Positions 1 to 64,000 of a stretch of DNA of 64,000 nucleotides are shown here, in pieces. Source of the stretch: an uncultured Puniceicoccaceae bacterium (GTDB taxonomy: Bacteria > Verrucomicrobiota > Verrucomicrobiia > Opitutales > Oceanipulchritudinaceae); assembly GCA_963933835.1 (NCBI GenBank), contig CAWVVV010000006.1, positions 1-64,000 of the forward strand, in the 5' to 3' direction. Within the stretch, counting starts at the first letter, position 1; each line of letters starts with the position of its first letter. A model generated the notes under the pieces. The model was given only the letters and a program-made list of their open reading frames with translations. It was not told where the DNA came from and did no database searches. Position numbers and translations under genes: made by a program.

Positions 1-623
1 GACTGCTTGGCGTGGGTGAGGATCTCAGACACTACATTCACGTAGTTCTTAATCGAGCGTGCGGAGAGTTCAAGGTCTTGGAGCCACGCTTTGAGGTCAG
101 GGGCGGTGAGGTCTCTGACAAGGCTATCCCCAAAGAAGTCTGCAAATCGCTTCGAACGATTTCGGAAGTCTGAAACGCTTCGTTCTCTCAATTGGCCCTT
201 CGCCTCGCGTGCCTCCTTTGAAGCGACCATCTCACCCACAAGTTGAGCGATGGTCTTTTCGCCTCCATCTGGACGTAACCGGGGGAGGGCAAACTCAATC
301 GCCTCTCGCAGGCTCAGGTTCTTCTCTCTGAGGAGGGGAAGGGCTTCGGTGAATTCGCGGCGTTCGTTGGCAGTGGCTTTGAAGTATTCCTCACCCTGCT
401 TTTTGGCTCCTCTGAATTCATCGGTGGCATAGCGTTCAGCTTCGGCCTTAGTTTTGAATTGGCTGCGTTTCCTGCCAGTTCCTGTCACCTTGGCGGGAAC
501 GGTTACCGCGAAGGAGCCTCCAAAGGCTTTCCCTCCGTGAGTATTTACGATCTCCCGAATGTAGATTTTCGAGTTTTTTGGGCATTCCCACTTATCAAGC
601 CCATTGGCAGCGGTTGCTTTCAT
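1..623 (-). CDS. Tyrosine recombinase / phage-type integrase, N-terminal part (runs off the window)
   Basis: Not in the ORF track. Manual translation from ATG at 623 is open to base 1: MKATAANGLDKWECPKNSKIYIREIVNTHGGKAFGGSFAVTVPAKVTGTGRKRSQFKTKAEAERYA...FGDSLVRDLTAPDLKAWLQDLELSARSIKNYVNVVSEILTHAKQ. This has an arm-binding-like 'RKRSQFKTKAEAE' segment and a core-binding (SAM-like) domain, and it lies immediately 3' of a tRNA. The catalytic domain is outside the window. Confidence 0.75.
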   Translation of the reverse strand, partial: MKATAANGLDKWECPKNSKIYIREIVNTHGGKAFGGSFAVTVPAKVTGTGRKRSQFKTKAEAERYATDEFRGAKKQGEEYFKATANERREFTEALPLLREKNLSLREAIEFALPRLRPDGGEKTIAQLVGEMVASKEAREAKGQLRERSVSDFRNRSKRFADFFGDSLVRDLTAPDLKAWLQDLELSARSIKNYVNVVSEILTHAKQ

Positions 624-718
624 GGGCACAACACTGCCACTGCGTGCATCGGAAAGCAAGGAAAAGACAGGAATCCGACAGGAATAATACTCTATCGACC
701 TGAAAGGCGCATAGAAAG

Positions 719-809
719 TGGCGGAGAGAGCGGGATTCGAACCCGCGATACCCTTTTGGAGTATACTCCCTTAGCAGGGGAGCGCTTTCGACCACTCAGC
801 CATCTCTCC
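719..809 (-). tRNA. tRNA-Ser(GCT)
   Basis: Reverse complement GGAGAGATGGCTGAGTGGTCGAAAGCGCTCCCCTGCTAAGGGAG...GGGTTCGAATCCCGCTCTCTCCGCCA. Long variable arm, GCT anticodon, encoded CCA. Confidence 0.97.
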
Positions 810-919
810 GGAGTGGAAAAAATTAAAGGCGGGACATTCGCGGATGGGGGTAGGCTGGGCAACCATTTTCTATCCGTAAATTTGCTCAGCGTGAAACGAC
901 TGAGTTGAAGCAGCGCGAT

Positions 920-1882
920 TTAGACCGGCAGTGCTTGAAGAGCGGCTTCTGGAGCGGTCTCGTTGATCTCGAAAAATGGGTTGCGAGTGAGGAGGCGAAC
1001 GTGGGGAAATCTGAGCGTGAGCCTTTTGCCTTCCCTCGTTTGAAGGGTGCCTCCTTGGGCTTCGATATCTTTGCAGGTATCGGCTAGATCCCGAACGAGC
1101 TCCGTTGGCTTCGAGCCAGTGGTGGGGGAGGCTGTATCGTTTTTCGGATTTTCAAGAAATTGGGTGACGAGCGCGAGCAGGGGTTGGTCCTTTGTCTCGA
1201 TCGAGAAGGCGACTTCATTCATCTGCGGGTTTTCGATCTGCAGGCAAATGACAGAGCCGGCAGGGGAGCGTTCGACGGTTGTTCGGATCAGGCGATCGAC
1301 GATTGTGTGGCAACTGTTTTGGTCGGCCCAAATGCGCGGGCGACTGTCGCCGATGAGGCGAAGCTCGATGCCTTTTTGAGAGGCTTGGATCTCATTGAGC
1401 GAAATGACTTGGCGCAAAAGCGCGTTGAGTTCGATCGGTGATCGGGTTGTGCGTTCGAGAGCGACTTGATCGGAGCGCGCATCGTCAACTTTCTGCACTT
1501 GGATCTGCATCGAAGCCAGAGCGTCTGCTGCGAGACCAAAGAGGCTCTGAAAGACGGCTGGGCTGGGGGTGTGGTTTCCCTTTAGTTCGACTTCGAGGAG
1601 GTTGAAGACGGAATCGAGGGCATTGATCGGGTTGCGCAGTTCGTGCGCGATTTGTCCGATCGTGCGGCAACGATCGCTGTCGAGTTCGGTGAGGCGAAGG
1701 TTCTCTTTTTTCGCTTTTATGAGCTCTTTCTGAGCAGTGAAAAAGTTTTGCTGAAGAGCACGTAGGCGGCTTTCGGCTTCTTTGCGTCGGCACTTTTCCT
1801 GATGCTGTGCGCCTGCTCGCTGGCAATAGATGAGGGCGAAGGCCGCTAGGGCGAGAAGAGAGCAGAGGATGGGGAAAGTCAT
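920..1882 (-). CDS. Membrane-anchored histidine-kinase-like protein with degenerate ATPase domain
   Basis: N-terminal hydrophobic helix, coiled coil and H-box IAHELRNPINAL. The N-box reads IVDRLIRTTVERSP (no Asn), and no DxGxG or GxGL boxes are recognisable. Confidence 0.7.
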   Translation of the reverse strand: MTFPILCSLLALAAFALIYCQRAGAQHQEKCRRKEAESRLRALQQNFFTAQKELIKAKKENLRLTELDSDRCRTIGQIAHELRNPINALDSVFNLLEVELKGNHTPSPAVFQSLFGLAADALASMQIQVQKVDDARSDQVALERTTRSPIELNALLRQVISLNEIQASQKGIELRLIGDSRPRIWADQNSCHTIVDRLIRTTVERSPAGSVICLQIENPQMNEVAFSIETKDQPLLALVTQFLENPKNDTASPTTGSKPTELVRDLADTCKDIEAQGGTLQTREGKRLTLRFPHVRLLTRNPFFEINETAPEAALQALPV

Positions 1883-2048
1883 TTCGTAGGCAGTTGTGCG
1901 CCGGTCTTATGCGCCAGCGAGAGTGAGAAAAGGTGCGCCCTTCTTCGAGGACATGCCTGAGGCTGGCGTTGGCGCGGAGAGTGAGGGTTGCAGGACGGGA
2001 GGCATCGGATCTGGCGTGCTTCGGTGAGGTAGACGATTCACCTTAGAG

Positions 2049-2075
2049 AAATCGGAATGAGTGCCTTAGACTTTA
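2049..2075 (-). promoter_or_regulatory. Possible sigma28 (FliA)-type promoter upstream of the kinase-like gene
   Basis: Minus strand TAAA-N15-TCCGATTT versus consensus TAAA-N15-GCCGATAA. Confidence 0.35.
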
Positions 2076-2226
2076 ACAAAAAATTCATTGGCTCGGCCGC
2101 TCCCTTGAGAGTGTTGGCTGGATCGCCGTCCCTATGGGCGATTCGAAGCCCTTACATTTTTGAGAAATGCGAAAAAAGTCTTGTCTCTTCCTCGCGGGAA
2201 CGTCTTCTTCCAGCGTTTTTCAGAGA

Positions 2227-2302
2227 GCCGGATTAGCTCAGCTGGTAGAGCAGAAGACTCTTAATCTTTTGGTCCAGGGTTCGAATCCCTGATCCGGTAC
2301 CA
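2227..2302 (+). tRNA. tRNA-Lys(CTT)
   Basis: GCCGGATTAGCTCAGCTGGTAGAGCAGAAGACTCTTAATCTTTTGGTCCAGGGTTCGAATCCCTGATCCGGTACCA; cloverleaf with CTT anticodon. Confidence 0.97.
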
Positions 2303-2323
2303 GTTTAATTTTTAGTGGAGTTC

Positions 2324-2399
<76 letters not shown>

Positions 2400-2478
2400 T
2401 TTTTCCCCTCCTAAGTGTGAGGTGTGATTAAACCAAAGAAAATTTTTGAGGCTATTTCAGATCGCCTCGCTCTCGTCC

Positions 2479-2514
2479 TTGACAGTGAACAAATGAACAA
2501 ATAAACATCTGAAC
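2479..2514 (+). promoter_or_regulatory. lexA promoter (TTGACA-N17-TAAACA) overlapped by four 8-bp-period GAACA-like direct repeats (putative operator)
   Basis: TTGACA at 2479-2484. GAACAAAT / GAACAAAT / AAACATCT / GAAC start at 2487, 2495, 2503 and 2511. Confidence 0.6.
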
Positions 2515-2517
2515 CCT

Positions 2518-3153
2518 ATGAATGAGCTGACTGTGCGCCAACAGGAGATCCTCGGATACCTCACTCTTCACCAAAATGAATATGCCACATGGCCAAGCTT
2601 TCGTGAAATCAAGGCCCACTTCGGCTTCAATAGCACAAATGCCGTGATGGGCCATATCCGTGCCTTGGAGCGCAAAGGATACATCAGCCGCGTGCCCGGT
2701 CAGGCGCGCACCTTTCGGATCAATCTGGCGCTCGACGACGAGAGCGTTCCGGAGGAGTCCCTCGATGTCGTCGATATCCCCGTCTATGGGCATATCGCGG
2801 CGGGTTATCCTGATGGGGTAGAGCCAGCGGGGGCGATCGGTCGCCTCCAAATAGACGCCCAGACAGCAGGCATCCGGCGTTCGCGCCGCAATTTCGCTCT
2901 CCGCGTTCGAGGCGAGAGTATGGTGGGCGTTGGGATTTTCGACGGTGATACCGTTGTCATCGAACAAAGCGCTCCGAATGACGGTGATATCGTGGCAGCC
3001 CTGATTGATGGCGAGACGACGCTCAAGCGCTTCATTAATCGCCCCGGCCAGTCGCCCTACCTCAAGGCCGAGAACCCGAACTATCCTGAACTGCATCCGA
3101 TCGCGGAGCTCGTGGTACAGGGCGTCGCGCGGTCGGTCGTACGCAACTTGTAG
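2518..3153 (+). CDS. lexA: SOS transcriptional repressor LexA
   Basis: Winged-helix N-terminus (LTVRQQEIL...PSFREI...HIRALERKGYI), Ala-Gly cleavage site (IAAG), catalytic Ser (GESM) and Lys (TLKR). Confidence 0.95.
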   Translation: MNELTVRQQEILGYLTLHQNEYATWPSFREIKAHFGFNSTNAVMGHIRALERKGYISRVPGQARTFRINLALDDESVPEESLDVVDIPVYGHIAAGYPDGVEPAGAIGRLQIDAQTAGIRRSRRNFALRVRGESMVGVGIFDGDTVVIEQSAPNDGDIVAALIDGETTLKRFINRPGQSPYLKAENPNYPELHPIAELVVQGVARSVVRNL

Positions 3154-3262
3154 CAGTCAGTTTGAGCCCCAGTGAGAGCGGGTTCTCAGCGCGCCAGTTT
3201 TTCCTCACCTTTTCCATTGACGTAGGGGGGTGGATTTCCAGCCTTCACGTTCTCCTTAAACG

Positions 3263-3342
<80 letters not shown>

Positions 3343-3553
3343 TTTTTTCCATCAGTCGTTTGAACTACGACGCAAGCTAGATAAATGACTTTTTGAGCTC
3401 TAGGAGCGGCTTTTTTTGTACCTAAACAAGCCTACCACAACGGCAGGTGAAGACCTCTGAGCTCTAGGCTAGAAATACCTCGAACGACGAATGATTTGTT
3501 CCGCTGCCTAAAGTAACCCGCAGGCTATTGCCGGCTCGGTTCGGCTCGGCACT

Positions 3554-4048
3554 ATGTCAACAGCACCTATGGCAACTGTAGAACTATCTATCAATGGCAC
3601 CTCGCATCGATTCGAAGGCGTCAACCCCTCGACACCACTTCTGTGGGTCATCCGTGATGAGGCAGGCCTTGTCGGAACGAAATTTGGCTGTGGCAAAGCG
3701 CTCTGTGGCGCCTGCACGGTGCACTTGAATGGCAATCCCGTCCGCAGCTGTATTCTGCCTGTGATTGCCGCCCAAGGCCAAGAGATCACTACGATCGAAG
3801 GTCTCGCCGACGAGGATGGCACACTCCACGCGCTACAGAAGGCATGGATCGAGCACGACGTTCCTCAGTGTGGCTACTGCCAAGCAGGTCAGCTCATGAG
3901 TGCCGCAGCGCTCCTCGAACGTAATCCAAAGCCTACTGACGACGATATCGACGCCGCCATGTCGGGTAACCTCTGCCGCTGTGGCACCTATCAACGTATC
4001 CGCAAAGCAATTCACAGTGCAGCCGAGAAAGGAGCTCAATCAGTATGA
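3554..4048 (+). CDS. (2Fe-2S)-binding small subunit of an isoquinoline 1-oxidoreductase/aldehyde dehydrogenase (IorA/CoxS family)
   Basis: [17 protein letters not shown] and QCGYCQAGQ...NLCRCGTY motifs. Confidence 0.93.
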
Positions 4049-6330
4049 AGAACAGCACTTTTGATGACGGTATCCCTGGGGTTGATTTTCCTGAGTTCCT
4101 TACCGAGAAGCATCGCAGACAAGCTGCGGGCTCTTCGGCCCTCAGTCGTCGCCATTTTCTAAAGCTCGGTGGTTTAGCGGGCGGCGGTCTTGTTCTCGCC
4201 CTAGGCCTCAGCCGTCCAACGCAAGCAGTGGCAGCGGAGGCTGACGCTGAGAGTGCGGGCAGCGATGGGGCGTTTGCTCCCAACCCATTTCTTCAGATCA
4301 CGGCGGATGGCACGATCATCCTCTTTGCAACGAATCCAGAAATTGGCCAAGGGGTGAAAACGACCCTTCCAATGATCCTCGCGGAGGAGCTCGATGTGCC
4401 GTGGGAAAGTGTCGAGGTGCGGCAAGCGGCTATCGGAAAAGAATTTGGCAACCAGTCCGCTGGTGGCTCGCGGTCAGTCCCGACGCGTTGGGACGGCCTC
4501 CGCGTCGCCGGTGCCACGGCGAAAGCGATGCTCCTGTCTGCCGCCGCGAAAGAGTGGGGCGTGCCCGAGAGTGAATGCGAAGCGAGCGCAGGTTTTATCA
4601 GTCATTTGCAGTCCGGACAAAAGGCGGCCTACGCGGATCTCGCTACCGCTGCTGCTGCGCTGCCCGTGCCGGAGCCAGGTTCGCTCACTTTGAAGTCTCG
4701 CAGCGACTACAAGTTGCTCGGTAAACGGATTGGCGGGGTGGACAATGAAGCTCTTGTCACCGGGAAACCACTCTTTGGCATCGACCAAAGTCTGCCGGGG
4801 ATGCTCTACGCTGTTTACCTGAAAAACCCCGCCCACTACGGCGAGATCGAATCGGTAGATTTGGCTGCAACCAAGGCGCTTCCAGGCGTGACAGATGCCT
4901 TTGTCGTCGAAGGTTCCGGTGGACCCAATCAGCTTGCTACTGGCGTCGCGATCGTCGCTGAGTCGACATGGGCTGCGTTTGAAGCGGCCAAGGCCGTCGA
5001 CATTCAGTGGGATCGCTCAATAAACACCGAGAGTTGGTCTGGCTTTGTTGCCGAAGCCGAAGCGAAGAAGAACGACCCTCAAAAAGTTGTTATGGAGCAA
5101 GGCGATCTCACAGCCGCCTATGCTGAAGCTTCCCAAACTGTCGAAGCAACTTATGTGTATCCATTTCTTGCGCACGCTACTTTGGAACCTCAGAATTGCA
5201 CCGCATGGTTCCACGACGGGAAAATGGAAATCTGGGCACCGTCGCAGACTCCGCAATCAATAGGGCCCCTCGTTTCGCGGGTTCTTGGATTGGATCAGGA
5301 AAATGTGGTGACTCATCAACTACGTATAGGTGGCGGTTTCGGGCGCCGGCTGATGAATGACTATGCAGCCGAAGCGGCTGCGGTTGCTCACCGTGTGAAG
5401 GCTCCGATCAAGCTCGTTGCCACACGGGAAATGGATACCGCACATGACTTCTACCGCGTTGGCGGGGTTCATCACATTAAAGCTGCAGTCGATGCGAAGG
5501 GGAGTGTCTCAGCCTTCGAAGATCATTTTGTCACTTTCACGGAAAATCCAGAGCGCGGTCGACCCGTCCGCGGAGGTGGGATGAGGCCGAGTCTCTTTCC
5601 ATTCCCGATGGTAGCCAATAGCCGCCTCGCGGAGACACAGTTTAAGCTCAACACGCCATGCGGCTGGTGGCGGGCCCCCGGTTCTTGTTCACTCGCATGG
5701 GTCCTCGAGAGCACCCTGCACGAGCTGTCCACTGCTGCGGGTCGGGATCATCTGGAGTTTCTCCTTGAATTGATGGGAGAGCCTCGTTGGCTGAAAGAAG
5801 GAAACTACAATTCCCTGCACACGGGCCGAGCCGCCGCCGTTATCCGCAAGGCCGCAGAAGAAGGTAATTGGGGTGCGCCACTACCGAAAGGCAAAGGTCG
5901 TGGTCTTGCTTTCTATTTCAGTCACTCAGGCTACTTCGCCGAAGTTGCTGAGGTTTCGGTCGATGCCGTGAAGAAGGTGAAAGTCGAGCGCGTGGTTGTC
6001 GCGGGTGACGTGGGGATGGTTCTCAATCTCAGTGGTGCTGAAAACCAAATTGAGGGTTCGGTGATGGATGGCCTCAGTGCGATGGCCGGACAGTCGCTCT
6101 CGATCGAAAACGGAGCCGTCCAAGAAGGTAATTTCGATCGCTACCCACTTTTGCGCATGAGCTCTACTCCGAAAGTCGAAGCCCACATGATCGAAACAGA
6201 CTATGATCCCACCGGACTTGGTGAACCCGCCTTTCCGCCGCTCGCACCTGCCGTCTGTAATGCGATTTTTGATGCCACGGGCACTCGCATCCGACAAATG
6301 CCGCTCAGTGCACAGAGTTTTAGCGTCTAG
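4045..6330 (+). CDS. Molybdopterin-binding large subunit, xanthine dehydrogenase family (IorB-like), Tat-exported
   Basis: Twin-arginine motif SRRHFLK; EIGQG, GGGFGRR, WWRAPG and GLGEP motifs. Confidence 0.92.
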
Positions 6331-6351
6331 ACTTTTGGATACTGTAAGCTG

Positions 6352-7407
6352 ATGCATGCTCTCTGGCCCCAGATAGAAACTTGGATCGACAATGGCAGGC
6401 GCTTCGCCCTCGCAACCGTTGTTGCGACAGAAGGAAGTAGCCCGCGCGAAGTGGGCTCTGTCATGGCGATCGATCCAGTCGGACCCCACTTTATTGGTTC
6501 CGTCAGTTCTGGCTGTTTGGAAGTCGAGGTCATCGAAGCGGCGAATGAAGTGATTGAGCTTGGACGTGTTCGCTATTTCCACTTCGGCCCTGAAAATACG
6601 GTCCTTTGGGATGATGGCCTGACCTGTGGGGGACGCGTTAAAGTGCGCTTGGAACCTTGGATGGGGCTGGCGCAGCGCGGACTATACGAACCCGTCGTTA
6701 ATGCGTTAAGGAATTGGATACAAAATGACCGCTCGGGTGTAATCCTTAGTAGCGATTTGGAGCATATAGCCATCACCGCTACGGATGTGGTCGGCCCGGC
6801 TGGTAGTTGGTCGAATGCGATCATGGAGGATGCCTACACGCTTCTATCGGAAGCTATGCCTTCACGGGAAATTGAGGTTGATGAAAAAAATGTCTTTGCT
6901 CGTTCCATCCTGCCACGTCCTCGACTGTTTATCGTCGGTGCTGTGGAGGTTGCGATAAAGCTCGTCGAGCTTGCTAAAATTGCTCGCTGGAAAACGCTCG
7001 TCGCCGATCCGAGGGAAGCTTACACGCAGGCCAGTCGTTTTGAGCAGATGCCAGATGAACTCATCGAGGGCTGGCCGGAGACGGTGATCGATGGATTGAA
7101 TCTAGGTCCACGCGATGCCGCTATCGTTCTGACGCATGATCCAAAAATTGACGACGCCGCCCTGATCGAGCTCCTTGATACCCGTGTTGGCTATATTGGG
7201 GCCATGGGCAGTCGAAAGAGTCACGAGAGTCGCCGCGATCGACTTCGCGATGCTGGGATTAGCGACGAGCGCCTTGAGCGTATCGACGGCCCCTGCGGCC
7301 TTCATCTCGGCAGCGCAAACGCCGTCGGGATCGCGACAGGTATTCTTGCCGGTATTTTGCAGTGGCAAGCACGCGATAGTGCGAGTGATGCGGAGCCGCC
7401 GTTGTGA
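6352..7407 (+). CDS. XdhC/CoxI family Moco-insertion chaperone
   Basis: ATVVATEGSSPR...GSVSSGCLE, GLTCGG, THDPKIDD and YIGAMGSR motifs. Confidence 0.9.
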   Translation: MHALWPQIETWIDNGRRFALATVVATEGSSPREVGSVMAIDPVGPHFIGSVSSGCLEVEVIEAANEVIELGRVRYFHFGPENTVLWDDGLTCGGRVKVRLEPWMGLAQRGLYEPVVNALRNWIQNDRSGVILSSDLEHIAITATDVVGPAGSWSNAIMEDAYTLLSEAMPSREIEVDEKNVFARSILPRPRLFIVGAVEVAIKLVELAKIARWKTLVADPREAYTQASRFEQMPDELIEGWPETVIDGLNLGPRDAAIVLTHDPKIDDAALIELLDTRVGYIGAMGSRKSHESRRDRLRDAGISDERLERIDGPCGLHLGSANAVGIATGILAGILQWQARDSASDAEPPL

Positions 7408-7988
7408 ACCACGAAGACATCTCTGCTATCGTCCTTGCCGCAGGGCTCTCTCGCCGAGCGTTTCCAAGACATAAGCTCCTGATTGAGTACGAAGGGAAAG
7501 CGATCATCCGTTCCGTCGTTGAGGCTGTTTCTAGCATCGGCTTTGGGCAGACAATCGTCGTCGTCGGTCATGAGCGTGAACGTATCGAAGACACGCTCGA
7601 AGGGCTCGCCGTAAAGTTCGTCTTCGCGCCGGACTACGCTAAAGGGATGGGCCATTCTCTTGCCGCTGGAATCCGAACAGCGAAAGCATCGGCGTCAGGT
7701 TTGCTCATTACAGTCGGCGATCTGCCTTATCTGAAAGCGGAGCACATCAAAACCGTCGCTGATCACTTCATCGCCCACAAAGGTGAGCACCACTGCATCC
7801 CGACCTTTCAAGATCAGCCCGGTCATCCGGTCATTCTTGGCCCTTGGCTCCGCCCTGAATTAGAATCGCTCCATGGTGATGCCGGCGCCCGGCACTTGCT
7901 ACAAAGCCAAAGTGAGAGAAAGCGGATCGAATACGTAGAGGCAAAAAGCGTCGCTGCAGTTTACGACGTTGATCATGAGTGCAGCTAA
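7404..7988 (+). CDS. mocA: Molybdenum cofactor cytidylyltransferase (MocA-like nucleotidyltransferase)
   Basis: IVLAAGLSRR, GMGHSL, GDLP, GHPV and GDAGAR motifs; in the operon with an MCD-type hydroxylase. Confidence 0.85.
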   Translation: MNHEDISAIVLAAGLSRRAFPRHKLLIEYEGKAIIRSVVEAVSSIGFGQTIVVVGHERERIEDTLEGLAVKFVFAPDYAKGMGHSLAAGIRTAKASASGLLITVGDLPYLKAEHIKTVADHFIAHKGEHHCIPTFQDQPGHPVILGPWLRPELESLHGDAGARHLLQSQSERKRIEYVEAKSVAAVYDVDHECS

Positions 7989-8088
7989 ATGGCGCAGTGA
8001 TTGACCGAGTCGCATGTCGCATCGGTCTTATCCAAATAGGGGCTACCTATGTTCGCCCCGTTGTTTCAAGCGACGGCTGTCGCTTACT

Positions 8089-8613
8089 CTATCCCTCGAG
8101 CAGCTTGCTGATCTGTGGCAGGATGTCTTCGGGGTGGGCCCATTGTTCGTCAGCGGGCTTTTCGATCAGAACGTTTCCATCGGCGTCGAGGAGGATGAGG
8201 TAAGGGATGCCGCGAGCAGCGTGTTTGCGAAGGGGGGTGCTGCGGGTTTTAGCAAAATCGACGGCGAAGAAATTCATCTCTGCCCAATTCATGTATTCGG
8301 CCATCGCTGCGGCATCGCGATCACTGCTGACGAAGATGAGTTCAAATTCGGGATGCGCTTGGACCACTTCGTCGTAAAATTTTGAAAGTTTAGGGGTGAA
8401 GAGTCGGCAGGGTGGGCACCAGTGCGCTGAGTAATAGACGGCGATGTATTTTTTCCCTTCGAGGACGTCGGTCGAGGCCGCTTCGAACTCCTCGCCGGAA
8501 CGTTTTACGAGGGTTGCCGCGAGGTCATCGGCGAAGCTGGCGAGGGCGCTGTTTGCGAAGCTGAGAACGGCGCTCGTCAGGAGGAGTTTAAAAATAGTTT
8601 GTTTAGGCATCAT
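8089..8613 (-). CDS. Exported thioredoxin-like protein (nucleoredoxin/tryparedoxin type)
   Basis: Signal peptide, YYSAHWCPPCRLFTP, FELIFVSSD and GIPYL. Confidence 0.85.
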   Translation of the reverse strand: MMPKQTIFKLLLTSAVLSFANSALASFADDLAATLVKRSGEEFEAASTDVLEGKKYIAVYYSAHWCPPCRLFTPKLSKFYDEVVQAHPEFELIFVSSDRDAAAMAEYMNWAEMNFFAVDFAKTRSTPLRKHAARGIPYLILLDADGNVLIEKPADEQWAHPEDILPQISKLLEG

Positions 8614-8726
8614 TATAGTCTCGGTTATCTTCCAGTTTTTGCGAGTGATTCTGCTAAATAATGCATTCTATTCAAATTTCGCCAGCTGTGTGCCGATTTT
8701 TTAGTGTTTAATAGCCCAGTTCATCA

Positions 8727-9170
8727 ATGAACGGAAAAGACTTTAACGAGGTTGTGAGCCTCATTACCAAGCGGGACGATCGGTTCGATCGCGGAGCCTA
8801 CAATTTTGTCCGCGAAGCGCTTGACTATACGGTCAAGCAAGTGGGGCTGCAGCCAGATCAGCCGAGCAAGACAAAGCATGTCTCGGGGCGCGACCTGTGC
8901 GAGGGGGCGAAAGCTTACGCTCTGGAGCAATATGGTCCCATGGCGGGGAAACTTCTCGAAACGTGGGGAGTGCGCGCAACGGCGGATTTCGGTGAAATCG
9001 TTTATAATCTCGTCGAATTGCAGGTTTTTGGCACCCAAGAGGAAGATCGCCGGGAAGACTTTATCGATATTTACGATTTTAAGGATGCCTTCGAAAAGCC
9101 GTTTCTGCCGAATGGCCAAGGAGACGGCAGCGCAGAGTTGAATGAGGATACAGCCCCATCAAATGAGTGA
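8727..9170 (+). CDS. Planctomycetes/Verrucomicrobia conserved protein (Minf_1886 family)
   Basis: DDRFDRGAYNFVREALDYT, HVSGRDL and WGVRATADFGEIVYNLV pattern. Confidence 0.75.
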   Translation: MNGKDFNEVVSLITKRDDRFDRGAYNFVREALDYTVKQVGLQPDQPSKTKHVSGRDLCEGAKAYALEQYGPMAGKLLETWGVRATADFGEIVYNLVELQVFGTQEEDRREDFIDIYDFKDAFEKPFLPNGQGDGSAELNEDTAPSNE

Positions 9171-11742
9171 TTTAGAGAGCCAGAAAGCTTTACGAGACCA
9201 ACTGCGCGCGACGCTCTTTGCAGAGCAGCCTTTACGTTCCACGCTCGAAAACGGGCTGACCGTTCTCCATCGACCGGATCATGCCGCGGGGCTGATTTCG
9301 GTTCAGCTCTGGGTCAAGACCGGCAGTATTCACGAGGGCCGCTGGCTAGGCTCGGGGATCTCGCACTATCTCGAGCATATGGTGTTCAAGGGCACGGCGA
9401 AGCGCGACGATGGTGATGTCGCCCGCGAGGTGCAGGAGCGGGGTGGCTCGATCAACGCCTACACCACGTTTGACCGAACGGTCTATTACGTGAACCTGCC
9501 TTCCGAACATCTTGATTTTGCCGTCGATCTGCTCACCGATATGGTCTTTTCGCCCACCCTGCGCGATGAGGATGCGGTGAAGGAGCGCGGTGTCATCCTT
9601 CGCGAGATCGATATGGGAATGGACGATCCGGATCAGCAGCTCTCCCACGCGCTCTTTGCCACCGCTTACCGAAAACATCCGTATTGTTGGCCTGTGATCG
9701 GGCGGAAGGATCTTTTCAGCGCGCTGACAGGTGAAGACCTGCGCGCTTATCACGCTGAACGCTACGATCCGTCGAACGCTGTCCTCGTTGTCGTCGGTGA
9801 TGCGGAAGAGGGCGCGCTTGAGACTGTTCTAGAAGAGCGCGTAAAGGGTTTCACCTCGAAACCGGTTGCGCCCGTTGTTGTCACGCCGGAGCAAATGCAG
9901 CTGGCGAAGCGGGAAAGTCGCTTATCGAGCGATGTCACGCTCTGCCGAGGAACGCTCGCGTATCGAATTCCCGGCATCGCTCATCCGGATGCGCCTGCGC
10001 TGGACCTATTGGCCTCGTGTCTAGGACATGGTCATAGCTCGCAGCTGTGGCGGAGTCTGCGCGATGACAAGGAATTGCTCCATGATATCTCGGCCCATGC
10101 ATGGAATCCGGGGGAGGGTGGACTGTTTTGTATTTCCTATGTTTGTGAACCCGGAAAGCGGGAGGTCGTCGAGGCCGCGATCGAGAATGAGATCGCACTT
10201 GTCGTGGAGAACGGCGTCGAAAAAGCGGCGCTCGAAAAAGCCAAACGCGGCGCATTGGTAAGCGAGGTGAATAGTCGCAAAACGGTGAGCGGACAGGCCT
10301 CGCGCCTCGGTCTCGCTGAAGTTGTTGTCGGTGATCTCGGCTACACTGAGGCCTATCTTGAAACGCTTCAGGAGCAAAGCCCTGCCTCTGTCCGCGAGGT
10401 CGCAAAACGCTATCTCGTGCGCAATACGCAGACAGCCGTTTCGCTCAACCAAAAGGTAGCGGATGAGGGTGCGAGCGTGCGCCGCCCCCAGAGCTCGGGC
10501 GCGGACGATTTTCAGCAGATCGATTTGCCCAATGGCGCAAAGCTGCTTTGGCAACACGACCAGCGCCTGCCAAAAGTTCACCTGCGTTTTGCCGCCCTCG
10601 GCGGGGCCCATTACGAGTCCGCTGAGCATCGCGGTATCACCGATTTGATCGCAGCGATGCTGACGAAAGACACCGATGCACGTTCGCATGCCTCGGTTTC
10701 GGAGGAAATCGAGCACGTCGGGGGGCAGTTCAGTGACTTCGCGGGGAACAACTCTTTTGGCCTTTCGCTTGAGGTGCTTTCACAGGATCTCCCCCTCGCG
10801 CGCACCCTGCTGCACGACGCCTTGCGTGCGCCGCGGTTTCTGCCCGATGTGATGGAGCGTGAGCGCGCGGGATTGATCGCTTCGGTGAAGGACCGTTGGG
10901 ACGACAATGTTGAGCGGGCTCACATGCTCCTGCGGGAAAAATTCTTTGGCTCCCATCCGCTCGCAATCGAGCCGGGAGGGACGGAAAAGACGCTCGCACA
11001 GATCTCAATCGATGACCTCCGCGCATATCATGAGCGCATGCTTGTCGGCGAAAATGCCATCCTCACCGTCGTTGGTGACTTTGACCCCGATCGAGATTTG
11101 GAACTCTTCAAGGAGATGCTCCTCGACTTGCCTAAATCGCAATTTGCTAAGCAAGAAGTTCCGTTTTCCCCGTCGCAGCAGTCAGCCCACGAGGTTCACG
11201 TGGCACGGGAGCAATCCGTCGTCCTTCTGGGATTTCCCGATCTTGGGATCAAGGCGCCACAAGAGCTCTGCGCTCAGATTCTCAACGCTGCTTGCGCAAG
11301 CATGGCGAGCCGGCTCTTCCGCATCGTGCGGGAGGAGAACAACCTCGCCTATTTTGTTTCTGCCCACCGTTCGCTGAGTTTGAATACGGGGATGTTTACC
11401 CTCTACGCTGGGACGCATCCGGATTCTGCGGATCAGGTCTTGGATGTTTTCCATGGCGAAGCGAAGCGCCTGCGTGAGGAGGGACTCACACCGGAGGAAT
11501 TTGATCGGGCGAGGATTCGCCTTAAAGGACAGATGCGAACCGGGCGCCAGGCGATTGGAGCGCGCGCGAGTCAAGCTAGCCTTAATGCCCTTTACGAACT
11601 TCCGATCAATGAGTGGAAGGACTATGACGCGCGTCTCGATGCGCTGACCCTGAACGATGTTCAGACCTACGCTGCCAGCCAGTTTCAAGCCAACCTCGGT
11701 GTCTCTTTGATTTTGGGGCCCAAGGCGGACGTAGCAGAGTAG
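9163..11742 (+). CDS. M16 (pitrilysin) family zinc peptidase, two-domain
   Basis: HYLEH inverted zinc motif, NAYTTFDRTVY, and a second inactive M16 half. Start chosen at ATG 9163, overlapping the upstream stop. Confidence 0.9.
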   Translation: MSDLESQKALRDQLRATLFAEQPLRSTLENGLTVLHRPDHAAGLISVQLWVKTGSIHEGRWLGSGISHYLEHMVFKGTAKRDDGDVAREVQERGGSINAYTTFDRTVYYVNLPSEHLDFAVDLLTDMVFSPTLRDEDAVKERGVILREIDMGMDDPDQQLSHALFATAYRKHPYCWPVIGRKDLFSALTGEDLRAYHAERYDPSNAVLVVVGDAEEGALETVLEERVKGFTSKPVAPVVVTPEQMQLAKRESRLSSDVTLCRGTLAYRIPGIAHPDAPALDLLASCLGHGHSSQLWRSLRDDKELLHDISAHAWNPGEGGLFCISYVCEPGKREVVEAAIENEIALVVENGVEKAALEKAKRGALVSEVNSRKTVSGQASRLGLAEVVVGDLGYTEAYLETLQEQSPASVREVAKRYLVRNTQTAVSLNQKVADEGASVRRPQSSGADDFQQIDLPNGAKLLWQHDQRLPKVHLRFAALGGAHYESAEHRGITDLIAAMLTKDTDARSHASVSEEIEHVGGQFSDFAGNNSFGLSLEVLSQDLPLARTLLHDALRAPRFLPDVMERERAGLIASVKDRWDDNVERAHMLLREKFFGSHPLAIEPGGTEKTLAQISIDDLRAYHERMLVGENAILTVVGDFDPDRDLELFKEMLLDLPKSQFAKQEVPFSPSQQSAHEVHVAREQSVVLLGFPDLGIKAPQELCAQILNAACASMASRLFRIVREENNLAYFVSAHRSLSLNTGMFTLYAGTHPDSADQVLDVFHGEAKRLREEGLTPEEFDRARIRLKGQMRTGRQAIGARASQASLNALYELPINEWKDYDARLDALTLNDVQTYAASQFQANLGVSLILGPKADVAE

Positions 11743-11807
11743 CACCTTCAGCTGATAAGAGATTTCCTCGCCCTTTGCTCTAGAATTGCTTTTTAAAAGA
11801 GGGACAG

Positions 11808-14680
11808 ATGTCTCTCCTTCGTCGCAGACCAGAGAAGAACGAGCGCCAAGGTTTTGCTTTGATCGTATCGCTCGTGCTCATGGCACTGATCGTTTTGCTT
11901 GTAGCAAGCATCGGGACTGTCGGGCGAGTGCAGGCACGGCTTGCTGAAACTCGCCAAGCCCAAGCCCTTGCACGTCAGCAAGCTCTCTATGGCCTAGGCC
12001 TCGCGATCGGGCAGCTTCAGGAGAGCGCTGGGCATGACCAGCGCATCACCGCGCGCGCCGAGATCCTTGGGCAGGGTCAGGCTGCTCAACCCTACTGGAC
12101 GGGTGTCTGGGACTTTACCCAGGGAGAAACTGAACCAACGCCGCGCTGGCTTGTGACGGAAGATCCGCTCGCAGCACAAGGGGCTCGCCCCGTTCCAACC
12201 CAAGCCCCCAATGATCCGATCACACTCGTAGGTTCGGGCACGGTAGGTGGAAGAACCGATTTAGAGGTCGCAGTCCCACAACTCGAACTCATGACGATCA
12301 ATCCCGCAGGCCAATCCGTCGTCACTGGCCGCATCGCCTGGTGGACCGCCGATGAAGGGGTGAAGGCGAGCCTCACGGCGGTGGAGAATCCGATCGTGGA
12401 TGACCTTGTCTGGCGCCAAGCGAATCCTGCTCCTCGCTGGGAGTCGCTTTTTAGTGATGTCGATCAAGATGACGTCACGACCGCTCAACGCATCGAACAA
12501 CTCCTTACCTACGCTCAGCTTGAGGATGAAGACAGCTTTGATGTCGATGACACTGTATTTGAAGATCACTACCACGACATCACCTTCGCCCATAATGGCC
12601 TCCTAACGAACCCGCTCGATGGGGGGGGCTGAAGTTAAATATTCAAGATGCGAAGGCGAACCCTGTTGACCGCTTCGATGATGTCTTTGGCAAAGGCGAT
12701 GTAGCAAGAGTTTGGGACGAATGGGTAGATGAAGAGATCTGGGTTGATTCAGACGTCGGTGGTAATCTACTGATGAAACCCATTACTGTTCCCGCGTATG
12801 AAGTGCTTCCCGATGGAATGCCGTATATGAATGTGACACCAGTGTTGTCAGAGATAACTCTCTTCATGGCGTTTTTTCATCATCATACTTATAATGAGCC
12901 AACGACTCGCCACTACTTCGACGCTGAGTTTACAAATCCTTTTCGATACAGTCTGCTCTTGGATGAGTCTGACTTTAGAGCCCTCACAATCAACGCATCG
13001 GGTCTTCCCGCTTATACCCTTACAGTCCAGGGAACAAATCCCGGAGAATTTGGTCCGTATGATTTAGATAAGATGCAAATGTCTTCTGGCACTGCCGCGA
13101 CGTCTTCGTGGATTGAGTTCGATAAGGTTCCGGAGGGTAATTATAGTGGAGAAGCAAAGCTGAATCCTGGTGAAGTGTATCGGCTTCGAGACCGAGACCC
13201 GGATGAAAATCCGCAAGGGCTGATAAAGCGAACGAATGTATCGGAGATGCGCTTAGGTTCGGCATTCAAAACAACGGGTGATAACATCACTTTGGCCGCT
13301 CGCTTTGACGAAGGTGAAAAAGTCTCTTTTGCGGTCTACAAAGGAGCATCCGTTGGGGTTGAGCCTATCTTCCTCTTAAACAACCTTTCCTTTGACAGCT
13401 TCCAGTATTTCTTCCCTGCCCCCTTAAGCAGTGAGTATGCGAGAGGTGAGAACCCAGATTTTGCAAATGGTGAACAAACGGTAGCTTTCCATGCTGCGAT
13501 CGGTCGGGACTTCGATTGGGAGTCAGGTGCTTCGGTAGACTTTCTTCGCCAAACGGATCTTCGGACTCCCGTATTTCCGATGGGTGAAGGGGCGGTGCGG
13601 ATGGCGAGTACAAACCCAGTAGATTTGCAGGATACAGATACGGGCATCCATCAAGAGACAGAGTTGTTTGCAGATAGTGCATGGCGCGATAGCACCTATG
13701 GAAGCTACGGCGATATGCGTCTCTACGATGTGCCGACTGGGGTTGCTCTGACCCTGGGATCGTATCGGCTTTTGCCATACAAAAGTCTACCGCCATACGC
13801 CTTGGGTAGCGCTCTTGGTTCACGTGAAGTAGAGGAGTTGAATACGGCCTTTGACCGCTACTTCTTATCAACGCCGTCAGCCTCCCTCGTAGGTGGATTT
13901 GATAACGCCCGGATCGCTGCTTTTTCGAACGCACCTACCTCAATTGATCCATTGGAAGAATCGGTAGGCCAATATCTCTTTCTCGACGGCGCCTTTAATT
14001 GGCATTCAACAAGTGCTTCGGCTTGGAAGGCAGCGCTTCATCAGACTTTCAGTGAAGTGCACCCGGTAACTTACACTGATCCATCGGGTCAGCTGAGGGA
14101 GATTTCGACAAGCCAAGGGGTGTCTGCAATTTTCAGACATCCGTTTGGGGCGATGAATCAGGTGGATCTCGAGGCGGATGTCACGATTTCGGGCATGTCG
14201 ATCAATGATCGCAGGCGAGTATATTTCCAGCAAGGAGTTCGGCTTTTGGATGAGGAGAGCCTGGATGACTTAAGCGAGGCAATAGTATCGGGATTGCAAC
14301 TACAGGAGATCCCATTTGCTTCTCTTTCCGACTTCTTGAATAACGGGCTGTTGGATCGAGCGATTGAGGGTTCGGGGATCAATGCGAAGTTCATGCCTCA
14401 TGCCAACGGCTACATTGGGCAGAGTGACTTGGCAGCAGTGCTCAGTTTGGCCCCGGCGGTGCGCTCGGATGTTTTTATTATTCGTGTTTCTAGTGAGATC
14501 GTGAATCCCGTGACTGGCGAAACTGAAGGTTCCGTTGCGCTCGAAGCTCGCTTGCAGCGGATTCCGGACTTTCTCGATGGTTCTTCAGCAGACTCAATCC
14601 CGAGCTCGACCAGTAGCGTGGCCGGCAGACGTTTTAAAATCCAATCCTTCCGATGGCTCGATCAATCAAACGATATTTAG
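11808..14680 (+). pseudogene. Large PilX/GspK-like minor-pilin-type protein split by a frameshift in a G8 tract
   Basis: Class III signal peptide RQG|FALIVSLVLMALIVLLV. ORF 11808-12632 stops right after G8 (12621-12628). G6 or G9 would read DGG(G)LKLNIQD... straight into ORF 12773-14680, which ends in ...GRRFKIQSFRWL. Confidence 0.75.
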
Positions 14681-15390
14681 GCTACGCCTGCGCATTCTTC
14701 ACAACGACGGTTTTGGTGTGTGGTCAAAGTAGTGCTCAAGAGGTGCCGACCTATTCTGGCACAATAGAGTTCTTCGTGAGAGGCTCAGGGAATTTTCGAA
14801 ACCTTACGATTTTCGAAGAGGCCGGCACTTCTTTGACGATCAACTTGTTCAATGGCCGCCGAAGTGCGTCCTATGACTACACTGGGCGCTTGGAGTATGG
14901 ATTGTTTCGTCAGACAGGGTTGATCGATGGTGTGCCTCAATACGTCCTTGCTGGAAAGGTCACCCTCTCGCCTAGCACGGCAGAAACCTTAATCCTTGTG
15001 ATCGAAAATCCTGCTTTTGGTGTAGACCCTGAAGCGACTGAGTTTCTCCTCTTTAGCACCGCCGACGATTTGCAGTCATTGCCGTGGGATCATATCGCTT
15101 TTTGGAATCTTACGGGTGCAGGGCTTGACGGTACTCTAGGTGACGAACTCTTCAAATTAGGCGACGGGCTCAATGATGCACAGTCTATCGAACCTTATCT
15201 CGAAGATAAGAGCACGATGATCGGACTTAGTATCCGTTTTAGTGGCCGTGATCGCGTCCTACTTCAGTCGAGAAAGCGCTTTTATCCGAACCGCCGCGTC
15301 CTCTTTGTGTTATTGCCGCCAGAAGACTCTGACAGCCTTGCAGTGGAGGTCTTTCGGATAACGGAAATCAACCGCGAGCTAGCGGAGTAG
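14653..15390 (+). CDS. Secreted hypothetical protein, partner of the large pilin-like gene
   Basis: 245-aa ORF with signal-peptide-like N-terminus, beta-rich, overlapping the upstream stop. Confidence 0.65.
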   Translation: MARSIKRYLGYACAFFTTTVLVCGQSSAQEVPTYSGTIEFFVRGSGNFRNLTIFEEAGTSLTINLFNGRRSASYDYTGRLEYGLFRQTGLIDGVPQYVLAGKVTLSPSTAETLILVIENPAFGVDPEATEFLLFSTADDLQSLPWDHIAFWNLTGAGLDGTLGDELFKLGDGLNDAQSIEPYLEDKSTMIGLSIRFSGRDRVLLQSRKRFYPNRRVLFVLLPPEDSDSLAVEVFRITEINRELAE

Positions 15391-15398
15391 GGGGCTAG

Positions 15399-15821
15399 CT
15401 ACTTCTTCCGTTGGTCGAAGGAGATGACTTGATCGTTTATGAAGCGAACGAGGCCGGTGATGCGGGTGTCGCCGCCGATGGTAGTCCCGACACTGGTGCC
15501 GATACCGACGTTGCTGCCGTATGAGCCGCCGCCAATCCCGATGCTGAAGGCTGGGGAGCTTTTGAGGTAGATCCAGCGCTCGACGTCGGCCTCGGCGCTC
15601 ACCTCGGTGGTGCGTTCATCGGGTTCGCCCCATGCCATGAGGACTTGCTCGGTCGTGAAGCCAACGGCGATTTCGCCTGATTGAATCGCGGTCTGGACCT
15701 CGGCAGACCAGCCGTCGAAAACAGCCTGATCAGCGGAGATGCGCTGGCTTGGAGACTTCGTTGCGCAACCGGATAGGATGAAGGCTGCGGCGAGGAGTAG
15801 AATCGAGGTTGTCTTTACCAT
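15399..15821 (-). CDS. Small lipoprotein with SmpA/OmlA-like domain
   Basis: MVKTTSILLLAAAFILSGC lipobox; GFTTEQVLMAWGEPD...ERWIY. Confidence 0.75.
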   Translation of the reverse strand: MVKTTSILLLAAAFILSGCATKSPSQRISADQAVFDGWSAEVQTAIQSGEIAVGFTTEQVLMAWGEPDERTTEVSAEADVERWIYLKSSPAFSIGIGGGSYGSNVGIGTSVGTTIGGDTRITGLVRFINDQVISFDQRKK

Positions 15822-15927
15822 GATGTGAAAACCTGCCTGATCGTGTTCCGGCTGGCAAGGGTACCCTGTGCGGTTTTTACGCCCAAAGGTTGACCGATCG
15901 GGGACTTGCCCTGCATCGTCTTCCACA

Positions 15928-17046
15928 ATGACTGAGCATCAGGAGAGCGTGTTTGATTCTGTGAATGTGGCGATCGAAGCCTTGGCCTCGGGCGGGCAGA
16001 TTATCGTGACCGATGACGAGGGCCGTGAAAACGAAGGCGATCTTGTGATGGCGGCGAGCAAAGCAACGGTTGAGCAGATCAATTTTATGATCCGGCATGC
16101 GCGCGGGCTGATTTGTGTGCCCATGATTGGCCACAGCCTAGAGCGCCTAGGCATCGCCGATATGGTTCCGCAGAACCGCGAGTCCTTCCGGACGGCATTT
16201 ACGATTTCGGTCGATGCAGCGCATGGGATCACCACGGGCATCAGTGCCTATGATCGGACCCAAGCAGTCTTGGCTCTCGCCTCGCCGGGCAGTACGCCGA
16301 CTGACCTTGTTCAACCGGGGCACATCTTTCCTTTGCGTTCGCGTGAGGGTGGGGTGCTGGAGCGAGCAGGGCATACCGAGGCCGCAATTGATTTGGTGAA
16401 AATGGCCGGCCTTGAGCCATGCGCCGTCATTTGCGAAATCCTCAGTGAAGATGGTTCCATGGCGCGACTGCCAGAGCTGACTGAGTTTAAGCGGGAGCAC
16501 GGCCTTCCGATGATCTCAGTCGCGCAGCTGATTGAGCATCGCCTCTCGGACGAGCGCCTTGTTGATCGCCTCTTCTCAAAGCCTTTCACGTCAGACTTTG
16601 GCGAATTTACCCTACACCAATACCGCTCTCGTAGTGATCACCGGATACATTCGGCGTTTTCGATCGGTGAGCTGGATCTTGAGCCGACCCTTGTTCGCGT
16701 GCAGGTAGAGAACGTTTTGCACGATGTCTTTCGTGCCAGTGGAAGTGATAGCTTTAGGACGATTGAAGATGGTCTCCGGCAGATTGCTTCCGCCGGGAAA
16801 GGCGTCTTCTTATACCTCGCTGGAGATAACACTGAGGTCACCGGACTGGAAGAATCGGCTCCGACGGACGCGCTCGCAGAGGTCGATAAAGAGCTCAGAC
16901 GGTATGGTATCGGCGCCCAGATTCTGACTGATCTTGGATTAAAGAAAATTCGTCTCCTCACTTCTCGTAAGAAGCGCTTGGTCGCGCTGCAAAGCTACGG
17001 GCTCGAAATTACCGAGCATGTTCCATTGCAAACGGAGCAGGACTGA
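15928..17046 (+). CDS. ribB: 3,4-dihydroxy-2-butanone-4-phosphate synthase with C-terminal degenerate GTP cyclohydrolase II domain (RibBX type)
   Basis: DDEGRENEGDL, GITTGISAYDR, PGHIFPL and RAGHTEA motifs. The C-domain has LVRVQ and YGIGAQIL but lacks the Zn cysteines. Confidence 0.9.
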   Translation: MTEHQESVFDSVNVAIEALASGGQIIVTDDEGRENEGDLVMAASKATVEQINFMIRHARGLICVPMIGHSLERLGIADMVPQNRESFRTAFTISVDAAHGITTGISAYDRTQAVLALASPGSTPTDLVQPGHIFPLRSREGGVLERAGHTEAAIDLVKMAGLEPCAVICEILSEDGSMARLPELTEFKREHGLPMISVAQLIEHRLSDERLVDRLFSKPFTSDFGEFTLHQYRSRSDHRIHSAFSIGELDLEPTLVRVQVENVLHDVFRASGSDSFRTIEDGLRQIASAGKGVFLYLAGDNTEVTGLEESAPTDALAEVDKELRRYGIGAQILTDLGLKKIRLLTSRKKRLVALQSYGLEITEHVPLQTEQD

Positions 17047-17081
17047 TCGATGGTTTTATTGATCGAGAACTGATCAGCAAA

Positions 17082-17567
17082 ATGGATACGTCTAATGTAT
17101 GGCGGGATGGTTGGGTTAAATGGCTGCGTTGGGTCGGAGTTCTCCCGCTGGGATTGATCCTTCTGTTTGCAATGTTCGCGCCCTTTGTCCCGGCATCCGT
17201 TGCGATGCACGAACGGCTCGTTGTGAATGCCTTTGGCAGTGCAGTCTACCTCGGGGTGTTCCTCGTTAGTATGTATCTTTTTAGCGATCCCACTCGGCGT
17301 GAGGGCGAGCGACGGTGGTCAGCATTTGTTCGTGCATTTGCGTGGGTGCGACTGTGGCACGGGATGGTGTTTGCAGCCGTAGCGACGGGTGCGCTGATCG
17401 GGGGAATTCTTTTTTCGCTAATTGGAACGCTAATAGGAATGGAGCCCGCTCCTTATAACATGCTATTATCTGGCCTCCGGGACGGTGCTTTCTATGTTTT
17501 TATTTGGGCTCCGGGCGCGAGCCTGATAGCTTGCGTTATGTTGGCTTTTCATGGCCGGAAGACTTAG
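17082..17567 (+). CDS. Hypothetical integral membrane protein (about 4 TM)
   Basis: Four hydrophobic stretches; same orientation as its neighbours. Confidence 0.6.
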   Translation: MDTSNVWRDGWVKWLRWVGVLPLGLILLFAMFAPFVPASVAMHERLVVNAFGSAVYLGVFLVSMYLFSDPTRREGERRWSAFVRAFAWVRLWHGMVFAAVATGALIGGILFSLIGTLIGMEPAPYNMLLSGLRDGAFYVFIWAPGASLIACVMLAFHGRKT

Positions 17568-17595
17568 TGATTGAAAACTTAAACCCTACAAAACT

Positions 17596-18315
17596 ATGAG
17601 CTCAGAATCCCCTGATAACGTTGCTCCTGGGTGTGACTACCCGCTCAACGCCTCCGCTCCGAAAGCCAACCGCGATGTCACGCAGTGGGTTGATCGAGTA
17701 ACGAAACTTCTTACGCCTGATCGCGCCTTGATGCTGCGATACTACCGCGGGACGCAGGTTTATATGGCGTCTCATCCAGATGTGCGTGCGTGCTTTCGAG
17801 GCAAGGAGCGCCCCACCGAATTTGGCGATAAGGTGTGGGATATGACCTTACGTCTGATGGCGTATCTGGAAGACAAGCCGGTTAAAAGTATTCTCGAGAT
17901 CGGTTGTGGATGGGGCTTGCTTGGGATTCATCTGGCACGCGTGCATCAGGCTGCCGTTCTTTGCAGCGATGTGGATAGGAAGCTCGAACCGATTGTCTTG
18001 AAACACGCTGAGCTGAATGGCGTTGATCTCAGCTTTTCCTCGATTGGCCTAGCGGATCTGCCAGACGAAGCCCTTGATGTGGATCTGATCGTGGGCTCTG
18101 AAATCTGTTATTGTGAGGAGCTAAAGGTTGAGCTCTGCGCCTTAGTTGAGAGAGCGAAGGAGGCAGGCGCTCGACGCTTTATGATTGCGGACCCAGGTCG
18201 TCCTGACTTTGAGGGCCTTTGTGATTTCTGTCGTGAAAAGTTTGATACAGATCTCATCGACATCCGATTGGAAGGTGAGACGAAACCCAGTTGGATTTTA
18301 TCGGTTCAGCTCTGA
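17596..18315 (+). CDS. Class I SAM-dependent methyltransferase (lysine-methyltransferase-like)
   Basis: FGDKVW, ILEIGCGWGLLG, DLIVGSEICY and ADPGR motifs. Confidence 0.8.
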   Translation: MSSESPDNVAPGCDYPLNASAPKANRDVTQWVDRVTKLLTPDRALMLRYYRGTQVYMASHPDVRACFRGKERPTEFGDKVWDMTLRLMAYLEDKPVKSILEIGCGWGLLGIHLARVHQAAVLCSDVDRKLEPIVLKHAELNGVDLSFSSIGLADLPDEALDVDLIVGSEICYCEELKVELCALVERAKEAGARRFMIADPGRPDFEGLCDFCREKFDTDLIDIRLEGETKPSWILSVQL

Positions 18316-18350
18316 CCTCAAAGGTTCAGTTAAAACGCTAAGGAGTGAAA

Positions 18351-18433
18351 TTGGAGGGACAGGCTCCCGCCTGTCCACCACGAGTGCACTGCTCCTGATT
18401 AGCTCAGCGGACCGACGGGAGCCGGTCCCTCCA
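18351..18433. repeat. REP-like inverted pair (GGAG-GGAC...GTCC family), copy 1
   Basis: TTGGAGGGACAGGCTCCCGCCTGTCC...GGACCGACGGGAGCCGGTCCCTCCA; the same element recurs at 28961-29046. Confidence 0.8.
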
Positions 18434-18480
18434 GTGGTGATCCCTAATCTGATTGGAATTTGTGGCAAACAACGAGGAAG

Positions 18481-18584
18481 GTAGGGCCGCTTGTCCCCAA
18501 GCGGCCGTAGTCGATTCTCAAAGGCGCTACTAGCCTGTGCGCTCAAGTTGCTCTGTTCGTCCCTCTAGGGACAGAGGTCCCTCC
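18481..18584. repeat. REP-like pair (GTAG/GGAG + hairpin)
   Basis: GTAG-GGCCGCTTG-TCCC-CAAGCGGCC hairpin, closed by an inverted degenerate GGAG-GGACCTCT..AGAGGGAC copy. Confidence 0.6.
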
Positions 18585-18593
18585 CTATGTGAA

Positions 18594-20891
18594 TTAAGCC
18601 TTCGAAGGGCTCACGCTGATGATGATCGATTTCGAAGTCGGCGTGTGACTTTCTTTAGCTGTGCTTTCGATCGGGACGAGAACATTGGTCTCCGGGAAGT
18701 AGGCTGCGGCGCAGCCGCGCGGAAGGTCATAGGGGATTGCTAAGAAAAGGTGCGCCTGGCGTTCTTTCCCGTCGAAGTGACTCGTGATGTCGACGGGCTG
18801 TTCAGTGGTAATGCCGCGCTCAGCCATGTCATCTGTATTCAGAAAGAGGACACGTCGCTCGTTTTTGATTCCGCGATAGCGATCGTCTAGACCATAGATC
18901 GTTGTATTGAATTGATCATGGCTTCGAATCGTCATGAGGAGGAGCTTCCCTTCTGGGATGTCTATCGGTGCTAGCGCATGGGAGTGAAAGAGGGCTTGTC
19001 CGCCAAGCTTTGAAAAGTCGAGTTCGCGCGCGGCATTGTAGAGCGTGAAACCTCCGTCTACTTGAACGCGCTGGTTGTAGTTTTCGCATCCAGGGATGAC
19101 CCGAGCAATGCGTTCACGGATCGCATCGTAGTTGTCGCAAAACGATTCCCATGGGATGTCGTCGCCGACAGTGGATGCAGCGAGGCCGCAGATGATACTG
19201 ACTTCGCTCCTCAGGTCCGGTGATGCTGGCGTGAGCTTTCCTTTTGATCGATGCACGATGCCCATTGAGTTCTCCATCGTCACAGATTGAGGGCCACCTG
19301 CTTGTTCGTCGTGTTCTGAGCGTCCAAGGCAGGGGAGGATGAGCGCCGTCTCACCGGTGATGAGGTGGGAGCGATTCAGCTTTGTTGAAACCTGTGCAGT
19401 CAGGCGGCAGTTCTTTAGGGCCTGCGCGGTGTAATGAGTGTCCGGTGTCGCGGATAGAAAATTGCCGCCAAGGGCAAAGAAGACTTTCCCTGTCTCATTG
19501 GCCATCGCTCTGATCGCAGCGACGGTATCCACTCCATGGTGACGAGGGGCTTCAAAATTGAACTCCTTTCCTAATGCATCGAGGAAGCTGTCCGGCATCT
19601 TCTCCCAGATACCCATCGTGCGGTCGCCTTGGACGTTGCTGTGTCCGCGTACTGGGCAAACACCGGCGCCGGGCTTGCCGAGATTTCCTTGGGCGAGGAG
19701 TAGGTTGACCACCTCCTGAATCGTCGCGACGGCATTGGCGTGCTGAGTCAGTCCCATCGCCCAGCAGAAAATTGTTTTCTTCGATTTCGCGAGGACTTTG
19801 GCCGCGTCTTCGATCTCTTCTCGCGAGAGGCCGCTTTGATTTTCTACGGCATCCCAAGAGACCTTTTCAATCGTATCGTGCCAGGCATCAAAGCCTGCGG
19901 TGTGATGAGCGATAAAGTCTTTGTCGAGGACTGTGCCAGGAGCTGACGCATCGAACGCGAGCAGAGCCTTAGCTAGACCTTGCAGAAACGCTTGGTCTCC
20001 GTTGATTCGAATCTGGAGATATTGAGTCGCCAGTGAGACAGGTTTTCCGAGGATGCCGCTGATCTCCTGCGGATGGGCAAAACCGATAAGGCCGGCCTCC
20101 TTCAGAGGATTGACCGCCACGATCTGGCAACCGTTCTGCGCTGCAGATTGCAGTGCGCTCAGCATGCGCGGGTGGTTTGTCCCCGGGTTTTGTCCTAGAA
20201 TGAAAATCGCTTCGGCCTGATCGAAGTCTTCGAGTTGGACCGTCCCCTTGCCGACGCCAATGGAGGCATTGAGCGCAGCGCCACTAGACTCGTGACACAT
20301 GTTAGAACAGTCGGGGAGATTGTTCGTCCCGAAGGCACGGACGAAGAGTTGGTAGATGAAGGCTGCTTCATTGCTTGCCCGACCTGAGGTATAGAACATC
20401 GCGTCGTCGGGCGTGGGGAGATCTTTGAGCTCGCTGGCGATAAGTGCGAAGGCGTCGTCCCAGCTAATTGGCGTGTAGTGAGTTGCTCCTACAGTGCGGA
20501 CCATGGGCTCGGTGAGTCGCCCTTGCGCTTCGAGCCAGTGATCGGTTTGGCTGAGGAGGTCGTCGACAGAATGTTTAGCAAAAAAATCGGCTGTAACGCG
20601 TTTCTTTGTCGTTTCCCATGCGACTGCTTTGGCACCGTTTTCACAGTATTCGAAGGTGCTGCGCTTTTTCGGATCGGGCCATGCGCAGCTCGGGCAATCG
20701 AAACCGCCCTTTTGGTTCAGGTTAAGGAGGGTGTGATTACCTTTGATAAACCCTGCCTCCTCGGCCACGAGTCGCATCGCGGCAGTGACGCCTGGTAGAC
20801 CCGCAGCCCAAGTCTTTGGCTTGCTACGTTTGAGGTCGGCGAGTTCTTCTGGGTTTTCGCCGAGCTCGCTAGATGTGTTGGGTTTACTCAT
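18594..20891 (-). CDS. FdhF/YdeP family molybdopterin oxidoreductase
   Basis: GFDCPSCAWPD, EYCENGAKAVA, YTSGRASNEA, NNLPDCSNMCHE and RGHSNVQG motifs. Start set at ATG 20891. Confidence 0.92.
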   Translation of the reverse strand: MSKPNTSSELGENPEELADLKRSKPKTWAAGLPGVTAAMRLVAEEAGFIKGNHTLLNLNQKGGFDCPSCAWPDPKKRSTFEYCENGAKAVAWETTKKRVTADFFAKHSVDDLLSQTDHWLEAQGRLTEPMVRTVGATHYTPISWDDAFALIASELKDLPTPDDAMFYTSGRASNEAAFIYQLFVRAFGTNNLPDCSNMCHESSGAALNASIGVGKGTVQLEDFDQAEAIFILGQNPGTNHPRMLSALQSAAQNGCQIVAVNPLKEAGLIGFAHPQEISGILGKPVSLATQYLQIRINGDQAFLQGLAKALLAFDASAPGTVLDKDFIAHHTAGFDAWHDTIEKVSWDAVENQSGLSREEIEDAAKVLAKSKKTIFCWAMGLTQHANAVATIQEVVNLLLAQGNLGKPGAGVCPVRGHSNVQGDRTMGIWEKMPDSFLDALGKEFNFEAPRHHGVDTVAAIRAMANETGKVFFALGGNFLSATPDTHYTAQALKNCRLTAQVSTKLNRSHLITGETALILPCLGRSEHDEQAGGPQSVTMENSMGIVHRSKGKLTPASPDLRSEVSIICGLAASTVGDDIPWESFCDNYDAIRERIARVIPGCENYNQRVQVDGGFTLYNAARELDFSKLGGQALFHSHALAPIDIPEGKLLLMTIRSHDQFNTTIYGLDDRYRGIKNERRVLFLNTDDMAERGITTEQPVDITSHFDGKERQAHLFLAIPYDLPRGCAAAYFPETNVLVPIESTAKESHTPTSKSIIISVSPSKA

Positions 20892-21732
20892 TTGAGCTGA
20901 GGATGCGCTGGGGATGGGTGTAGATGTTGAAACGATTTTCCCGCAGAAAGCCGATGAGCGTCTGCCCAAAGTGTTGCGCGAGTTCGACCGCGAGGGAAGA
21001 GGGTGCTCCCAGCGCAGCAATGATCGGGACTTGGGCCACGGCCGCCTTTTGGATCAGCTCGTAGCTGACGCGGCCGCTGAGAAGTAGAATAGAATTGCTC
21101 AAGGGCAGGGCGCCGTTTTTGGCCGCGTTCCCGATCAGTTTATCGAGCGCATTGTGACGACCAATGTCTTCGAAAAGCGAATCAAGTGTCCCATCACAGT
21201 CGAAGAGAGCTGCTGCATGTAATCCGCCTGTGTCTTTGAAATTTCCCTGATGAAGCCGGAGGGTGTTTGGGAGTTGGAGAAGAGTGGCAGAGGCAATTGT
21301 CGGGGCGAGTGGATCGAGGGTGGGGCTCTCAGGAAGCTCGATTTGCGCCAGGTCTGCTTTTCCGCATACGCCACAGCTGGAAGATGCATAGAGCCCGCGT
21401 TGGCGATGCTCTAATGAGCGAAGGGGTGGGTGACTCAGGTGGAGCGTGATGCGGCTGCTGTCGTCTTGCGCACTGTTGATCCTTTCGACCGCATCGACAT
21501 TTTCAATCAGGCCTTCGGCGATGAGCAGGCCCAGCGCGAGCTCCTGATCGGCTCCTGGGGTTCGCATTGTGACAGCGAGAGGTTCTTCGATCAGCAGGTC
21601 CGTTTTCGGATGTCGATGGGACACCTTGATTTCGAGCGGAGCTTCTTCGGCGAGGGTATCCCAGTGTTCCGACGCGTGACCGTCGATATGGCGCATGAGG
21701 CGGGTCGATTTGGTGCCTTCAACAGGGTGCAT
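20884..21732 (-). CDS. fdhD: Formate dehydrogenase accessory sulfurtransferase FdhD
   Basis: MRTPG, SSCGVCG, TGGLHAAALF and EDIGRHNALDKLIG motifs. Confidence 0.93.
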   Translation of the reverse strand: MHPVEGTKSTRLMRHIDGHASEHWDTLAEEAPLEIKVSHRHPKTDLLIEEPLAVTMRTPGADQELALGLLIAEGLIENVDAVERINSAQDDSSRITLHLSHPPLRSLEHRQRGLYASSSCGVCGKADLAQIELPESPTLDPLAPTIASATLLQLPNTLRLHQGNFKDTGGLHAAALFDCDGTLDSLFEDIGRHNALDKLIGNAAKNGALPLSNSILLLSGRVSYELIQKAAVAQVPIIAALGAPSSLAVELAQHFGQTLIGFLRENRFNIYTHPQRILSSNE

Positions 21733-22010
21733 GGTTCACAGCAATGCGGTTCGGCCTCCGCGTAAACTCGGAAGTTCAGCTCACAGGTAGGGAATTCCAC
21801 TCCGATCGATCGGCTTTGCACTTGCCGATGTGACATCGGGCGTTTCTTATATTAGGTTCTGTTTATGGCGGAGACCGCTCTCATGGCGGCTTTGACCTTT
21901 CTGAGCAGAGAATCGATTAATCTAAATTTTTACGGGACTTGATCTATGAGACAGGTACTTGAAGGAAATACACAGGCGCCACAGAGCGCATCGAGTGAGG
22001 AGGCTTCTAC

Positions 22011-22805
22011 GTGAAGAGCCTTCTCGAATTCGCCCGATTTAAACAAGAGCGTCAGCCCATTTCGATGGTGACCTCTTACGACGCGTGGAGCGCTCAACTG
22101 ATCGCTCAAACCGCAATCGATGTCGTCCTAGTGGGCGATTCAGCTGCGATGGTGATGGGTGGGCACGCTTCAACCGTCCACGCCGATATCGAAACAATGG
22201 CGGCGCATACGGGAGCGGTAGCCCGTGGTCTGAATGGCCAAATCTTTCTTGTCTCCGACCTCCCTTTCCCGACCCATCGCATGGGTCTTAACGAAGCCCT
22301 CAAAAGTGCCGACCAGCTCCTCAAAGTGGGGGCTCAAGCGGTAAAACTCGAAGGTGTCCGTGGTCACGAGGATACCGTTCGTGGTCTTGTCGAAAGCGGT
22401 GTGCCCGTGATGGGGCATCTCGGTTTGACGCCTCAGAGCGTAAACCAGCTCGGTGGATACCGTGTTCAAGCCCGCGATGCCGAGGCTGCTGATCAGCTGC
22501 TGGAAGATGCTCGCAGCTTAGAGCGATTGGGCGCTTTTGCCGTCGTTCTCGAGTGTATCCCGACCGAGCTTGCTGCAGCCGTTACGGAAGCGCTTGAAAT
22601 CCCTACGATTGGTATCGGAAGTGGTGTCCATTGTGACGGACAAGTGCTCGTTTTACAGGACCTGCTCGGCCTCAACGAAGGGTTTAAACCGAAGTTTCTA
22701 CGCACCTATTTAGATGGAGCAGGCTTGGTCAAAGACGCCCTTGCTCGTTTCGACAGCGATGTGAAGACGCAGGCGTTCCCGGCAAAAAAGGAAAGCTTCT
22801 CCTGA
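22011..22805 (+). CDS. panB: 3-methyl-2-oxobutanoate hydroxymethyltransferase
   Basis: LVGDS, AVKLEG, GHLGLTPQS and PTIGIGSG motifs; SD GAGGAGG upstream of a GTG start. Confidence 0.95.
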   Translation: MKSLLEFARFKQERQPISMVTSYDAWSAQLIAQTAIDVVLVGDSAAMVMGGHASTVHADIETMAAHTGAVARGLNGQIFLVSDLPFPTHRMGLNEALKSADQLLKVGAQAVKLEGVRGHEDTVRGLVESGVPVMGHLGLTPQSVNQLGGYRVQARDAEAADQLLEDARSLERLGAFAVVLECIPTELAAAVTEALEIPTIGIGSGVHCDGQVLVLQDLLGLNEGFKPKFLRTYLDGAGLVKDALARFDSDVKTQAFPAKKESFS

Positions 22806-23596
22806 TGCACCGCTGGGAAACAGTCGAAGCCTGCCAAAGCTGGCGGGCGCGTATAGCGTCGACGAATGAGTCGGTTGGCTTTGTCGCGACGATGGGCGCT
22901 CTCCATCCTGGCCATGCTGCGCTCATTGAGGCCGCGAAGGCCGAGAGTGACCGTGTCGTTGTCAGTATCTTTGTAAATCCCACCCAGTTCAACGATGCCT
23001 CGGATTTTGAAAAGTATCCGAACACCTTGGCGGAAGACCTCGAGCTCTGTCGTGAACTTGGCGTTGACGGGGTCTTAAGGCCTCATCGCGCTGCACTCTA
23101 TGCGGATGAATACCGCTTCCGTGTGACTGAAGATCAGGTCTCGACCGCGTATGAAGGCGAGCATCGGCCCGGGCATTTCGATGGGGTGCTTACGGTCGTT
23201 CTTAAGCTGCTTCAAATTGTTGCTCCTCAACGTGCCTATTTTGGGGAGAAAGACTGGCAGCAGCTGAGCCTGATCCGCGATATGGTCGAAGCCTTTTATA
23301 TGCCGATGAAAATTGTGCCCGTGCCTACGGTGCGGGAGACAGATGGCTTGGCCCTTAGTTCGCGCAATCGTCGCCTAAGTCAGGCAGGTCGCGAACAGGC
23401 GCGTGCCTTCCCTCAGATTCTAACTCAGGCAGAGTCTCCCGAGGCTGCTGTAGCAGAGCTCGCTGCGGCGGGCTTTCAAGTCGACTACGTGGCCGAGAGC
23501 GATGGTCGCCGTCTCGGTGCGGTCTTTGTTGAAGGCGTGCGTTTGATTGATAACTGGGATCTCTCAGAGATTCGCCAACCAGCCCCTATGTTATGA
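22805..23596 (+). CDS. panC: Pantoate--beta-alanine ligase
   Basis: TMGALHPGH, SIFVNPTQF, RPGHFDGV, FGEKDWQQ and GLALSSRN motifs. Confidence 0.95.
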   Translation: MHRWETVEACQSWRARIASTNESVGFVATMGALHPGHAALIEAAKAESDRVVVSIFVNPTQFNDASDFEKYPNTLAEDLELCRELGVDGVLRPHRAALYADEYRFRVTEDQVSTAYEGEHRPGHFDGVLTVVLKLLQIVAPQRAYFGEKDWQQLSLIRDMVEAFYMPMKIVPVPTVRETDGLALSSRNRRLSQAGREQARAFPQILTQAESPEAAVAELAAAGFQVDYVAESDGRRLGAVFVEGVRLIDNWDLSEIRQPAPML

Positions 23597-24402
23597 AGAG
23601 CTCGCTACAACTTTGCATTGATATCGGAAACACCGATGTCCACGGGGCGGTTTTCTCCGGAAAAGAGATGCTCTTCGAATTTCGTAAGTCGAACCGCATA
23701 CGCCCGACGGTTGATGAATTCGGTATATTTCTCATCCAGCTCCTTCAGACCCATGGCGTCGAGAGTGGCGATATTAGAGAAGTGGCGGCGGCCAGTGTCG
23801 TTCCGGACTCAATCAATGCGGTGGCTGGAGCGTGTGAGAAATACCTCGAGCGCTCAGTCCTCGTCCTAGAAGCAGGGGTCAAAACGGGCCTAAAAATTCG
23901 CGTGCAAGAGCCCAAGGATGTTGGCGCCGATCGGATCGCGAACGCCATGGCGGCAGTCGAATGCCACCCGAACGAGAACCTTATCGTTATCGATACAGGC
24001 ACCGCGACGACGTTCTGCGCAATTTCTGCTCAGGCGGAATACCTCGGTGGATCGATCGCAGCGGGACTTGCTCTCTCGATGCGCGCCCTCGGCACGCAGA
24101 CCGCAAAACTTCCCCTCGTTGACTTAGTGCGTCCCAAGGGCGTTCTCGGAAAGACGACGATCCAGAACATCCAATCGGGTCTCTATTTTGGACATATCGG
24201 GCTCATTCGCCAAATGGTCGATGGACTCCGATCGGAGGCCTTTAGCGGGGAGCCTGTGTGCGTCATTGCGACGGGGGGCCATGCTCACCTTTTTGCCGAC
24301 GAGGGGCTCTTTGATGAGATCATACCGGCCCTCGTTCTTCGCGGACTCCAGCGCGCTCTCGCGCTCAATCGCGAAACATCCAAATCCACTTTAAGAGGTT
24401 AA
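23593..24402 (+). CDS. coaX: Type III pantothenate kinase
   Basis: [22 protein letters not shown] and ATGG motifs. Confidence 0.93.
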
Positions 24403-24407
24403 TTAAG

Positions 24408-24776
24408 ATGCAACGTACTCTACTGAAATCTAAAATCCACCGTGCGACCGTAACGGACGCTGATCTGAACTACGAAGGCTCGATCTCGATCGATCCCGTA
24501 CTCTGCGAGCAGGCCGACTTGAATGAGTTTGAGAAGGTGGAAATCTACAACTGTAACAATGGCAATCGCTTCTCGACCTACGTGATCCATGGCAAAAGCG
24601 GCGAGATTTGCCTGAATGGTGCGGCCGCTCGTCTCGTCCACCGCGGCGACCTCGTAATCATCGCGAATTTTGCCAATTACTCAGAGGAAGAAGCCGCTGA
24701 ACACACCCCGCGCCTGATCTTTGTCGATGAGCAGAATCGCGCTAAAGCGCACCCCGCTGGAGTAAGGCTGGTTTAA
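24408..24776 (+). CDS. panD: Aspartate 1-decarboxylase
   Basis: [18 protein letters not shown] (GS cleavage site), CLNGAAAR. Confidence 0.96.
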
Positions 24777-24873
24777 TCCATGTGCAATGCTGATGAAAGG
24801 GGTTGACCTATAGCCTAACAGCTTCCTATTTTGTCCGCTTTTTCCCGAATTTCCCTCCCACTAAATTTTTTAT

Positions 24874-25074
24874 ATGCCCGTTGAAGTCAAAATCCGCAAA
24901 GGCGAGCCAATGGAGCGCGCGCTCCGCCGTCTGAAGAAGAAGCTCGATCGCGAAGGCGTCATCAGCGACGTCCGCGCAAAGCGCTACTTTGAGAAGCCAT
25001 GCGAGACGAAGCGCCGCAAGAAGAAGGTTCAAGCCTTCACTGCGATGCTCCGTGCCCGCCACGAAAACCGCTAA
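24874..25074 (+). CDS. rpsU: 30S ribosomal protein S21
   Basis: VKIRKGEPMERALRRLKKK...YFEKPCETKRRKK. Confidence 0.93.
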   Translation: MPVEVKIRKGEPMERALRRLKKKLDREGVISDVRAKRYFEKPCETKRRKKKVQAFTAMLRARHENR

Positions 25075-25117
25075 TCCGGTAGATATTTTGACGGGGCAGC
25101 GATTGCCTCTTTAAACG

Positions 25118-25153
25118 AAAGCCCTGTTTTCTCGAAAGCAGGGCTTTTTGTTT
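25118..25153 (+). terminator. Rho-independent terminator after rpsU
   Basis: AAAGCCCTGTTTT-CTCG-AAAGCAGGGCTTTTTGTTT. Confidence 0.8.
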
Positions 25154-25216
25154 GTCGGGAATGATTGCCCAATTCGGCTGATTGAAGCATCGTAATCATC
25201 CGATATACCTTTGGTT

Positions 25217-26167
25217 ATGATCTTATCTCTCTCATGCTGCTGGAACTCGCATCGCCACACAGATGGCTATGCCATGCTGAAGGAGATTGCTGATCTTGGC
25301 TTCGAGTATGTCGAGCTTTCGCATGGCGTCCGAGTCTCGCTCGTTGCGGGCATTTTGAAGGCAGTTGACGAGGGAGTGATCAAGATTTCGAGCGTACATA
25401 ATTTTTGCCCACTGCCTGTTGGGGTAAATGTCGCTGCGCCCAATGTCTACCAGCCGACCGCTTCGAGTAATCAGGAGCAGGCGATGTGGTTTCGCAACAC
25501 GCTCAAGACACTCGATTTTGGCCACCGTGTCGGTGCGAAGGCGATGGTGATCCACTCTGGTAGTATGAAGTTTCTTTTCGGATCACCGGAGAAAAAGCTA
25601 TTGGGATACCGTGCGGATAAAATCATCGGCGAAGAGGCAGATGAAGCCACATTGGCCGGTTTCGACAAGTTGAGCGCAAAGACCCTTTCCAGGCTCAAGC
25701 GCAAGGCACCGAAAGGGATAGACCGCCTTGTTAAGTCTTTCGAAAGCATCCTTGAAGCAGCGAAAGAGAAGGGCCTCAAAATTGGGGTCGAAAATCGTGA
25801 GGGTATCGAAGAGCTCCCTGTCGATACCCAGATGAAAGACCTCCTTGAGCGCCTCGGTGAGCCAGAGTGGTTCCGCTATTGGCACGACGCCGGGCATGCT
25901 CAACTAAAGCACAATTTTGGTCTTCTTGATCACGAGACGATGCTGAAAGAAAATGCGGACCGTCAGCTCGGTTTTCACCTTCACGACGTTAATCGCAAGG
26001 ATCGCGATCACACCGAGATTGGGACGGGTATCATCGATTGGCCGATGGTGAAGAAATACATCAAGCCTGAGCACTTGGTTATCCTCGAGCTCAGCCCGAA
26101 GCTCTCGCCAAAATCGATTCTGGCCTCGAAGGACTACGTTGAGAAGCACGTCCTAAACGACCTCTAG
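25217..26167 (+). CDS. Sugar phosphate isomerase/epimerase family TIM-barrel protein
   Basis: YVELSH, SVHNFCP, GVENRE, WHDAGHA and FHLHD motifs. Confidence 0.8.
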   Translation: MILSLSCCWNSHRHTDGYAMLKEIADLGFEYVELSHGVRVSLVAGILKAVDEGVIKISSVHNFCPLPVGVNVAAPNVYQPTASSNQEQAMWFRNTLKTLDFGHRVGAKAMVIHSGSMKFLFGSPEKKLLGYRADKIIGEEADEATLAGFDKLSAKTLSRLKRKAPKGIDRLVKSFESILEAAKEKGLKIGVENREGIEELPVDTQMKDLLERLGEPEWFRYWHDAGHAQLKHNFGLLDHETMLKENADRQLGFHLHDVNRKDRDHTEIGTGIIDWPMVKKYIKPEHLVILELSPKLSPKSILASKDYVEKHVLNDL

Positions 26168-27190
26168 GAGTTCGTTTATCCAGCGCTGATGGGGTCCTGA
26201 AAGTGGTATTTCAGTGAGTTTGTTGATTTGCTGCCAAGTGATCTCGCCTTCTGTTTGATCGAGCGCCGTGGCCTCGTGGTCAAACTCCCAGATATGTTCT
26301 TCGATGATCTGGTTGCTGATGCCCCGTTTCTTGCGGGCGATGAGTTGGGCTCCTTTAGGGCCTTCGGTTTCAGACCAGAGTGGTAGCTCATGCAAGTGAG
26401 CGAGTCGGCGGCTGCCAGCAGGCTGCTTTGCGAGGGCAATGGCTCCATCACGGACGGCCCAGATGCGGTGCACCGTTCGCTTGACGGTAGATTTGCGAGC
26501 AATGCATGGCACATCGCTCGCGATACCCTTTTGCAGTGCACGACAGTGGCGTTTTGCGGGGCAGAGTAGGCAGGCGGGCTTGTGCTTCGTGCAGACGAGG
26601 GCCCCGAGCTCCATCATGGCTTGATTGTGGTCGCCCGGTTTTGCTCGATTGAGAAACGTATCTGCGAGGGGTTGAACGGCTTTAGCCGCTGATTGGGCAT
26701 TCGGAAAAAGCGTCTCAAGTCCGTAAAGGCGTGAGAGCACGCGAATGACGTTCCCGTCCACCACCGCCACGTTCTCGCCAAACTGAATACTACAGATCGC
26801 CGATGCCGTGTAGGGCCCGATGCCTGGAAGCTTGATCCATTCTTTCGCCGTCGTTGGGAGTTCATCGAGAGCGGCGATGGCCTTGGCGAGTTTGTGGAGG
26901 TTGCGGGCACGGGCGTAATAGCCGAGGCCGGCCCAGTGGTTGAGAACCGTTTCTTCTGGAGCTGCGGCGAGGGTGCTGAAACTGGGGAATGACGCCATCC
27001 AGCGCTCGAAGTAGGGCAGGACGGTATCGATCTGCGTCTGTTGACACATGAATTCCGACACCACCGTGCGGTAGACGCTCGACTTGGTTCTCCACGGGAG
27101 GGGTCTTTCCGCGCTCGCATACCACGCGAGCAAGGAGCTGCGAAGCGCTTCGGTGTGTTCCTTCGTGAATACTGATTTTACGTCTGACAA
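26153..27190 (-). CDS. mutY: A/G-specific adenine DNA glycosylase
   Basis: VSEFMCQQTQ, WAGLGYYARARNL, LPGIGPYTA, VDGNV and a C-x6-C-x2-C-x5-C Fe-S motif. Confidence 0.93.
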   Translation of the reverse strand: MSDVKSVFTKEHTEALRSSLLAWYASAERPLPWRTKSSVYRTVVSEFMCQQTQIDTVLPYFERWMASFPSFSTLAAAPEETVLNHWAGLGYYARARNLHKLAKAIAALDELPTTAKEWIKLPGIGPYTASAICSIQFGENVAVVDGNVIRVLSRLYGLETLFPNAQSAAKAVQPLADTFLNRAKPGDHNQAMMELGALVCTKHKPACLLCPAKRHCRALQKGIASDVPCIARKSTVKRTVHRIWAVRDGAIALAKQPAGSRRLAHLHELPLWSETEGPKGAQLIARKKRGISNQIIEEHIWEFDHEATALDQTEGEITWQQINKLTEIPLSGPHQRWINELLEVV

Positions 27191-27220
27191 GAGGATGAAC
27201 TATCTGCCTTATTGAGCTTT

Positions 27221-28198
27221 ATGCCCAAGAAAAAAGAGGACACCGGCCCAAAAGCACTGACTATGTACACGGTCAAGCTGACTGCGGACGAGATGGATAA
27301 GATGGCTGAAATCTGTGAAGCACGTTTATACGAGTTTAGCTACGTTGATCACACCCTCTTCGCTTTTAAATCGAAAAAAGACTCGGTCAACATCGTCGGC
27401 TACAAGAGCGGTAAGCTAGTCATCCAAGGCAAAGGGACGGAGGGATTTGTCCAGAATACGGTTGAAGCTGAGGTCACGGGCTCAGCGCAGCTCGGTTATG
27501 AAGAACTTCACAACCCAGAGTGGTATGAGCCACATGCAGGGCTCGATGAAGCGGGCAAGGGCGATGTCTTTGGTCCCCTCGTTTGCTGCTGTGTCATCGC
27601 CGATGGTGATATGGTACGCCAGTGGAAAGAGAAGGGCGTGAAGGACTCGAAGTCGCTCAATGATACGACGATTCTGAAGCTTGATCGCATCATTCGGACA
27701 ACGAAAGGCGTCGTCGTGCAAAAGATGTTTGCCGGCATGCCTCGCTACAACGAGCTCATGTCGAAGCCCAATGCGAACCTGAACAATCTCATGGCTTGGT
27801 ATCACAGCAAAGCGCTGCAAAAGGCCCTCAACGAACGCAGCGACATTAAGTGGGGCATGCTCGACCAATTCACTAAGACGCCGCTCACTCAGCAGGAGCT
27901 AAAGAAGGATGGAGTCGACTTCGACCTCCGCATGATGACCAAGGCGGAGTCGGACCCCGTCGTCGCGGCAGCCTCGATTTGCGCCCGGGCGGAGTTTGTT
28001 CGGCAGATCCAGAAACTGAGCGTCGAGTTCGGCGAAGAGCTGAAGAAAGGCGCGAGCGCAGCCGTTAAGGAGCAAGGCATAGAACTCGTTAAGAAACTCG
28101 GCGCACACCGCCTGAAAGACTTTGCCAAAGTGCACTTCAAAACTGCCTACGAAATCCTCGGCCTGCCCGTGCCGAAGAAGACTTATTATAAGCGGTAG
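27221..28198 (+). CDS. rnhC: Ribonuclease HIII
   Basis: N-terminal TBP-like domain (YKSGKLVIQGKG), GLDEAGKGDVFGPL, DSK, VAAASICAR and KVHFKT. Confidence 0.92.
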   Translation: MPKKKEDTGPKALTMYTVKLTADEMDKMAEICEARLYEFSYVDHTLFAFKSKKDSVNIVGYKSGKLVIQGKGTEGFVQNTVEAEVTGSAQLGYEELHNPEWYEPHAGLDEAGKGDVFGPLVCCCVIADGDMVRQWKEKGVKDSKSLNDTTILKLDRIIRTTKGVVVQKMFAGMPRYNELMSKPNANLNNLMAWYHSKALQKALNERSDIKWGMLDQFTKTPLTQQELKKDGVDFDLRMMTKAESDPVVAAASICARAEFVRQIQKLSVEFGEELKKGASAAVKEQGIELVKKLGAHRLKDFAKVHFKTAYEILGLPVPKKTYYKR

Positions 28199-28233
28199 GG
28201 GTTTCGCAGTTTCTAGACTATTGTATCCAAATA

Positions 28234-28935
28234 ATGGAACAACTTCGCCGATTTGATCTAGTAAAATTGAAGTCGGCTGACTGGATCTGCGGGGTTGATG
28301 AGGCGGGCCGTGGGGCGCTTGCAGGCCCTGTGGTTGCTGGCGCGGTGTTTGCTCAGAGCGCATTTTTTAAGGAGCGAGGATTCGCCAAGCGCTGGGCAGC
28401 AGTGAACGATTCCAAGCAGCTTAAGCCAGCTAAGCGTCAGGAGATTTTTGCGGCGATCCGAGAGGCAGGGGAGCGTGGCCTTCTGTTTTGGGCAAGTGGC
28501 CTCGCCGATGTTGTTGAAATTGCTGAGCTAAATATTTTGGGCGCAACGCGGCAGGCGATGCAGCAAGCGATTGAAAGCGCTTGCCCGGGTGAGCTGGTTT
28601 TGCCGAATGCGGAGAAGGTTGAGGATCTCTTCAATCCGCGCCCTTCGGTTGAGGTCTCCATTTTGGTCGATGGTCGTCCCCTGAAACCCTTTCCCTTTAC
28701 TCATCAAGGCCTTGTCAAAGGCGACAGCCGTAGTCTGCTCATTGCCCTCGCTTCGATTGTTGCGAAGGAGACACGGGACGCGCTCATGGTCGAATTGGCG
28801 ACGCAGCATGCCGCCTATGGCTTTGATGTTCATAAAGGCTACGGCACTGCCATGCATCGGTCGGCGATTCTTGAGCAGGGTGCCTGCTGTGAGCACCGAG
28901 GTCTTTTTCTGCGAAAGCTAACTAAGACTGCGTAG
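28234..28935 (+). CDS. rnhB: Ribonuclease HII
   Basis: GVDEAGRGALAGPV, NDSKQL, LVDG, KGD and HKGYGT motifs. Confidence 0.93.
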   Translation: MEQLRRFDLVKLKSADWICGVDEAGRGALAGPVVAGAVFAQSAFFKERGFAKRWAAVNDSKQLKPAKRQEIFAAIREAGERGLLFWASGLADVVEIAELNILGATRQAMQQAIESACPGELVLPNAEKVEDLFNPRPSVEVSILVDGRPLKPFPFTHQGLVKGDSRSLLIALASIVAKETRDALMVELATQHAAYGFDVHKGYGTAMHRSAILEQGACCEHRGLFLRKLTKTA

Positions 28936-28960
28936 TCACGAAAGTGACTGGAGATTTCTT

Positions 28961-29046
28961 ATTTGGAGGGATCGGCTCCTGTCGGTCCGCCCAGAGGAAG
29001 AGCTCGCATGAGTGCCTCGGACCGACGGGAGCCGGTCCCTCCAAAT
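28961..29046. repeat. REP-like inverted pair (GGAG family), copy 2
   Basis: ATTTGGAGGGATCGGCTCCTGTCGGTCCG...CGGACCGACGGGAGCCGGTCCCTCCAAAT; long inverted repeat whose right arm matches copy 1. Confidence 0.8.
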
Positions 29047-29169
29047 TTAGCTCGAAGGAACTCAGGGCTCATCGCAGCCATCTTGAATGTCCCCACTCAG
29101 CAAGCCACCGAAACGATGCTTTCCCCCTTGCGTCGAAGATGGGTGAGGGATTCAAATGAATCTATTGTC

Positions 29170-29934
29170 ATGAGTGCCAAGCGTCCCATTCTTCTCGGTG
29201 TTAACATCGACCACTGTGCCACCGTGCGCCAGGCCCGCTACCGCGACTATCCGCGCTTGCGAGGTGAGGTCGTCGAGCCTGATCCGCTCGCGTTTGCGAT
29301 CGCTGCAGAGCGCGCAGGCGCTGACGGCATTACGGTCCACCCGCGTGAAGACGGACGTCACATTCAACAAGGTGATGTCAGTGCGATTCGCGAATGCATA
29401 CAGGTGCCCTTGAATCTGGAGATGGCTGCAACTGATGCGATGGTTGCCTTCGCCTTGGAGATCAAGCCACGTACGGTCTGTCTCGTTCCCGAGAAGCGCG
29501 AAGAGCTCACAACGGAGGGCGGTCTAGATGTCGTCGGTCAGAAAGAGCGCTTGCGCGGTGTCGTGGCTTCCATGACCGAGGCGGGCATCGAGACGAGTTT
29601 GTTCATCGATCCTGACCCCGCCCAGATCGATACGGCGGTTGAAATTGGCGCTCCGATTATTGAGCTCCATACTGGAACGTACGCGAATAGTTACTACGAA
29701 CTTGAGAAACGTCAGGCAGAGCTGAAGACACTCCGAGAAGGAGCAGCTCAAGCGCATGCAGCTGGTTTAGTTGTGAACCTAGGTCACGGCATTAACTATG
29801 TTAATGTCGCTGAGATGCGCGAAGTGCCGTGGATTCACGAAATGAACATCGGCCACACGATTGTGGCGCGCGCTCTCTTCGACGGGCTTGAAAAAGCAGT
29901 TCGTGATATGAAGGCACTGATGAATCCAGCCTGA
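29170..29934 (+). CDS. pdxJ: Pyridoxine 5'-phosphate synthase
   Basis: LGVNIDH, ITVHPRED.RHI, ELTTEGGLD, ELHTG and NIGHTI motifs. The longer ORF-track start runs through the REP element. Confidence 0.95.
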   Translation: MSAKRPILLGVNIDHCATVRQARYRDYPRLRGEVVEPDPLAFAIAAERAGADGITVHPREDGRHIQQGDVSAIRECIQVPLNLEMAATDAMVAFALEIKPRTVCLVPEKREELTTEGGLDVVGQKERLRGVVASMTEAGIETSLFIDPDPAQIDTAVEIGAPIIELHTGTYANSYYELEKRQAELKTLREGAAQAHAAGLVVNLGHGINYVNVAEMREVPWIHEMNIGHTIVARALFDGLEKAVRDMKALMNPA

Positions 29935-29943
29935 TCTTTTGTT

Positions 29944-30375
29944 ATGTCGATACCGGTAGATTTAGGTGGTTTGCAGATTCCCAAGGGCGGTGTCGTTCGC
30001 GGGATTGGTATAGACCTGATTGAAACCGAGCGTATCCGCGGTGTCTGGGAACGACAAAAGGACCGCTTCCTCAAGCGCGTCTACACCGAAGGCGAGTTGG
30101 AGTATTGCCTGAAAATGAAAGATCCGGTGCCTTTCCTCGCCGCGCGCTTCTCTGCTAAAGAAGCTGTTTCAAAAGCCTTTACGACTGGGATTGGAAAAGA
30201 GTTAGGCTGGAAATCAATCGAGGTCTGCAAAGGCGAAAGACAGCAACCATGGATTCGCTTGGACGCGCAAGGACAGGCTCTCTTGGAGGCCGTCGGTGGT
30301 TCAGATGTTCTCGTTTCCTTGTCGCATACGAGTAATTACGGGATGGCCGTTGCGGTCTTGGTCGAGGTAAAGTGA
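29944..30375 (+). CDS. acpS: Holo-ACP synthase
   Basis: GIGIDLIE, LAARFSAKEAVSKA and VSLSH motifs; follows pdxJ. Confidence 0.93.
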   Translation: MSIPVDLGGLQIPKGGVVRGIGIDLIETERIRGVWERQKDRFLKRVYTEGELEYCLKMKDPVPFLAARFSAKEAVSKAFTTGIGKELGWKSIEVCKGERQQPWIRLDAQGQALLEAVGGSDVLVSLSHTSNYGMAVAVLVEVK

Positions 30376-30379
30376 GGCC

Positions 30380-30526
30380 GTGAGCTTCACTGTATCAGTC
30401 TTGTCCTGTGAAGAAGCGGTCGCGTTTGAACGCTCGTTCTTGATCAAGGCAGATGCTGAATGGAATGCGATGATGTGTGCAGGCGAGGCGATCGCTGATG
30501 ACCACGTCGACACCTTCGGACATTAG
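30380..30526 (+). pseudogene. Probable N-terminal remnant of NAD(P)H-hydrate epimerase/dehydratase (Nnr/YjeF)
   Basis: GTG-started 48-codon frame MSFTVSVLSCEEAVAFERSFLIKADAEWNAMMCAGEAIA... resembles the YjeF N-terminus (LMxxAGxAVA). It sits right after acpS, where nnr commonly lies, and stops abruptly. Confidence 0.55.
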
Positions 30527-30868
30527 GGAATCCACGTTCGTCGTGAAATCCGTGGTGCTCGTGTTGTCGAGAATCACTACACGCGGTATGCGAAAGAGGA
30601 GAATAGCATTCGCGCACATTTGACAGGGCGAGAGTGTAGTGAACAAGGTCGCTTTGCTAAGGTCATATGCATGCCCCGCATTCTCAATACAGTCCATCTC
30701 CCCGTGTAAGATGTTACTCTTCTGTTGAAAGCGCTTGTTGTGCCCGACCGCAACGACCGCCCCTTCAATAAAAATCGAACTTCCAACCGGGCCACCGCCC
30801 TCATTGAAGCTCTTGAGCGCCTGCAAATAAGCGGCTTCGGTTCCTTTATCTGTTTCTGAATCAATCAT
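30395..30868 (-). CDS. Zn-dependent nucleoside/cytosine deaminase, C-terminus probably lost
   Basis: EGGGPVGS, GHNKR, HGEMDC and TTLSPCQMC motifs. The last ~30 residues are the antisense of the nnr-like remnant. Confidence 0.75.
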   Translation of the reverse strand: MIDSETDKGTEAAYLQALKSFNEGGGPVGSSIFIEGAVVAVGHNKRFQQKSNILHGEMDCIENAGHAYDLSKATLFTTLSPCQMCANAILLFRIPRVVILDNTSTTDFTTNVDSLMSEGVDVVISDRLACTHHRIPFSICLDQERAFKRDRFFTGQD

Positions 30869-30905
30869 GAGGCCGCTGTCAGTTTTGTTGTGACAATTCT
30901 AAGCC

Positions 30906-31253
30906 TCACCCGGGTGGCCAGTTGAGGGCGCGGCCTCCTAGAACGTGGACGTGAAGGTGGGGGACGCTTTCGCCTCCGTCGGGGCCATTGTTGATGACGA
31001 TGCGGAAGCCTTTTTCAAGGCCAGCGGCTTTAGCTTGTTCGCGGGCGGTGAGGAGGAGGTGTCCGAGGAGTTCGGCGTCGTTTTTATCCGCTTCTCCAAT
31101 ACGAACGATCGGTTTCTTCGGGATGACGAGCAGGTGAGTAGGGGCTTGGGGGCTGATATCGTGAAGGACGATGCAGCGGTCATCTTCGAAAACGATCTTG
31201 GCTGGGATCTCTCGGGCGATGATTTTTTCAAAGAGAGTAGGCGAAGCACTCAT
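30906..31253 (-). CDS. Histidine triad (HIT/Hint) nucleotide-binding protein
   Basis: [24 protein letters not shown] and [14 protein letters not shown] motifs. Confidence 0.93.
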
Positions 31254-31271
31254 AGGATTTTGGATACGCCC

Positions 31272-31716
31272 TTAAGCGTAAATGACGGTGAGATCGGTGA
31301 ACTCGGTTGTCCATTCCGTCGCGAGGGCGTCGATATAGATCATGGCTTCGGAGTGGGCTTTTTTGCACTGCGGGGTGAAGCGCTGGCGTGTTCCCTGGAC
31401 GGCAATTTTCAGTCCGGTCACGAGGACGAGGCTGTTCTGATAGCCGGCAACCGTTTTGAGGCCTTTCAATAGTTGCTCTCTGGCAAAGAGAGGGTCGAAG
31501 GCTTGGTCGCTAAAATCGAGATGATAGAAGCCGTAGCTGGAGTTGAGCTTTCCGTCTTCGCGGACGAGCCGGAAGGCGGCTTCTGCAAAATTCTGAATCG
31601 TCGGCTCGACCTCCCTTTCCGATTGTAGGGAAGAGTTGATCGCTTCCTTTATGTAGCGCGCTAGATCAGGGTCCTGCTCGGTGGCGTCGGCGAAGAGGTG
31701 GAGGATGCAATGCCAT
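31272..31716 (-). pseudogene. Hypothetical protein with a probable 1-bp frameshift near its 5' end
   Basis: The long frame has no usable start after nrdR. ATG at 31716 reads MALHPPPLRRRHRAGP*; removing one C of CCC (31669-31671) joins it to DLARYIKEAINSS...VIYA. Confidence 0.45.
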
Positions 31717-31740
31717 TTAGCAAATTCCTCGGAGTCCGTA

Positions 31741-32196
31741 TTACCCCTGCTCCTTAAGGTCGGAGATTTCGCGGGCGAGTTCGTCGATGTCGCGGAAGTC
31801 CTTATAGACTGAAGCGAATCGCACGAAGGCGATTTTATCAATGTTTTTCAGCTTATTCATGATTCTTTCCCCGATTGCTTTGGTGGGGACTTCATTATCG
31901 AACTCGGCTTCGAGGGCGGAGCTAACATCACTCACGAGCATATCGATCTGTTCGATGTCGATAGGGCGCTTTTCGCAAGCGCGGAGAAGTCCACCGAGGA
32001 TTTTGCCGCGATCGAATTCTTCGCGGCGTCCGTCATTCTTGATTACAAAGACGCCCTCCCGAACAATTTCCTCTGCAGTAGTGAAACGGTAACTACAGTT
32101 ACGGCATTCTCGTCGCCGGCGGATGAGTAGGCCTTGTCGGGATACCCGGGAGTCAATCACGCGGGTGTCGTTTTCGTTACATTTTGGGCAATGCAT
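31741..32196 (-). CDS. nrdR: Transcriptional repressor NrdR
   Basis: MHCPKC...VIDSR...[19 protein letters not shown]-cone, VRFASVY. Confidence 0.96.
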
Positions 32197-32272
32197 TTTC
32201 GACCTTTGTAACCTTTATTCAAGTCGTTGGGTATTGGAGGTCAATGACTTATCATTGCCTCCGTGCACCGAA

Positions 32273-32845
32273 CTACTTTTGCAGGCTGAGGAAATTTTTG
32301 AGGAGCTGAAGCCCGTGTTCGGTCGCGAGAGACTCGGGGTGGAACTGAACACCCCAGATCGGAAGCTCGGTGTGGCGTAAACCCATGATTTCGCCGTGTT
32401 CGGTGCGAGCAGTGGTCTCGAGGCAGGCGGGCATTGATGCTGGCTCGATCACTAGGGAGTGGTAGCGAGTGCCTGCGAGTCCATCTGGAAGGTCCGCGAA
32501 AAGATCTTCGCCATGGTGAAGAATGGGGGAGGTCTTTCCGTGCATAAGTTCTTTGGCGCGAACGATCTTACCGCCAAAACTCTGGCCGATGCATTGATGA
32601 CCGAGGCAGACGCCGAAGAGAGGGATCTTTGCTTCAGCGGCGGCTGGCACCATGTCGAGCGAGCAGCCGGCTTCGTTGGGCGTGCATGGGCCGGGGGAGA
32701 GGAGAATTCGGTCGGGCTTGAGGCTGAGGGCCTCAGCGACGCTGATCTCATTATTGCGAAAGACTTTTTGCTCAACCCCGAGCTGCCCGAAATACTGCAC
32801 AAGGTTGTAGGTAAAGGAATCGAAGTTGTCGATGACCAGTAACAT
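32273..32845 (-). CDS. trpG: Anthranilate/aminodeoxychorismate synthase component II (glutamine amidotransferase)
   Basis: [31 protein letters not shown] and QFHPES motifs. trpG and pabA cannot be distinguished here. Confidence 0.88.
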
Positions 32846-32934
32846 GGTGCTTGAAGCAAGCTTTGCGGGCTGAATTTGGTCAAGACGCGGTTTCATCCTT
32901 GCCCAGTGAGTCGGTGGCACGTCTTCGTTTGTGG

Positions 32935-34083
32935 ATGGGCGAATTTGAGGCTTCCCGATACACTTTACTAGCGACTAATCCACACAGCCGAGCCCGCCGC
33001 GGCGTTTTGGAGACGCCTCATGGAAAAATTCAGACACCGATTTTTATGCCGGTCGGCACCCTCGGAACGGTGAAAGGGATGATGCCCCGCTCGATCGAAG
33101 AGATCGGTGCGCAAATTATTTTGGGCAATACCTACCATTTAAATCTTCGTCCGGGATCAGATCTCGTCCGCGAGTGTGGTGGCCTGCACAAATTTATGGA
33201 TTGGCCGAAGCCGATTTTGACCGACAGTGGTGGCTTCCAAGTTTTTTCGCTCTCAGCGATGCGCAAATTAAGTGAAGAGGGGGTTGAATTTCGTTCTCAT
33301 CTCGATGGCCGAAAAGTTTTTTTAGGACCGAAAGAAGTAATGCAAATTCAGTCTAACTTAGGTTCGGATATCGCAATGGTTCTGGATGAATGTCCATCTC
33401 CAGATGGGAGCCATAGTGAGATCGAAACAAGCGTAGATCGTTCGATGCGTTGGGCGAAGCGTTGTAAAGAAGAGGCGTTATTAAGGGATTTTGTAAATAC
33501 CGGTCAGCAGTTATTTGGTATTGTGCAAGGAGGACGCTTTACGGACTTAAGAGAGAAGTCTGCCGAGGTGTTATGTGGAATTGATTTTCCCGGTTATGCA
33601 ATCGGTGGTGTGAGTGTAGGAGAGCCCGAAGTGCAAATGCTCGAACAAGTAGAGGTCACTGCTTCCATCTTGCCTGAGGATAAGCCCCGATACGTCATGG
33701 GTGTGGGCACGCCACCCCAATTACTCGAGATGATTGCATCAGGGGCAGATATGTTTGACTGCGTGATGCCTTCTCGCGAGGCGCGCCATGGTTGCGCTTT
33801 TTCACCGTGGGGAAAATTAAACTTAAAGAATCGTCGTTATAAAGACGATCAGCGTTCGCTCGTCGAAGGCATGCAAAACTATACCTGTCAACGATTTAGC
33901 CGGGCATACCTCCGCCATCTTTTCGTCGCAGGAGAGACCCTAGGCGGAGTTTTGCTTACCCTTCATAACTTACACTTTTTCCTTACATTAATGGAAAGTG
34001 CTAGGGCCCACATCGAGGCGGGAGATTTTGTTAAATGGAAAAATGAATGGATTGAAACATACCGACATGGAGAAATTCCTTAG
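32935..34083 (+). CDS. tgt: Queuine tRNA-ribosyltransferase
   Basis: [39 protein letters not shown] and DMFDCVMP motifs. Confidence 0.95.
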
Positions 34084-34178
34084 TTCTTAGCAGTTGGCTC
34101 TTCATTAAGATTTATATATAGAATTCTTGACAGTCGAATGCCGAAGGAAGAGTAGTCTCAGCCTTTTATATTAAAACT

Positions 34179-34556
34179 ATGCATACGACATCCATCCAAG
34201 AAGAACTTAAGCTCATTGAGAAAGAGCGTGCACGCCTCGCTGATAAAGAAAAAGAGCTCAATGAAAAGCTCAAAGCACAAGCTGAGGCTGAGAAACAGTT
34301 ACAATCACTTTTCGAACAAAGTGGGTATCCAACTCCCCGTGCTCTCGTCATTGCTTTGATGAAAAAGTATGGTGTTCGCGTTACAGGTTCTGCAACCGAA
34401 GGCCGCCGCAAGCGTACGACGATCACAGCTCAGATTCGCGACGACGTCAAAGGCGCGGTCAACGGCGGAAGTTCGAAAAACCAAGCTTCGAAACAGTTCG
34501 AAATCAGCTACTTCGTTATTAACAAAATTATCGATGGTAAATACGACCACCTCTAG
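34179..34556 (+). CDS. Small basic protein with N-terminal coiled coil and C-terminal HTH (candidate nucleoid-associated protein)
   Basis: Heptad-rich N-terminus, RRKRT linker and SKNQASKQFEISY HTH-like segment; standalone with TTGACA upstream and its own terminator. Confidence 0.7.
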   Translation: MHTTSIQEELKLIEKERARLADKEKELNEKLKAQAEAEKQLQSLFEQSGYPTPRALVIALMKKYGVRVTGSATEGRRKRTTITAQIRDDVKGAVNGGSSKNQASKQFEISYFVINKIIDGKYDHL

Positions 34557-34580
34557 GGTTCGTTTTTAGTCAATTTATCT

Positions 34581-34610
34581 GCCGGCTCTCCTTTTGGGGG
34601 AGCCGGTTTT
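34581..34610 (+). terminator. Rho-independent terminator
   Basis: GCCGGCTCTCC-TTTTG-GGGGAGCCGGTTTT. Confidence 0.75.
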
Positions 34611-34731
34611 CCGTTTATGTTGGGAGTAGAACGAAATGGGCCGATAGTAGAGATTCTGCTTAGATTGCAGGCAGGCTTGCCATCTCTTCGCCAGTCCGCT
34701 GTTCTCCCCGCTTTTCGCCCTCTAAAATAAG

Positions 34732-37700
34732 ATGGTTGGATCACTTTTAAAACGCTTCTCAGGCCGAAACTACAAGAAGTTCTACAAAACCAGTAGACCG
34801 CTTGTAACACGCATCAACGAACTGGAAACCCAGTATCAAAACCTCAGCGACGCTGAATTCAAAGCGAAGACGGGGGAATTTCGAGACAGGATAACGGCGG
34901 GCGAAACGCTCGACGACATCCTCCCCGAGGCCTTTGCAGCGGTCAAAAACGCTGCCCGTCGACTCTGCGGAACCGAGATTGAATATGCCGGGACCAAGGA
35001 CGTATGGAACATGATCCATTACGACGTTCAGCTCATGGGCGGCATGGCTCTCCACCAGCACACGATTGCTGAAATGCAGACAGGTGAGGGTAAAACGCTC
35101 GTTGCGACGCTGCCTCTCTACCTCAATGCGCTTTCGGGTAATAACTGTCAGCTCGTGACGGTGAATGAGTATCTCGCACAGCGTGATGGCGAGTGGATGG
35201 GGCACCTCTATCGCTACCTGGGCCTCAGTGTTGGCGTAATCAAGGGTTCCCATCAAATGACGCCAGCGGAGAAACGTGAGGCGTATGCCTGCGACATCAC
35301 CTACGGGACCGCGAGTGAGTTTGGCTTCGATTATCTCCGCGATAACGGCATGTCGACGCAGCCAGAGGCTCTCGTGCAGAAGGACCACTTCTTTTGTATC
35401 ATCGATGAAGTGGACTCGGTTCTCGTTGATGAAGCGCGCACGCCGCTGATTATTTCCGGCCCAGTCGATAATGACTCCTCGGCGCCGTTCATCGCACTGA
35501 AGCCAGACATCGATAGCCTCGTGCGGAATCAGAATCAGCTCTGTAACCGCTTCGTGGGAGATGCGAAAACCGAGATCGAAAAAGGCGACGATTGCGACGC
35601 TGAATTTGCGCTCAATAAGATGCTCCTCACCCACTGGGGTGCGCCGAAAAACAAGATCTTGCGCCGCCTCCTCGAAGACCCTTCGACCCGCAAGCAGTTC
35701 GAGAGCCACGACCTCGAGATGGGTGCAGACTTCAATCGGAAGAAGAAGTATGCCCTGAAGGAGCAACTTTACTACACGATCGACGAGAAGCAGCGGTCGA
35801 GTGACCTGACGCAAATCGGGCGTGATCTTCTCCGCCCGGATAATCCAGATGGCTTTGTCCTTCCCGACCTCCCGACGCATTACATGGAGATCGACGCGGA
35901 TGCTTCGCTCAACGATGACGCCAAAGCGAAATCGAAGGCCGATGCGCAGTCCGAATTCGAGAAGACGAGCGAAGAGATCCACATCATCAGCCAACTTCTT
36001 CGGGCCTACAGTCTCTACGAGCGCGACGTCGAGTATGTCGTGCAAGATGGCAAAGTCATGATCGTGGACGAGAATACGGGCCGCGTTATGCCGGGCCGTC
36101 GTTGGTCCGATGGTCTTCACCAAGCGGTTGAGGCTAAGGAGGGCGTCCAGATCGAACGCGAGTCTCGCACTTTTGCTTCGATCACGCTGCAGAACTATTT
36201 CCGGCTCTACGAAAAGCTCGCCGGGATGACTGGTACCGCCGAGACCGAGGCGAACGAGTTCAAGGATATCTACAATCTCGACGTTATGGTCATACCGACC
36301 AACCAGCCCAATGTCCGGATCGACGAGAACGACATCATTTTCAAAACGCGCCGCGAGAAATACAACGCGGTGATCGAGGAGATCGAGGAAGCGAACAAGC
36401 GCGGCCAGCCGTGTCTAGTCGGTACCGTGTCGGTTGATGCTTCAGAGCTTCTCAGCCGTATGATGAAGCGGAAGAAAATCGATCACAGTGTCCTCAACGC
36501 GAAGTATCACGCCCAGGAAGCGGAGATCGTAGCCAATGCGGGTCAACGTGGATCCGTTACGATCGCCACGAACATGGCAGGTCGCGGAACTGACATTAAG
36601 CTCGGCGATGGCATCAATGATTTGGGTGGCCTGTATGTGATCGGCACCGAGCGGCATACCTCCCGCCGTATCGACCGCCAGTTGCGTGGTCGTTGTGCCC
36701 GACAAGGTGACCCCGGTCGCACGCGCTTTTTCATCTCCCTTGAAGACGAACTCATGCGCCTCTATTCGCAGGGGAGTGCTGGTAAACTTCTCCAGAGCTC
36801 CTTTGAAGAAGGCGAGCCGCTTGAGCACCGTTGGCTCAACCCGATGATTGAGCGCGCACAGAAGACGGTCGAACAGCATCACTACTCGATGCGTAAGCGC
36901 CTGCTTCAGTATGACGACGTCGCTTCGCAACACCGCGAGGTTGTCTACGGACTTCGTCAGGATGCGATGCTTTCGGATGATCCGAAGGCTATCATTTTTG
37001 AGCTCGTTGAAGAAGAGCTCGAATCCCGCCTCGATGATGCCGGTGGTGTAGACGGGAAAGCACTACACGCGGAGGCAGTCGAAACTGTTCTTGCATGGGC
37101 GCAACAGAGCTTCCCGATCGTTATCGATGAGGAGAAGCTGGCTACGTCGGTCACATACAGCGGTCTAATGGAAGCGATTCTCGAGGCTGTCCGCGAGGCC
37201 TACAGTCTCAAGGAAAAGGCCGGTAGTTCGGATGCGCTTCGCAAACTCGAACGTATTGTAATCATCAGTACGATTGACCGTCATTACCAAGAGCACCTCA
37301 CCGAGATGGAAGACCTTCGCCAAAGCGTAGGGCTTCGTGGATACGGTCAAAAAGACCCGCTCGTTGAATACAAAAACGAAGCTTACAAGGTCTTCAGTGA
37401 GCTCATGGCTCAGATCCGCGGTGACATCTGCACGGGCATTTTTCGGAGTATAGTAAACTTGGCTGCATTTGAGCAAATGATGCTGCGTAATCAGCAGCGT
37501 GCCCAAGCTTCGGGTCCGAGTGAAGCGGGCGATGGAGACAAGGATGGAACTGCTCCTGCCGCACGCACGCCTGATGGGAAGCCGATCAACCTTCCAAAGA
37601 TCAAACGCCGCCCGCCACCACCAGTTGTGAATACACCTGGACGCAACGAAACGGTGAAAATCCGCCGCGGCGAAGAGGAGCTAGAACTGAAGTGGAAGAA

Positions 37701-37752
37701 GGCTGAGCGGATGGTGAAGGACGAAGGTTGGCAGTTGCTTTCGGAGAAGTGA
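34732..37752 (+). CDS. secA: Preprotein translocase subunit SecA
   Basis: AEMQTGEGKT, FGFDYLRDN, IIDEVDS..DEARTPLIISG, GMTGTA, TNMAGRGTDI and QLRGR motifs. Confidence 0.97.
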   Translation: MVGSLLKRFSGRNYKKFYKTSRPLVTRINELETQYQNLSDAEFKAKTGEFRDRITAGETLDDILPEAFAAVKNAARRLCGTEIEYAGTKDVWNMIHYDVQLMGGMALHQHTIAEMQTGEGKTLVATLPLYLNALSGNNCQLVTVNEYLAQRDGEWMGHLYRYLGLSVGVIKGSHQMTPAEKREAYACDITYGTASEFGFDYLRDNGMSTQPEALVQKDHFFCIIDEVDSVLVDEARTPLIISGPVDNDSSAPFIALKPDIDSLVRNQNQLCNRFVGDAKTEIEKGDDCDAEFALNKMLLTHWGAPKNKILRRLLEDPSTRKQFESHDLEMGADFNRKKKYALKEQLYYTIDEKQRSSDLTQIGRDLLRPDNPDGFVLPDLPTHYMEIDADASLNDDAKAKSKADAQSEFEKTSEEIHIISQLLRAYSLYERDVEYVVQDGKVMIVDENTGRVMPGRRWSDGLHQAVEAKEGVQIERESRTFASITLQNYFRLYEKLAGMTGTAETEANEFKDIYNLDVMVIPTNQPNVRIDENDIIFKTRREKYNAVIEEIEEANKRGQPCLVGTVSVDASELLSRMMKRKKIDHSVLNAKYHAQEAEIVANAGQRGSVTIATNMAGRGTDIKLGDGINDLGGLYVIGTERHTSRRIDRQLRGRCARQGDPGRTRFFISLEDELMRLYSQGSAGKLLQSSFEEGEPLEHRWLNPMIERAQKTVEQHHYSMRKRLLQYDDVASQHREVVYGLRQDAMLSDDPKAIIFELVEEELESRLDDAGGVDGKALHAEAVETVLAWAQQSFPIVIDEEKLATSVTYSGLMEAILEAVREAYSLKEKAGSSDALRKLERIVIISTIDRHYQEHLTEMEDLRQSVGLRGYGQKDPLVEYKNEAYKVFSELMAQIRGDICTGIFRSIVNLAAFEQMMLRNQQRAQASGPSEAGDGDKDGTAPAARTPDGKPINLPKIKRRPPPPVVNTPGRNETVKIRRGEEELELKWKKAERMVKDEGWQLLSEK

Positions 37753-39401
37753 GTTTGGCCGAAAAGTCTTTGAGCGAACGCCTGCTCTCCCCTTGGATGA
37801 GGCTTCTCTGGGGGTGTCTAGGAGTTGGTCTTTCGACGGCGGGTCTGATCTTTGCTTTTCCGCCGTTCGACGAGCCAGAGATGGCATACGTCGCGCTGAT
37901 CCCGTTGCTCTTGTGGTTTATCTGGGTACGGCCGAGCTGGCGTTCGGTCGCTTTACTCACCTTTATCGGCGGCTTCGCCCAGTGGGTAGTTTTGCTCTGG
38001 TGGCTTCGTTTCTTTCCCGACCAAGTTGGGCTACCACGGGCGCTAGGCTATCTCGGCGTTACCGCCCTGAGTGCAGTGGTCGCCCTGTTCAATGTTTCGT
38101 GGGCGCTGGTTGCGCGTTGGGCATTGGCTGATTTGAAGAAGACCGATCTGCTGCGACGGCTCATCATCATGATTGGCCTCGCGGCAACATGGGTAGTGCT
38201 TGAGTGGATACGCACGTGGATACTTTCGGGCTTTCCTTGGCTCACGCTGTCGGCTTCGCAGTGGCAGCGTCCACTCCTCCTCCAGGTGCTGCCGCTGACC
38301 GGTGCGTGGGGTCTTTCGTTCGTGCTCGTGCTCTTTAATTTAGGAGCGGCGCTCTACGCATGGCACTTGGTCCAAAACCGGCAACGGGCCTGGTTTCGTC
38401 GTTTTTGTCCAGAGTTCTATCTCGGACTTGGGGGGATTTGCTTCGTTCTTCTTTTGGCGCTCGACCGCCCAACGACGCGAGAGACGAGTTTGTTCAGTGC
38501 GGGTTTTATCCAGCCCTATGTGAAGCCTCCGGATCGTTGGAATCCTGACAACTATGCCGCGTTACGAGAGGATTTCGAACTGGTTGCGCAGTATGCCCGC
38601 TTTGACGGAGCAGAGGTTATTCTTTGGCCGGAGGCGTCGACACCTTTACCTGCCCCGGGGCACCCGCAAGCCGAAGCTTGGTTGGCTGGGCTTTCGGCGG
38701 ATTTGGAGATTCCGATTCTACTCGGAAATCTAGTAAAGACCGAGGACGAGCTCGATGGGGAACAGTGGTTCAATGCAATGGTTATGGTCACTCCGACCGA
38801 TGGTGTTTTGCCAACCTTTGCTCCGAAGCGTCACCTCGTTCCCTTTGGAGAGTACGTGCCGAACTGGTTTCCTTTTTTAGATAAGCTCGTTCCCATCGAG
38901 GGGCAGTTTACGGCGGGCGATCGAGCGATTGTTCAGATTTTTCCCGTCGGGCAGCGACGCTTTAGAGTGGGACCGCTCGTCTGCTACGAAGACCTTTTCC
39001 CTTCGCTCTCACGCCAGCTAGTGAAGAAGGGCGTTGATTTTCTCTATGTTGCGACGAATGACGCATGGTATGGAGAAGAGGGCGCCGCCTATCAACATGC
39101 GGCGCATTCGGTCCTGCGGGCCGTTGAGACACGTCGTCCGGTCTTACGTAGCGGCAATGCGGGCTGGAGTGGATGGATCGATGAACGGGGTCAAATCAGA
39201 CATGTGCTTCTCGGAGCTGATCGCACCGTCTATTTCCAAGGGGCTGATGCTGTGAGGATCGCCCGCAACCCGTCCTACGTCGATGTCCTGACACTCTACG
39301 TGCGCTGGGGCGACTGGTTTGTCCTCGTCTGCGGCGTGAGTCTGTTCGGACTTTACTGGGCTCGCAAAACGGGCAGCGAGTTTGTTTCCGACGAAGTCTA
39401 G
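37749..39401 (+). CDS. lnt: Apolipoprotein N-acyltransferase
   Basis: Multi-TM N-half with GFPW; nitrilase triad WPE, KRHLVPFGEYVP and VCYE; TNDAWY. Confidence 0.93.
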   Translation: MSLAEKSLSERLLSPWMRLLWGCLGVGLSTAGLIFAFPPFDEPEMAYVALIPLLLWFIWVRPSWRSVALLTFIGGFAQWVVLLWWLRFFPDQVGLPRALGYLGVTALSAVVALFNVSWALVARWALADLKKTDLLRRLIIMIGLAATWVVLEWIRTWILSGFPWLTLSASQWQRPLLLQVLPLTGAWGLSFVLVLFNLGAALYAWHLVQNRQRAWFRRFCPEFYLGLGGICFVLLLALDRPTTRETSLFSAGFIQPYVKPPDRWNPDNYAALREDFELVAQYARFDGAEVILWPEASTPLPAPGHPQAEAWLAGLSADLEIPILLGNLVKTEDELDGEQWFNAMVMVTPTDGVLPTFAPKRHLVPFGEYVPNWFPFLDKLVPIEGQFTAGDRAIVQIFPVGQRRFRVGPLVCYEDLFPSLSRQLVKKGVDFLYVATNDAWYGEEGAAYQHAAHSVLRAVETRRPVLRSGNAGWSGWIDERGQIRHVLLGADRTVYFQGADAVRIARNPSYVDVLTLYVRWGDWFVLVCGVSLFGLYWARKTGSEFVSDEV

Positions 39402-39865
39402 TGCAGCTTGCCGTAATCTTCGTCGAGATCAGGGCGGGCAACTTCGGGTTTGAGCTCTTCGGAGCTTCGGAGCCACTGAATGTCGAAACAGCGGATGACC
39501 ATGACGACTGCAATGAGAATACCGCCTAGAACGAACGTCCAAATTTCGCGCTGAGGCACCAGTTCTCTTTCTGCGATGAGATCTCGCATTTCATAGCCAA
39601 AATAGACCGACAGCACGAGAGATAAGATCGCTCCCAGAGGGTAGACCACGATCGCGACTTCACGTACGAGTTCAATTGGACTGCGCCAGATAACAATACT
39701 CGCAACGCCCCATAGGAACCAGAAGCCAAAAGCAAAAAGACCAAAGTATCTCGCGTCTTCAAACTCTCCTCTCATTACGAATGTGCCGGAGATGAGAACG
39801 AAATACACACCGAGAGCAGCGAGCAGAATCTGGCTTAAGCGAAGAAGAATTCCTTTAATGACCAT
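39398..39865 (-). CDS. Hypothetical membrane protein (about 4 TM)
   Basis: Four hydrophobic segments; fills the gap between lnt and rsmE. Confidence 0.6.
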   Translation of the reverse strand: MVIKGILLRLSQILLAALGVYFVLISGTFVMRGEFEDARYFGLFAFGFWFLWGVASIVIWRSPIELVREVAIVVYPLGAILSLVLSVYFGYEMRDLIAERELVPQREIWTFVLGGILIAVVMVIRCFDIQWLRSSEELKPEVARPDLDEDYGKLH

Positions 39866-39934
39866 GAGGGGAGGCTTTCAGCAAGTCGGACGCTGTAAAA
39901 GTTAGATAGGACAGTGCTTATGCCTAAGCTAGGG

Positions 39935-40693
39935 TCAAGATCGGACGTCCTTCCGAAAGGTATGTAAGACGATAGCGAGAAGAGCGCAGCTAGCGGTTTC
40001 GACCCGCAGGATGCGTGGCCCGAGTGTGACACCTGTCCAGCCATAGCTGGTAAACGCGGCATACTCGGCCGCTGAGAAGTCACCTTCGGGACCGATCGCG
40101 AGGCGGATTTTACCACCCTGAGTCGTTTTGAAGCGCTCGTGGTCAAGCGCGTCATGCAGGGAGACGCTTGCTGGCGTCAATGCGGCGACGAGCGCACTGC
40201 CTTCCGCTGGCTGGGAATCTTTGGAGAGCAAATCCAGCAGGCGGGCGGGCGGGTCGATGCGAGGTAGCCAGGGATTGCCGCACTGCTTGACCGCTTCCTC
40301 GGCGGCGGCCATCCACTTTTGCTGTTTTTGAGCTGCGCGCTCCGCGTCTAGTTGGACGTCACCGTGCTCAGTGAGGATAGGCCGGATACGAGTCACCCCA
40401 AGTTCGGTAGCTCGCTGGACGATCCCATCCATGAGTTTGCCCTTGGGGATCGATTGCCACAGTTCGACTGACCAACTGGGAGCGGGTTCTGTTTCCGCAA
40501 AGGTGATCTCAAGAATGGCTTCGCGGGCATCCGCGTCAGCGAGATGGGTCCACGCTCTGCGCCCTCGGCCGTCTAGGACCTCAATGCGTTGCCCCTCGGC
40601 AGCGCGGCGGACACGGACGAGGTGATGGCTTTCTTCCTTAGAAAGCGTGATCGTTCCAGAGTCGGGGATATTTGGGTGAAATGTTCGAAGCAT
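39935..40693 (-). CDS. rsmE: 16S rRNA (uracil1498-N3)-methyltransferase
   Basis: HHLVRVRR, KGKLMD..ATELGV, IGPEGDF and LGPRILRVETA motifs. Confidence 0.93.
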   Translation of the reverse strand: MLRTFHPNIPDSGTITLSKEESHHLVRVRRAAEGQRIEVLDGRGRRAWTHLADADAREAILEITFAETEPAPSWSVELWQSIPKGKLMDGIVQRATELGVTRIRPILTEHGDVQLDAERAAQKQQKWMAAAEEAVKQCGNPWLPRIDPPARLLDLLSKDSQPAEGSALVAALTPASVSLHDALDHERFKTTQGGKIRLAIGPEGDFSAAEYAAFTSYGWTGVTLGPRILRVETASCALLAIVLHTFRKDVRS

Positions 40694-40746
40694 GGGTTGA
40701 TGAAGAGTGCTTAGACACGCTCGCTCAGTTCTCTGTCTCCGAAAAC

Positions 40747-40826
40747 AAAAAAACCGCTCATTTTCATGAGCGGCTTTCTTAGTGCTTAACCAAACTAAAA
40801 CTTAACTGTAACTAATTCTGCTGTTC
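40747..40826 (-). ncRNA. Putative small RNA, sibling 1 (~80 nt)
   Basis: GAACAGCAGAAUUAGUUACAGUUAAGUUUUAGUUUGGUUAAGCACUAAGAAA, then hairpin GCCGCUCAU-GAAA-AUGAGCGGU and a U-run. It has its own promoter and a paralog 190 bp away, and no ORF. Confidence 0.7.
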
Positions 40827-40833
40827 AAATAAG

Positions 40834-40862
40834 TAGAGTGAGGTCACGCCGGATGTGTTCAA
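40834..40862 (-). promoter_or_regulatory. ECF/sigmaE-type promoter of sRNA 1
   Basis: Minus strand TTGAAC-N19-TCTA, then 7 nt to the conserved GAACAGCA. Confidence 0.6.
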
Positions 40863-40935
40863 AAAATTATCAACAATATTGAAAAAGTTTTTTGAGGGCA
40901 GGGAATCCCTGTGTTTAAGCGCCTCTTCGAGGCAC

Positions 40936-41012
40936 AAAAAAACCGCCCATTTTCATGGACGGCTTTTCAAGTGCTTAACAAAACTAAAAACTACTGAAAC
41001 TAAATGCTGTTC
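40936..41012 (-). ncRNA. Putative small RNA, sibling 2 (~77 nt)
   Basis: GAACAGCAUUUAGUUUCAGUAGUUUUUAGUUUUGUUAAGCACUUGAAAA, then hairpin GCCGUCCAU-GAAA-AUGGGCGGU and a U-run. Confidence 0.7.
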
Positions 41013-41019
41013 TCTTATG

Positions 41020-41048
41020 TAGAACGCCCCGAAGAGCTATTTGTTCAA
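41020..41048 (-). promoter_or_regulatory. ECF/sigmaE-type promoter of sRNA 2
   Basis: Minus strand TTGAAC-N19-TCTA, then 7 nt to GAACAGCA. The spacer sequence differs from copy 1 but its length is identical. Confidence 0.6.
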
Positions 41049-41096
41049 AATTCTTTTCGAAAAGCTGCAGTTTTTGAATTTTCTTCACATAGGCCT

Positions 41097-42080
41097 CTAG
41101 AAAAGAGCGTTCGCGACGCCGGTGACTGCTGTGATCGGCCCCGCATCACCAAAGCTGTCGAGTGCTTGGTCGGCCTTTTGTAGCATTGAGCGCAGCTCGC
41201 GGTAGAGTTCATCATCGTTGATCAATTTAGTGAGGGTGCCGTCGCCGTTGTTGAGCTGCTCGGAGAAGAGGCGGAGATTCTCGGCCGTCTTTTGTAGGTC
41301 CACCGCGATGGTATCGTCGTAAAGGAGCTTTCCAAGCGAGCCTTCGCCCGCTTCGAGGTTTTGGAAAACGGTCTGGGCGTCCGTCATGAGGATTTTTGCT
41401 TCGCTGGCAGCCGCTTTGATCTCAGTCACGGCGGAGAGGAGCTCGTTGTAGCCTTCGTCATCATTAATCAGTTTTCCGAGCGTGCCTTCGGTCGAAGCGA
41501 GGGCGGAGGTCACTTTTTCCAGATTATCGAGCACGACGGTCAGCTGCTCGCCATTCTTCTCTACGAGGTTATTGATGTTATCCATCAGGTTGCCGGGGCC
41601 ACCTTCACCGCCACCGGTGAAGCTTTCGATTGCGCCACCGAGCTTCTCGCCGATTTCGCCGACCTGACTGAGGACGTCGTTAAAGTCAGTTGATTCGGTC
41701 GTTCCGATCGGGCTGGTGCTGCTGAGGTAGATCGATGAGCTGCCGTAGCTCACGTCGACGTAGTTCTGCCCGAGCAGACTGGCCATCGCGATGCTCGCGA
41801 TCGAGTCGTCGGGGATCTTGACCGATTCGTCGATGAGGAGAGTGGCTTCAGCGCGGCCTTCATTTAGGCGGGTAATTTCGACGACACCGATGCGCACGCC
41901 AGCGAGGCGAACGTCTGAGCCAGGTGTGAGGGTCTTAATGTCGTCAAAGCCTGCGGTCAGGACGTAGCCCTTTTCTTTCGCAAGCGTGCCGCCTCCGACG
42001 ACGGAAAAGACGATGTAAGTGAGGGCGAGGCCGAGGAGGAAGAAGAGGCCAACCCCTGTAGCTTGGAGTCCGGTTTTCAT
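41097..42080 (-). CDS. mlaD: MCE/MlaD family protein with long helical C-terminus
   Basis: N-terminal TM, MCE domain (GSDVRLAGVRIGVV..SLLGQNYV) and repeated GTLGKLIND motifs. Confidence 0.88.
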   Translation of the reverse strand: MKTGLQATGVGLFFLLGLALTYIVFSVVGGGTLAKEKGYVLTAGFDDIKTLTPGSDVRLAGVRIGVVEITRLNEGRAEATLLIDESVKIPDDSIASIAMASLLGQNYVDVSYGSSSIYLSSTSPIGTTESTDFNDVLSQVGEIGEKLGGAIESFTGGGEGGPGNLMDNINNLVEKNGEQLTVVLDNLEKVTSALASTEGTLGKLINDDEGYNELLSAVTEIKAAASEAKILMTDAQTVFQNLEAGEGSLGKLLYDDTIAVDLQKTAENLRLFSEQLNNGDGTLTKLINDDELYRELRSMLQKADQALDSFGDAGPITAVTGVANALF

Positions 42081-42082
42081 AG

Positions 42083-42844
42083 TTAAGCTTGGTTTGAAGA
42101 AGATTTAATGGCGGGGTGCATGAAGCTGTGGACAGCGTCGTCGGAGCTCTTATCGAGGTCTTCGGGTGCACCCAGAAAGACAAGTTTACCGTCCATTAGA
42201 AGGCCGGCTTGGTCGGCGATCCCTTGAGTGAGCTCGCGATCGTGAGTGACGATAAAGGTGGTTGCGCCGGTCCGGTCGCGGACGTCGCGGATGAGCTCGC
42301 TGACGGTAGCAGCGGTAAGTGGATCGAGCTCAGAGGTCGGCTCGTCGTAGAGAATGACCTGCGGCTCCATTACGATCGAACGAGCGACGGCGACTCGCTT
42401 GCGCATCCCACCGGAGAGTTCAGCTGGAATCTTCTTTGCGGTATCAGCGATATTGAGTGCCTCCATCGCACTCTCGACCCGTTGCTTGATTTCGGCTTCG
42501 TTGCAAAGGCGATGTTCGCGGAGGTAGAGCGCGAGGTTATCGTAAACCGTCATCGAGTTGAAGAGGGCGCCGGACTGGAAGACAATCGCGGTTTGAATCT
42601 CGTCGTGCGTTTCCGGATCAGCCGCGTTTAAGTCCGCGATGAGCGCTTCTCCACTGTCGGCGGCTTCAAGGCCGATGAGGTGGCGGAGTAGGACAGACTT
42701 ACCAGAGCCACTTGGCCCCATGAGGGCGAAGATTTGGCCAGGCTCGACTTTGAAGCTGACGCCTTTCAGCACCTCTTGATCGCCGTAGGCCTTCTTCAAT
42801 TCGCGCACCTCAATCGAGGCGGCTTGAGTTTCAGTTGCGGTCAT
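42083..42844 (-). CDS. mlaF: MlaF family ABC ATPase
   Basis: GPSGSGKS, FQSGALFNSMTV, LSGGMRKRVA and YDEPTSELDP motifs. Confidence 0.9.
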   Translation of the reverse strand: MTATETQAASIEVRELKKAYGDQEVLKGVSFKVEPGQIFALMGPSGSGKSVLLRHLIGLEAADSGEALIADLNAADPETHDEIQTAIVFQSGALFNSMTVYDNLALYLREHRLCNEAEIKQRVESAMEALNIADTAKKIPAELSGGMRKRVAVARSIVMEPQVILYDEPTSELDPLTAATVSELIRDVRDRTGATTFIVTHDRELTQGIADQAGLLMDGKLVFLGAPEDLDKSSDDAVHSFMHPAIKSSSNQA

Positions 42845-43602
42845 GTTGCGATGAGAATGTTAGTGATGAAGTAATCAACCGCGAGGATAAGAGTAATCGA
42901 GACAACGACAGCCTTCGTCACGGCTTGGCCAATCTCACGCGGTCCACCTTTTGCTTGTAGGCCGATCATACAAGCAACGGATAGTATGAGGATGCCAAAG
43001 ACTTGTCCTTTGATCAGCCCGTCGATGAGGGCATCGGCATCAACGTATTGCTTGAGCGCTGCGTAGTAGGCATCTGATGACAAATCGATCCATGGAACGG
43101 TCATGACGGCGATTTGCCCACCGATCCAGCCAGTCACGATCGAGACGATAACAAGAAAGGGCATTACGAAGGTAATCGCCGCAAGACGTGGTAGCACGAG
43201 GATGCGCTCGGGTGGGATCCGCATTGTTTCGAGCGCATCGACTTCCTTATAGACGCGCATTGAGGCAAGCTCGGCCGTCGTAGCGGAGACGACGCGTCCG
43301 GCGACCATGATGGCTGTCATTACGGGGCCGAGTTCGCGGACCATTGCGACGCCAACGATCGAGCCGATGTATTCCATGATCTGGATTGAACGCATGGCAT
43401 CACCGATCTGGAGCGCGAGCACGGCGCCGATCGATAAACTGAGGAGCGCAACGAGCGGTACGGTCGCGTAGCCCATGAACCAAGCGTGGTCGAGGCAGCG
43501 CTTCCACTGTCGCGGAAGAGTAGGGAGGTAGCGGAGAGATCGGATCACGAGTAGAACCGTCTCTCCGACGCCGCTCAAAAAGGATTTCACGATTGAGATC
43601 AT
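42841..43602 (-). CDS. mlaE: MlaE family ABC permease
   Basis: VRELGPVMTAIMVAGRV..AELASM..EVDALE..LPR and GQAVTKAVV motifs. Confidence 0.9.
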   Translation of the reverse strand: MISIVKSFLSGVGETVLLVIRSLRYLPTLPRQWKRCLDHAWFMGYATVPLVALLSLSIGAVLALQIGDAMRSIQIMEYIGSIVGVAMVRELGPVMTAIMVAGRVVSATTAELASMRVYKEVDALETMRIPPERILVLPRLAAITFVMPFLVIVSIVTGWIGGQIAVMTVPWIDLSSDAYYAALKQYVDADALIDGLIKGQVFGILILSVACMIGLQAKGGPREIGQAVTKAVVVSITLILAVDYFITNILIAT

Positions 43603-45041
43603 GGTTGTTTACTCCCTTGGGATTGCCAGAAGAAGCTCCACGCGCGGGGCGCTTCACTTTCAAAAGAGATGAGGCCGCGGAGAAATTTCCAACGAACGTT
43701 GTCTTCGCTCATGCGGGTATGCTGATAGAAAGGACCGAACTGGCAGCGTTCACGCCCCTCGCCATCGGATTCGAGGACAAGTAAGTTCCACAGGAACGAG
43801 TGGCGCTTATCTTCGCCTTGGCGGTCATAGCGGTAGATCGTAGTGAGTGGCGTCCAGTTGGCCTGGATCTTTTCGTTGTTCGGAAAGAAAATGGTGAACA
43901 GATCGAGACCTTGAATCTGGACATGGCCTTGACCATCGTTCCAGTGACTGAAGAGCGGCCAGAGGTGCTGTTTACGGGCGACGAAGCCGGCATCGTTGGA
44001 CTGCTTTTCGCCTCGGTAAATAAAATAGAGCACTTGGGTGCGGTGGCGGGTGAGGAAATTGAGATCGATTTTTTCGTATCTCAGGATGGGCCAAAGAAAC
44101 CACCATTTTTCCCGCTCGCGCTCGCTCTGGTTACTATAGAAAGGCATCCAGCGGTTCTTATACTGTTCTTCGCCCCGTCCTTGCACGAAAAATGGCCAAA
44201 AGTAGCGAACTTCTTTGTAGTCTGGGCGTGGGTCGGACTCCTGAGTATGACCGAAGAAAGGCCAGGCGAATGTCTGTGAGAAGAGTCCATCGGCTGTCTC
44301 TTGGGTATAAAATGGAAGGACGCCCAACTGGTGCAGTCCATCGCGATCTGGCCGCAGATCCTTGTTATCATACATGAAAGGCCAGAGCGCGTAGCGTTTC
44401 TCGTAAACGTCCGGGCGGGTGAAGCTCCCCGCCATCGGCCAGAGGCCAAAACCATGCGCCTCGCCTGTCAGGGTTTGCACGAAAGGCCATGGCGTGCTGT
44501 AGCGCACTTCGCCACGTTTCTCAGTCCGGATGTAGAGTGGCCATAGGGCGAAGTTGACGTGCTCACGCCCAAAGAAACCATCAAAGCCTCCTGCGAGAGG
44601 CCAAAATGCGCGTGTTTTGCGTCCCGTATTGGGATCGCTTTCATAGAAAAGAAACGGCCATAGTTCGTTTTTCCGCACCCGCCCTTCGTCTAATTTGCTC
44701 CCGCGGATAAGGTTGAGAAAATGCCAATGGCTCGCGCCCTCTGTTGAATAGAAGTTGAGAAACGGATAAAGAATGTGCGTCGACTGGGCATTGAGCTGAG
44801 GCTTTTCGATTTGAACCCAGAGCGGACGGATCGTCGTGACTTCTCGCTCCCCCTGAACTTCGTAGTGCCCGAACAAAGGACCGAGCGCCGTCTGCTCGTT
44901 CGCCCGTCCGACATCGTCTAGGAGCAAAGAGACGGGGCCTGGCCAGAGATTGTCCACGCTGTCAGTGAACGCCTCCAAGTCAGGTGTCCGACATAAGACC
45001 CCCATGCAGATGAGGAGGCTTAGGGTGAGTGAACGCCGCAT
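43599..45041 (-). CDS. Exported aromatic/Trp-Pro repeat protein heading the mlaEFD operon
   Basis: Signal-peptide-like start MRRSLTLSLLICMG. About 20 repeats of [LF]WP[FL][FY]-type motifs. Its stop overlaps the mlaE start. Confidence 0.75.
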   Translation of the reverse strand: MRRSLTLSLLICMGVLCRTPDLEAFTDSVDNLWPGPVSLLLDDVGRANEQTALGPLFGHYEVQGEREVTTIRPLWVQIEKPQLNAQSTHILYPFLNFYSTEGASHWHFLNLIRGSKLDEGRVRKNELWPFLFYESDPNTGRKTRAFWPLAGGFDGFFGREHVNFALWPLYIRTEKRGEVRYSTPWPFVQTLTGEAHGFGLWPMAGSFTRPDVYEKRYALWPFMYDNKDLRPDRDGLHQLGVLPFYTQETADGLFSQTFAWPFFGHTQESDPRPDYKEVRYFWPFFVQGRGEEQYKNRWMPFYSNQSEREREKWWFLWPILRYEKIDLNFLTRHRTQVLYFIYRGEKQSNDAGFVARKQHLWPLFSHWNDGQGHVQIQGLDLFTIFFPNNEKIQANWTPLTTIYRYDRQGEDKRHSFLWNLLVLESDGEGRERCQFGPFYQHTRMSEDNVRWKFLRGLISFESEAPRAWSFFWQSQGSKQP

Positions 45042-45251
45042 TATCGTTAAGTTGGAAAAACAGTCGTCTCGGTCAGATGTCTCACGGGCGTTCGCCGAAA
45101 TTTCCGGTTTCGCTTTCGTGCTCAACATCCAACTCAAGCATTCATCGAACGTCAGTCCGAAAAGCGACAATGGCAAAGCGAAAGTTCATCTCTAAAACGG
45201 ACGACTGAAGAGGGTTGTCGGCGCGCACAATAAGCGCTTTGTTCTCACCCC

Positions 45252-45806
45252 GTGCGTATCACAGGAGGCAGAGCCCGAGGCATCCCACTCGTCGTCGGTC
45301 GAGGGAAAGAAGTGCGACCAGCAACTGACCGAATGCGCGAGGCGCTCTTTTCGAGTTTAGCTGGGCGGATCGATGGCGCGCGCGTGCTCGATCTTTTTGC
45401 CGGATCGGGTGCCTACGGCCTCGAAGCATGGTCACGCGGCGCGGCGTCAGTTGAGTTGCACGAGAAGCACGCTGCGACCGTGCGTTGTCTGGAACGCAAT
45501 CTGGAGAACGTTGCCCGTAGTCTCGGCCAATCGACCGAGCTTGCGACGGTTCACCGCTCCGACCTCTATAAGTCAAAGCTCTCGGGCACCTTCGACCTCA
45601 TTCTCGCTGACCCCCCATACCCTGATCTGCGCCACGCCGTCCCGCACATCCGAGAGATTGCTACGGCATGCCTCGCGCCGGATGGACTCCTCTGTCTCGA
45701 AACCCCCGGAGGTCGCATCCCCGAGCTCGCCGGCTTTACGCTCCTGAAAAGCATCGGCAAAGGCCGCGACCAGCCGTGTGTGTCTCTATATACGCGAAAG
45801 GATTGA
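45252..45806 (+). CDS. rsmD: 16S rRNA (guanine966-N2)-methyltransferase
   Basis: MRITGG.ARG, VRPATDRMREALF, LDLFAGSG and DPPY motifs. Confidence 0.92.
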   Translation: MRITGGRARGIPLVVGRGKEVRPATDRMREALFSSLAGRIDGARVLDLFAGSGAYGLEAWSRGAASVELHEKHAATVRCLERNLENVARSLGQSTELATVHRSDLYKSKLSGTFDLILADPPYPDLRHAVPHIREIATACLAPDGLLCLETPGGRIPELAGFTLLKSIGKGRDQPCVSLYTRKD

Positions 45807-45895
45807 GACACTCATCCTTCTGTTTTCGGCTAGGCTATATTTTGTGCAATAAGTGGATAGGTTGAGGCTTCAACTTAGAAGCAATAGATTCTATC

Positions 45896-46405
45896 ATGCG
45901 ACTCTCCAAGACGCTCATAGTATTCTTCAGTCTTCTTACGGTTCATTCTGCTCAAGCAGAGAGCTCTAGCTTATTTCAGCACAAGATCAGCGATCCCGTG
46001 CGACAGAAAGAGTTCTCATTGAAGAAGAAGCTTATCTTGGCCGGTTACGATGTAGTGAGCTATCAGCAGGAAGGTGGGCCTAAGAAAGGGGTTTCTCAGA
46101 TCCAGACGAACTACAAAGGGGTTACGTACTACTTTTTAAGTGAAGCTAATAAATCTGAATTCAGTTCTGACCCTCAGCGCTATGAACCGCTTTACGGCGG
46201 CTGGTGTGCTTACGCTATGCTCGATGGATCGAAGACTGCGGTTGATCCAGAAACATTTAAAATTGTCGATCAACGGCTGCTCGTTTTCTACAACGGAGTT
46301 TGGGGCAATACATTAGAAAGATGGGATAAAATGCTCATCGATAAAGTGACCGATACCGCATTGATCAAACAAGCGGATGAAGAATGGGATGACATCCTGC
46401 GCTAA
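45896..46405 (+). CDS. YHS-domain exported protein
   Basis: Signal peptide, GYDVVSY, YYFLSEANK.EF..DP.RYEPLYGGWCAYAM. Confidence 0.85.
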   Translation: MRLSKTLIVFFSLLTVHSAQAESSSLFQHKISDPVRQKEFSLKKKLILAGYDVVSYQQEGGPKKGVSQIQTNYKGVTYYFLSEANKSEFSSDPQRYEPLYGGWCAYAMLDGSKTAVDPETFKIVDQRLLVFYNGVWGNTLERWDKMLIDKVTDTALIKQADEEWDDILR

Positions 46406-46474
46406 GTTGCTCCGGTATTTTTAATGTAGGTTTGTTGTCTTTTCTGCGACAGAGCTCAGAAGACAAAGCGTATC

Positions 46475-46942
46475 CTAATTGTGCTCGGATTTATATACAC
46501 TCACAAGTCTCTCGTCTTTTTTCGGGCCGGTGATGCGCCAATTGAGGCGAAGGGTGGTGCCTGCGATCTCAAGGTTTAGCGCGTAGACATCTTCACCGCA
46601 GAGGTGAGGGCTTGGGGAGTGAAAGCTTTGACCGGTGGCGGGCTCTTTGAGTTCGGCGAGGAGGACGGGTTTGTCGCGGCGACGGTGGGAGAGCTGGATG
46701 CTGTTCTCGGCCCGGTTCCATTGCCAGTGGTTAGTCGTGGCGATGGTTTTACCTTCAGCGGTGGTTAGAGTGCCCTTTTCGATGAAGTCGATTTGGTCGC
46801 CGTCGGCGGACTTTTGAACTTCGACCGTGCCGTTCGTTTCACCCGTCCAGCCAGTCTTGGAGTTAGGGCCGCTCGCGACGGTGCTAGTGAAGGAGCGGAT
46901 AGTTGGCAGGATTCGCCAGAGGTCTGTGAGCGTAGGCCGCAT
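46475..46942 (-). CDS. DUF6314-like hypothetical protein
   Basis: HLCGEDVY...WRITGPKKD motif; start set at ATG 46942. Confidence 0.65.
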   Translation of the reverse strand: MRPTLTDLWRILPTIRSFTSTVASGPNSKTGWTGETNGTVEVQKSADGDQIDFIEKGTLTTAEGKTIATTNHWQWNRAENSIQLSHRRRDKPVLLAELKEPATGQSFHSPSPHLCGEDVYALNLEIAGTTLRLNWRITGPKKDERLVSVYKSEHN

Positions 46943-46959
46943 GCTTAGAAGGGAGTTGA

Positions 46960-47026
46960 AACCACAAAAGGCACAATAGACACAAAATTTTGCAGTCGTA
47001 TTGTGAGTTTTGTGTCTTTTGTGGTT
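46960..47026. repeat. Imperfect inverted repeat AACCACAAAAGGCACAA...TTTTGTGTCTTTTGTGGTT
   Basis: About 26-bp arms built from 9-bp CACAA subrepeats, between divergent genes. Confidence 0.65.
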
Positions 47027-47055
47027 CCACCTTTGTATGCTAGTAAGTTGAGCGA

Positions 47056-47901
47056 ATGGTTTATTTATGGATAGTGACGGTGTTGTGGGCATTTTCATTT
47101 AGCTTCATCGGGGTGTATCTTTCGGGGCAGGTGGATAGCTACTTCATGGTGCTGATGCGCTTGGTCTTGGCCGCGGTCGCGTTTCTACCGTTTGTCCTCC
47201 GGGCGCGGGTCGAGGCGAAGCTGGCGCTGCAGCTGATGGGCATCGGGGCGGTGCAGCTGGGGATGATGTATCTGTTTTATTACAACAGCTTTCTATTGCT
47301 CAGTGTGCCAGAGGTGTTGCTCTTCACCATCTTCACCCCGCTCTACGTCACCCTGATGCACGATTTGGCGGCGCGGCGGTTTTCGCCGGTATATTTAGGC
47401 ACGGCGCTCTTGACCGTGATCGGGACGGCGGTGATACGCTGGGGTGGACTGACGAATGATTACTGGATCGGCTTCCTTGTCGTGCAGGGAGCGAATCTCT
47501 GTTTCGCCTTTGGGCAAGTGGCCTACAAGCGAGTCTTTGCGGAGCGCCCATCGTTGCCCCAGTACCAGACTTTTGGATACTTCTTTATCGGTGCGAGTAT
47601 CGTCGCACTGGTGGCCTATGGATTACTGGGTGAAGCGAAGTATCCGACAACAGGCCTGCAGTGGGGACTTCTCGTGTGGCTAGGGCTGGGAGCGAGTGGG
47701 CTTGGATACTACCTTTGGAACTATGGCGCGAGTCAGGTGAACGCAGGAACACTCGCTGTGATGAACAACGCCTTGGTGCCTGCAGGGCTACTTGTGAATC
47801 TTCTCATCTGGAATCGTGAAGTTGACTTCGTGCGGCTGCTAGCGGGCGGTGTGCTGATCGTCGGCGCGCTGATGATTAGTTTAAAGAGAAGTAATGAATG
47901 A
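47056..47901 (+). CDS. EamA/DMT family transporter (YigM-like carboxylate/amino acid/amine transporter)
   Basis: About 10 TM; LWAFSFSFIG.YL.GQVDSYF and VNAGTLAVMNN motifs. Confidence 0.85.
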   Translation: MVYLWIVTVLWAFSFSFIGVYLSGQVDSYFMVLMRLVLAAVAFLPFVLRARVEAKLALQLMGIGAVQLGMMYLFYYNSFLLLSVPEVLLFTIFTPLYVTLMHDLAARRFSPVYLGTALLTVIGTAVIRWGGLTNDYWIGFLVVQGANLCFAFGQVAYKRVFAERPSLPQYQTFGYFFIGASIVALVAYGLLGEAKYPTTGLQWGLLVWLGLGASGLGYYLWNYGASQVNAGTLAVMNNALVPAGLLVNLLIWNREVDFVRLLAGGVLIVGALMISLKRSNE

Positions 47902-47927
47902 TGATGACCGTGCAGGTGCGGCTTTTC

Positions 47928-47953
47928 CATTCATCACTCAAAATTCATCATTC
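47928..47953 (+). repeat. Heptamer-based repeat, left arm of a 26-bp inverted pair flanking hemL
   Basis: CATTCATCACTCAAAATTCATCATTC. Confidence 0.7.
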
Positions 47954-47961
47954 ATAATGGG

Positions 47962-49239
47962 TCAGATCTTCTTGAGCCCGCTCGTCAGGACATCGATCGC
48001 TTTGTCGATATCGGCGTCGGTATGGGCTGCTGAGAGGAAGCAGGTTTCGTAAGCGCTAGGTGGCAAGTAGACACCGTGTTCGAGGGCGTAGTGGAAAAGG
48101 GGCTTAAAGTGGTCGGTCTTACTCGCGACGGCGTCGTCGTAGTTGCGCACCGTTTCTTCGGCAAAGAAGAGGGCAAACATCGAGCCAGTCTGCGGGACTT
48201 GAAGCGGTAGGCCTTTTTCGGCGGCTGTGGTGCGGAGAGCTTCGGCGATGCGGCGACCTTTGGCGTCGAGGTCGTCAAAGGGATCGAGGGCTTCGAGCTC
48301 GTTGAGGGCGGCAAGGCCAGCGGCCATCGCGAGGGGATTGCCGGAAAGAGTGCCTGCTTGGTAGACGGGGCCAAGCGGGGCGAGGTAGTCCATGATATCG
48401 GCGCGGCCACCAAAAGCGCCGACGGGGAGTCCTCCGCCGATGACTTTTCCCATCGCGGTGAGGTCGGGACGGAGGTTTTCGATCGATTGTACTCCGCCAA
48501 GAGCGAGGCGGAAGCCGGTCATGACTTCGTCGTAGATGAGAACAGTGCGGTGGGCGTCACAGAGCTTTCGAAGGTGCGCGAGAAAGCCGGGGTCTGGCAG
48601 GATCAAGCCGCAGTTCGCGGGGTAGCTCTCGACGATGAGGGCGGCGAGTTCTGGGCCGTGCTCAGCAAACGCGGCATCGAGGGCGGCGGTATCATTGTAA
48701 GGGAGGACGATGGTGAGGGCTGCGAGCTCTTCCGGAATGCCCGCGCTGTCGGGGTTGCCCAGAGTGAGTGCACCCGAACCAGCTTTGACCAAGAGCGAGT
48801 CGACGTGACCGTGATAGCAACCGGCAAACTTGATCACCTTTTTCCGCCCGGTAAAACCGCGAGCGAGGCGTATGCAGCTAAGGCAGGCTTCAGTGCCACT
48901 GTTTACAAAGCGGATTTTTTCAACGCTTTCGACGAACTCGACGACTTTCTCGGCGATCTCGACTTCGGTCGAATTGGGGGTGCCAAAACTGGTTCCTTTG
49001 AGCGCCGCGGCTGCAACTGCTTCGTGAATTTTCGGGTGGTTGTGTCCGAGGATTGCCGGACCCCATGTGCAGACAAAGTCGAGAAGCTCGTCACCGTCGG
49101 CGGTCGTAAGGCGCGCACCATCAGCGCTTGCGGTAAAGAAAGGAGAACCGCCGACACTACGAAAGGCGCGCACAGGGCTGTTGACGCCACCGGGCATAAT
49201 CTTTTTTGCCCGCTCGAAAAGGTCCGATGAAGTGCTCAT
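47962..49239 (-). CDS. hemL: Glutamate-1-semialdehyde 2,1-aminomutase
   Basis: [44 protein letters not shown] and [10 protein letters not shown] motifs. Confidence 0.96.
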
Positions 49240-49287
49240 AGCTCAAAGAATGCTGGATGGGATGCAGGAGGAAAGGGGGAAAGTGGC

Positions 49288-49313
49288 GAATGATGAATTT
49301 TGAGTGGTGAATG
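49288..49313 (-). repeat. Heptamer-based repeat, right arm of the inverted pair flanking hemL
   Basis: Reverse complement CATTCACCACTCAAAATTCATCATTC, 25/26 identical to the left arm. Confidence 0.7.
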
Positions 49314-49353
49314 AGTGCTCGTATCTTGTTTCTCGAAGCGCCCAGCTTTTCGT

Positions 49354-50832
49354 CTAGCGCAGCAACTGGGCTTCGAGTTCTGGCTGAAGAGCTTTGGCGG
49401 TGGCGGGGCGGAACTGATCGCCGATCGGGAGGATGGCACCGATCGTGAGGTCGTTGATGAGGATGCCGCGTTGCGATTCGACCATGATGCCGAGGAGCTC
49501 TCCGGACTGCGCAAAGATGTAGTCACCACGATTGGGTTGGAACTCACCCGTCAGCTGGTTGATGAGATTGCGATCAACTCCGACATACCCCTCTCCGCCC
49601 GGAAGAAGACGGAAGTCAGTGAGGCCATAGGCTCCGAGGGTGTGGGAGATGAGAACGGCCTGCTGAAACCGAAAAGGTTCCGTGCTCAGACTGAAGGTTT
49701 CACTCAGGAGCGCGGGATCACGCGTTGGCATGAGTTCGATGACGATGAGGCGCGGGTCGGCGGCAAGGAAGCTGAGGCGAGTGATGGGGAGACGGCGCCC
49801 ATTGTTCATGATCGATCCATCGATGCCGACGACTTGATCCAAATTGTTAATACGGAAGGGTGCCCGTGACTCTTCGAAGATAATGTAGCGTTTCCCATTC
49901 GAGTTGATCGCAACGGCGTCGAGGGTAGCGGTTTGTGATCGAGTGCCGAGAAGCCCGCTGATGTCGGCCGTCATTGAAATATTGATACGGTTTTGTTCGT
50001 AACGGCGAAAGATCTCGTTCGAGGAGATGGGCTGGTTGGCTTTGATCTCGGCTTGAATGGCTTCGGAGCTTTGGGCGATTTTCGTCAGATCGGTAGCGAG
50101 TTGGCTTGCGCGGCGTTCGGCTTCGGTGCGTTCGGCGCGGGTTTGGCTCAATTCATCGCGAGTAAATTGCAGGCTTTTGTCGAGCTGAGCACGTTCGGAT
50201 TGAGCGACTTCGAGGGAGGTCGCAAGAGAGGCGCGTTCCTCGGCGAGCCGGGTGGCTTCAGCTTGAGCTTCGTTGATGGCGGCTTGGGCGGCGTGCAGCT
50301 CGGCTTGTTGGGCGTCGAGGGAGGCCTTTAGCGCAGCGGTCTCAGCCGTTTGGTTTGCGAGATTCTCAGTCAGCGTTGTTTTTTCCTCGGCTAAAGCGGA
50401 CCGCTCAGCGGCAAGGCGTTCACGCTCGCGGGCGGTGAGTTCGAGTTCCTCGCTGGTCGATTCCAGGGTGCTACGCGTTTCTGAGAGGGTAATGCTGGTC
50501 TCGGCTTTTTCGCGGGCGAGGCGTTCACGTTCTTTCTCAAGCTCAGATTTTTCTTCGATGAGATTTTCCTTCTCAGCGCTAAGCTTTGATCGCGCGGATT
50601 CCGTTAGTGTGAGGTTGGCGGCGAGTTCGGTGCGTTCTTCCTCAAGTTGGGCTCGTTTGATGGCTTCGATTTCGAGGGAGTTTTGAAGCAACTCCATGAG
50701 GTCTTCCGAAACGCCTTCCTCGATCTCAGCGGCAATGACCGGATCGGTCGTGGGCGCAGGATCGAACTTCACCAGCGCGAGCACGCTGATGAGGAGAAAG
50801 TCGCAAATGATGAGAAGGAGCGATTTATTCAT
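49354..50832 (-). CDS. Single-TM (Asp-containing) protein with long coiled coil and C-terminal trypsin-like segment
   Basis: MNKSLLLIICDFLLISVLAL; about 220-aa E/A/R/L-rich coiled coil; C-terminal RGDYIFAQSGELLGIMV. Confidence 0.7.
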   Translation of the reverse strand: MNKSLLLIICDFLLISVLALVKFDPAPTTDPVIAAEIEEGVSEDLMELLQNSLEIEAIKRAQLEEERTELAANLTLTESARSKLSAEKENLIEEKSELEKERERLAREKAETSITLSETRSTLESTSEELELTARERERLAAERSALAEEKTTLTENLANQTAETAALKASLDAQQAELHAAQAAINEAQAEATRLAEERASLATSLEVAQSERAQLDKSLQFTRDELSQTRAERTEAERRASQLATDLTKIAQSSEAIQAEIKANQPISSNEIFRRYEQNRINISMTADISGLLGTRSQTATLDAVAINSNGKRYIIFEESRAPFRINNLDQVVGIDGSIMNNGRRLPITRLSFLAADPRLIVIELMPTRDPALLSETFSLSTEPFRFQQAVLISHTLGAYGLTDFRLLPGGEGYVGVDRNLINQLTGEFQPNRGDYIFAQSGELLGIMVESQRGILINDLTIGAILPIGDQFRPATAKALQPELEAQLLR

Positions 50833-52394
50833 CGCGAAGGAGCGTGGGCGTCGGCTGCGACGATGAGGCGACGGCGATAAGGGCGGAGGAATCCAATCTT
50901 GAGCACAGCGACAAAGACGATGCCAAAGAGGGTGGATGCGTAGGCTGCCATAAGGGACGCATCGATGAATTCGAGCACAACCATGACGAGAGAACTCACC
51001 GTGCCACCGAGGCCGACGTAGAGCCCGAGATCAAAGACGATTCCCTGAAGGACGAGGAAGAGGAGAAGGACGAGGATGGTGACTTGATCAAACATGGTAG
51101 AAGTGGTGTCTGGGCTGAGCCCCTCGGGGAGGACGCTTGCTATTTGGATGCGGAGTTGCCCGTTTTCGTTCGGAGCAAAATCGAGAAGGGTTGGTTCGGA
51201 AAGAATCCAGATGAGGGCGGCGAAGCCTACGCCCGCGGAGGCGTGAAAGAGGTGGACGAGTCGACCGCTTGGGATGCGGGTGTCGGCTTTGAGCCCTATA
51301 CTGAGAATGGCCCCGAGGGAGAGGGTGAGAAAAAAGCCGGCTAAACAGAGAGCGCCGCCCTTGATCGCTTTGGCGAGTGTGGTCTGGCTCTCAGCAAAGT
51401 TTTTGAGCTCTTGCTGGGATTCTTCGAGGAAATTGAATTGGAGGTAACTAGGAGCAGCGTAGAGGGGCTGAAAAAAGTGGAGCATGGCCATGGCAGCGCC
51501 TTCTCCTTCTGAGTTTGCGAGTTTCATAACCACCCATGCGTCGTCACCGCGCTCGATGGCATAGGTAGCAACAGCAGCGGGTTGTCTAGTGAGTAGGCTG
51601 GCGGTGTAGAGCTGGGTAAAGTGATCCTCGGCGAGTTGGGCTGCTGAGTGCATCGCTCGCAGTGCTTCGAGGTCGGGAAGCATTTTTAGAAGTGTCGTCA
51701 GTTGAGACCAGTTGGTGCGGCTGGCTAGGGTCAGGAGCGCGGTGTAAGTGTCTTCGAGGGGTTTGATCTGTGCCGGATCCTTGAGTGCCGCCGTGCTCAT
51801 ATCGAGCAATTCGCGGTCGATCACGTCAGCCCAGACGGCTTCTTCCGCAAGCAGCGCAATCGTGAGGATGATGGCTTCAAGTGGTTGGCCTGCGTCCGAG
51901 CTCACGGGAAGAAATGTTTCGTAGCTTTGAAGTGAGGCGGTGCGAAGGAGGAATTTGACAGTGGGCTTGTCGGACAGCCTGAGGGCCTTTTTTAAAGCAG
52001 CTCGCCGGTCACGAGGGAGTAGGAGAGAGACGGTGTTTGAGCTCTTAGATGCGTCGATGGTGAATGGTTCCATGACGGCGCTGAGCAGTGAGGCCGGGCC
52101 TCCATAGACAGCAAGGAGCGGGCGATTAGCTTCAATCGCTGCTATCGTCATATCTAAATTCAACTTCGCTGGTGAATCGAGAAGGGACGCGAGGATAAGT
52201 TTGGCGGGGCCTATCTGGCCGACATCGAGGTAGTCACCTGCGAGCGATTCCGCACTGGGAGTTCCCTCAGCCGCTTCGCTGAGAATGAGAGGCGACACGG
52301 AGCGGAAATGGATGGGCACACTCAATCCGGCCCACGCAAAGAGGAGGGCGGCGACACCGTAGGCGAGAGCTCTCAGAAGTGGCCGAATGCGCAT
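50829..52394 (-). CDS. Membrane protein with C-terminal MotA/TolQ/ExbB-like proton-channel segment
   Basis: C-terminal GLYVGLGGTVSSL...SLMAAYASTLFGI matches the GLxGTV...AxxxTxxG channel signature. Large N-terminal soluble helical domain. Its stop overlaps the partner start (ATGA). Confidence 0.65.
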   Translation of the reverse strand: MRIRPLLRALAYGVAALLFAWAGLSVPIHFRSVSPLILSEAAEGTPSAESLAGDYLDVGQIGPAKLILASLLDSPAKLNLDMTIAAIEANRPLLAVYGGPASLLSAVMEPFTIDASKSSNTVSLLLPRDRRAALKKALRLSDKPTVKFLLRTASLQSYETFLPVSSDAGQPLEAIILTIALLAEEAVWADVIDRELLDMSTAALKDPAQIKPLEDTYTALLTLASRTNWSQLTTLLKMLPDLEALRAMHSAAQLAEDHFTQLYTASLLTRQPAAVATYAIERGDDAWVVMKLANSEGEGAAMAMLHFFQPLYAAPSYLQFNFLEESQQELKNFAESQTTLAKAIKGGALCLAGFFLTLSLGAILSIGLKADTRIPSGRLVHLFHASAGVGFAALIWILSEPTLLDFAPNENGQLRIQIASVLPEGLSPDTTSTMFDQVTILVLLLFLVLQGIVFDLGLYVGLGGTVSSLVMVVLEFIDASLMAAYASTLFGIVFVAVLKIGFLRPYRRRLIVAADAHAPSR

Positions 52395-52510
52395 TGTCTC
52401 GAATTTGTAATGATTTGGTGCCTTTTGCAATAGCCACAACGAGTGGCGCACCGCTTAAGCTTCCACGAAATACCCTTTACAGTTTTCATGCGTGGCAATG
52501 TTTTTGGCAG

Positions 52511-53074
52511 ATGGTTCTACGCGTGACTCAGTATGGTGAGGACGTGCTCCGTCAAAAAGGGGAGCGTGTGACGGTCTATGATGAAGGCCTTGTCAAACTG
52601 GCCGACGACATGGTCGAGACGATGTATGAGTCTGAGGGTATCGGTCTCGCCGCCCAGCAGATCGGCATCGCGATTCAGCTCTGTGTCATTGATATCGCGG
52701 ACATGGATCCTGGGCTCCTGCACTATGAGTTTGATGGCAAGCGTCCACCGATCGATCTGATTATGCCTATGGCCTTAGTGAATCCGGTGGTGCGTGTCAT
52801 TGAAGGGAAGACGTCAACGGAGGAAGAAGGGTGTCTATCGTTTCCAAATGTGCGCGGCGATGTTTCCCGAGGAGACGAGATCGAAGTAACTTTCCAAGAC
52901 CTAGATGGCGCTTTCCATAATTTGAAGACGCGTGGGTGGTATGCTCGGGTGGTGCAACATGAAGTCGATCACCTCAACGGGGTTCTCTTCATTGACCACA
53001 TGGAAACGCGAGAGCTGCGGCAGCTCGACTCCAAGATTAAGAAGATTCGCCGCGCATCCAAAAAACTCAAATGA
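52511..53074 (+). CDS. def: Peptide deformylase
   Basis: GIGLAAQQIG, EGCLS and QHEVDHLNG motifs. Confidence 0.96.
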   Translation: MVLRVTQYGEDVLRQKGERVTVYDEGLVKLADDMVETMYESEGIGLAAQQIGIAIQLCVIDIADMDPGLLHYEFDGKRPPIDLIMPMALVNPVVRVIEGKTSTEEEGCLSFPNVRGDVSRGDEIEVTFQDLDGAFHNLKTRGWYARVVQHEVDHLNGVLFIDHMETRELRQLDSKIKKIRRASKKLK

Positions 53075-53460
53075 TCCGCCAAACTCGGCAACGGGAGGCG
53101 ATCTCGCAGGCGCTCAAGGCCGCCCAACGCCCTCTCACTCCTCAAGAGCTCCATGGTCTGGCCGTAGAGACTCTTCCAAGCCTTGGGCTTAGAACTGTAT
53201 ACAGGCAGATTCGGGAACTTGTTGCCGCCGGTGAAATTGTCGGCATCGACTATCCAGGGCAGCCCCTGCGTTATGAAGCGGTCACGGGTGAACACCGAGC
53301 CCACTATATTTGCCGGGATTGCGATCGTATCTTTTCCTTCCCGCAAAATGTGCCGGACGTAGACATAGCGCCCCTGAGTAATTTCGAGGTCAGTGGGCAA
53401 GAAACGATCTTTTATGGTCGCGGCCGTGGGCTTTGCTCTAAGTGCGGGCTTGATGAGTAG
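53071..53460 (+). CDS. Fur family transcriptional regulator
   Basis: RQTRQREAI, SLGLRTVYR and H.AHYICRDC...GLCSKC motifs. Confidence 0.88.
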   Translation: MIRQTRQREAISQALKAAQRPLTPQELHGLAVETLPSLGLRTVYRQIRELVAAGEIVGIDYPGQPLRYEAVTGEHRAHYICRDCDRIFSFPQNVPDVDIAPLSNFEVSGQETIFYGRGRGLCSKCGLDE

Positions 53461-53548
53461 ATCAGGCTTCGGCACTTCGAACTAAGGCTTCGAGTGTATT
53501 CATGATGCCACTACGTGAGCTCATTGCGTGATGCAGGGTTCTGTATTT

Positions 53549-53569
53549 GTTTATAACAATTTTATAAAC
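53549..53569. promoter_or_regulatory. AT-rich palindrome, putative regulator binding site
   Basis: GTTTATAA-CAATT-TTATAAAC, nested within GATGCAG...CTGCATC. Confidence 0.4.
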
Positions 53570-53794
53570 GCTTCTGCATCTGTCATTGGTTGTTCATTAC
53601 GAACTATTTACGTTGTGCATTTTACATCTTTTTGTAGGTGTTTTTTCTCGACGAGTACGCAAAAATACTTATCCATTTAAATCATCAAAAGCCACTACAG
53701 GCTGCTGATCGATCCCGTAGAAAGGTGAGAGACTCTTACGGATGGAACAAAGAGAGAAACAAGTAACCGCAAATTTTTGAGAGAAAACTGTCTA

Positions 53795-54415
53795 ATGAAT
53801 ACTAAAACCATTTCCGCCCTCGCAGCGTTCACAATCGCATCGATGCTCCAAGCTGAGCTCTTCGTTGATACCCTTGCTGCAACTGATTTAACTGGCGATA
53901 GCGCACTTTTAAACATGACTGTGTCGGGCGATGTCCCAGGAACACGGTTTGTTGCTCAGATGTTCGACTTTGGGATTTCCTCGGGAAGTCTTAATCAGCA
54001 TGTGAGCGGATACGACTACGGTAAATCACTCGTCTTCGATCCTATTGCTGGTGAAAACGTCATCATCGAGTCTTACAATGTTCGTGATCGCGACGCTGTC
54101 TTTGAAGTGATCGACGTGAACACGCTCTATAACTTTCAAACCTTGCAGCAAATGAGTGCATCAGCACCGCTGACACTCAATCTTTGGAATCTCCCACCGG
54201 AAACAACCTACTACGTTCAAGCCTCGGCAATGGAAATAGCTACGGGGATTGTTTATCTGGGTGATGAACTCAGCTTCACGACGCCGTCGTATGCAGATGG
54301 CGGATTTGGCATCCAATTTGGAAGCGGCGGGTCGATTCCTGAGCCTTCATCAATTGGACTCTGGATTGGCTTGGGGATGATCGGGATGATCGCTCGCCGC
54401 CGTCAGCGCCGCTAA
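53795..54415 (+). CDS. PEP-CTERM sorting-domain surface protein
   Basis: Signal peptide; FN3-like LPPETTYYVQA...SFTT; C-terminal IPEPSS + TM + RRRQRR. Confidence 0.88.
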   Translation: MNTKTISALAAFTIASMLQAELFVDTLAATDLTGDSALLNMTVSGDVPGTRFVAQMFDFGISSGSLNQHVSGYDYGKSLVFDPIAGENVIIESYNVRDRDAVFEVIDVNTLYNFQTLQQMSASAPLTLNLWNLPPETTYYVQASAMEIATGIVYLGDELSFTTPSYADGGFGIQFGSGGSIPEPSSIGLWIGLGMIGMIARRRQRR

Positions 54416-54469
54416 AACTTTTCTGAACCGACTATTCTTCTCGGAAAAAGCAGTACTCTCATCTCTTAG

Positions 54470-54931
54470 TTATTGGTATACTACGCTCAGGCGATAACCG
54501 GAATTTCCGGTTATCGCCTGAAGTGTTTTTTCAGCCTCACGCATCGCGGAACGATCATTTTCAGAGCGGTCATCAAGCCCTGCGAGATGAAGCCAGCCGT
54601 GAAGAAGGTAGAGTGTGAGCTCTTCGGGAAAAGTGGTCCCATAGTCAGGGGCTTGTGATGCTGCGTGGGCCGGACAGATCGCAAGGTCGCCGGCATATTT
54701 GTCTTCGACGTCTCCGGGAAAGGTCATCACATCAGTGATCGAGGGATCATTGAAGAAGGTAGCATGAAGCTCGCTGCAGCGCTCTTTGGTAACAAAAGCG
54801 ACCGAAAGGTCACCGCTTGGAAGGGTCCACTGGGTGACCTCAGCATCTAGAAAGTGGAGAAGCTTTTCAACCGATTCGACATCGATGGCTAAGGCGTCGT
54901 CTTCGACTAAAACTTCAATTTGACGGAGCAT
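54470..54931 (-). CDS. ybeY: rRNA maturation endoribonuclease YbeY
   Basis: TDVMTFP, GDLAIC and HGWLHLAGLDD motifs. Confidence 0.9.
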   Translation of the reverse strand: MLRQIEVLVEDDALAIDVESVEKLLHFLDAEVTQWTLPSGDLSVAFVTKERCSELHATFFNDPSITDVMTFPGDVEDKYAGDLAICPAHAASQAPDYGTTFPEELTLYLLHGWLHLAGLDDRSENDRSAMREAEKTLQAITGNSGYRLSVVYQ

Positions 54932-57422
54932 CGCTCGACTTGGATTCTTCGGCCGCCGTTTTTTCTTTCTTTGCACCGTCTTCTTCCAGTGCTGGGTCCA
55001 GTCGTTCGCCGAGTTCCGCAAATGGCGCGCGGCTCCCCTTCTTGTTGCGACGTTCCTTGCGCGTCGCTGCTTCGATGGCCTCCTCCTTTGGATATTCAAT
55101 CCTAGCGTGGAGCATATTTAGGAGAGTGAAAGAGAAGCTCTCTTGGATTTTAGATAGCTGCTGGAAGGTGAGTGGAGATTCGTCAAGTTGTCCGTCTTCA
55201 ATCCGCGAGCGGAAGATTTTCTCAATCAATTCATCGATCGATTGAGGGGTGACCTTTGGGAGACTACGTCCAGCGGCTTCAACGGAGTCAGCGAGCATGA
55301 TGAGGGCGCTTTCGGTGAACTGCGGGCGGGGTCCTTCGTAGCGATAGGTAGCTTCGTTGACCTTATCGAGTTCGATGCTTGGGACTAGTTGGTTATCGTG
55401 GATGCCATCGGTTTTAGCGAGGCGATTTCGTTCCAGGGCCTTGTAGTAGAAATACTGAATAAGACTTGTTCCATGGTGCTGATTGATCGCGTCGATGACG
55501 ATCTTTGGAAGCTTATACTCTTTCGCGAGAACGGCGCCTTCTTTGACGTGACTCTTGATCACGAGTGCACTCATAGAAGGGTTGCGCTCGATGTGTGGAT
55601 TGTATCCGTCTCGCTGATTTTCGGTAAAGTATTCGGGTTTAACGAGTTTTCCGATGTCGTGAAAAAGCGAACAAACGCGGCACACAAGTGGGTTTGCCCC
55701 GATTGCTGCAGCCCCATTCTCCGACAGATTTGCTACCATCAAACTGTGGTGGTAAGAACCGGGCGCTTCGACTTGAAGACGGCGGAGGAGTGGGTGGTTG
55801 AAATCGGTGAGCTCAAGGAGCGTTATATCGGTCGTCGTCTTAAAAAGTCCTTCCCAGATGGGGAGGAAACCGATCAGCGCGATACCGGTGAGGGTGCCGA
55901 TGCCGATCGCGGTGAGCATTTGATAGATCACTGTGAGTGGCTCCATCGAATCTCTTAATCCGAACAAGGCAGCGCTAAGGGCCATAACCATTCCACTGAA
56001 AAGCCCGGCACGAACGACGCGTGTGCGAACCTTGAGGTTACGACTAAAGACGATCCCGAGGAGGGAGACACTGAACGAGGCGACACAGATACTGATCGAG
56101 TTGCCCTGCATTAGGCCATTGAGCAGAGCAAGGAGCGCGGCACATATCACGCCCGAACCGACTCCGAGGAGCATCGAAATGAGCATCGGCGCGAGCGCGA
56201 CTGGAAGAAGGTAAGGGATGAGCGCTAGCAGGATTGGGTTCCGCTGGGCTGTCTCCGTCCCGCCGACTTCGATGATCAGTCGGTAGATGAAAAGGTTTAA
56301 GAGGAGTGCACTGCCGGCGAGGAGGATCGTTCGACGATTTGCGGTGAGTCGCACGCCACTAAGCTTTAAGTAAATTAGAAGGCAGAAAATAAAAGACAGC
56401 GTCAGGATGGTGCGCTCACGGAAGAGCGCATCAAAACCGAAAGTAGCGGATTCACTTTGCTGCAGAATACTCTGGTAGGCGCTTAGTTTTTCTAGGGCGG
56501 CCTGATTTACCTTCGCGTTTGGCTCTACAATCGTCGTGCCTTCATCGACAGAGATGATGACGGGTTGCACTTCACTTATGTATTTTTGTTGGAGGGCCTG
56601 AGTGCGCTCTTCATCAAAGTTTAGATTTGGTTGAAGGCCTTCGCGGAAGATACGGAAAAGCGCGATCGACGACTCACGTGGAATGTCAAAGGCGGCGAGC
56701 TGGATGCGGAGGCTGCGAAGGGCTTCTTCCTCAGTGATAAGGTTTACCTCTTCAATCTCTCCCGCATTGTTTTGGATTTGAAAAATCCGAAGGTTTTGCG
56801 TCGGTAGTGTCCTGACGGAGTCTTCGGGATAGATCCCAGTTCGATAGAGGCGGTCAAGCTCAAGGAGGCCTTCGCGGAGTGTGTTCTCTCGGATTGCCCG
56901 CGGGAGTTGATTAAAAATTACGACAAGATCTGAAACGCGTAGTCCGTAAGGATTTTCCGCCGCGTAGTCTTGGAAAAACAACCTGAGTTCCTCGGCCCGC
57001 AAGGCATAGCGACTGCGTTCCGCGCCATCTGGGATATCGGCGAACTCAGTCAGGTTCTTATGGAGGTCGAGTAAGTAGGAGCGAAAGTCTTCCGCGGTAG
57101 ACTGATCGAGCGTGTAGACAGGGGGAGCTGTGGCGGCCCTTTTTGCCCGGGCGCGCTGAGTTTCGATGTCGCTTTGGTAATTGAAGGGAACTTCGGCAAT
57201 GACCCGTACGCGGGAGACCTGTCCTTTCTGAAGGAGGGGGCTTGCGGGAGAGAGGCCGAAAAAGGCTAGGAAGCTGATCGAGATGCCGAAGACGCCAAAA
57301 AGAAAAGCATTCACCCAGAGCGAAGGCTCGAACTTACGCCGAGCGACTTCTCCTAGGACACTCTCGCGCTTGCGTCGTGTTGCGACGACGGTGTCCTTGC
57401 GAGATTTGCGGTTGTTTGCCAT
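54915..57422 (-). CDS. 7TM-HD (HDIG) phosphohydrolase, PgpH-like
   Basis: Extracytoplasmic domain, about 7 TM, APGSYHHS, FHDIGK..PEYFTENQ, HHGT and MLADSVEAA motifs. Confidence 0.9.
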   Translation of the reverse strand: MANNRKSRKDTVVATRRKRESVLGEVARRKFEPSLWVNAFLFGVFGISISFLAFFGLSPASPLLQKGQVSRVRVIAEVPFNYQSDIETQRARAKRAATAPPVYTLDQSTAEDFRSYLLDLHKNLTEFADIPDGAERSRYALRAEELRLFFQDYAAENPYGLRVSDLVVIFNQLPRAIRENTLREGLLELDRLYRTGIYPEDSVRTLPTQNLRIFQIQNNAGEIEEVNLITEEEALRSLRIQLAAFDIPRESSIALFRIFREGLQPNLNFDEERTQALQQKYISEVQPVIISVDEGTTIVEPNAKVNQAALEKLSAYQSILQQSESATFGFDALFRERTILTLSFIFCLLIYLKLSGVRLTANRRTILLAGSALLLNLFIYRLIIEVGGTETAQRNPILLALIPYLLPVALAPMLISMLLGVGSGVICAALLALLNGLMQGNSISICVASFSVSLLGIVFSRNLKVRTRVVRAGLFSGMVMALSAALFGLRDSMEPLTVIYQMLTAIGIGTLTGIALIGFLPIWEGLFKTTTDITLLELTDFNHPLLRRLQVEAPGSYHHSLMVANLSENGAAAIGANPLVCRVCSLFHDIGKLVKPEYFTENQRDGYNPHIERNPSMSALVIKSHVKEGAVLAKEYKLPKIVIDAINQHHGTSLIQYFYYKALERNRLAKTDGIHDNQLVPSIELDKVNEATYRYEGPRPQFTESALIMLADSVEAAGRSLPKVTPQSIDELIEKIFRSRIEDGQLDESPLTFQQLSKIQESFSFTLLNMLHARIEYPKEEAIEAATRKERRNKKGSRAPFAELGERLDPALEEDGAKKEKTAAEESKSSDAPSN

Positions 57423-57443
57423 AGTGGTTTTTGAGGGGGTGCC

Positions 57444-58451
57444 TTAGTCGGCGCTGACTTCGCGCGGGCTGTGCGCACCGGTCTTCTCATCGTAGTCTTG
57501 ATAGGCTTCGATGATTCGCTGCACGAGGGGGTGACGGACGACGTCGCTACCGTCGAGGTGGTGAAATATAATACCCGGCACATGGCCGAGGACTTTTTCG
57601 GCTTCTTTAAGGCCAGAATATTTGTGACGGGGAAGATCGACCTGCGTTTTGTCTCCGGTGACCACGTAGCGGCTCCCGTGCCCGAGTCGAGTGAGCATCA
57701 TCATCATTTGCTCTGGTGTGGTATTTTGGGCTTCGTCGAGAATTACAAAGGCATTGCTCAGCGTGCGTCCGCGCATGTAAGCGAGCGGGGCGATTTCGAT
57801 TTTTCCGGGGCGCTGTTCTTTGGGGTCACCGATAATACGGGCGGCGTCCATCGGCCCGAGCATGTCGTTGATCGCATCGAAGAGGGGCTGCAGGTAGGGG
57901 CGGACTTTTTCGTTGAGATCACCAGGGAGGAAGCCGAGGGCTTCACCCGCTTCAACCGCAGGTCGGGTAAGGATGATACGCTCGACGGACCCAGCGAGCA
58001 GCGCTTCCAGGGCAGCAGCGACAGCGAGGAAAGTTTTGCCCGTGCCAGCTGGACCGATGCCGAAGACGATTTCGTTGTTCCTGATCGCTTGGAGATAGCG
58101 CATCTGGTTCACCGTTTTGGGAACTATACTCGTTTTTTTGATCACGATGCGGGTTTTGTCCGCAAATGCCTCGGCGAGCTCTGCGTTCTTGCCTTCGACG
58201 ACTGCCTTCAGGATGTAGCTAAAGTCACCTTTGGTGATCTTTAGTCCCGAGTTTCGGCCCGCATCGAGGAGCTTAAAGAAGGCCTCTGCCCTCTCGATCG
58301 ATTCTTCCTCGCCGGAGAGCTTAACCCAGTCGTCCCGTGTCAGCGTTTCCAAGCCGAAGGCTTCGTCGATGATGAGGAGATTTTGTTCATCTTTGACGAA
58401 GAGCTCTGAAAGTAGGCGAGGGCTTTGAAAATAGAGGGTCTTTTCAGGCAT
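57444..58451 (-). CDS. phoH: PhoH family ATPase
   Basis: GPAGTGKT, LTRPAVEAGE.LGFLPG, YMRGRTL, DEAQN and DVVRHPLV motifs. Confidence 0.93.
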   Translation of the reverse strand: MPEKTLYFQSPRLLSELFVKDEQNLLIIDEAFGLETLTRDDWVKLSGEEESIERAEAFFKLLDAGRNSGLKITKGDFSYILKAVVEGKNAELAEAFADKTRIVIKKTSIVPKTVNQMRYLQAIRNNEIVFGIGPAGTGKTFLAVAAALEALLAGSVERIILTRPAVEAGEALGFLPGDLNEKVRPYLQPLFDAINDMLGPMDAARIIGDPKEQRPGKIEIAPLAYMRGRTLSNAFVILDEAQNTTPEQMMMMLTRLGHGSRYVVTGDKTQVDLPRHKYSGLKEAEKVLGHVPGIIFHHLDGSDVVRHPLVQRIIEAYQDYDEKTGAHSPREVSAD

Positions 58452-58747
58452 ATGGCTTTATGATCAGCGACATGAAACGATCCGGCGATGTGTCCTAGCG
58501 TGGAGGAGGCTTTGCTTGCCGGCCGAAATAGAGTGATGGATATCCAGATAGGTGAATGCGCACGAAAAGGGTGTTCAACCGGTCATTTACTCGTGGGCCA
58601 GCCTGTGTGAAACAACTGGGTTGTAAAGGGTCAACTCGGCCTTCCGCTGGACATCCAGAGGCTCGAATTAGGGCTCGTTTTGTGCCTCTGAAGCATCTCT
58701 TAGGTCCCGCTAAGAGGAAGAGCATGCGACTTATTGGGGAGTTCCGA

Positions 58748-58774
58748 TCAAAGGTGAGTCGTGTAGTCCGATGT
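58748..58774 (+). promoter_or_regulatory. Possible sigma28-type promoter upstream of the response regulator
   Basis: TCAA-N15-TCCGATGT. Confidence 0.3.
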
Positions 58775-58875
58775 TTACCTTAGCCAATACCAAAGGTGGA
58801 ACGCTTGGGTAATCGCTTCGGCGATACATAAGATGTTCTATACCAATGTATTGGGGATGGATTATTCACGCATTT

Positions 58876-59861
58876 ATGATTAAAAACGCCAAAGCAGTCA
58901 TTGTCGAAACCTCTGGTAATGAGGCGGCCCACGAATCCTACTTGAGTGTATTGGAGCGTGGGCTGACGCCGGTCTTTTTGGAGAGCGCTCAAGAGGCCCT
59001 AGAGGCCTATCAGCAGGGAGATGTGGCAGTATTGGTTTCAGATCTCCGCCTCGCCGAAATGGATGGACTGGTTCTCGCCCGAAAAGTCCGGCGCTTTGAT
59101 CCCGATGCGGTGATCATTTTGACGGCCGCGATCGAACGTAAGGCGGACTTATTGGCGGCTCTCCGTCTGGGTGTTTTTGATTTCTTTGTGAAGCCGTTTG
59201 GAGCGCGCGAATTTGCTGATAGCCTTGAGCGAGCGGTGGCCTATCGTGCGAGGTCAACTCAGCCTAGGGCCGCGGATGAAGTTGCTGCACCTGAGGCCAA
59301 CGAACTCAACACGGAAGAGTTACACGCGAATGAAGAAGAGTTGAGCCGCCTTCGTTTGGCGCTTGAGGCGAAAGAGCAGAGCTTCGCAGAACTCGAAAAA
59401 TTGCTTCAGGACAAAGAGGCCCGGTGCGAGCGGACGATGGAGGATGTTGACGTACTTCACCCGTTGCGGCATCGGAAGCATCCGTTGGCGGGAACAGCGA
59501 GGAGCTGCAAGCTCGAGAAGATGCACTGGCGGAGCGTGAGGCTCGCCAGATTGAGCGAGAAGCCTTCCTCGAACACAGCGAAAACACACTTTTTGATAAG
59601 GGACAGCAGCTTCAGGAGTTTGAGACTGAACTCGAACATCGTGCAGAGGGGTTGGGAGAGCCCTCCTCAGCCTCTCAGGTAAATCCCGAAGACGAAGCAC
59701 GCCTTCATAAAGTCGAAGCAGAGCTCAGTTTGCGCAAACAGGAACTCGGGGAGCGCGAACGGATTTTACGTAAGAACGAGGCAATCGTTAAAGCCCGCGA
59801 ACTCTATCTCAAAGAGAGCGAAAACATTCTCTTTGATCGTGAAGATATTTCTTCTTCTTAG
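58876..59861 (+). pseudogene. Response regulator (receiver + coiled coil) broken by a frameshift near 59451
   Basis: Receiver motifs VSDLRLAEMDG, IILTA and KPF. The coiled-coil tail (EELQAREDALAEREAR...ENILFDRE) continues in the -1 frame after the TGA at 59448-59450. Confidence 0.75.
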
Positions 59862-60004
59862 GGCCTTCACAGCCGTCATTATTTTTACTTTTACGGGGTC
59901 TAGAAAAGCTTGTTTTGACTGAAATTTTGGCACCTAGATGTAAAACCTCGTTTGTACGGCAGTTTTTACTTCATTGGCCGTTCTTGAGACCGAAGTTGAA
60001 GCCT

Positions 60005-60778
60005 ATGTCGGAAGACAAAAGAAAGGTCAGTCGTCTCGTTGCTTCCGCCGCATGTTTGTCGGCTGGTTTCTTTTTCATGGCCTATTTAGCGGTGTCGCTA
60101 TCGACCTTTTGGGCATCCCAACACGCGTCGACGATCGAAGAGTTTCATGACCTCGAACTTCGCAACGGGATCATCTTTTCTGGGATTTGCAGCCTAGGGC
60201 TTTTCAGCATCATATATAGTACTTTAAGGTGGCTGGATCAGAAGGAGCAGGAAGCGAACGATCTGGATAAGAGAATTTAAGGAGCAGAGGGCCGGCTCGC
60301 GACGACGATGGTCGTTCATACCGTTGTTCATGATACGAACAACCTTCTCGGAGTCATTCGCTCGGGCTTAAGCATGCTGAAGGATCCAGCAGTGGAGATC
60401 GATCCTACGTCCCTTTGCAATCGGATGGGAACGGCTGTCGACCGCGTCGAAGATATGCACCGCCAGCTGATGCGCCGAGAACGAGAATTACACGACAGAG
60501 AGGCGACACTGGATATCTTCCCTCTTGAAGAGGCTCTCAATGAGTTGCGTTCCTACGCCCGCCTGCATCCGCGCTTGAAGGACTGTGACCTACACTTTGG
60601 TGGGGGCGAAAGTCTCAATCTTCGGGCAAATCGGACAGAATTTGCACAGGCGATTCTCAATCTAATCCTGAATGCCGCGGATGCGACGAACAATGAGGGC
60701 CGGATTAGCGTCGAGGCACTTCAGATGGGTAGCCAGATCCGGCTGGAAGTGGATGACGACGGCCCAGGGATTACTTAG
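60005..60778 (+). pseudogene. Sensor histidine kinase pseudogene
   Basis: The 2-TM sensor ORF ends in TAA (60278-60280), in frame with the HDTNN H-box / NLILNAADA N-box ORF. That ORF stops at DDGPGIT*, with no F or G2 box afterwards. Confidence 0.8.
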
Positions 60779-60973
60779 GTCCAACGGTCTATGGAGCTCG
60801 ATTTACGCCTGATTTACACACCTTTTTAAAGGGGTGTAATAGACTGGGAGCGAAAAAGGATCCAAATGAAACCTTAGACTGCTTTGGAAATAGGTGATTA
60901 TGCCTAGGATTCAGGTTTAGCGTGCCTGCTTTCAGGTTCTCCGAAGGAATTCAGCTGGATATGACTGAACGGA

Positions 60974-61903
60974 TCACCCCTCTGCGAGCCACCGCTCTGT
61001 TTCGATAGCTGACTGGCAGCCAAGGCCTGCCGCGGTGATTGCTTGCCGGTAAACATGGTCGGCGCAATCGCCGGCAACGTAGACGCCGGAGACTTCGGTT
61101 TGAACCTGACTGCCTGCTTTAGGCAGGAAGTAGCCGTTCTCGTCGAGCGGTAGAACGCCTTCAAAGGGTTGAGTGTTCGGAATGTGGCCGATGGCGATAA
61201 AGAATCCTTTGCATGGAACTTCAGTGATTTCACCTGTTTTGAGGTTTTTCACTGCCGCTGCGCGCGTATTGCCCGCGTCATCAGCGAGCACTTCGGTCGG
61301 CGCGCTGTCCCACAGGACTTCAATTTTTTCGTGTTCGATAACGCGATCGGCCATGATTTGAGATGCGCGCAGAGCGTCGCGCCGGTGAATTAGCGTCACC
61401 TTAGACGCGAAACGGGTGAGAAAGAGGGCTTCCTCCGCTGCACTGTCTCCGCCGCCGACGACGATAATTTCATCTCCTCGGTAAAAAGCACCATCACAGG
61501 TAGCGCAGGTGCTGACGCCTTTGCCTCCCCACATCTCTTGTTCACCGGGAATGCCGAGGGTTCGGGGACTGGCACCGGTTGCTATGATGACAGCTTTTGC
61601 TTCGAAAACCTTTCCGTCTTCAGCGATAAGCTTTTTCGTTTCGCCGGAAAAATCAGCACTGGCGATTTTTGAGTATTCGTAGCGCGCACCAAACCTTGAG
61701 GCCTGCTTCCTGAGATTATCCATGAGTTGAAAGCCGTCGATGCCTTCTGGGAAACCGGGGAAGTTCTCAACTTCGCTCGTTGTCGTGAGCTGACCACCTG
61801 GCTGACTCCCTTCGAGGATAAGGGGATTCAGGTTCGCGCGGGCGGTGTAGATTCCTGCAGTGAGTCCAGCGCAGCCGGTTCCGAGAATGATAACGTTTTC
61901 CAT
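60974..61903 (-). CDS. trxB: Thioredoxin-disulfide reductase
   Basis: GGQLTTT.EVENFPG, CATCDG, GGGDSA.EEA and YRQAITAAG motifs. Confidence 0.96.
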
Positions 61904-62019
61904 TTTTTCTGAAGATGAGAATCTGCAATCTGTAGATCGAGGCATTTGTGAGTCCCAACGGATCTTTTCTATTCCGACCCAAGTTCAACGCATGTGCTCG
62001 GACCCCTCCATGGCGACCT

Positions 62020-62697
62020 TTAGTTCAGGCTGGTATCGACGTCTGGAAGCCGAGAATTCAGGTCGCGTTCGAAATTGCAGCGGGAGTGTTCACGCTGGAG
62101 ATAAGTAAGGAGTGTTAGGTAGCGTTCTTCAACCGATGCCGTAGAGAGTAGCTTCTGCTTCAGGTCAGCCTTGGAGCACGCTGCGAAGACGAGTAGATCG
62201 ATGTAGGTCTCATACTCCTCGAGTTGCTCGAGAAAGCTCATGAATTCTGTTGGAACCTCGTTTGTTAGAGATGGTTCATGCGCTAAGATTTTTCCAATGT
62301 TCGCCTTACTCGAGGCAAGAAAGTCGGGCTGAGTGATTTCTGGGGTCAAGAGAGGCTCGACCTGTAGCAGAGGATAGGGATCGTGGCTCACGACGTCTTT
62401 AACCTTTACGCGCTGAAGCCCTTGTAGAACGAGATTTGAGGTGCCGTTTGGAGCAATCTCAGAGGCGCGAATCACTCCAATCGTCGCGACGCGACAGGGG
62501 ATCTCGTCTTTGCTCGTTCCTCTTGTTTCGTCCTGACATGCCACGATGAAAAGCTGGTTGCTCGAGAGGACGTCGGAAAGCATCTGTCGGTAGCGAGGCT
62601 CAAAAATATGCAGCGGGAGAATTGCCTGCGGAAAGAAGACAGTCTGCTGCAGTATCATGGCCGGAACTTTGTCCGGTATCTTTACCTCAAGGTGCAT
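62020..62697 (-). CDS. LON peptidase substrate-binding domain protein
   Basis: VFFPQAILPLHIFEPRYRQML motif; no ATPase or protease domain. Confidence 0.85.
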   Translation of the reverse strand: MHLEVKIPDKVPAMILQQTVFFPQAILPLHIFEPRYRQMLSDVLSSNQLFIVACQDETRGTSKDEIPCRVATIGVIRASEIAPNGTSNLVLQGLQRVKVKDVVSHDPYPLLQVEPLLTPEITQPDFLASSKANIGKILAHEPSLTNEVPTEFMSFLEQLEEYETYIDLLVFAACSKADLKQKLLSTASVEERYLTLLTYLQREHSRCNFERDLNSRLPDVDTSLN

Positions 62698-62744
62698 AGG
62701 TTGAAAATAAGTGCTCTCGAGATTTACGCAAGTTGTTGGCGAGT

Positions 62745-63068
62745 CTAGCTATCTTTCCATTTCCAAGCTTGGAGTAGGCTTCGATCTGGTTCGTCGTTCT
62801 CAGAAAAATAGACCGCAAGGCGGAGGTGCCAGAGTCGGTCGGCGGGGATATTTTTCCGTTCTTTCTGAATGTCATCAAATAAGGATTCAGGAGAGCGCCC
62901 GCGAAGCTCATGGGTGTGACGAATACCCAAGTCGAGAAGATCTCGTACCGTCGGCAGATCGAGGCCTGGGATCCGACTCAAAGGCGAATTCAGCGCCTCA
63001 TAGTCGATTTTCTTTTTTTTCTTTTTGGGCGGACGGGAAAAAAAGGCGGCTTCGAAATCGATCGGCAT
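62745..63068 (-). CDS. Helix-hairpin-helix protein (Cdd1/TfoX-C-like)
   Basis: LSRIPGLD..TVRDLLDLGI...ELRGRSPE.LF...LAVYF...WKWKD. Confidence 0.7.
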   Translation of the reverse strand: MPIDFEAAFFSRPPKKKKKKIDYEALNSPLSRIPGLDLPTVRDLLDLGIRHTHELRGRSPESLFDDIQKERKNIPADRLWHLRLAVYFSENDEPDRSLLQAWKWKDS

Positions 63069-63153
63069 AGTCTCAAACAGTGGTGATTTGAAAAGAGGAC
63101 GTCGGTTGGCGTGATGACGCAAAGCTTTATCTCGAGTTCTGGTGTGCAGTGAG

Positions 63154-63200
63154 GTGACTCAAGTGTGACACAAAGTGTGACATGTCACGGTTTTTGGCAC
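63154..63200 (+). promoter_or_regulatory. dnaK upstream regulatory array
   Basis: AAGTGTGACA direct repeats (63161, 63173), palindrome GTGACATGTCAC (63177-63188), then TTGGCAC (sigma54 -24-like). Confidence 0.5.
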
Positions 63201-63296
63201 ACCTTTCAATCAGATGGATGATCTGTAAGTATCAGAAGAAGAACAGGATGCGATTTCATAGGCAATTTGGAGAGTCGTATGCTAAAGAGATCCTAA

Positions 63297-64000
<704 letters not shown>

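Follow-up and report, generated by a model that had tools for sequence, protein, structure and literature searches.

Among described noncoding RNAs, those closest to the locus reported here are FoxI and FoxJ of Fusobacterium nucleatum, the MicA, RybB, MicL and VrrA/MicV group, and GcvB. In the passages of the source reports that treat them, FoxI and FoxJ have a sigmaE-type promoter (GTCWAA at −10, AAC at −35) common to skp, bamA and lpxD and, in a host without Hfq, the two RNAs repress the mRNA of the major porin (PMC9546586, PMC11005410); MicA/RybB-type small RNAs (sRNAs) are stated there to require Hfq (PMC9546586).

We analysed a 64,000-nucleotide window from an Opitutales genome of 1.94 Mb and 97% completeness (G000), in which two tandem units occupy the gap between rsmE and mlaD. 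Like FoxI and FoxJ, insofar as the cited passages describe them, these units combine a sigmaE-type promoter, an Hfq-less host and a porin mRNA target, here a predicted one; unlike them, they have a G/U-rich core in hosts poor in Shine–Dalgarno motifs, where FoxI and FoxJ have a cytosine-stretch seed in a host in which such motifs are prominent. They also belong to a different phylum and to a family conserved across a whole order, homology having been checked via Rfam. With MicA, RybB, MicL and VrrA/MicV they share the sigmaE promoter architecture, a length of about 80 nt, an intrinsic terminator and predicted outer-membrane protein (OMP) targets. A first-pass annotation of the window had drawn the parallel with MicA and RybB, which holds for the promoter architecture but not for the host, as none of 101 Opitutales genomes yielded Hfq, against 5 of 14 in a control, and the units match no Rfam family.

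By this analogy, the units are probably best read as a noncoding arm that serves a sigmaE-type response without Hfq, similar to FoxI, MicA and RybB without being homologous to them. Each would be a stand-alone, trans-acting sRNA gene within the repressor arm of the Opitutales envelope stress response. An RpoE-like ECF sigma factor (we infer which one) would transcribe both the OMP-assembly genes and the sRNAs, whose promoters are alike in sequence. The weakly structured, G/U-rich core is predicted to pair with A/C-rich initiation regions of beta-barrel OMP mRNAs, among them those of porins and TonB-dependent receptors, whose translation or stability would, as in the known systems, be lowered. 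Pairing would proceed without Hfq, in genomes where Shine–Dalgarno motifs are scarce, and tandem siblings with the same core and different 5′ ends may serve dosage or a wider target range. That this mechanism operates as a whole, with sigmaE-type sRNA genes repressing OMPs without Hfq, is likely, though by no means assured. Confirmation would extend the combination of sigmaE with a porin-silencing sRNA to one more distant phylum, where an unrelated RNA would fill the role, and would offer a test case for sRNA repression independent of Hfq, ProQ, CsrA and KhpA/B in hosts that make little use of Shine–Dalgarno motifs.

Two tandem units between rsmE and mlaD

The first-pass annotation had described two diverged minus-strand units in this gap, and their coordinates, promoter spacing, terminators and stem differences were all re-found in the sequence:

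41043..41048, minus strand: copy A −35 element TTGAAC, ECF/sigmaE type (sequence; family conservation)
41020..41023, minus strand: copy A −10 element TCTA, 19 nt after GAAC (sequence)
40936..41012, minus strand: copy A predicted sRNA, 77 nt (5′ end placed by its distance from the promoter; folding; covariance model)
40971..40992, minus strand: copy A G/U-rich core, putative seed (alignment; duplex prediction)
40936..40963, minus strand: copy A intrinsic terminator, GAAA loop and U run (stem 40963–40955/40950–40942; family covariation)
40857..40862, minus strand: copy B −35 element TTGAAC (sequence)
40834..40837, minus strand: copy B −10 element TCTA (sequence)
40747..40826, minus strand: copy B predicted sRNA, 80 nt (sequence; folding; one metatranscriptome contig ending at 40825)
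40782..40803, minus strand: copy B G/U-rich core, putative seed (core pattern; alignment)
40747..40774, minus strand: copy B intrinsic terminator, GAAA loop and U run (stem 40774–40766/40761–40753)
39935..40693, minus strand: rsmE, context gene outside the RNA (identified by TIGR00046; synteny)
41097..42080, minus strand: mlaD/MCE gene, last in an mlaE-F-D run, context (TIGR04430 the best match, with a score below that model's cut-off; synteny)

The gap spans 403 bp, with a GC content of 39% against 54% for the window. Both promoters have 19 nt between TTGAAC and TCTA and a further 7 nt before GAACAGCA, which begins at 41012 in copy A and 40826 in copy B. GTTAAGCAC, the GAAA-loop hairpin and a run of seven T are common to the two copies, the terminator stems differ by C-G versus U-A and U-G versus C-G, and identity is 88% across the 56-nt 3′ parts and 81% over 93 nt. 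TTGAAC-N19-TCTA occurs six times in the genome, two of the occurrences being copies A and B, and neither blastn nor nhmmer found a third copy there. A dispersed repeat of REP or MITE type was rejected, with two copies in G000, one to three per genome in the family, and promoters present; four extra weak covariance-model matches in G000, lying after stop codons and lacking a promoter, were likewise set aside.

Folding z-scores of the two copies are −3.0 and −4.5, and copy A matches the covariance model with an E value of 2.4e-14, being itself in the training set. The body, first described as unstructured, is unpaired in the centroid fold of copy A, but that of copy B has a weak 5′ stem; across the family the body shows neither a conserved fold (−0.95 kcal/mol) nor covariation. 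The units had also been described as free of open reading frames (ORFs). Short ATG-started frames do open within each terminator, yet ORFs of at least 10 codons are present in just 6 of 44 homologues, and a small peptide was rejected on that lack of conservation.

Range and anatomy of the family

Promoter-validated copies, often in tandem, were found in 93 Opitutales genomes with 18 family codes. The gap sequence matched 25 of 41 relatives (22 of 24 within the window's own family), and an exact 15-mer of the core is present in 32 of 37 own-family genomes, with none for the reversed control. Stretches of 19 nt from the core gave 45 GTDB matches, 31 of them in records whose titles name Opitutales, Puniceicoccaceae, Oceanipulchritudo or Verrucomicrobia; the remaining 14, outside Opitutales, together with loci L133 and L134, were rejected as chance matches without promoter or terminator context. 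After removal of 2 chance matches from 46 own-family candidates, 44 copies remained in 33 genomes (one copy in 23, two in 9 and three in 1), with a promoter at 41 of the 44 and predicted lengths of 77–178 nt (median 96).

Because the core drifts, exact-pattern searches missed other families, which were recovered by a covariance model built on core and terminator only, with the promoter excluded. It matched 82 of 141 genomes of the order, a tally that includes some plain terminators. Among 41 other-family genomes (21 top scorers and 20 hand-picked across weaker scores), [TC]GAAC-N18–20-TC lies upstream of 51 of 54 matches against 18 of 162 control windows, a strict pattern gave 32 of 54 against 10 of 162, and 39 of the 41 genomes were promoter-validated. 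A second model added 5 genomes and, in family f19, 16 of the 26 inspected with a slightly looser promoter pattern. No match was found in the ~1-Mb genomes of families f4, f8 and f86, nor in f22. In other orders of the class, weak matches occurred in 19 of 128 genomes, with a promoter at 0 of 14 examined. The family had been proposed for Verrucomicrobiota; it stands for Opitutales, the only order in which it was seen. As that annotation anticipated, it appears undescribed: the two copies match no Rfam family (best E about 1), 12 homologous loci gave only tRNAs, and a literature search together with Rfam found no trans-acting Verrucomicrobiota sRNA family; supplementary tables of noncoding-RNA motif surveys (for example, PMC5737381, PMC8040213 and PMC6429828) could hold the motif.

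Each unit runs from TGAAC-N18/19-TCT through a 5′ part variable in length and sequence to a G/U-rich core that hardly varies and a terminator whose stem covaries. The core, (A)GUUUGU(A/U)GUUU, directly precedes the terminator, and GTTTGT[AT]GTTT is present in 59 of 78 aligned copies; this 3′-proximal element, and not the GAACAGCA start singled out at first, is what the family conserves. The median cost of opening 12 nt within the core is 3.4 kcal/mol (41 copies). In the terminator, all 9 of 9 pairs covary with 163 compensatory cells, and 96% of cells are paired against 41–59% in slid controls, both values coming from an alignment fitted to the structure. Seeds of the MicA, RybB, MicL and VrrA type are 5′-terminal, unlike the arrangement here, with a variable 5′ end and the core adjoining the terminator.

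A second subtype, its core ending in UUUGUUAAGCAG, is a tandem partner in the own family and the main copy in other families (L002, L003, L008, L270, L272 and L275); two of its copies have no clear promoter. Genus g14 (L012, L013, L018 and L132) has long forms of 144–178 nt, divergent from rsmE.

Predicted targets

Pairing was evaluated with our own simplified duplex model, which includes stacking values and target accessibility, over leader regions from −60 to +30; gene starts came from our own gene caller, and in G011, a genome of a second genus, 1.58 of 2.1 Mb were analysed. A plain RNAduplex ranking, uninformative with one crude barrel in its top 200, was abandoned for this model. Barrels were defined crudely, by a signal peptide and a C-terminal motif and without reference to energies, a class whose false members include mlaD and a ribosomal protein.

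The top predicted target among 1,831 in G000 is the leader of a BBP2 porin (G000:C3:220043–221023; −22.7 kcal/mol with copy A), with TonB-dependent receptors at ranks 6 and 24 and a Porin_O_P gene at 48; among 1,386 in G011 it is a BBP2_2 porin leader. Several barrels ranked poorly in both genomes. The mean log rank of G000 barrels is 4.73 against 5.77 ± 0.36 for shuffled RNAs, the real RNA outdoing 297 of 300 dinucleotide shuffles, and 9 of 300 shuffles reach it when the top porin is left out; in G011 it is 5.08 against 6.06 ± 0.26, reached by 0 of 300. Adding the RNA's own opening cost left the barrel ranks in place. Composition contributes, because in G000 even shuffled RNAs rank barrel leaders better than a uniform expectation (5.77 against about 6.5), and 7 of 300 put the porin at the top. 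Across 14 more genomes, the leaders that outdid 95% of shuffles numbered 10 of 32 for OMPs defined by Pfam and 6 of 68 for controls (p = 0.005); 3 of the 10 positives had been seen beforehand, 2 of 34 leaders given were dropped for lack of a callable start, and duplicates, matches in very long frames and genomes without the RNA in hand were omitted.

Perfect 11–13-nt complements are present in OMP leaders, and in G011 an 11-nt perfect complement occurs in just 2 of 1,386 leaders, both of barrels. Family-wide, 11-mer complements near the ATG were not enriched (10 rows against 11 for the reversed pattern, the 10 representing 8 sites), three of the eight sites being in leaders, all before OMPs. 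For BBP2 porin leaders in G000 and in genus g10, predicted pairing is stronger with the RNA of their own lineage (−22.7 against −13.1; −15.1 against −5.8), a comparison of two lineages with one tie among five. Orthologous targets are shared by G000 and G011 no more than by chance (4 top-5% pairs against 2.7, reached by 84 of 300 shuffles) and predicted sites are patchy across the BBP2_2 tree, which suggests site turnover or model noise.

A near-invariant core facing target sites that are not conserved between orthologues is also what favours a different function for an ECF-driven RNA, namely a protein decoy, which would sequester an RNA-binding protein or ribonuclease through its recurring (A/G)GUUU words with no mRNA pairing. 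AGUUU-like words do recur in the weakly folded body, and no chaperone was found to help pairing, ProQ, CsrA and KhpA/B having been sought in G000 in addition to Hfq. We nevertheless judge a decoy unlikely, given the sequence-specific excess of barrel-leader pairing over shuffles and composition-matched leaders in two genomes, with the 14 others, and the perfect complements in OMP leaders. A CsrB-like role would lack its CsrA in G000, and a CsrB/RsmZ-type sponge was rejected on that ground and for want of conserved body hairpins.

Nor do we find it at all probable that a base-pairing RNA under ECF control damps strongly translated A/C-rich leaders broadly, ribosomal proteins and infA included, with OMPs scoring through A/C-richness only. 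The words TAACTAA, CTAACT and AACTAA, enriched upstream of G000 start codons, do complement the RNA's repeats, and infA (IF-1; G000:C1:289839–290114 and L215:269–541) ranks fourth and third in the two genomes, through different sites. Against this, a 23-gene ribosomal-protein-like set does not go beyond shuffles (53 of 300; 13 of 150), exported, signal-peptide-bearing proteins overall are not enriched (60 of 300 and 36 of 300 shuffles), and barrel leaders outdo A/C-matched non-barrel leaders (p = 0.0002 in G000 and 0.0004 in G011). Two other candidates were discarded: mlaD as a conserved target, which ranks 11 in G000 but outdoes 95% of shuffles in only 2 of 12 orthologous leaders, and pairing to rRNA, the longest complement to a partial 16S being only 7–8 nt.

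A comparison can also be drawn with GcvB, whose seed is G/U-rich. Its targets include A/C-rich translation-enhancer elements (ACA motifs), which the predicted Opitutales sites, CAAACUACAAA-like, resemble as far as the relevant part of that report describes them (PMC3879156). Unlike GcvB, which acts on amino-acid transport and metabolism, the RNAs here have an ECF promoter, predicted barrel targets with exported proteins as a class not enriched, and no Rfam match. Shine–Dalgarno-like words precede 153 of 1,831 genes in G000 and 246 of 1,386 in G011 (chance estimated at roughly 12%). It is a tentative thought, with the odds somewhat against it, that PVC bacteria independently evolved a noncoding sigmaE arm, an ancient, order-wide sRNA that uses no known RNA chaperone and represses OMP synthesis by masking A/C-rich enhancers that substitute for Shine–Dalgarno motifs, its seed co-evolving with porin leaders.

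Promoter, sigma candidate and gene neighbourhood

The spacing from GAAC to TC is 18 nt in 48 and 19 nt in 39 of 87 cases, which fits the E. coli sigmaE consensus, GGAACTT-N16(15–19)-TCAAA, as given in the pertinent passage of PMC1312014; Skp, FkpA, DegP and YaeT (BamA) belong to the core sigmaE regulon of enterobacteria. We scanned both genomes with a matrix trained on sRNA promoters of genomes other than G000 and G011. Scores of at least 12 in both were obtained for 5 of 899 orthologue pairs against 0.3 expected (p = 4e-6), these being surA, skp, tsp/prc, a DUF3108 gene and moxR. G000 gave further matches ahead of bamA (449 nt upstream, inside dnaB), fkpA, asmA and the rpoE-like gene, and G011 ahead of degP, lepB, lspA and yidD; the matrix has false positives, as other high scorers in both lists have no envelope link. 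Judged from these sequences, the shared promoter is that of a sigmaE-like regulon, and ECF/sigmaE-type control of the sRNAs is highly probable. The envelope-stress role first predicted for the RNAs gains from three sides: promoter, core and terminator are conserved throughout the order, the same promoter stands before OMP-assembly genes, and pairing to beta-barrel leaders is predicted. For the main Opitutales envelope ECF, a promoter motif and a regulon would thereby be defined.

The best sigma candidate, G000:C5:23813–24481, is followed by a 199-aa gene without a Pfam match and then by an HtrA-like protease gene; its best NCBIfam match is RpoE (TIGR02939) at 153.5 bits, below the cut-off of 236. 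Orthologues are present in 35 of 37 own-family genomes and 118 of 141 genomes of the order (E < 1e-45). Covariance-model matches occur in 76 of 118 genomes with an orthologue against 6 of 23 without (a hand count in which kin are not independent), so that sigma and RNA tend to be lost together; promoter-pattern counts did not separate the two groups. The motif lies upstream of the candidate itself in 11 of 30 orthologues against 8 of 90 controls, and autoregulation appears only partly conserved.

The RNA and its OMP targets could be real, with the promoter read by another sigma factor and a signal other than envelope stress. In G221 (98% complete), where the search for sigma factors gave only three sigma-70 matches and no ECF, both copies have clean promoters (L303, on G221:C18); the G484 assembly has no orthologue of the candidate; G000 encodes several other ECFs; and F. 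nucleatum sigmaE is, in the part of the report that treats its induction, induced by oxygen and not by envelope stress (PMC9546586). Still, the regulon content is OMP assembly, the RpoE-like orthologue is near-universal in the own family, the RNA lies ~0.7 kb upstream of an rpoE-like gene in G066, and draft assemblies can miss a sigma gene, in G221 and G484 alike; we hold such a reassignment to be quite improbable.

Three observations touch on these promoters. In G066:C5 (L304, 518–2100), the RNA and an apparent further upstream copy precede histidine-phosphatase and rpoE-like genes on the same strand. The second-best promoter score in G000 (L098:1520; G000:C7:53519, plus strand) lies more than 1.1 kb from any called gene, and a search there for a short terminator unit found none; the DNA that follows looks coding, and the caller may have missed a gene. 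With G011 DegP as query, tblastn matched G000:C4:154381–154731 (L094) over residues 371–486 only, the protease part not being found there, and degP may be truncated in G000.

Around the RNAs, rsmE is the conserved and most frequent neighbour. At 35 own-family loci, some cut by contig ends, it follows the RNA on the same strand in 23, is divergent in 4 and upstream in 1, and mlaD is upstream in 19; in other families rsmE is near in 25 of 41 loci, and in 14 of 26 further ones, and mlaD in 3 of 41. Since rsmE varies in position and mlaD is mostly an own-family neighbour, the units are independent genes and the link to the mla operon, emphasised at first and true of this window, looks incidental and local. 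It is very probable that they are real, stand-alone RNA genes. Transcript data came as contigs from four marine metatranscriptome runs of one study: one 156-nt contig (depth 2.8) spans 40673–40825, ending 1 nt from the predicted copy B start, and runs through terminator B into rsmE, a weak hint of a transcript that may be read-through or DNA; runs X1–X3 cover only parts of mlaD, and their gaps elsewhere are uninformative. That contig and the frequent downstream rsmE are what a cis-acting rsmE leader or attenuator, or a 3′ UTR element of the mla operon, has in its favour, and either is very improbable given loci where rsmE is divergent, upstream or absent (as in many), the scarcity of mlaD beyond the own family, tandem and triple copies each with its own promoter and terminator, and a family RNA with no antiterminator or ligand fold.

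Elsewhere in the window, a 480-aa, aromatic-rich and repetitive ORF without a Pfam or NCBIfam match (43599–45041, minus strand) heads the mlaE-F-D run and is possibly an outer-membrane partner of the Mla/MCE system, and a 125-aa coiled-coil-like ORF (34179–34556, plus strand), likewise unmatched in both, strikes us as reminiscent of nucleoid-associated proteins. A 39-nt tandem repeat at contig ends (G000:C2:1–290 and the end of C1) probably belongs to a Lys/Ala-rich repeat protein that breaks the assembly.
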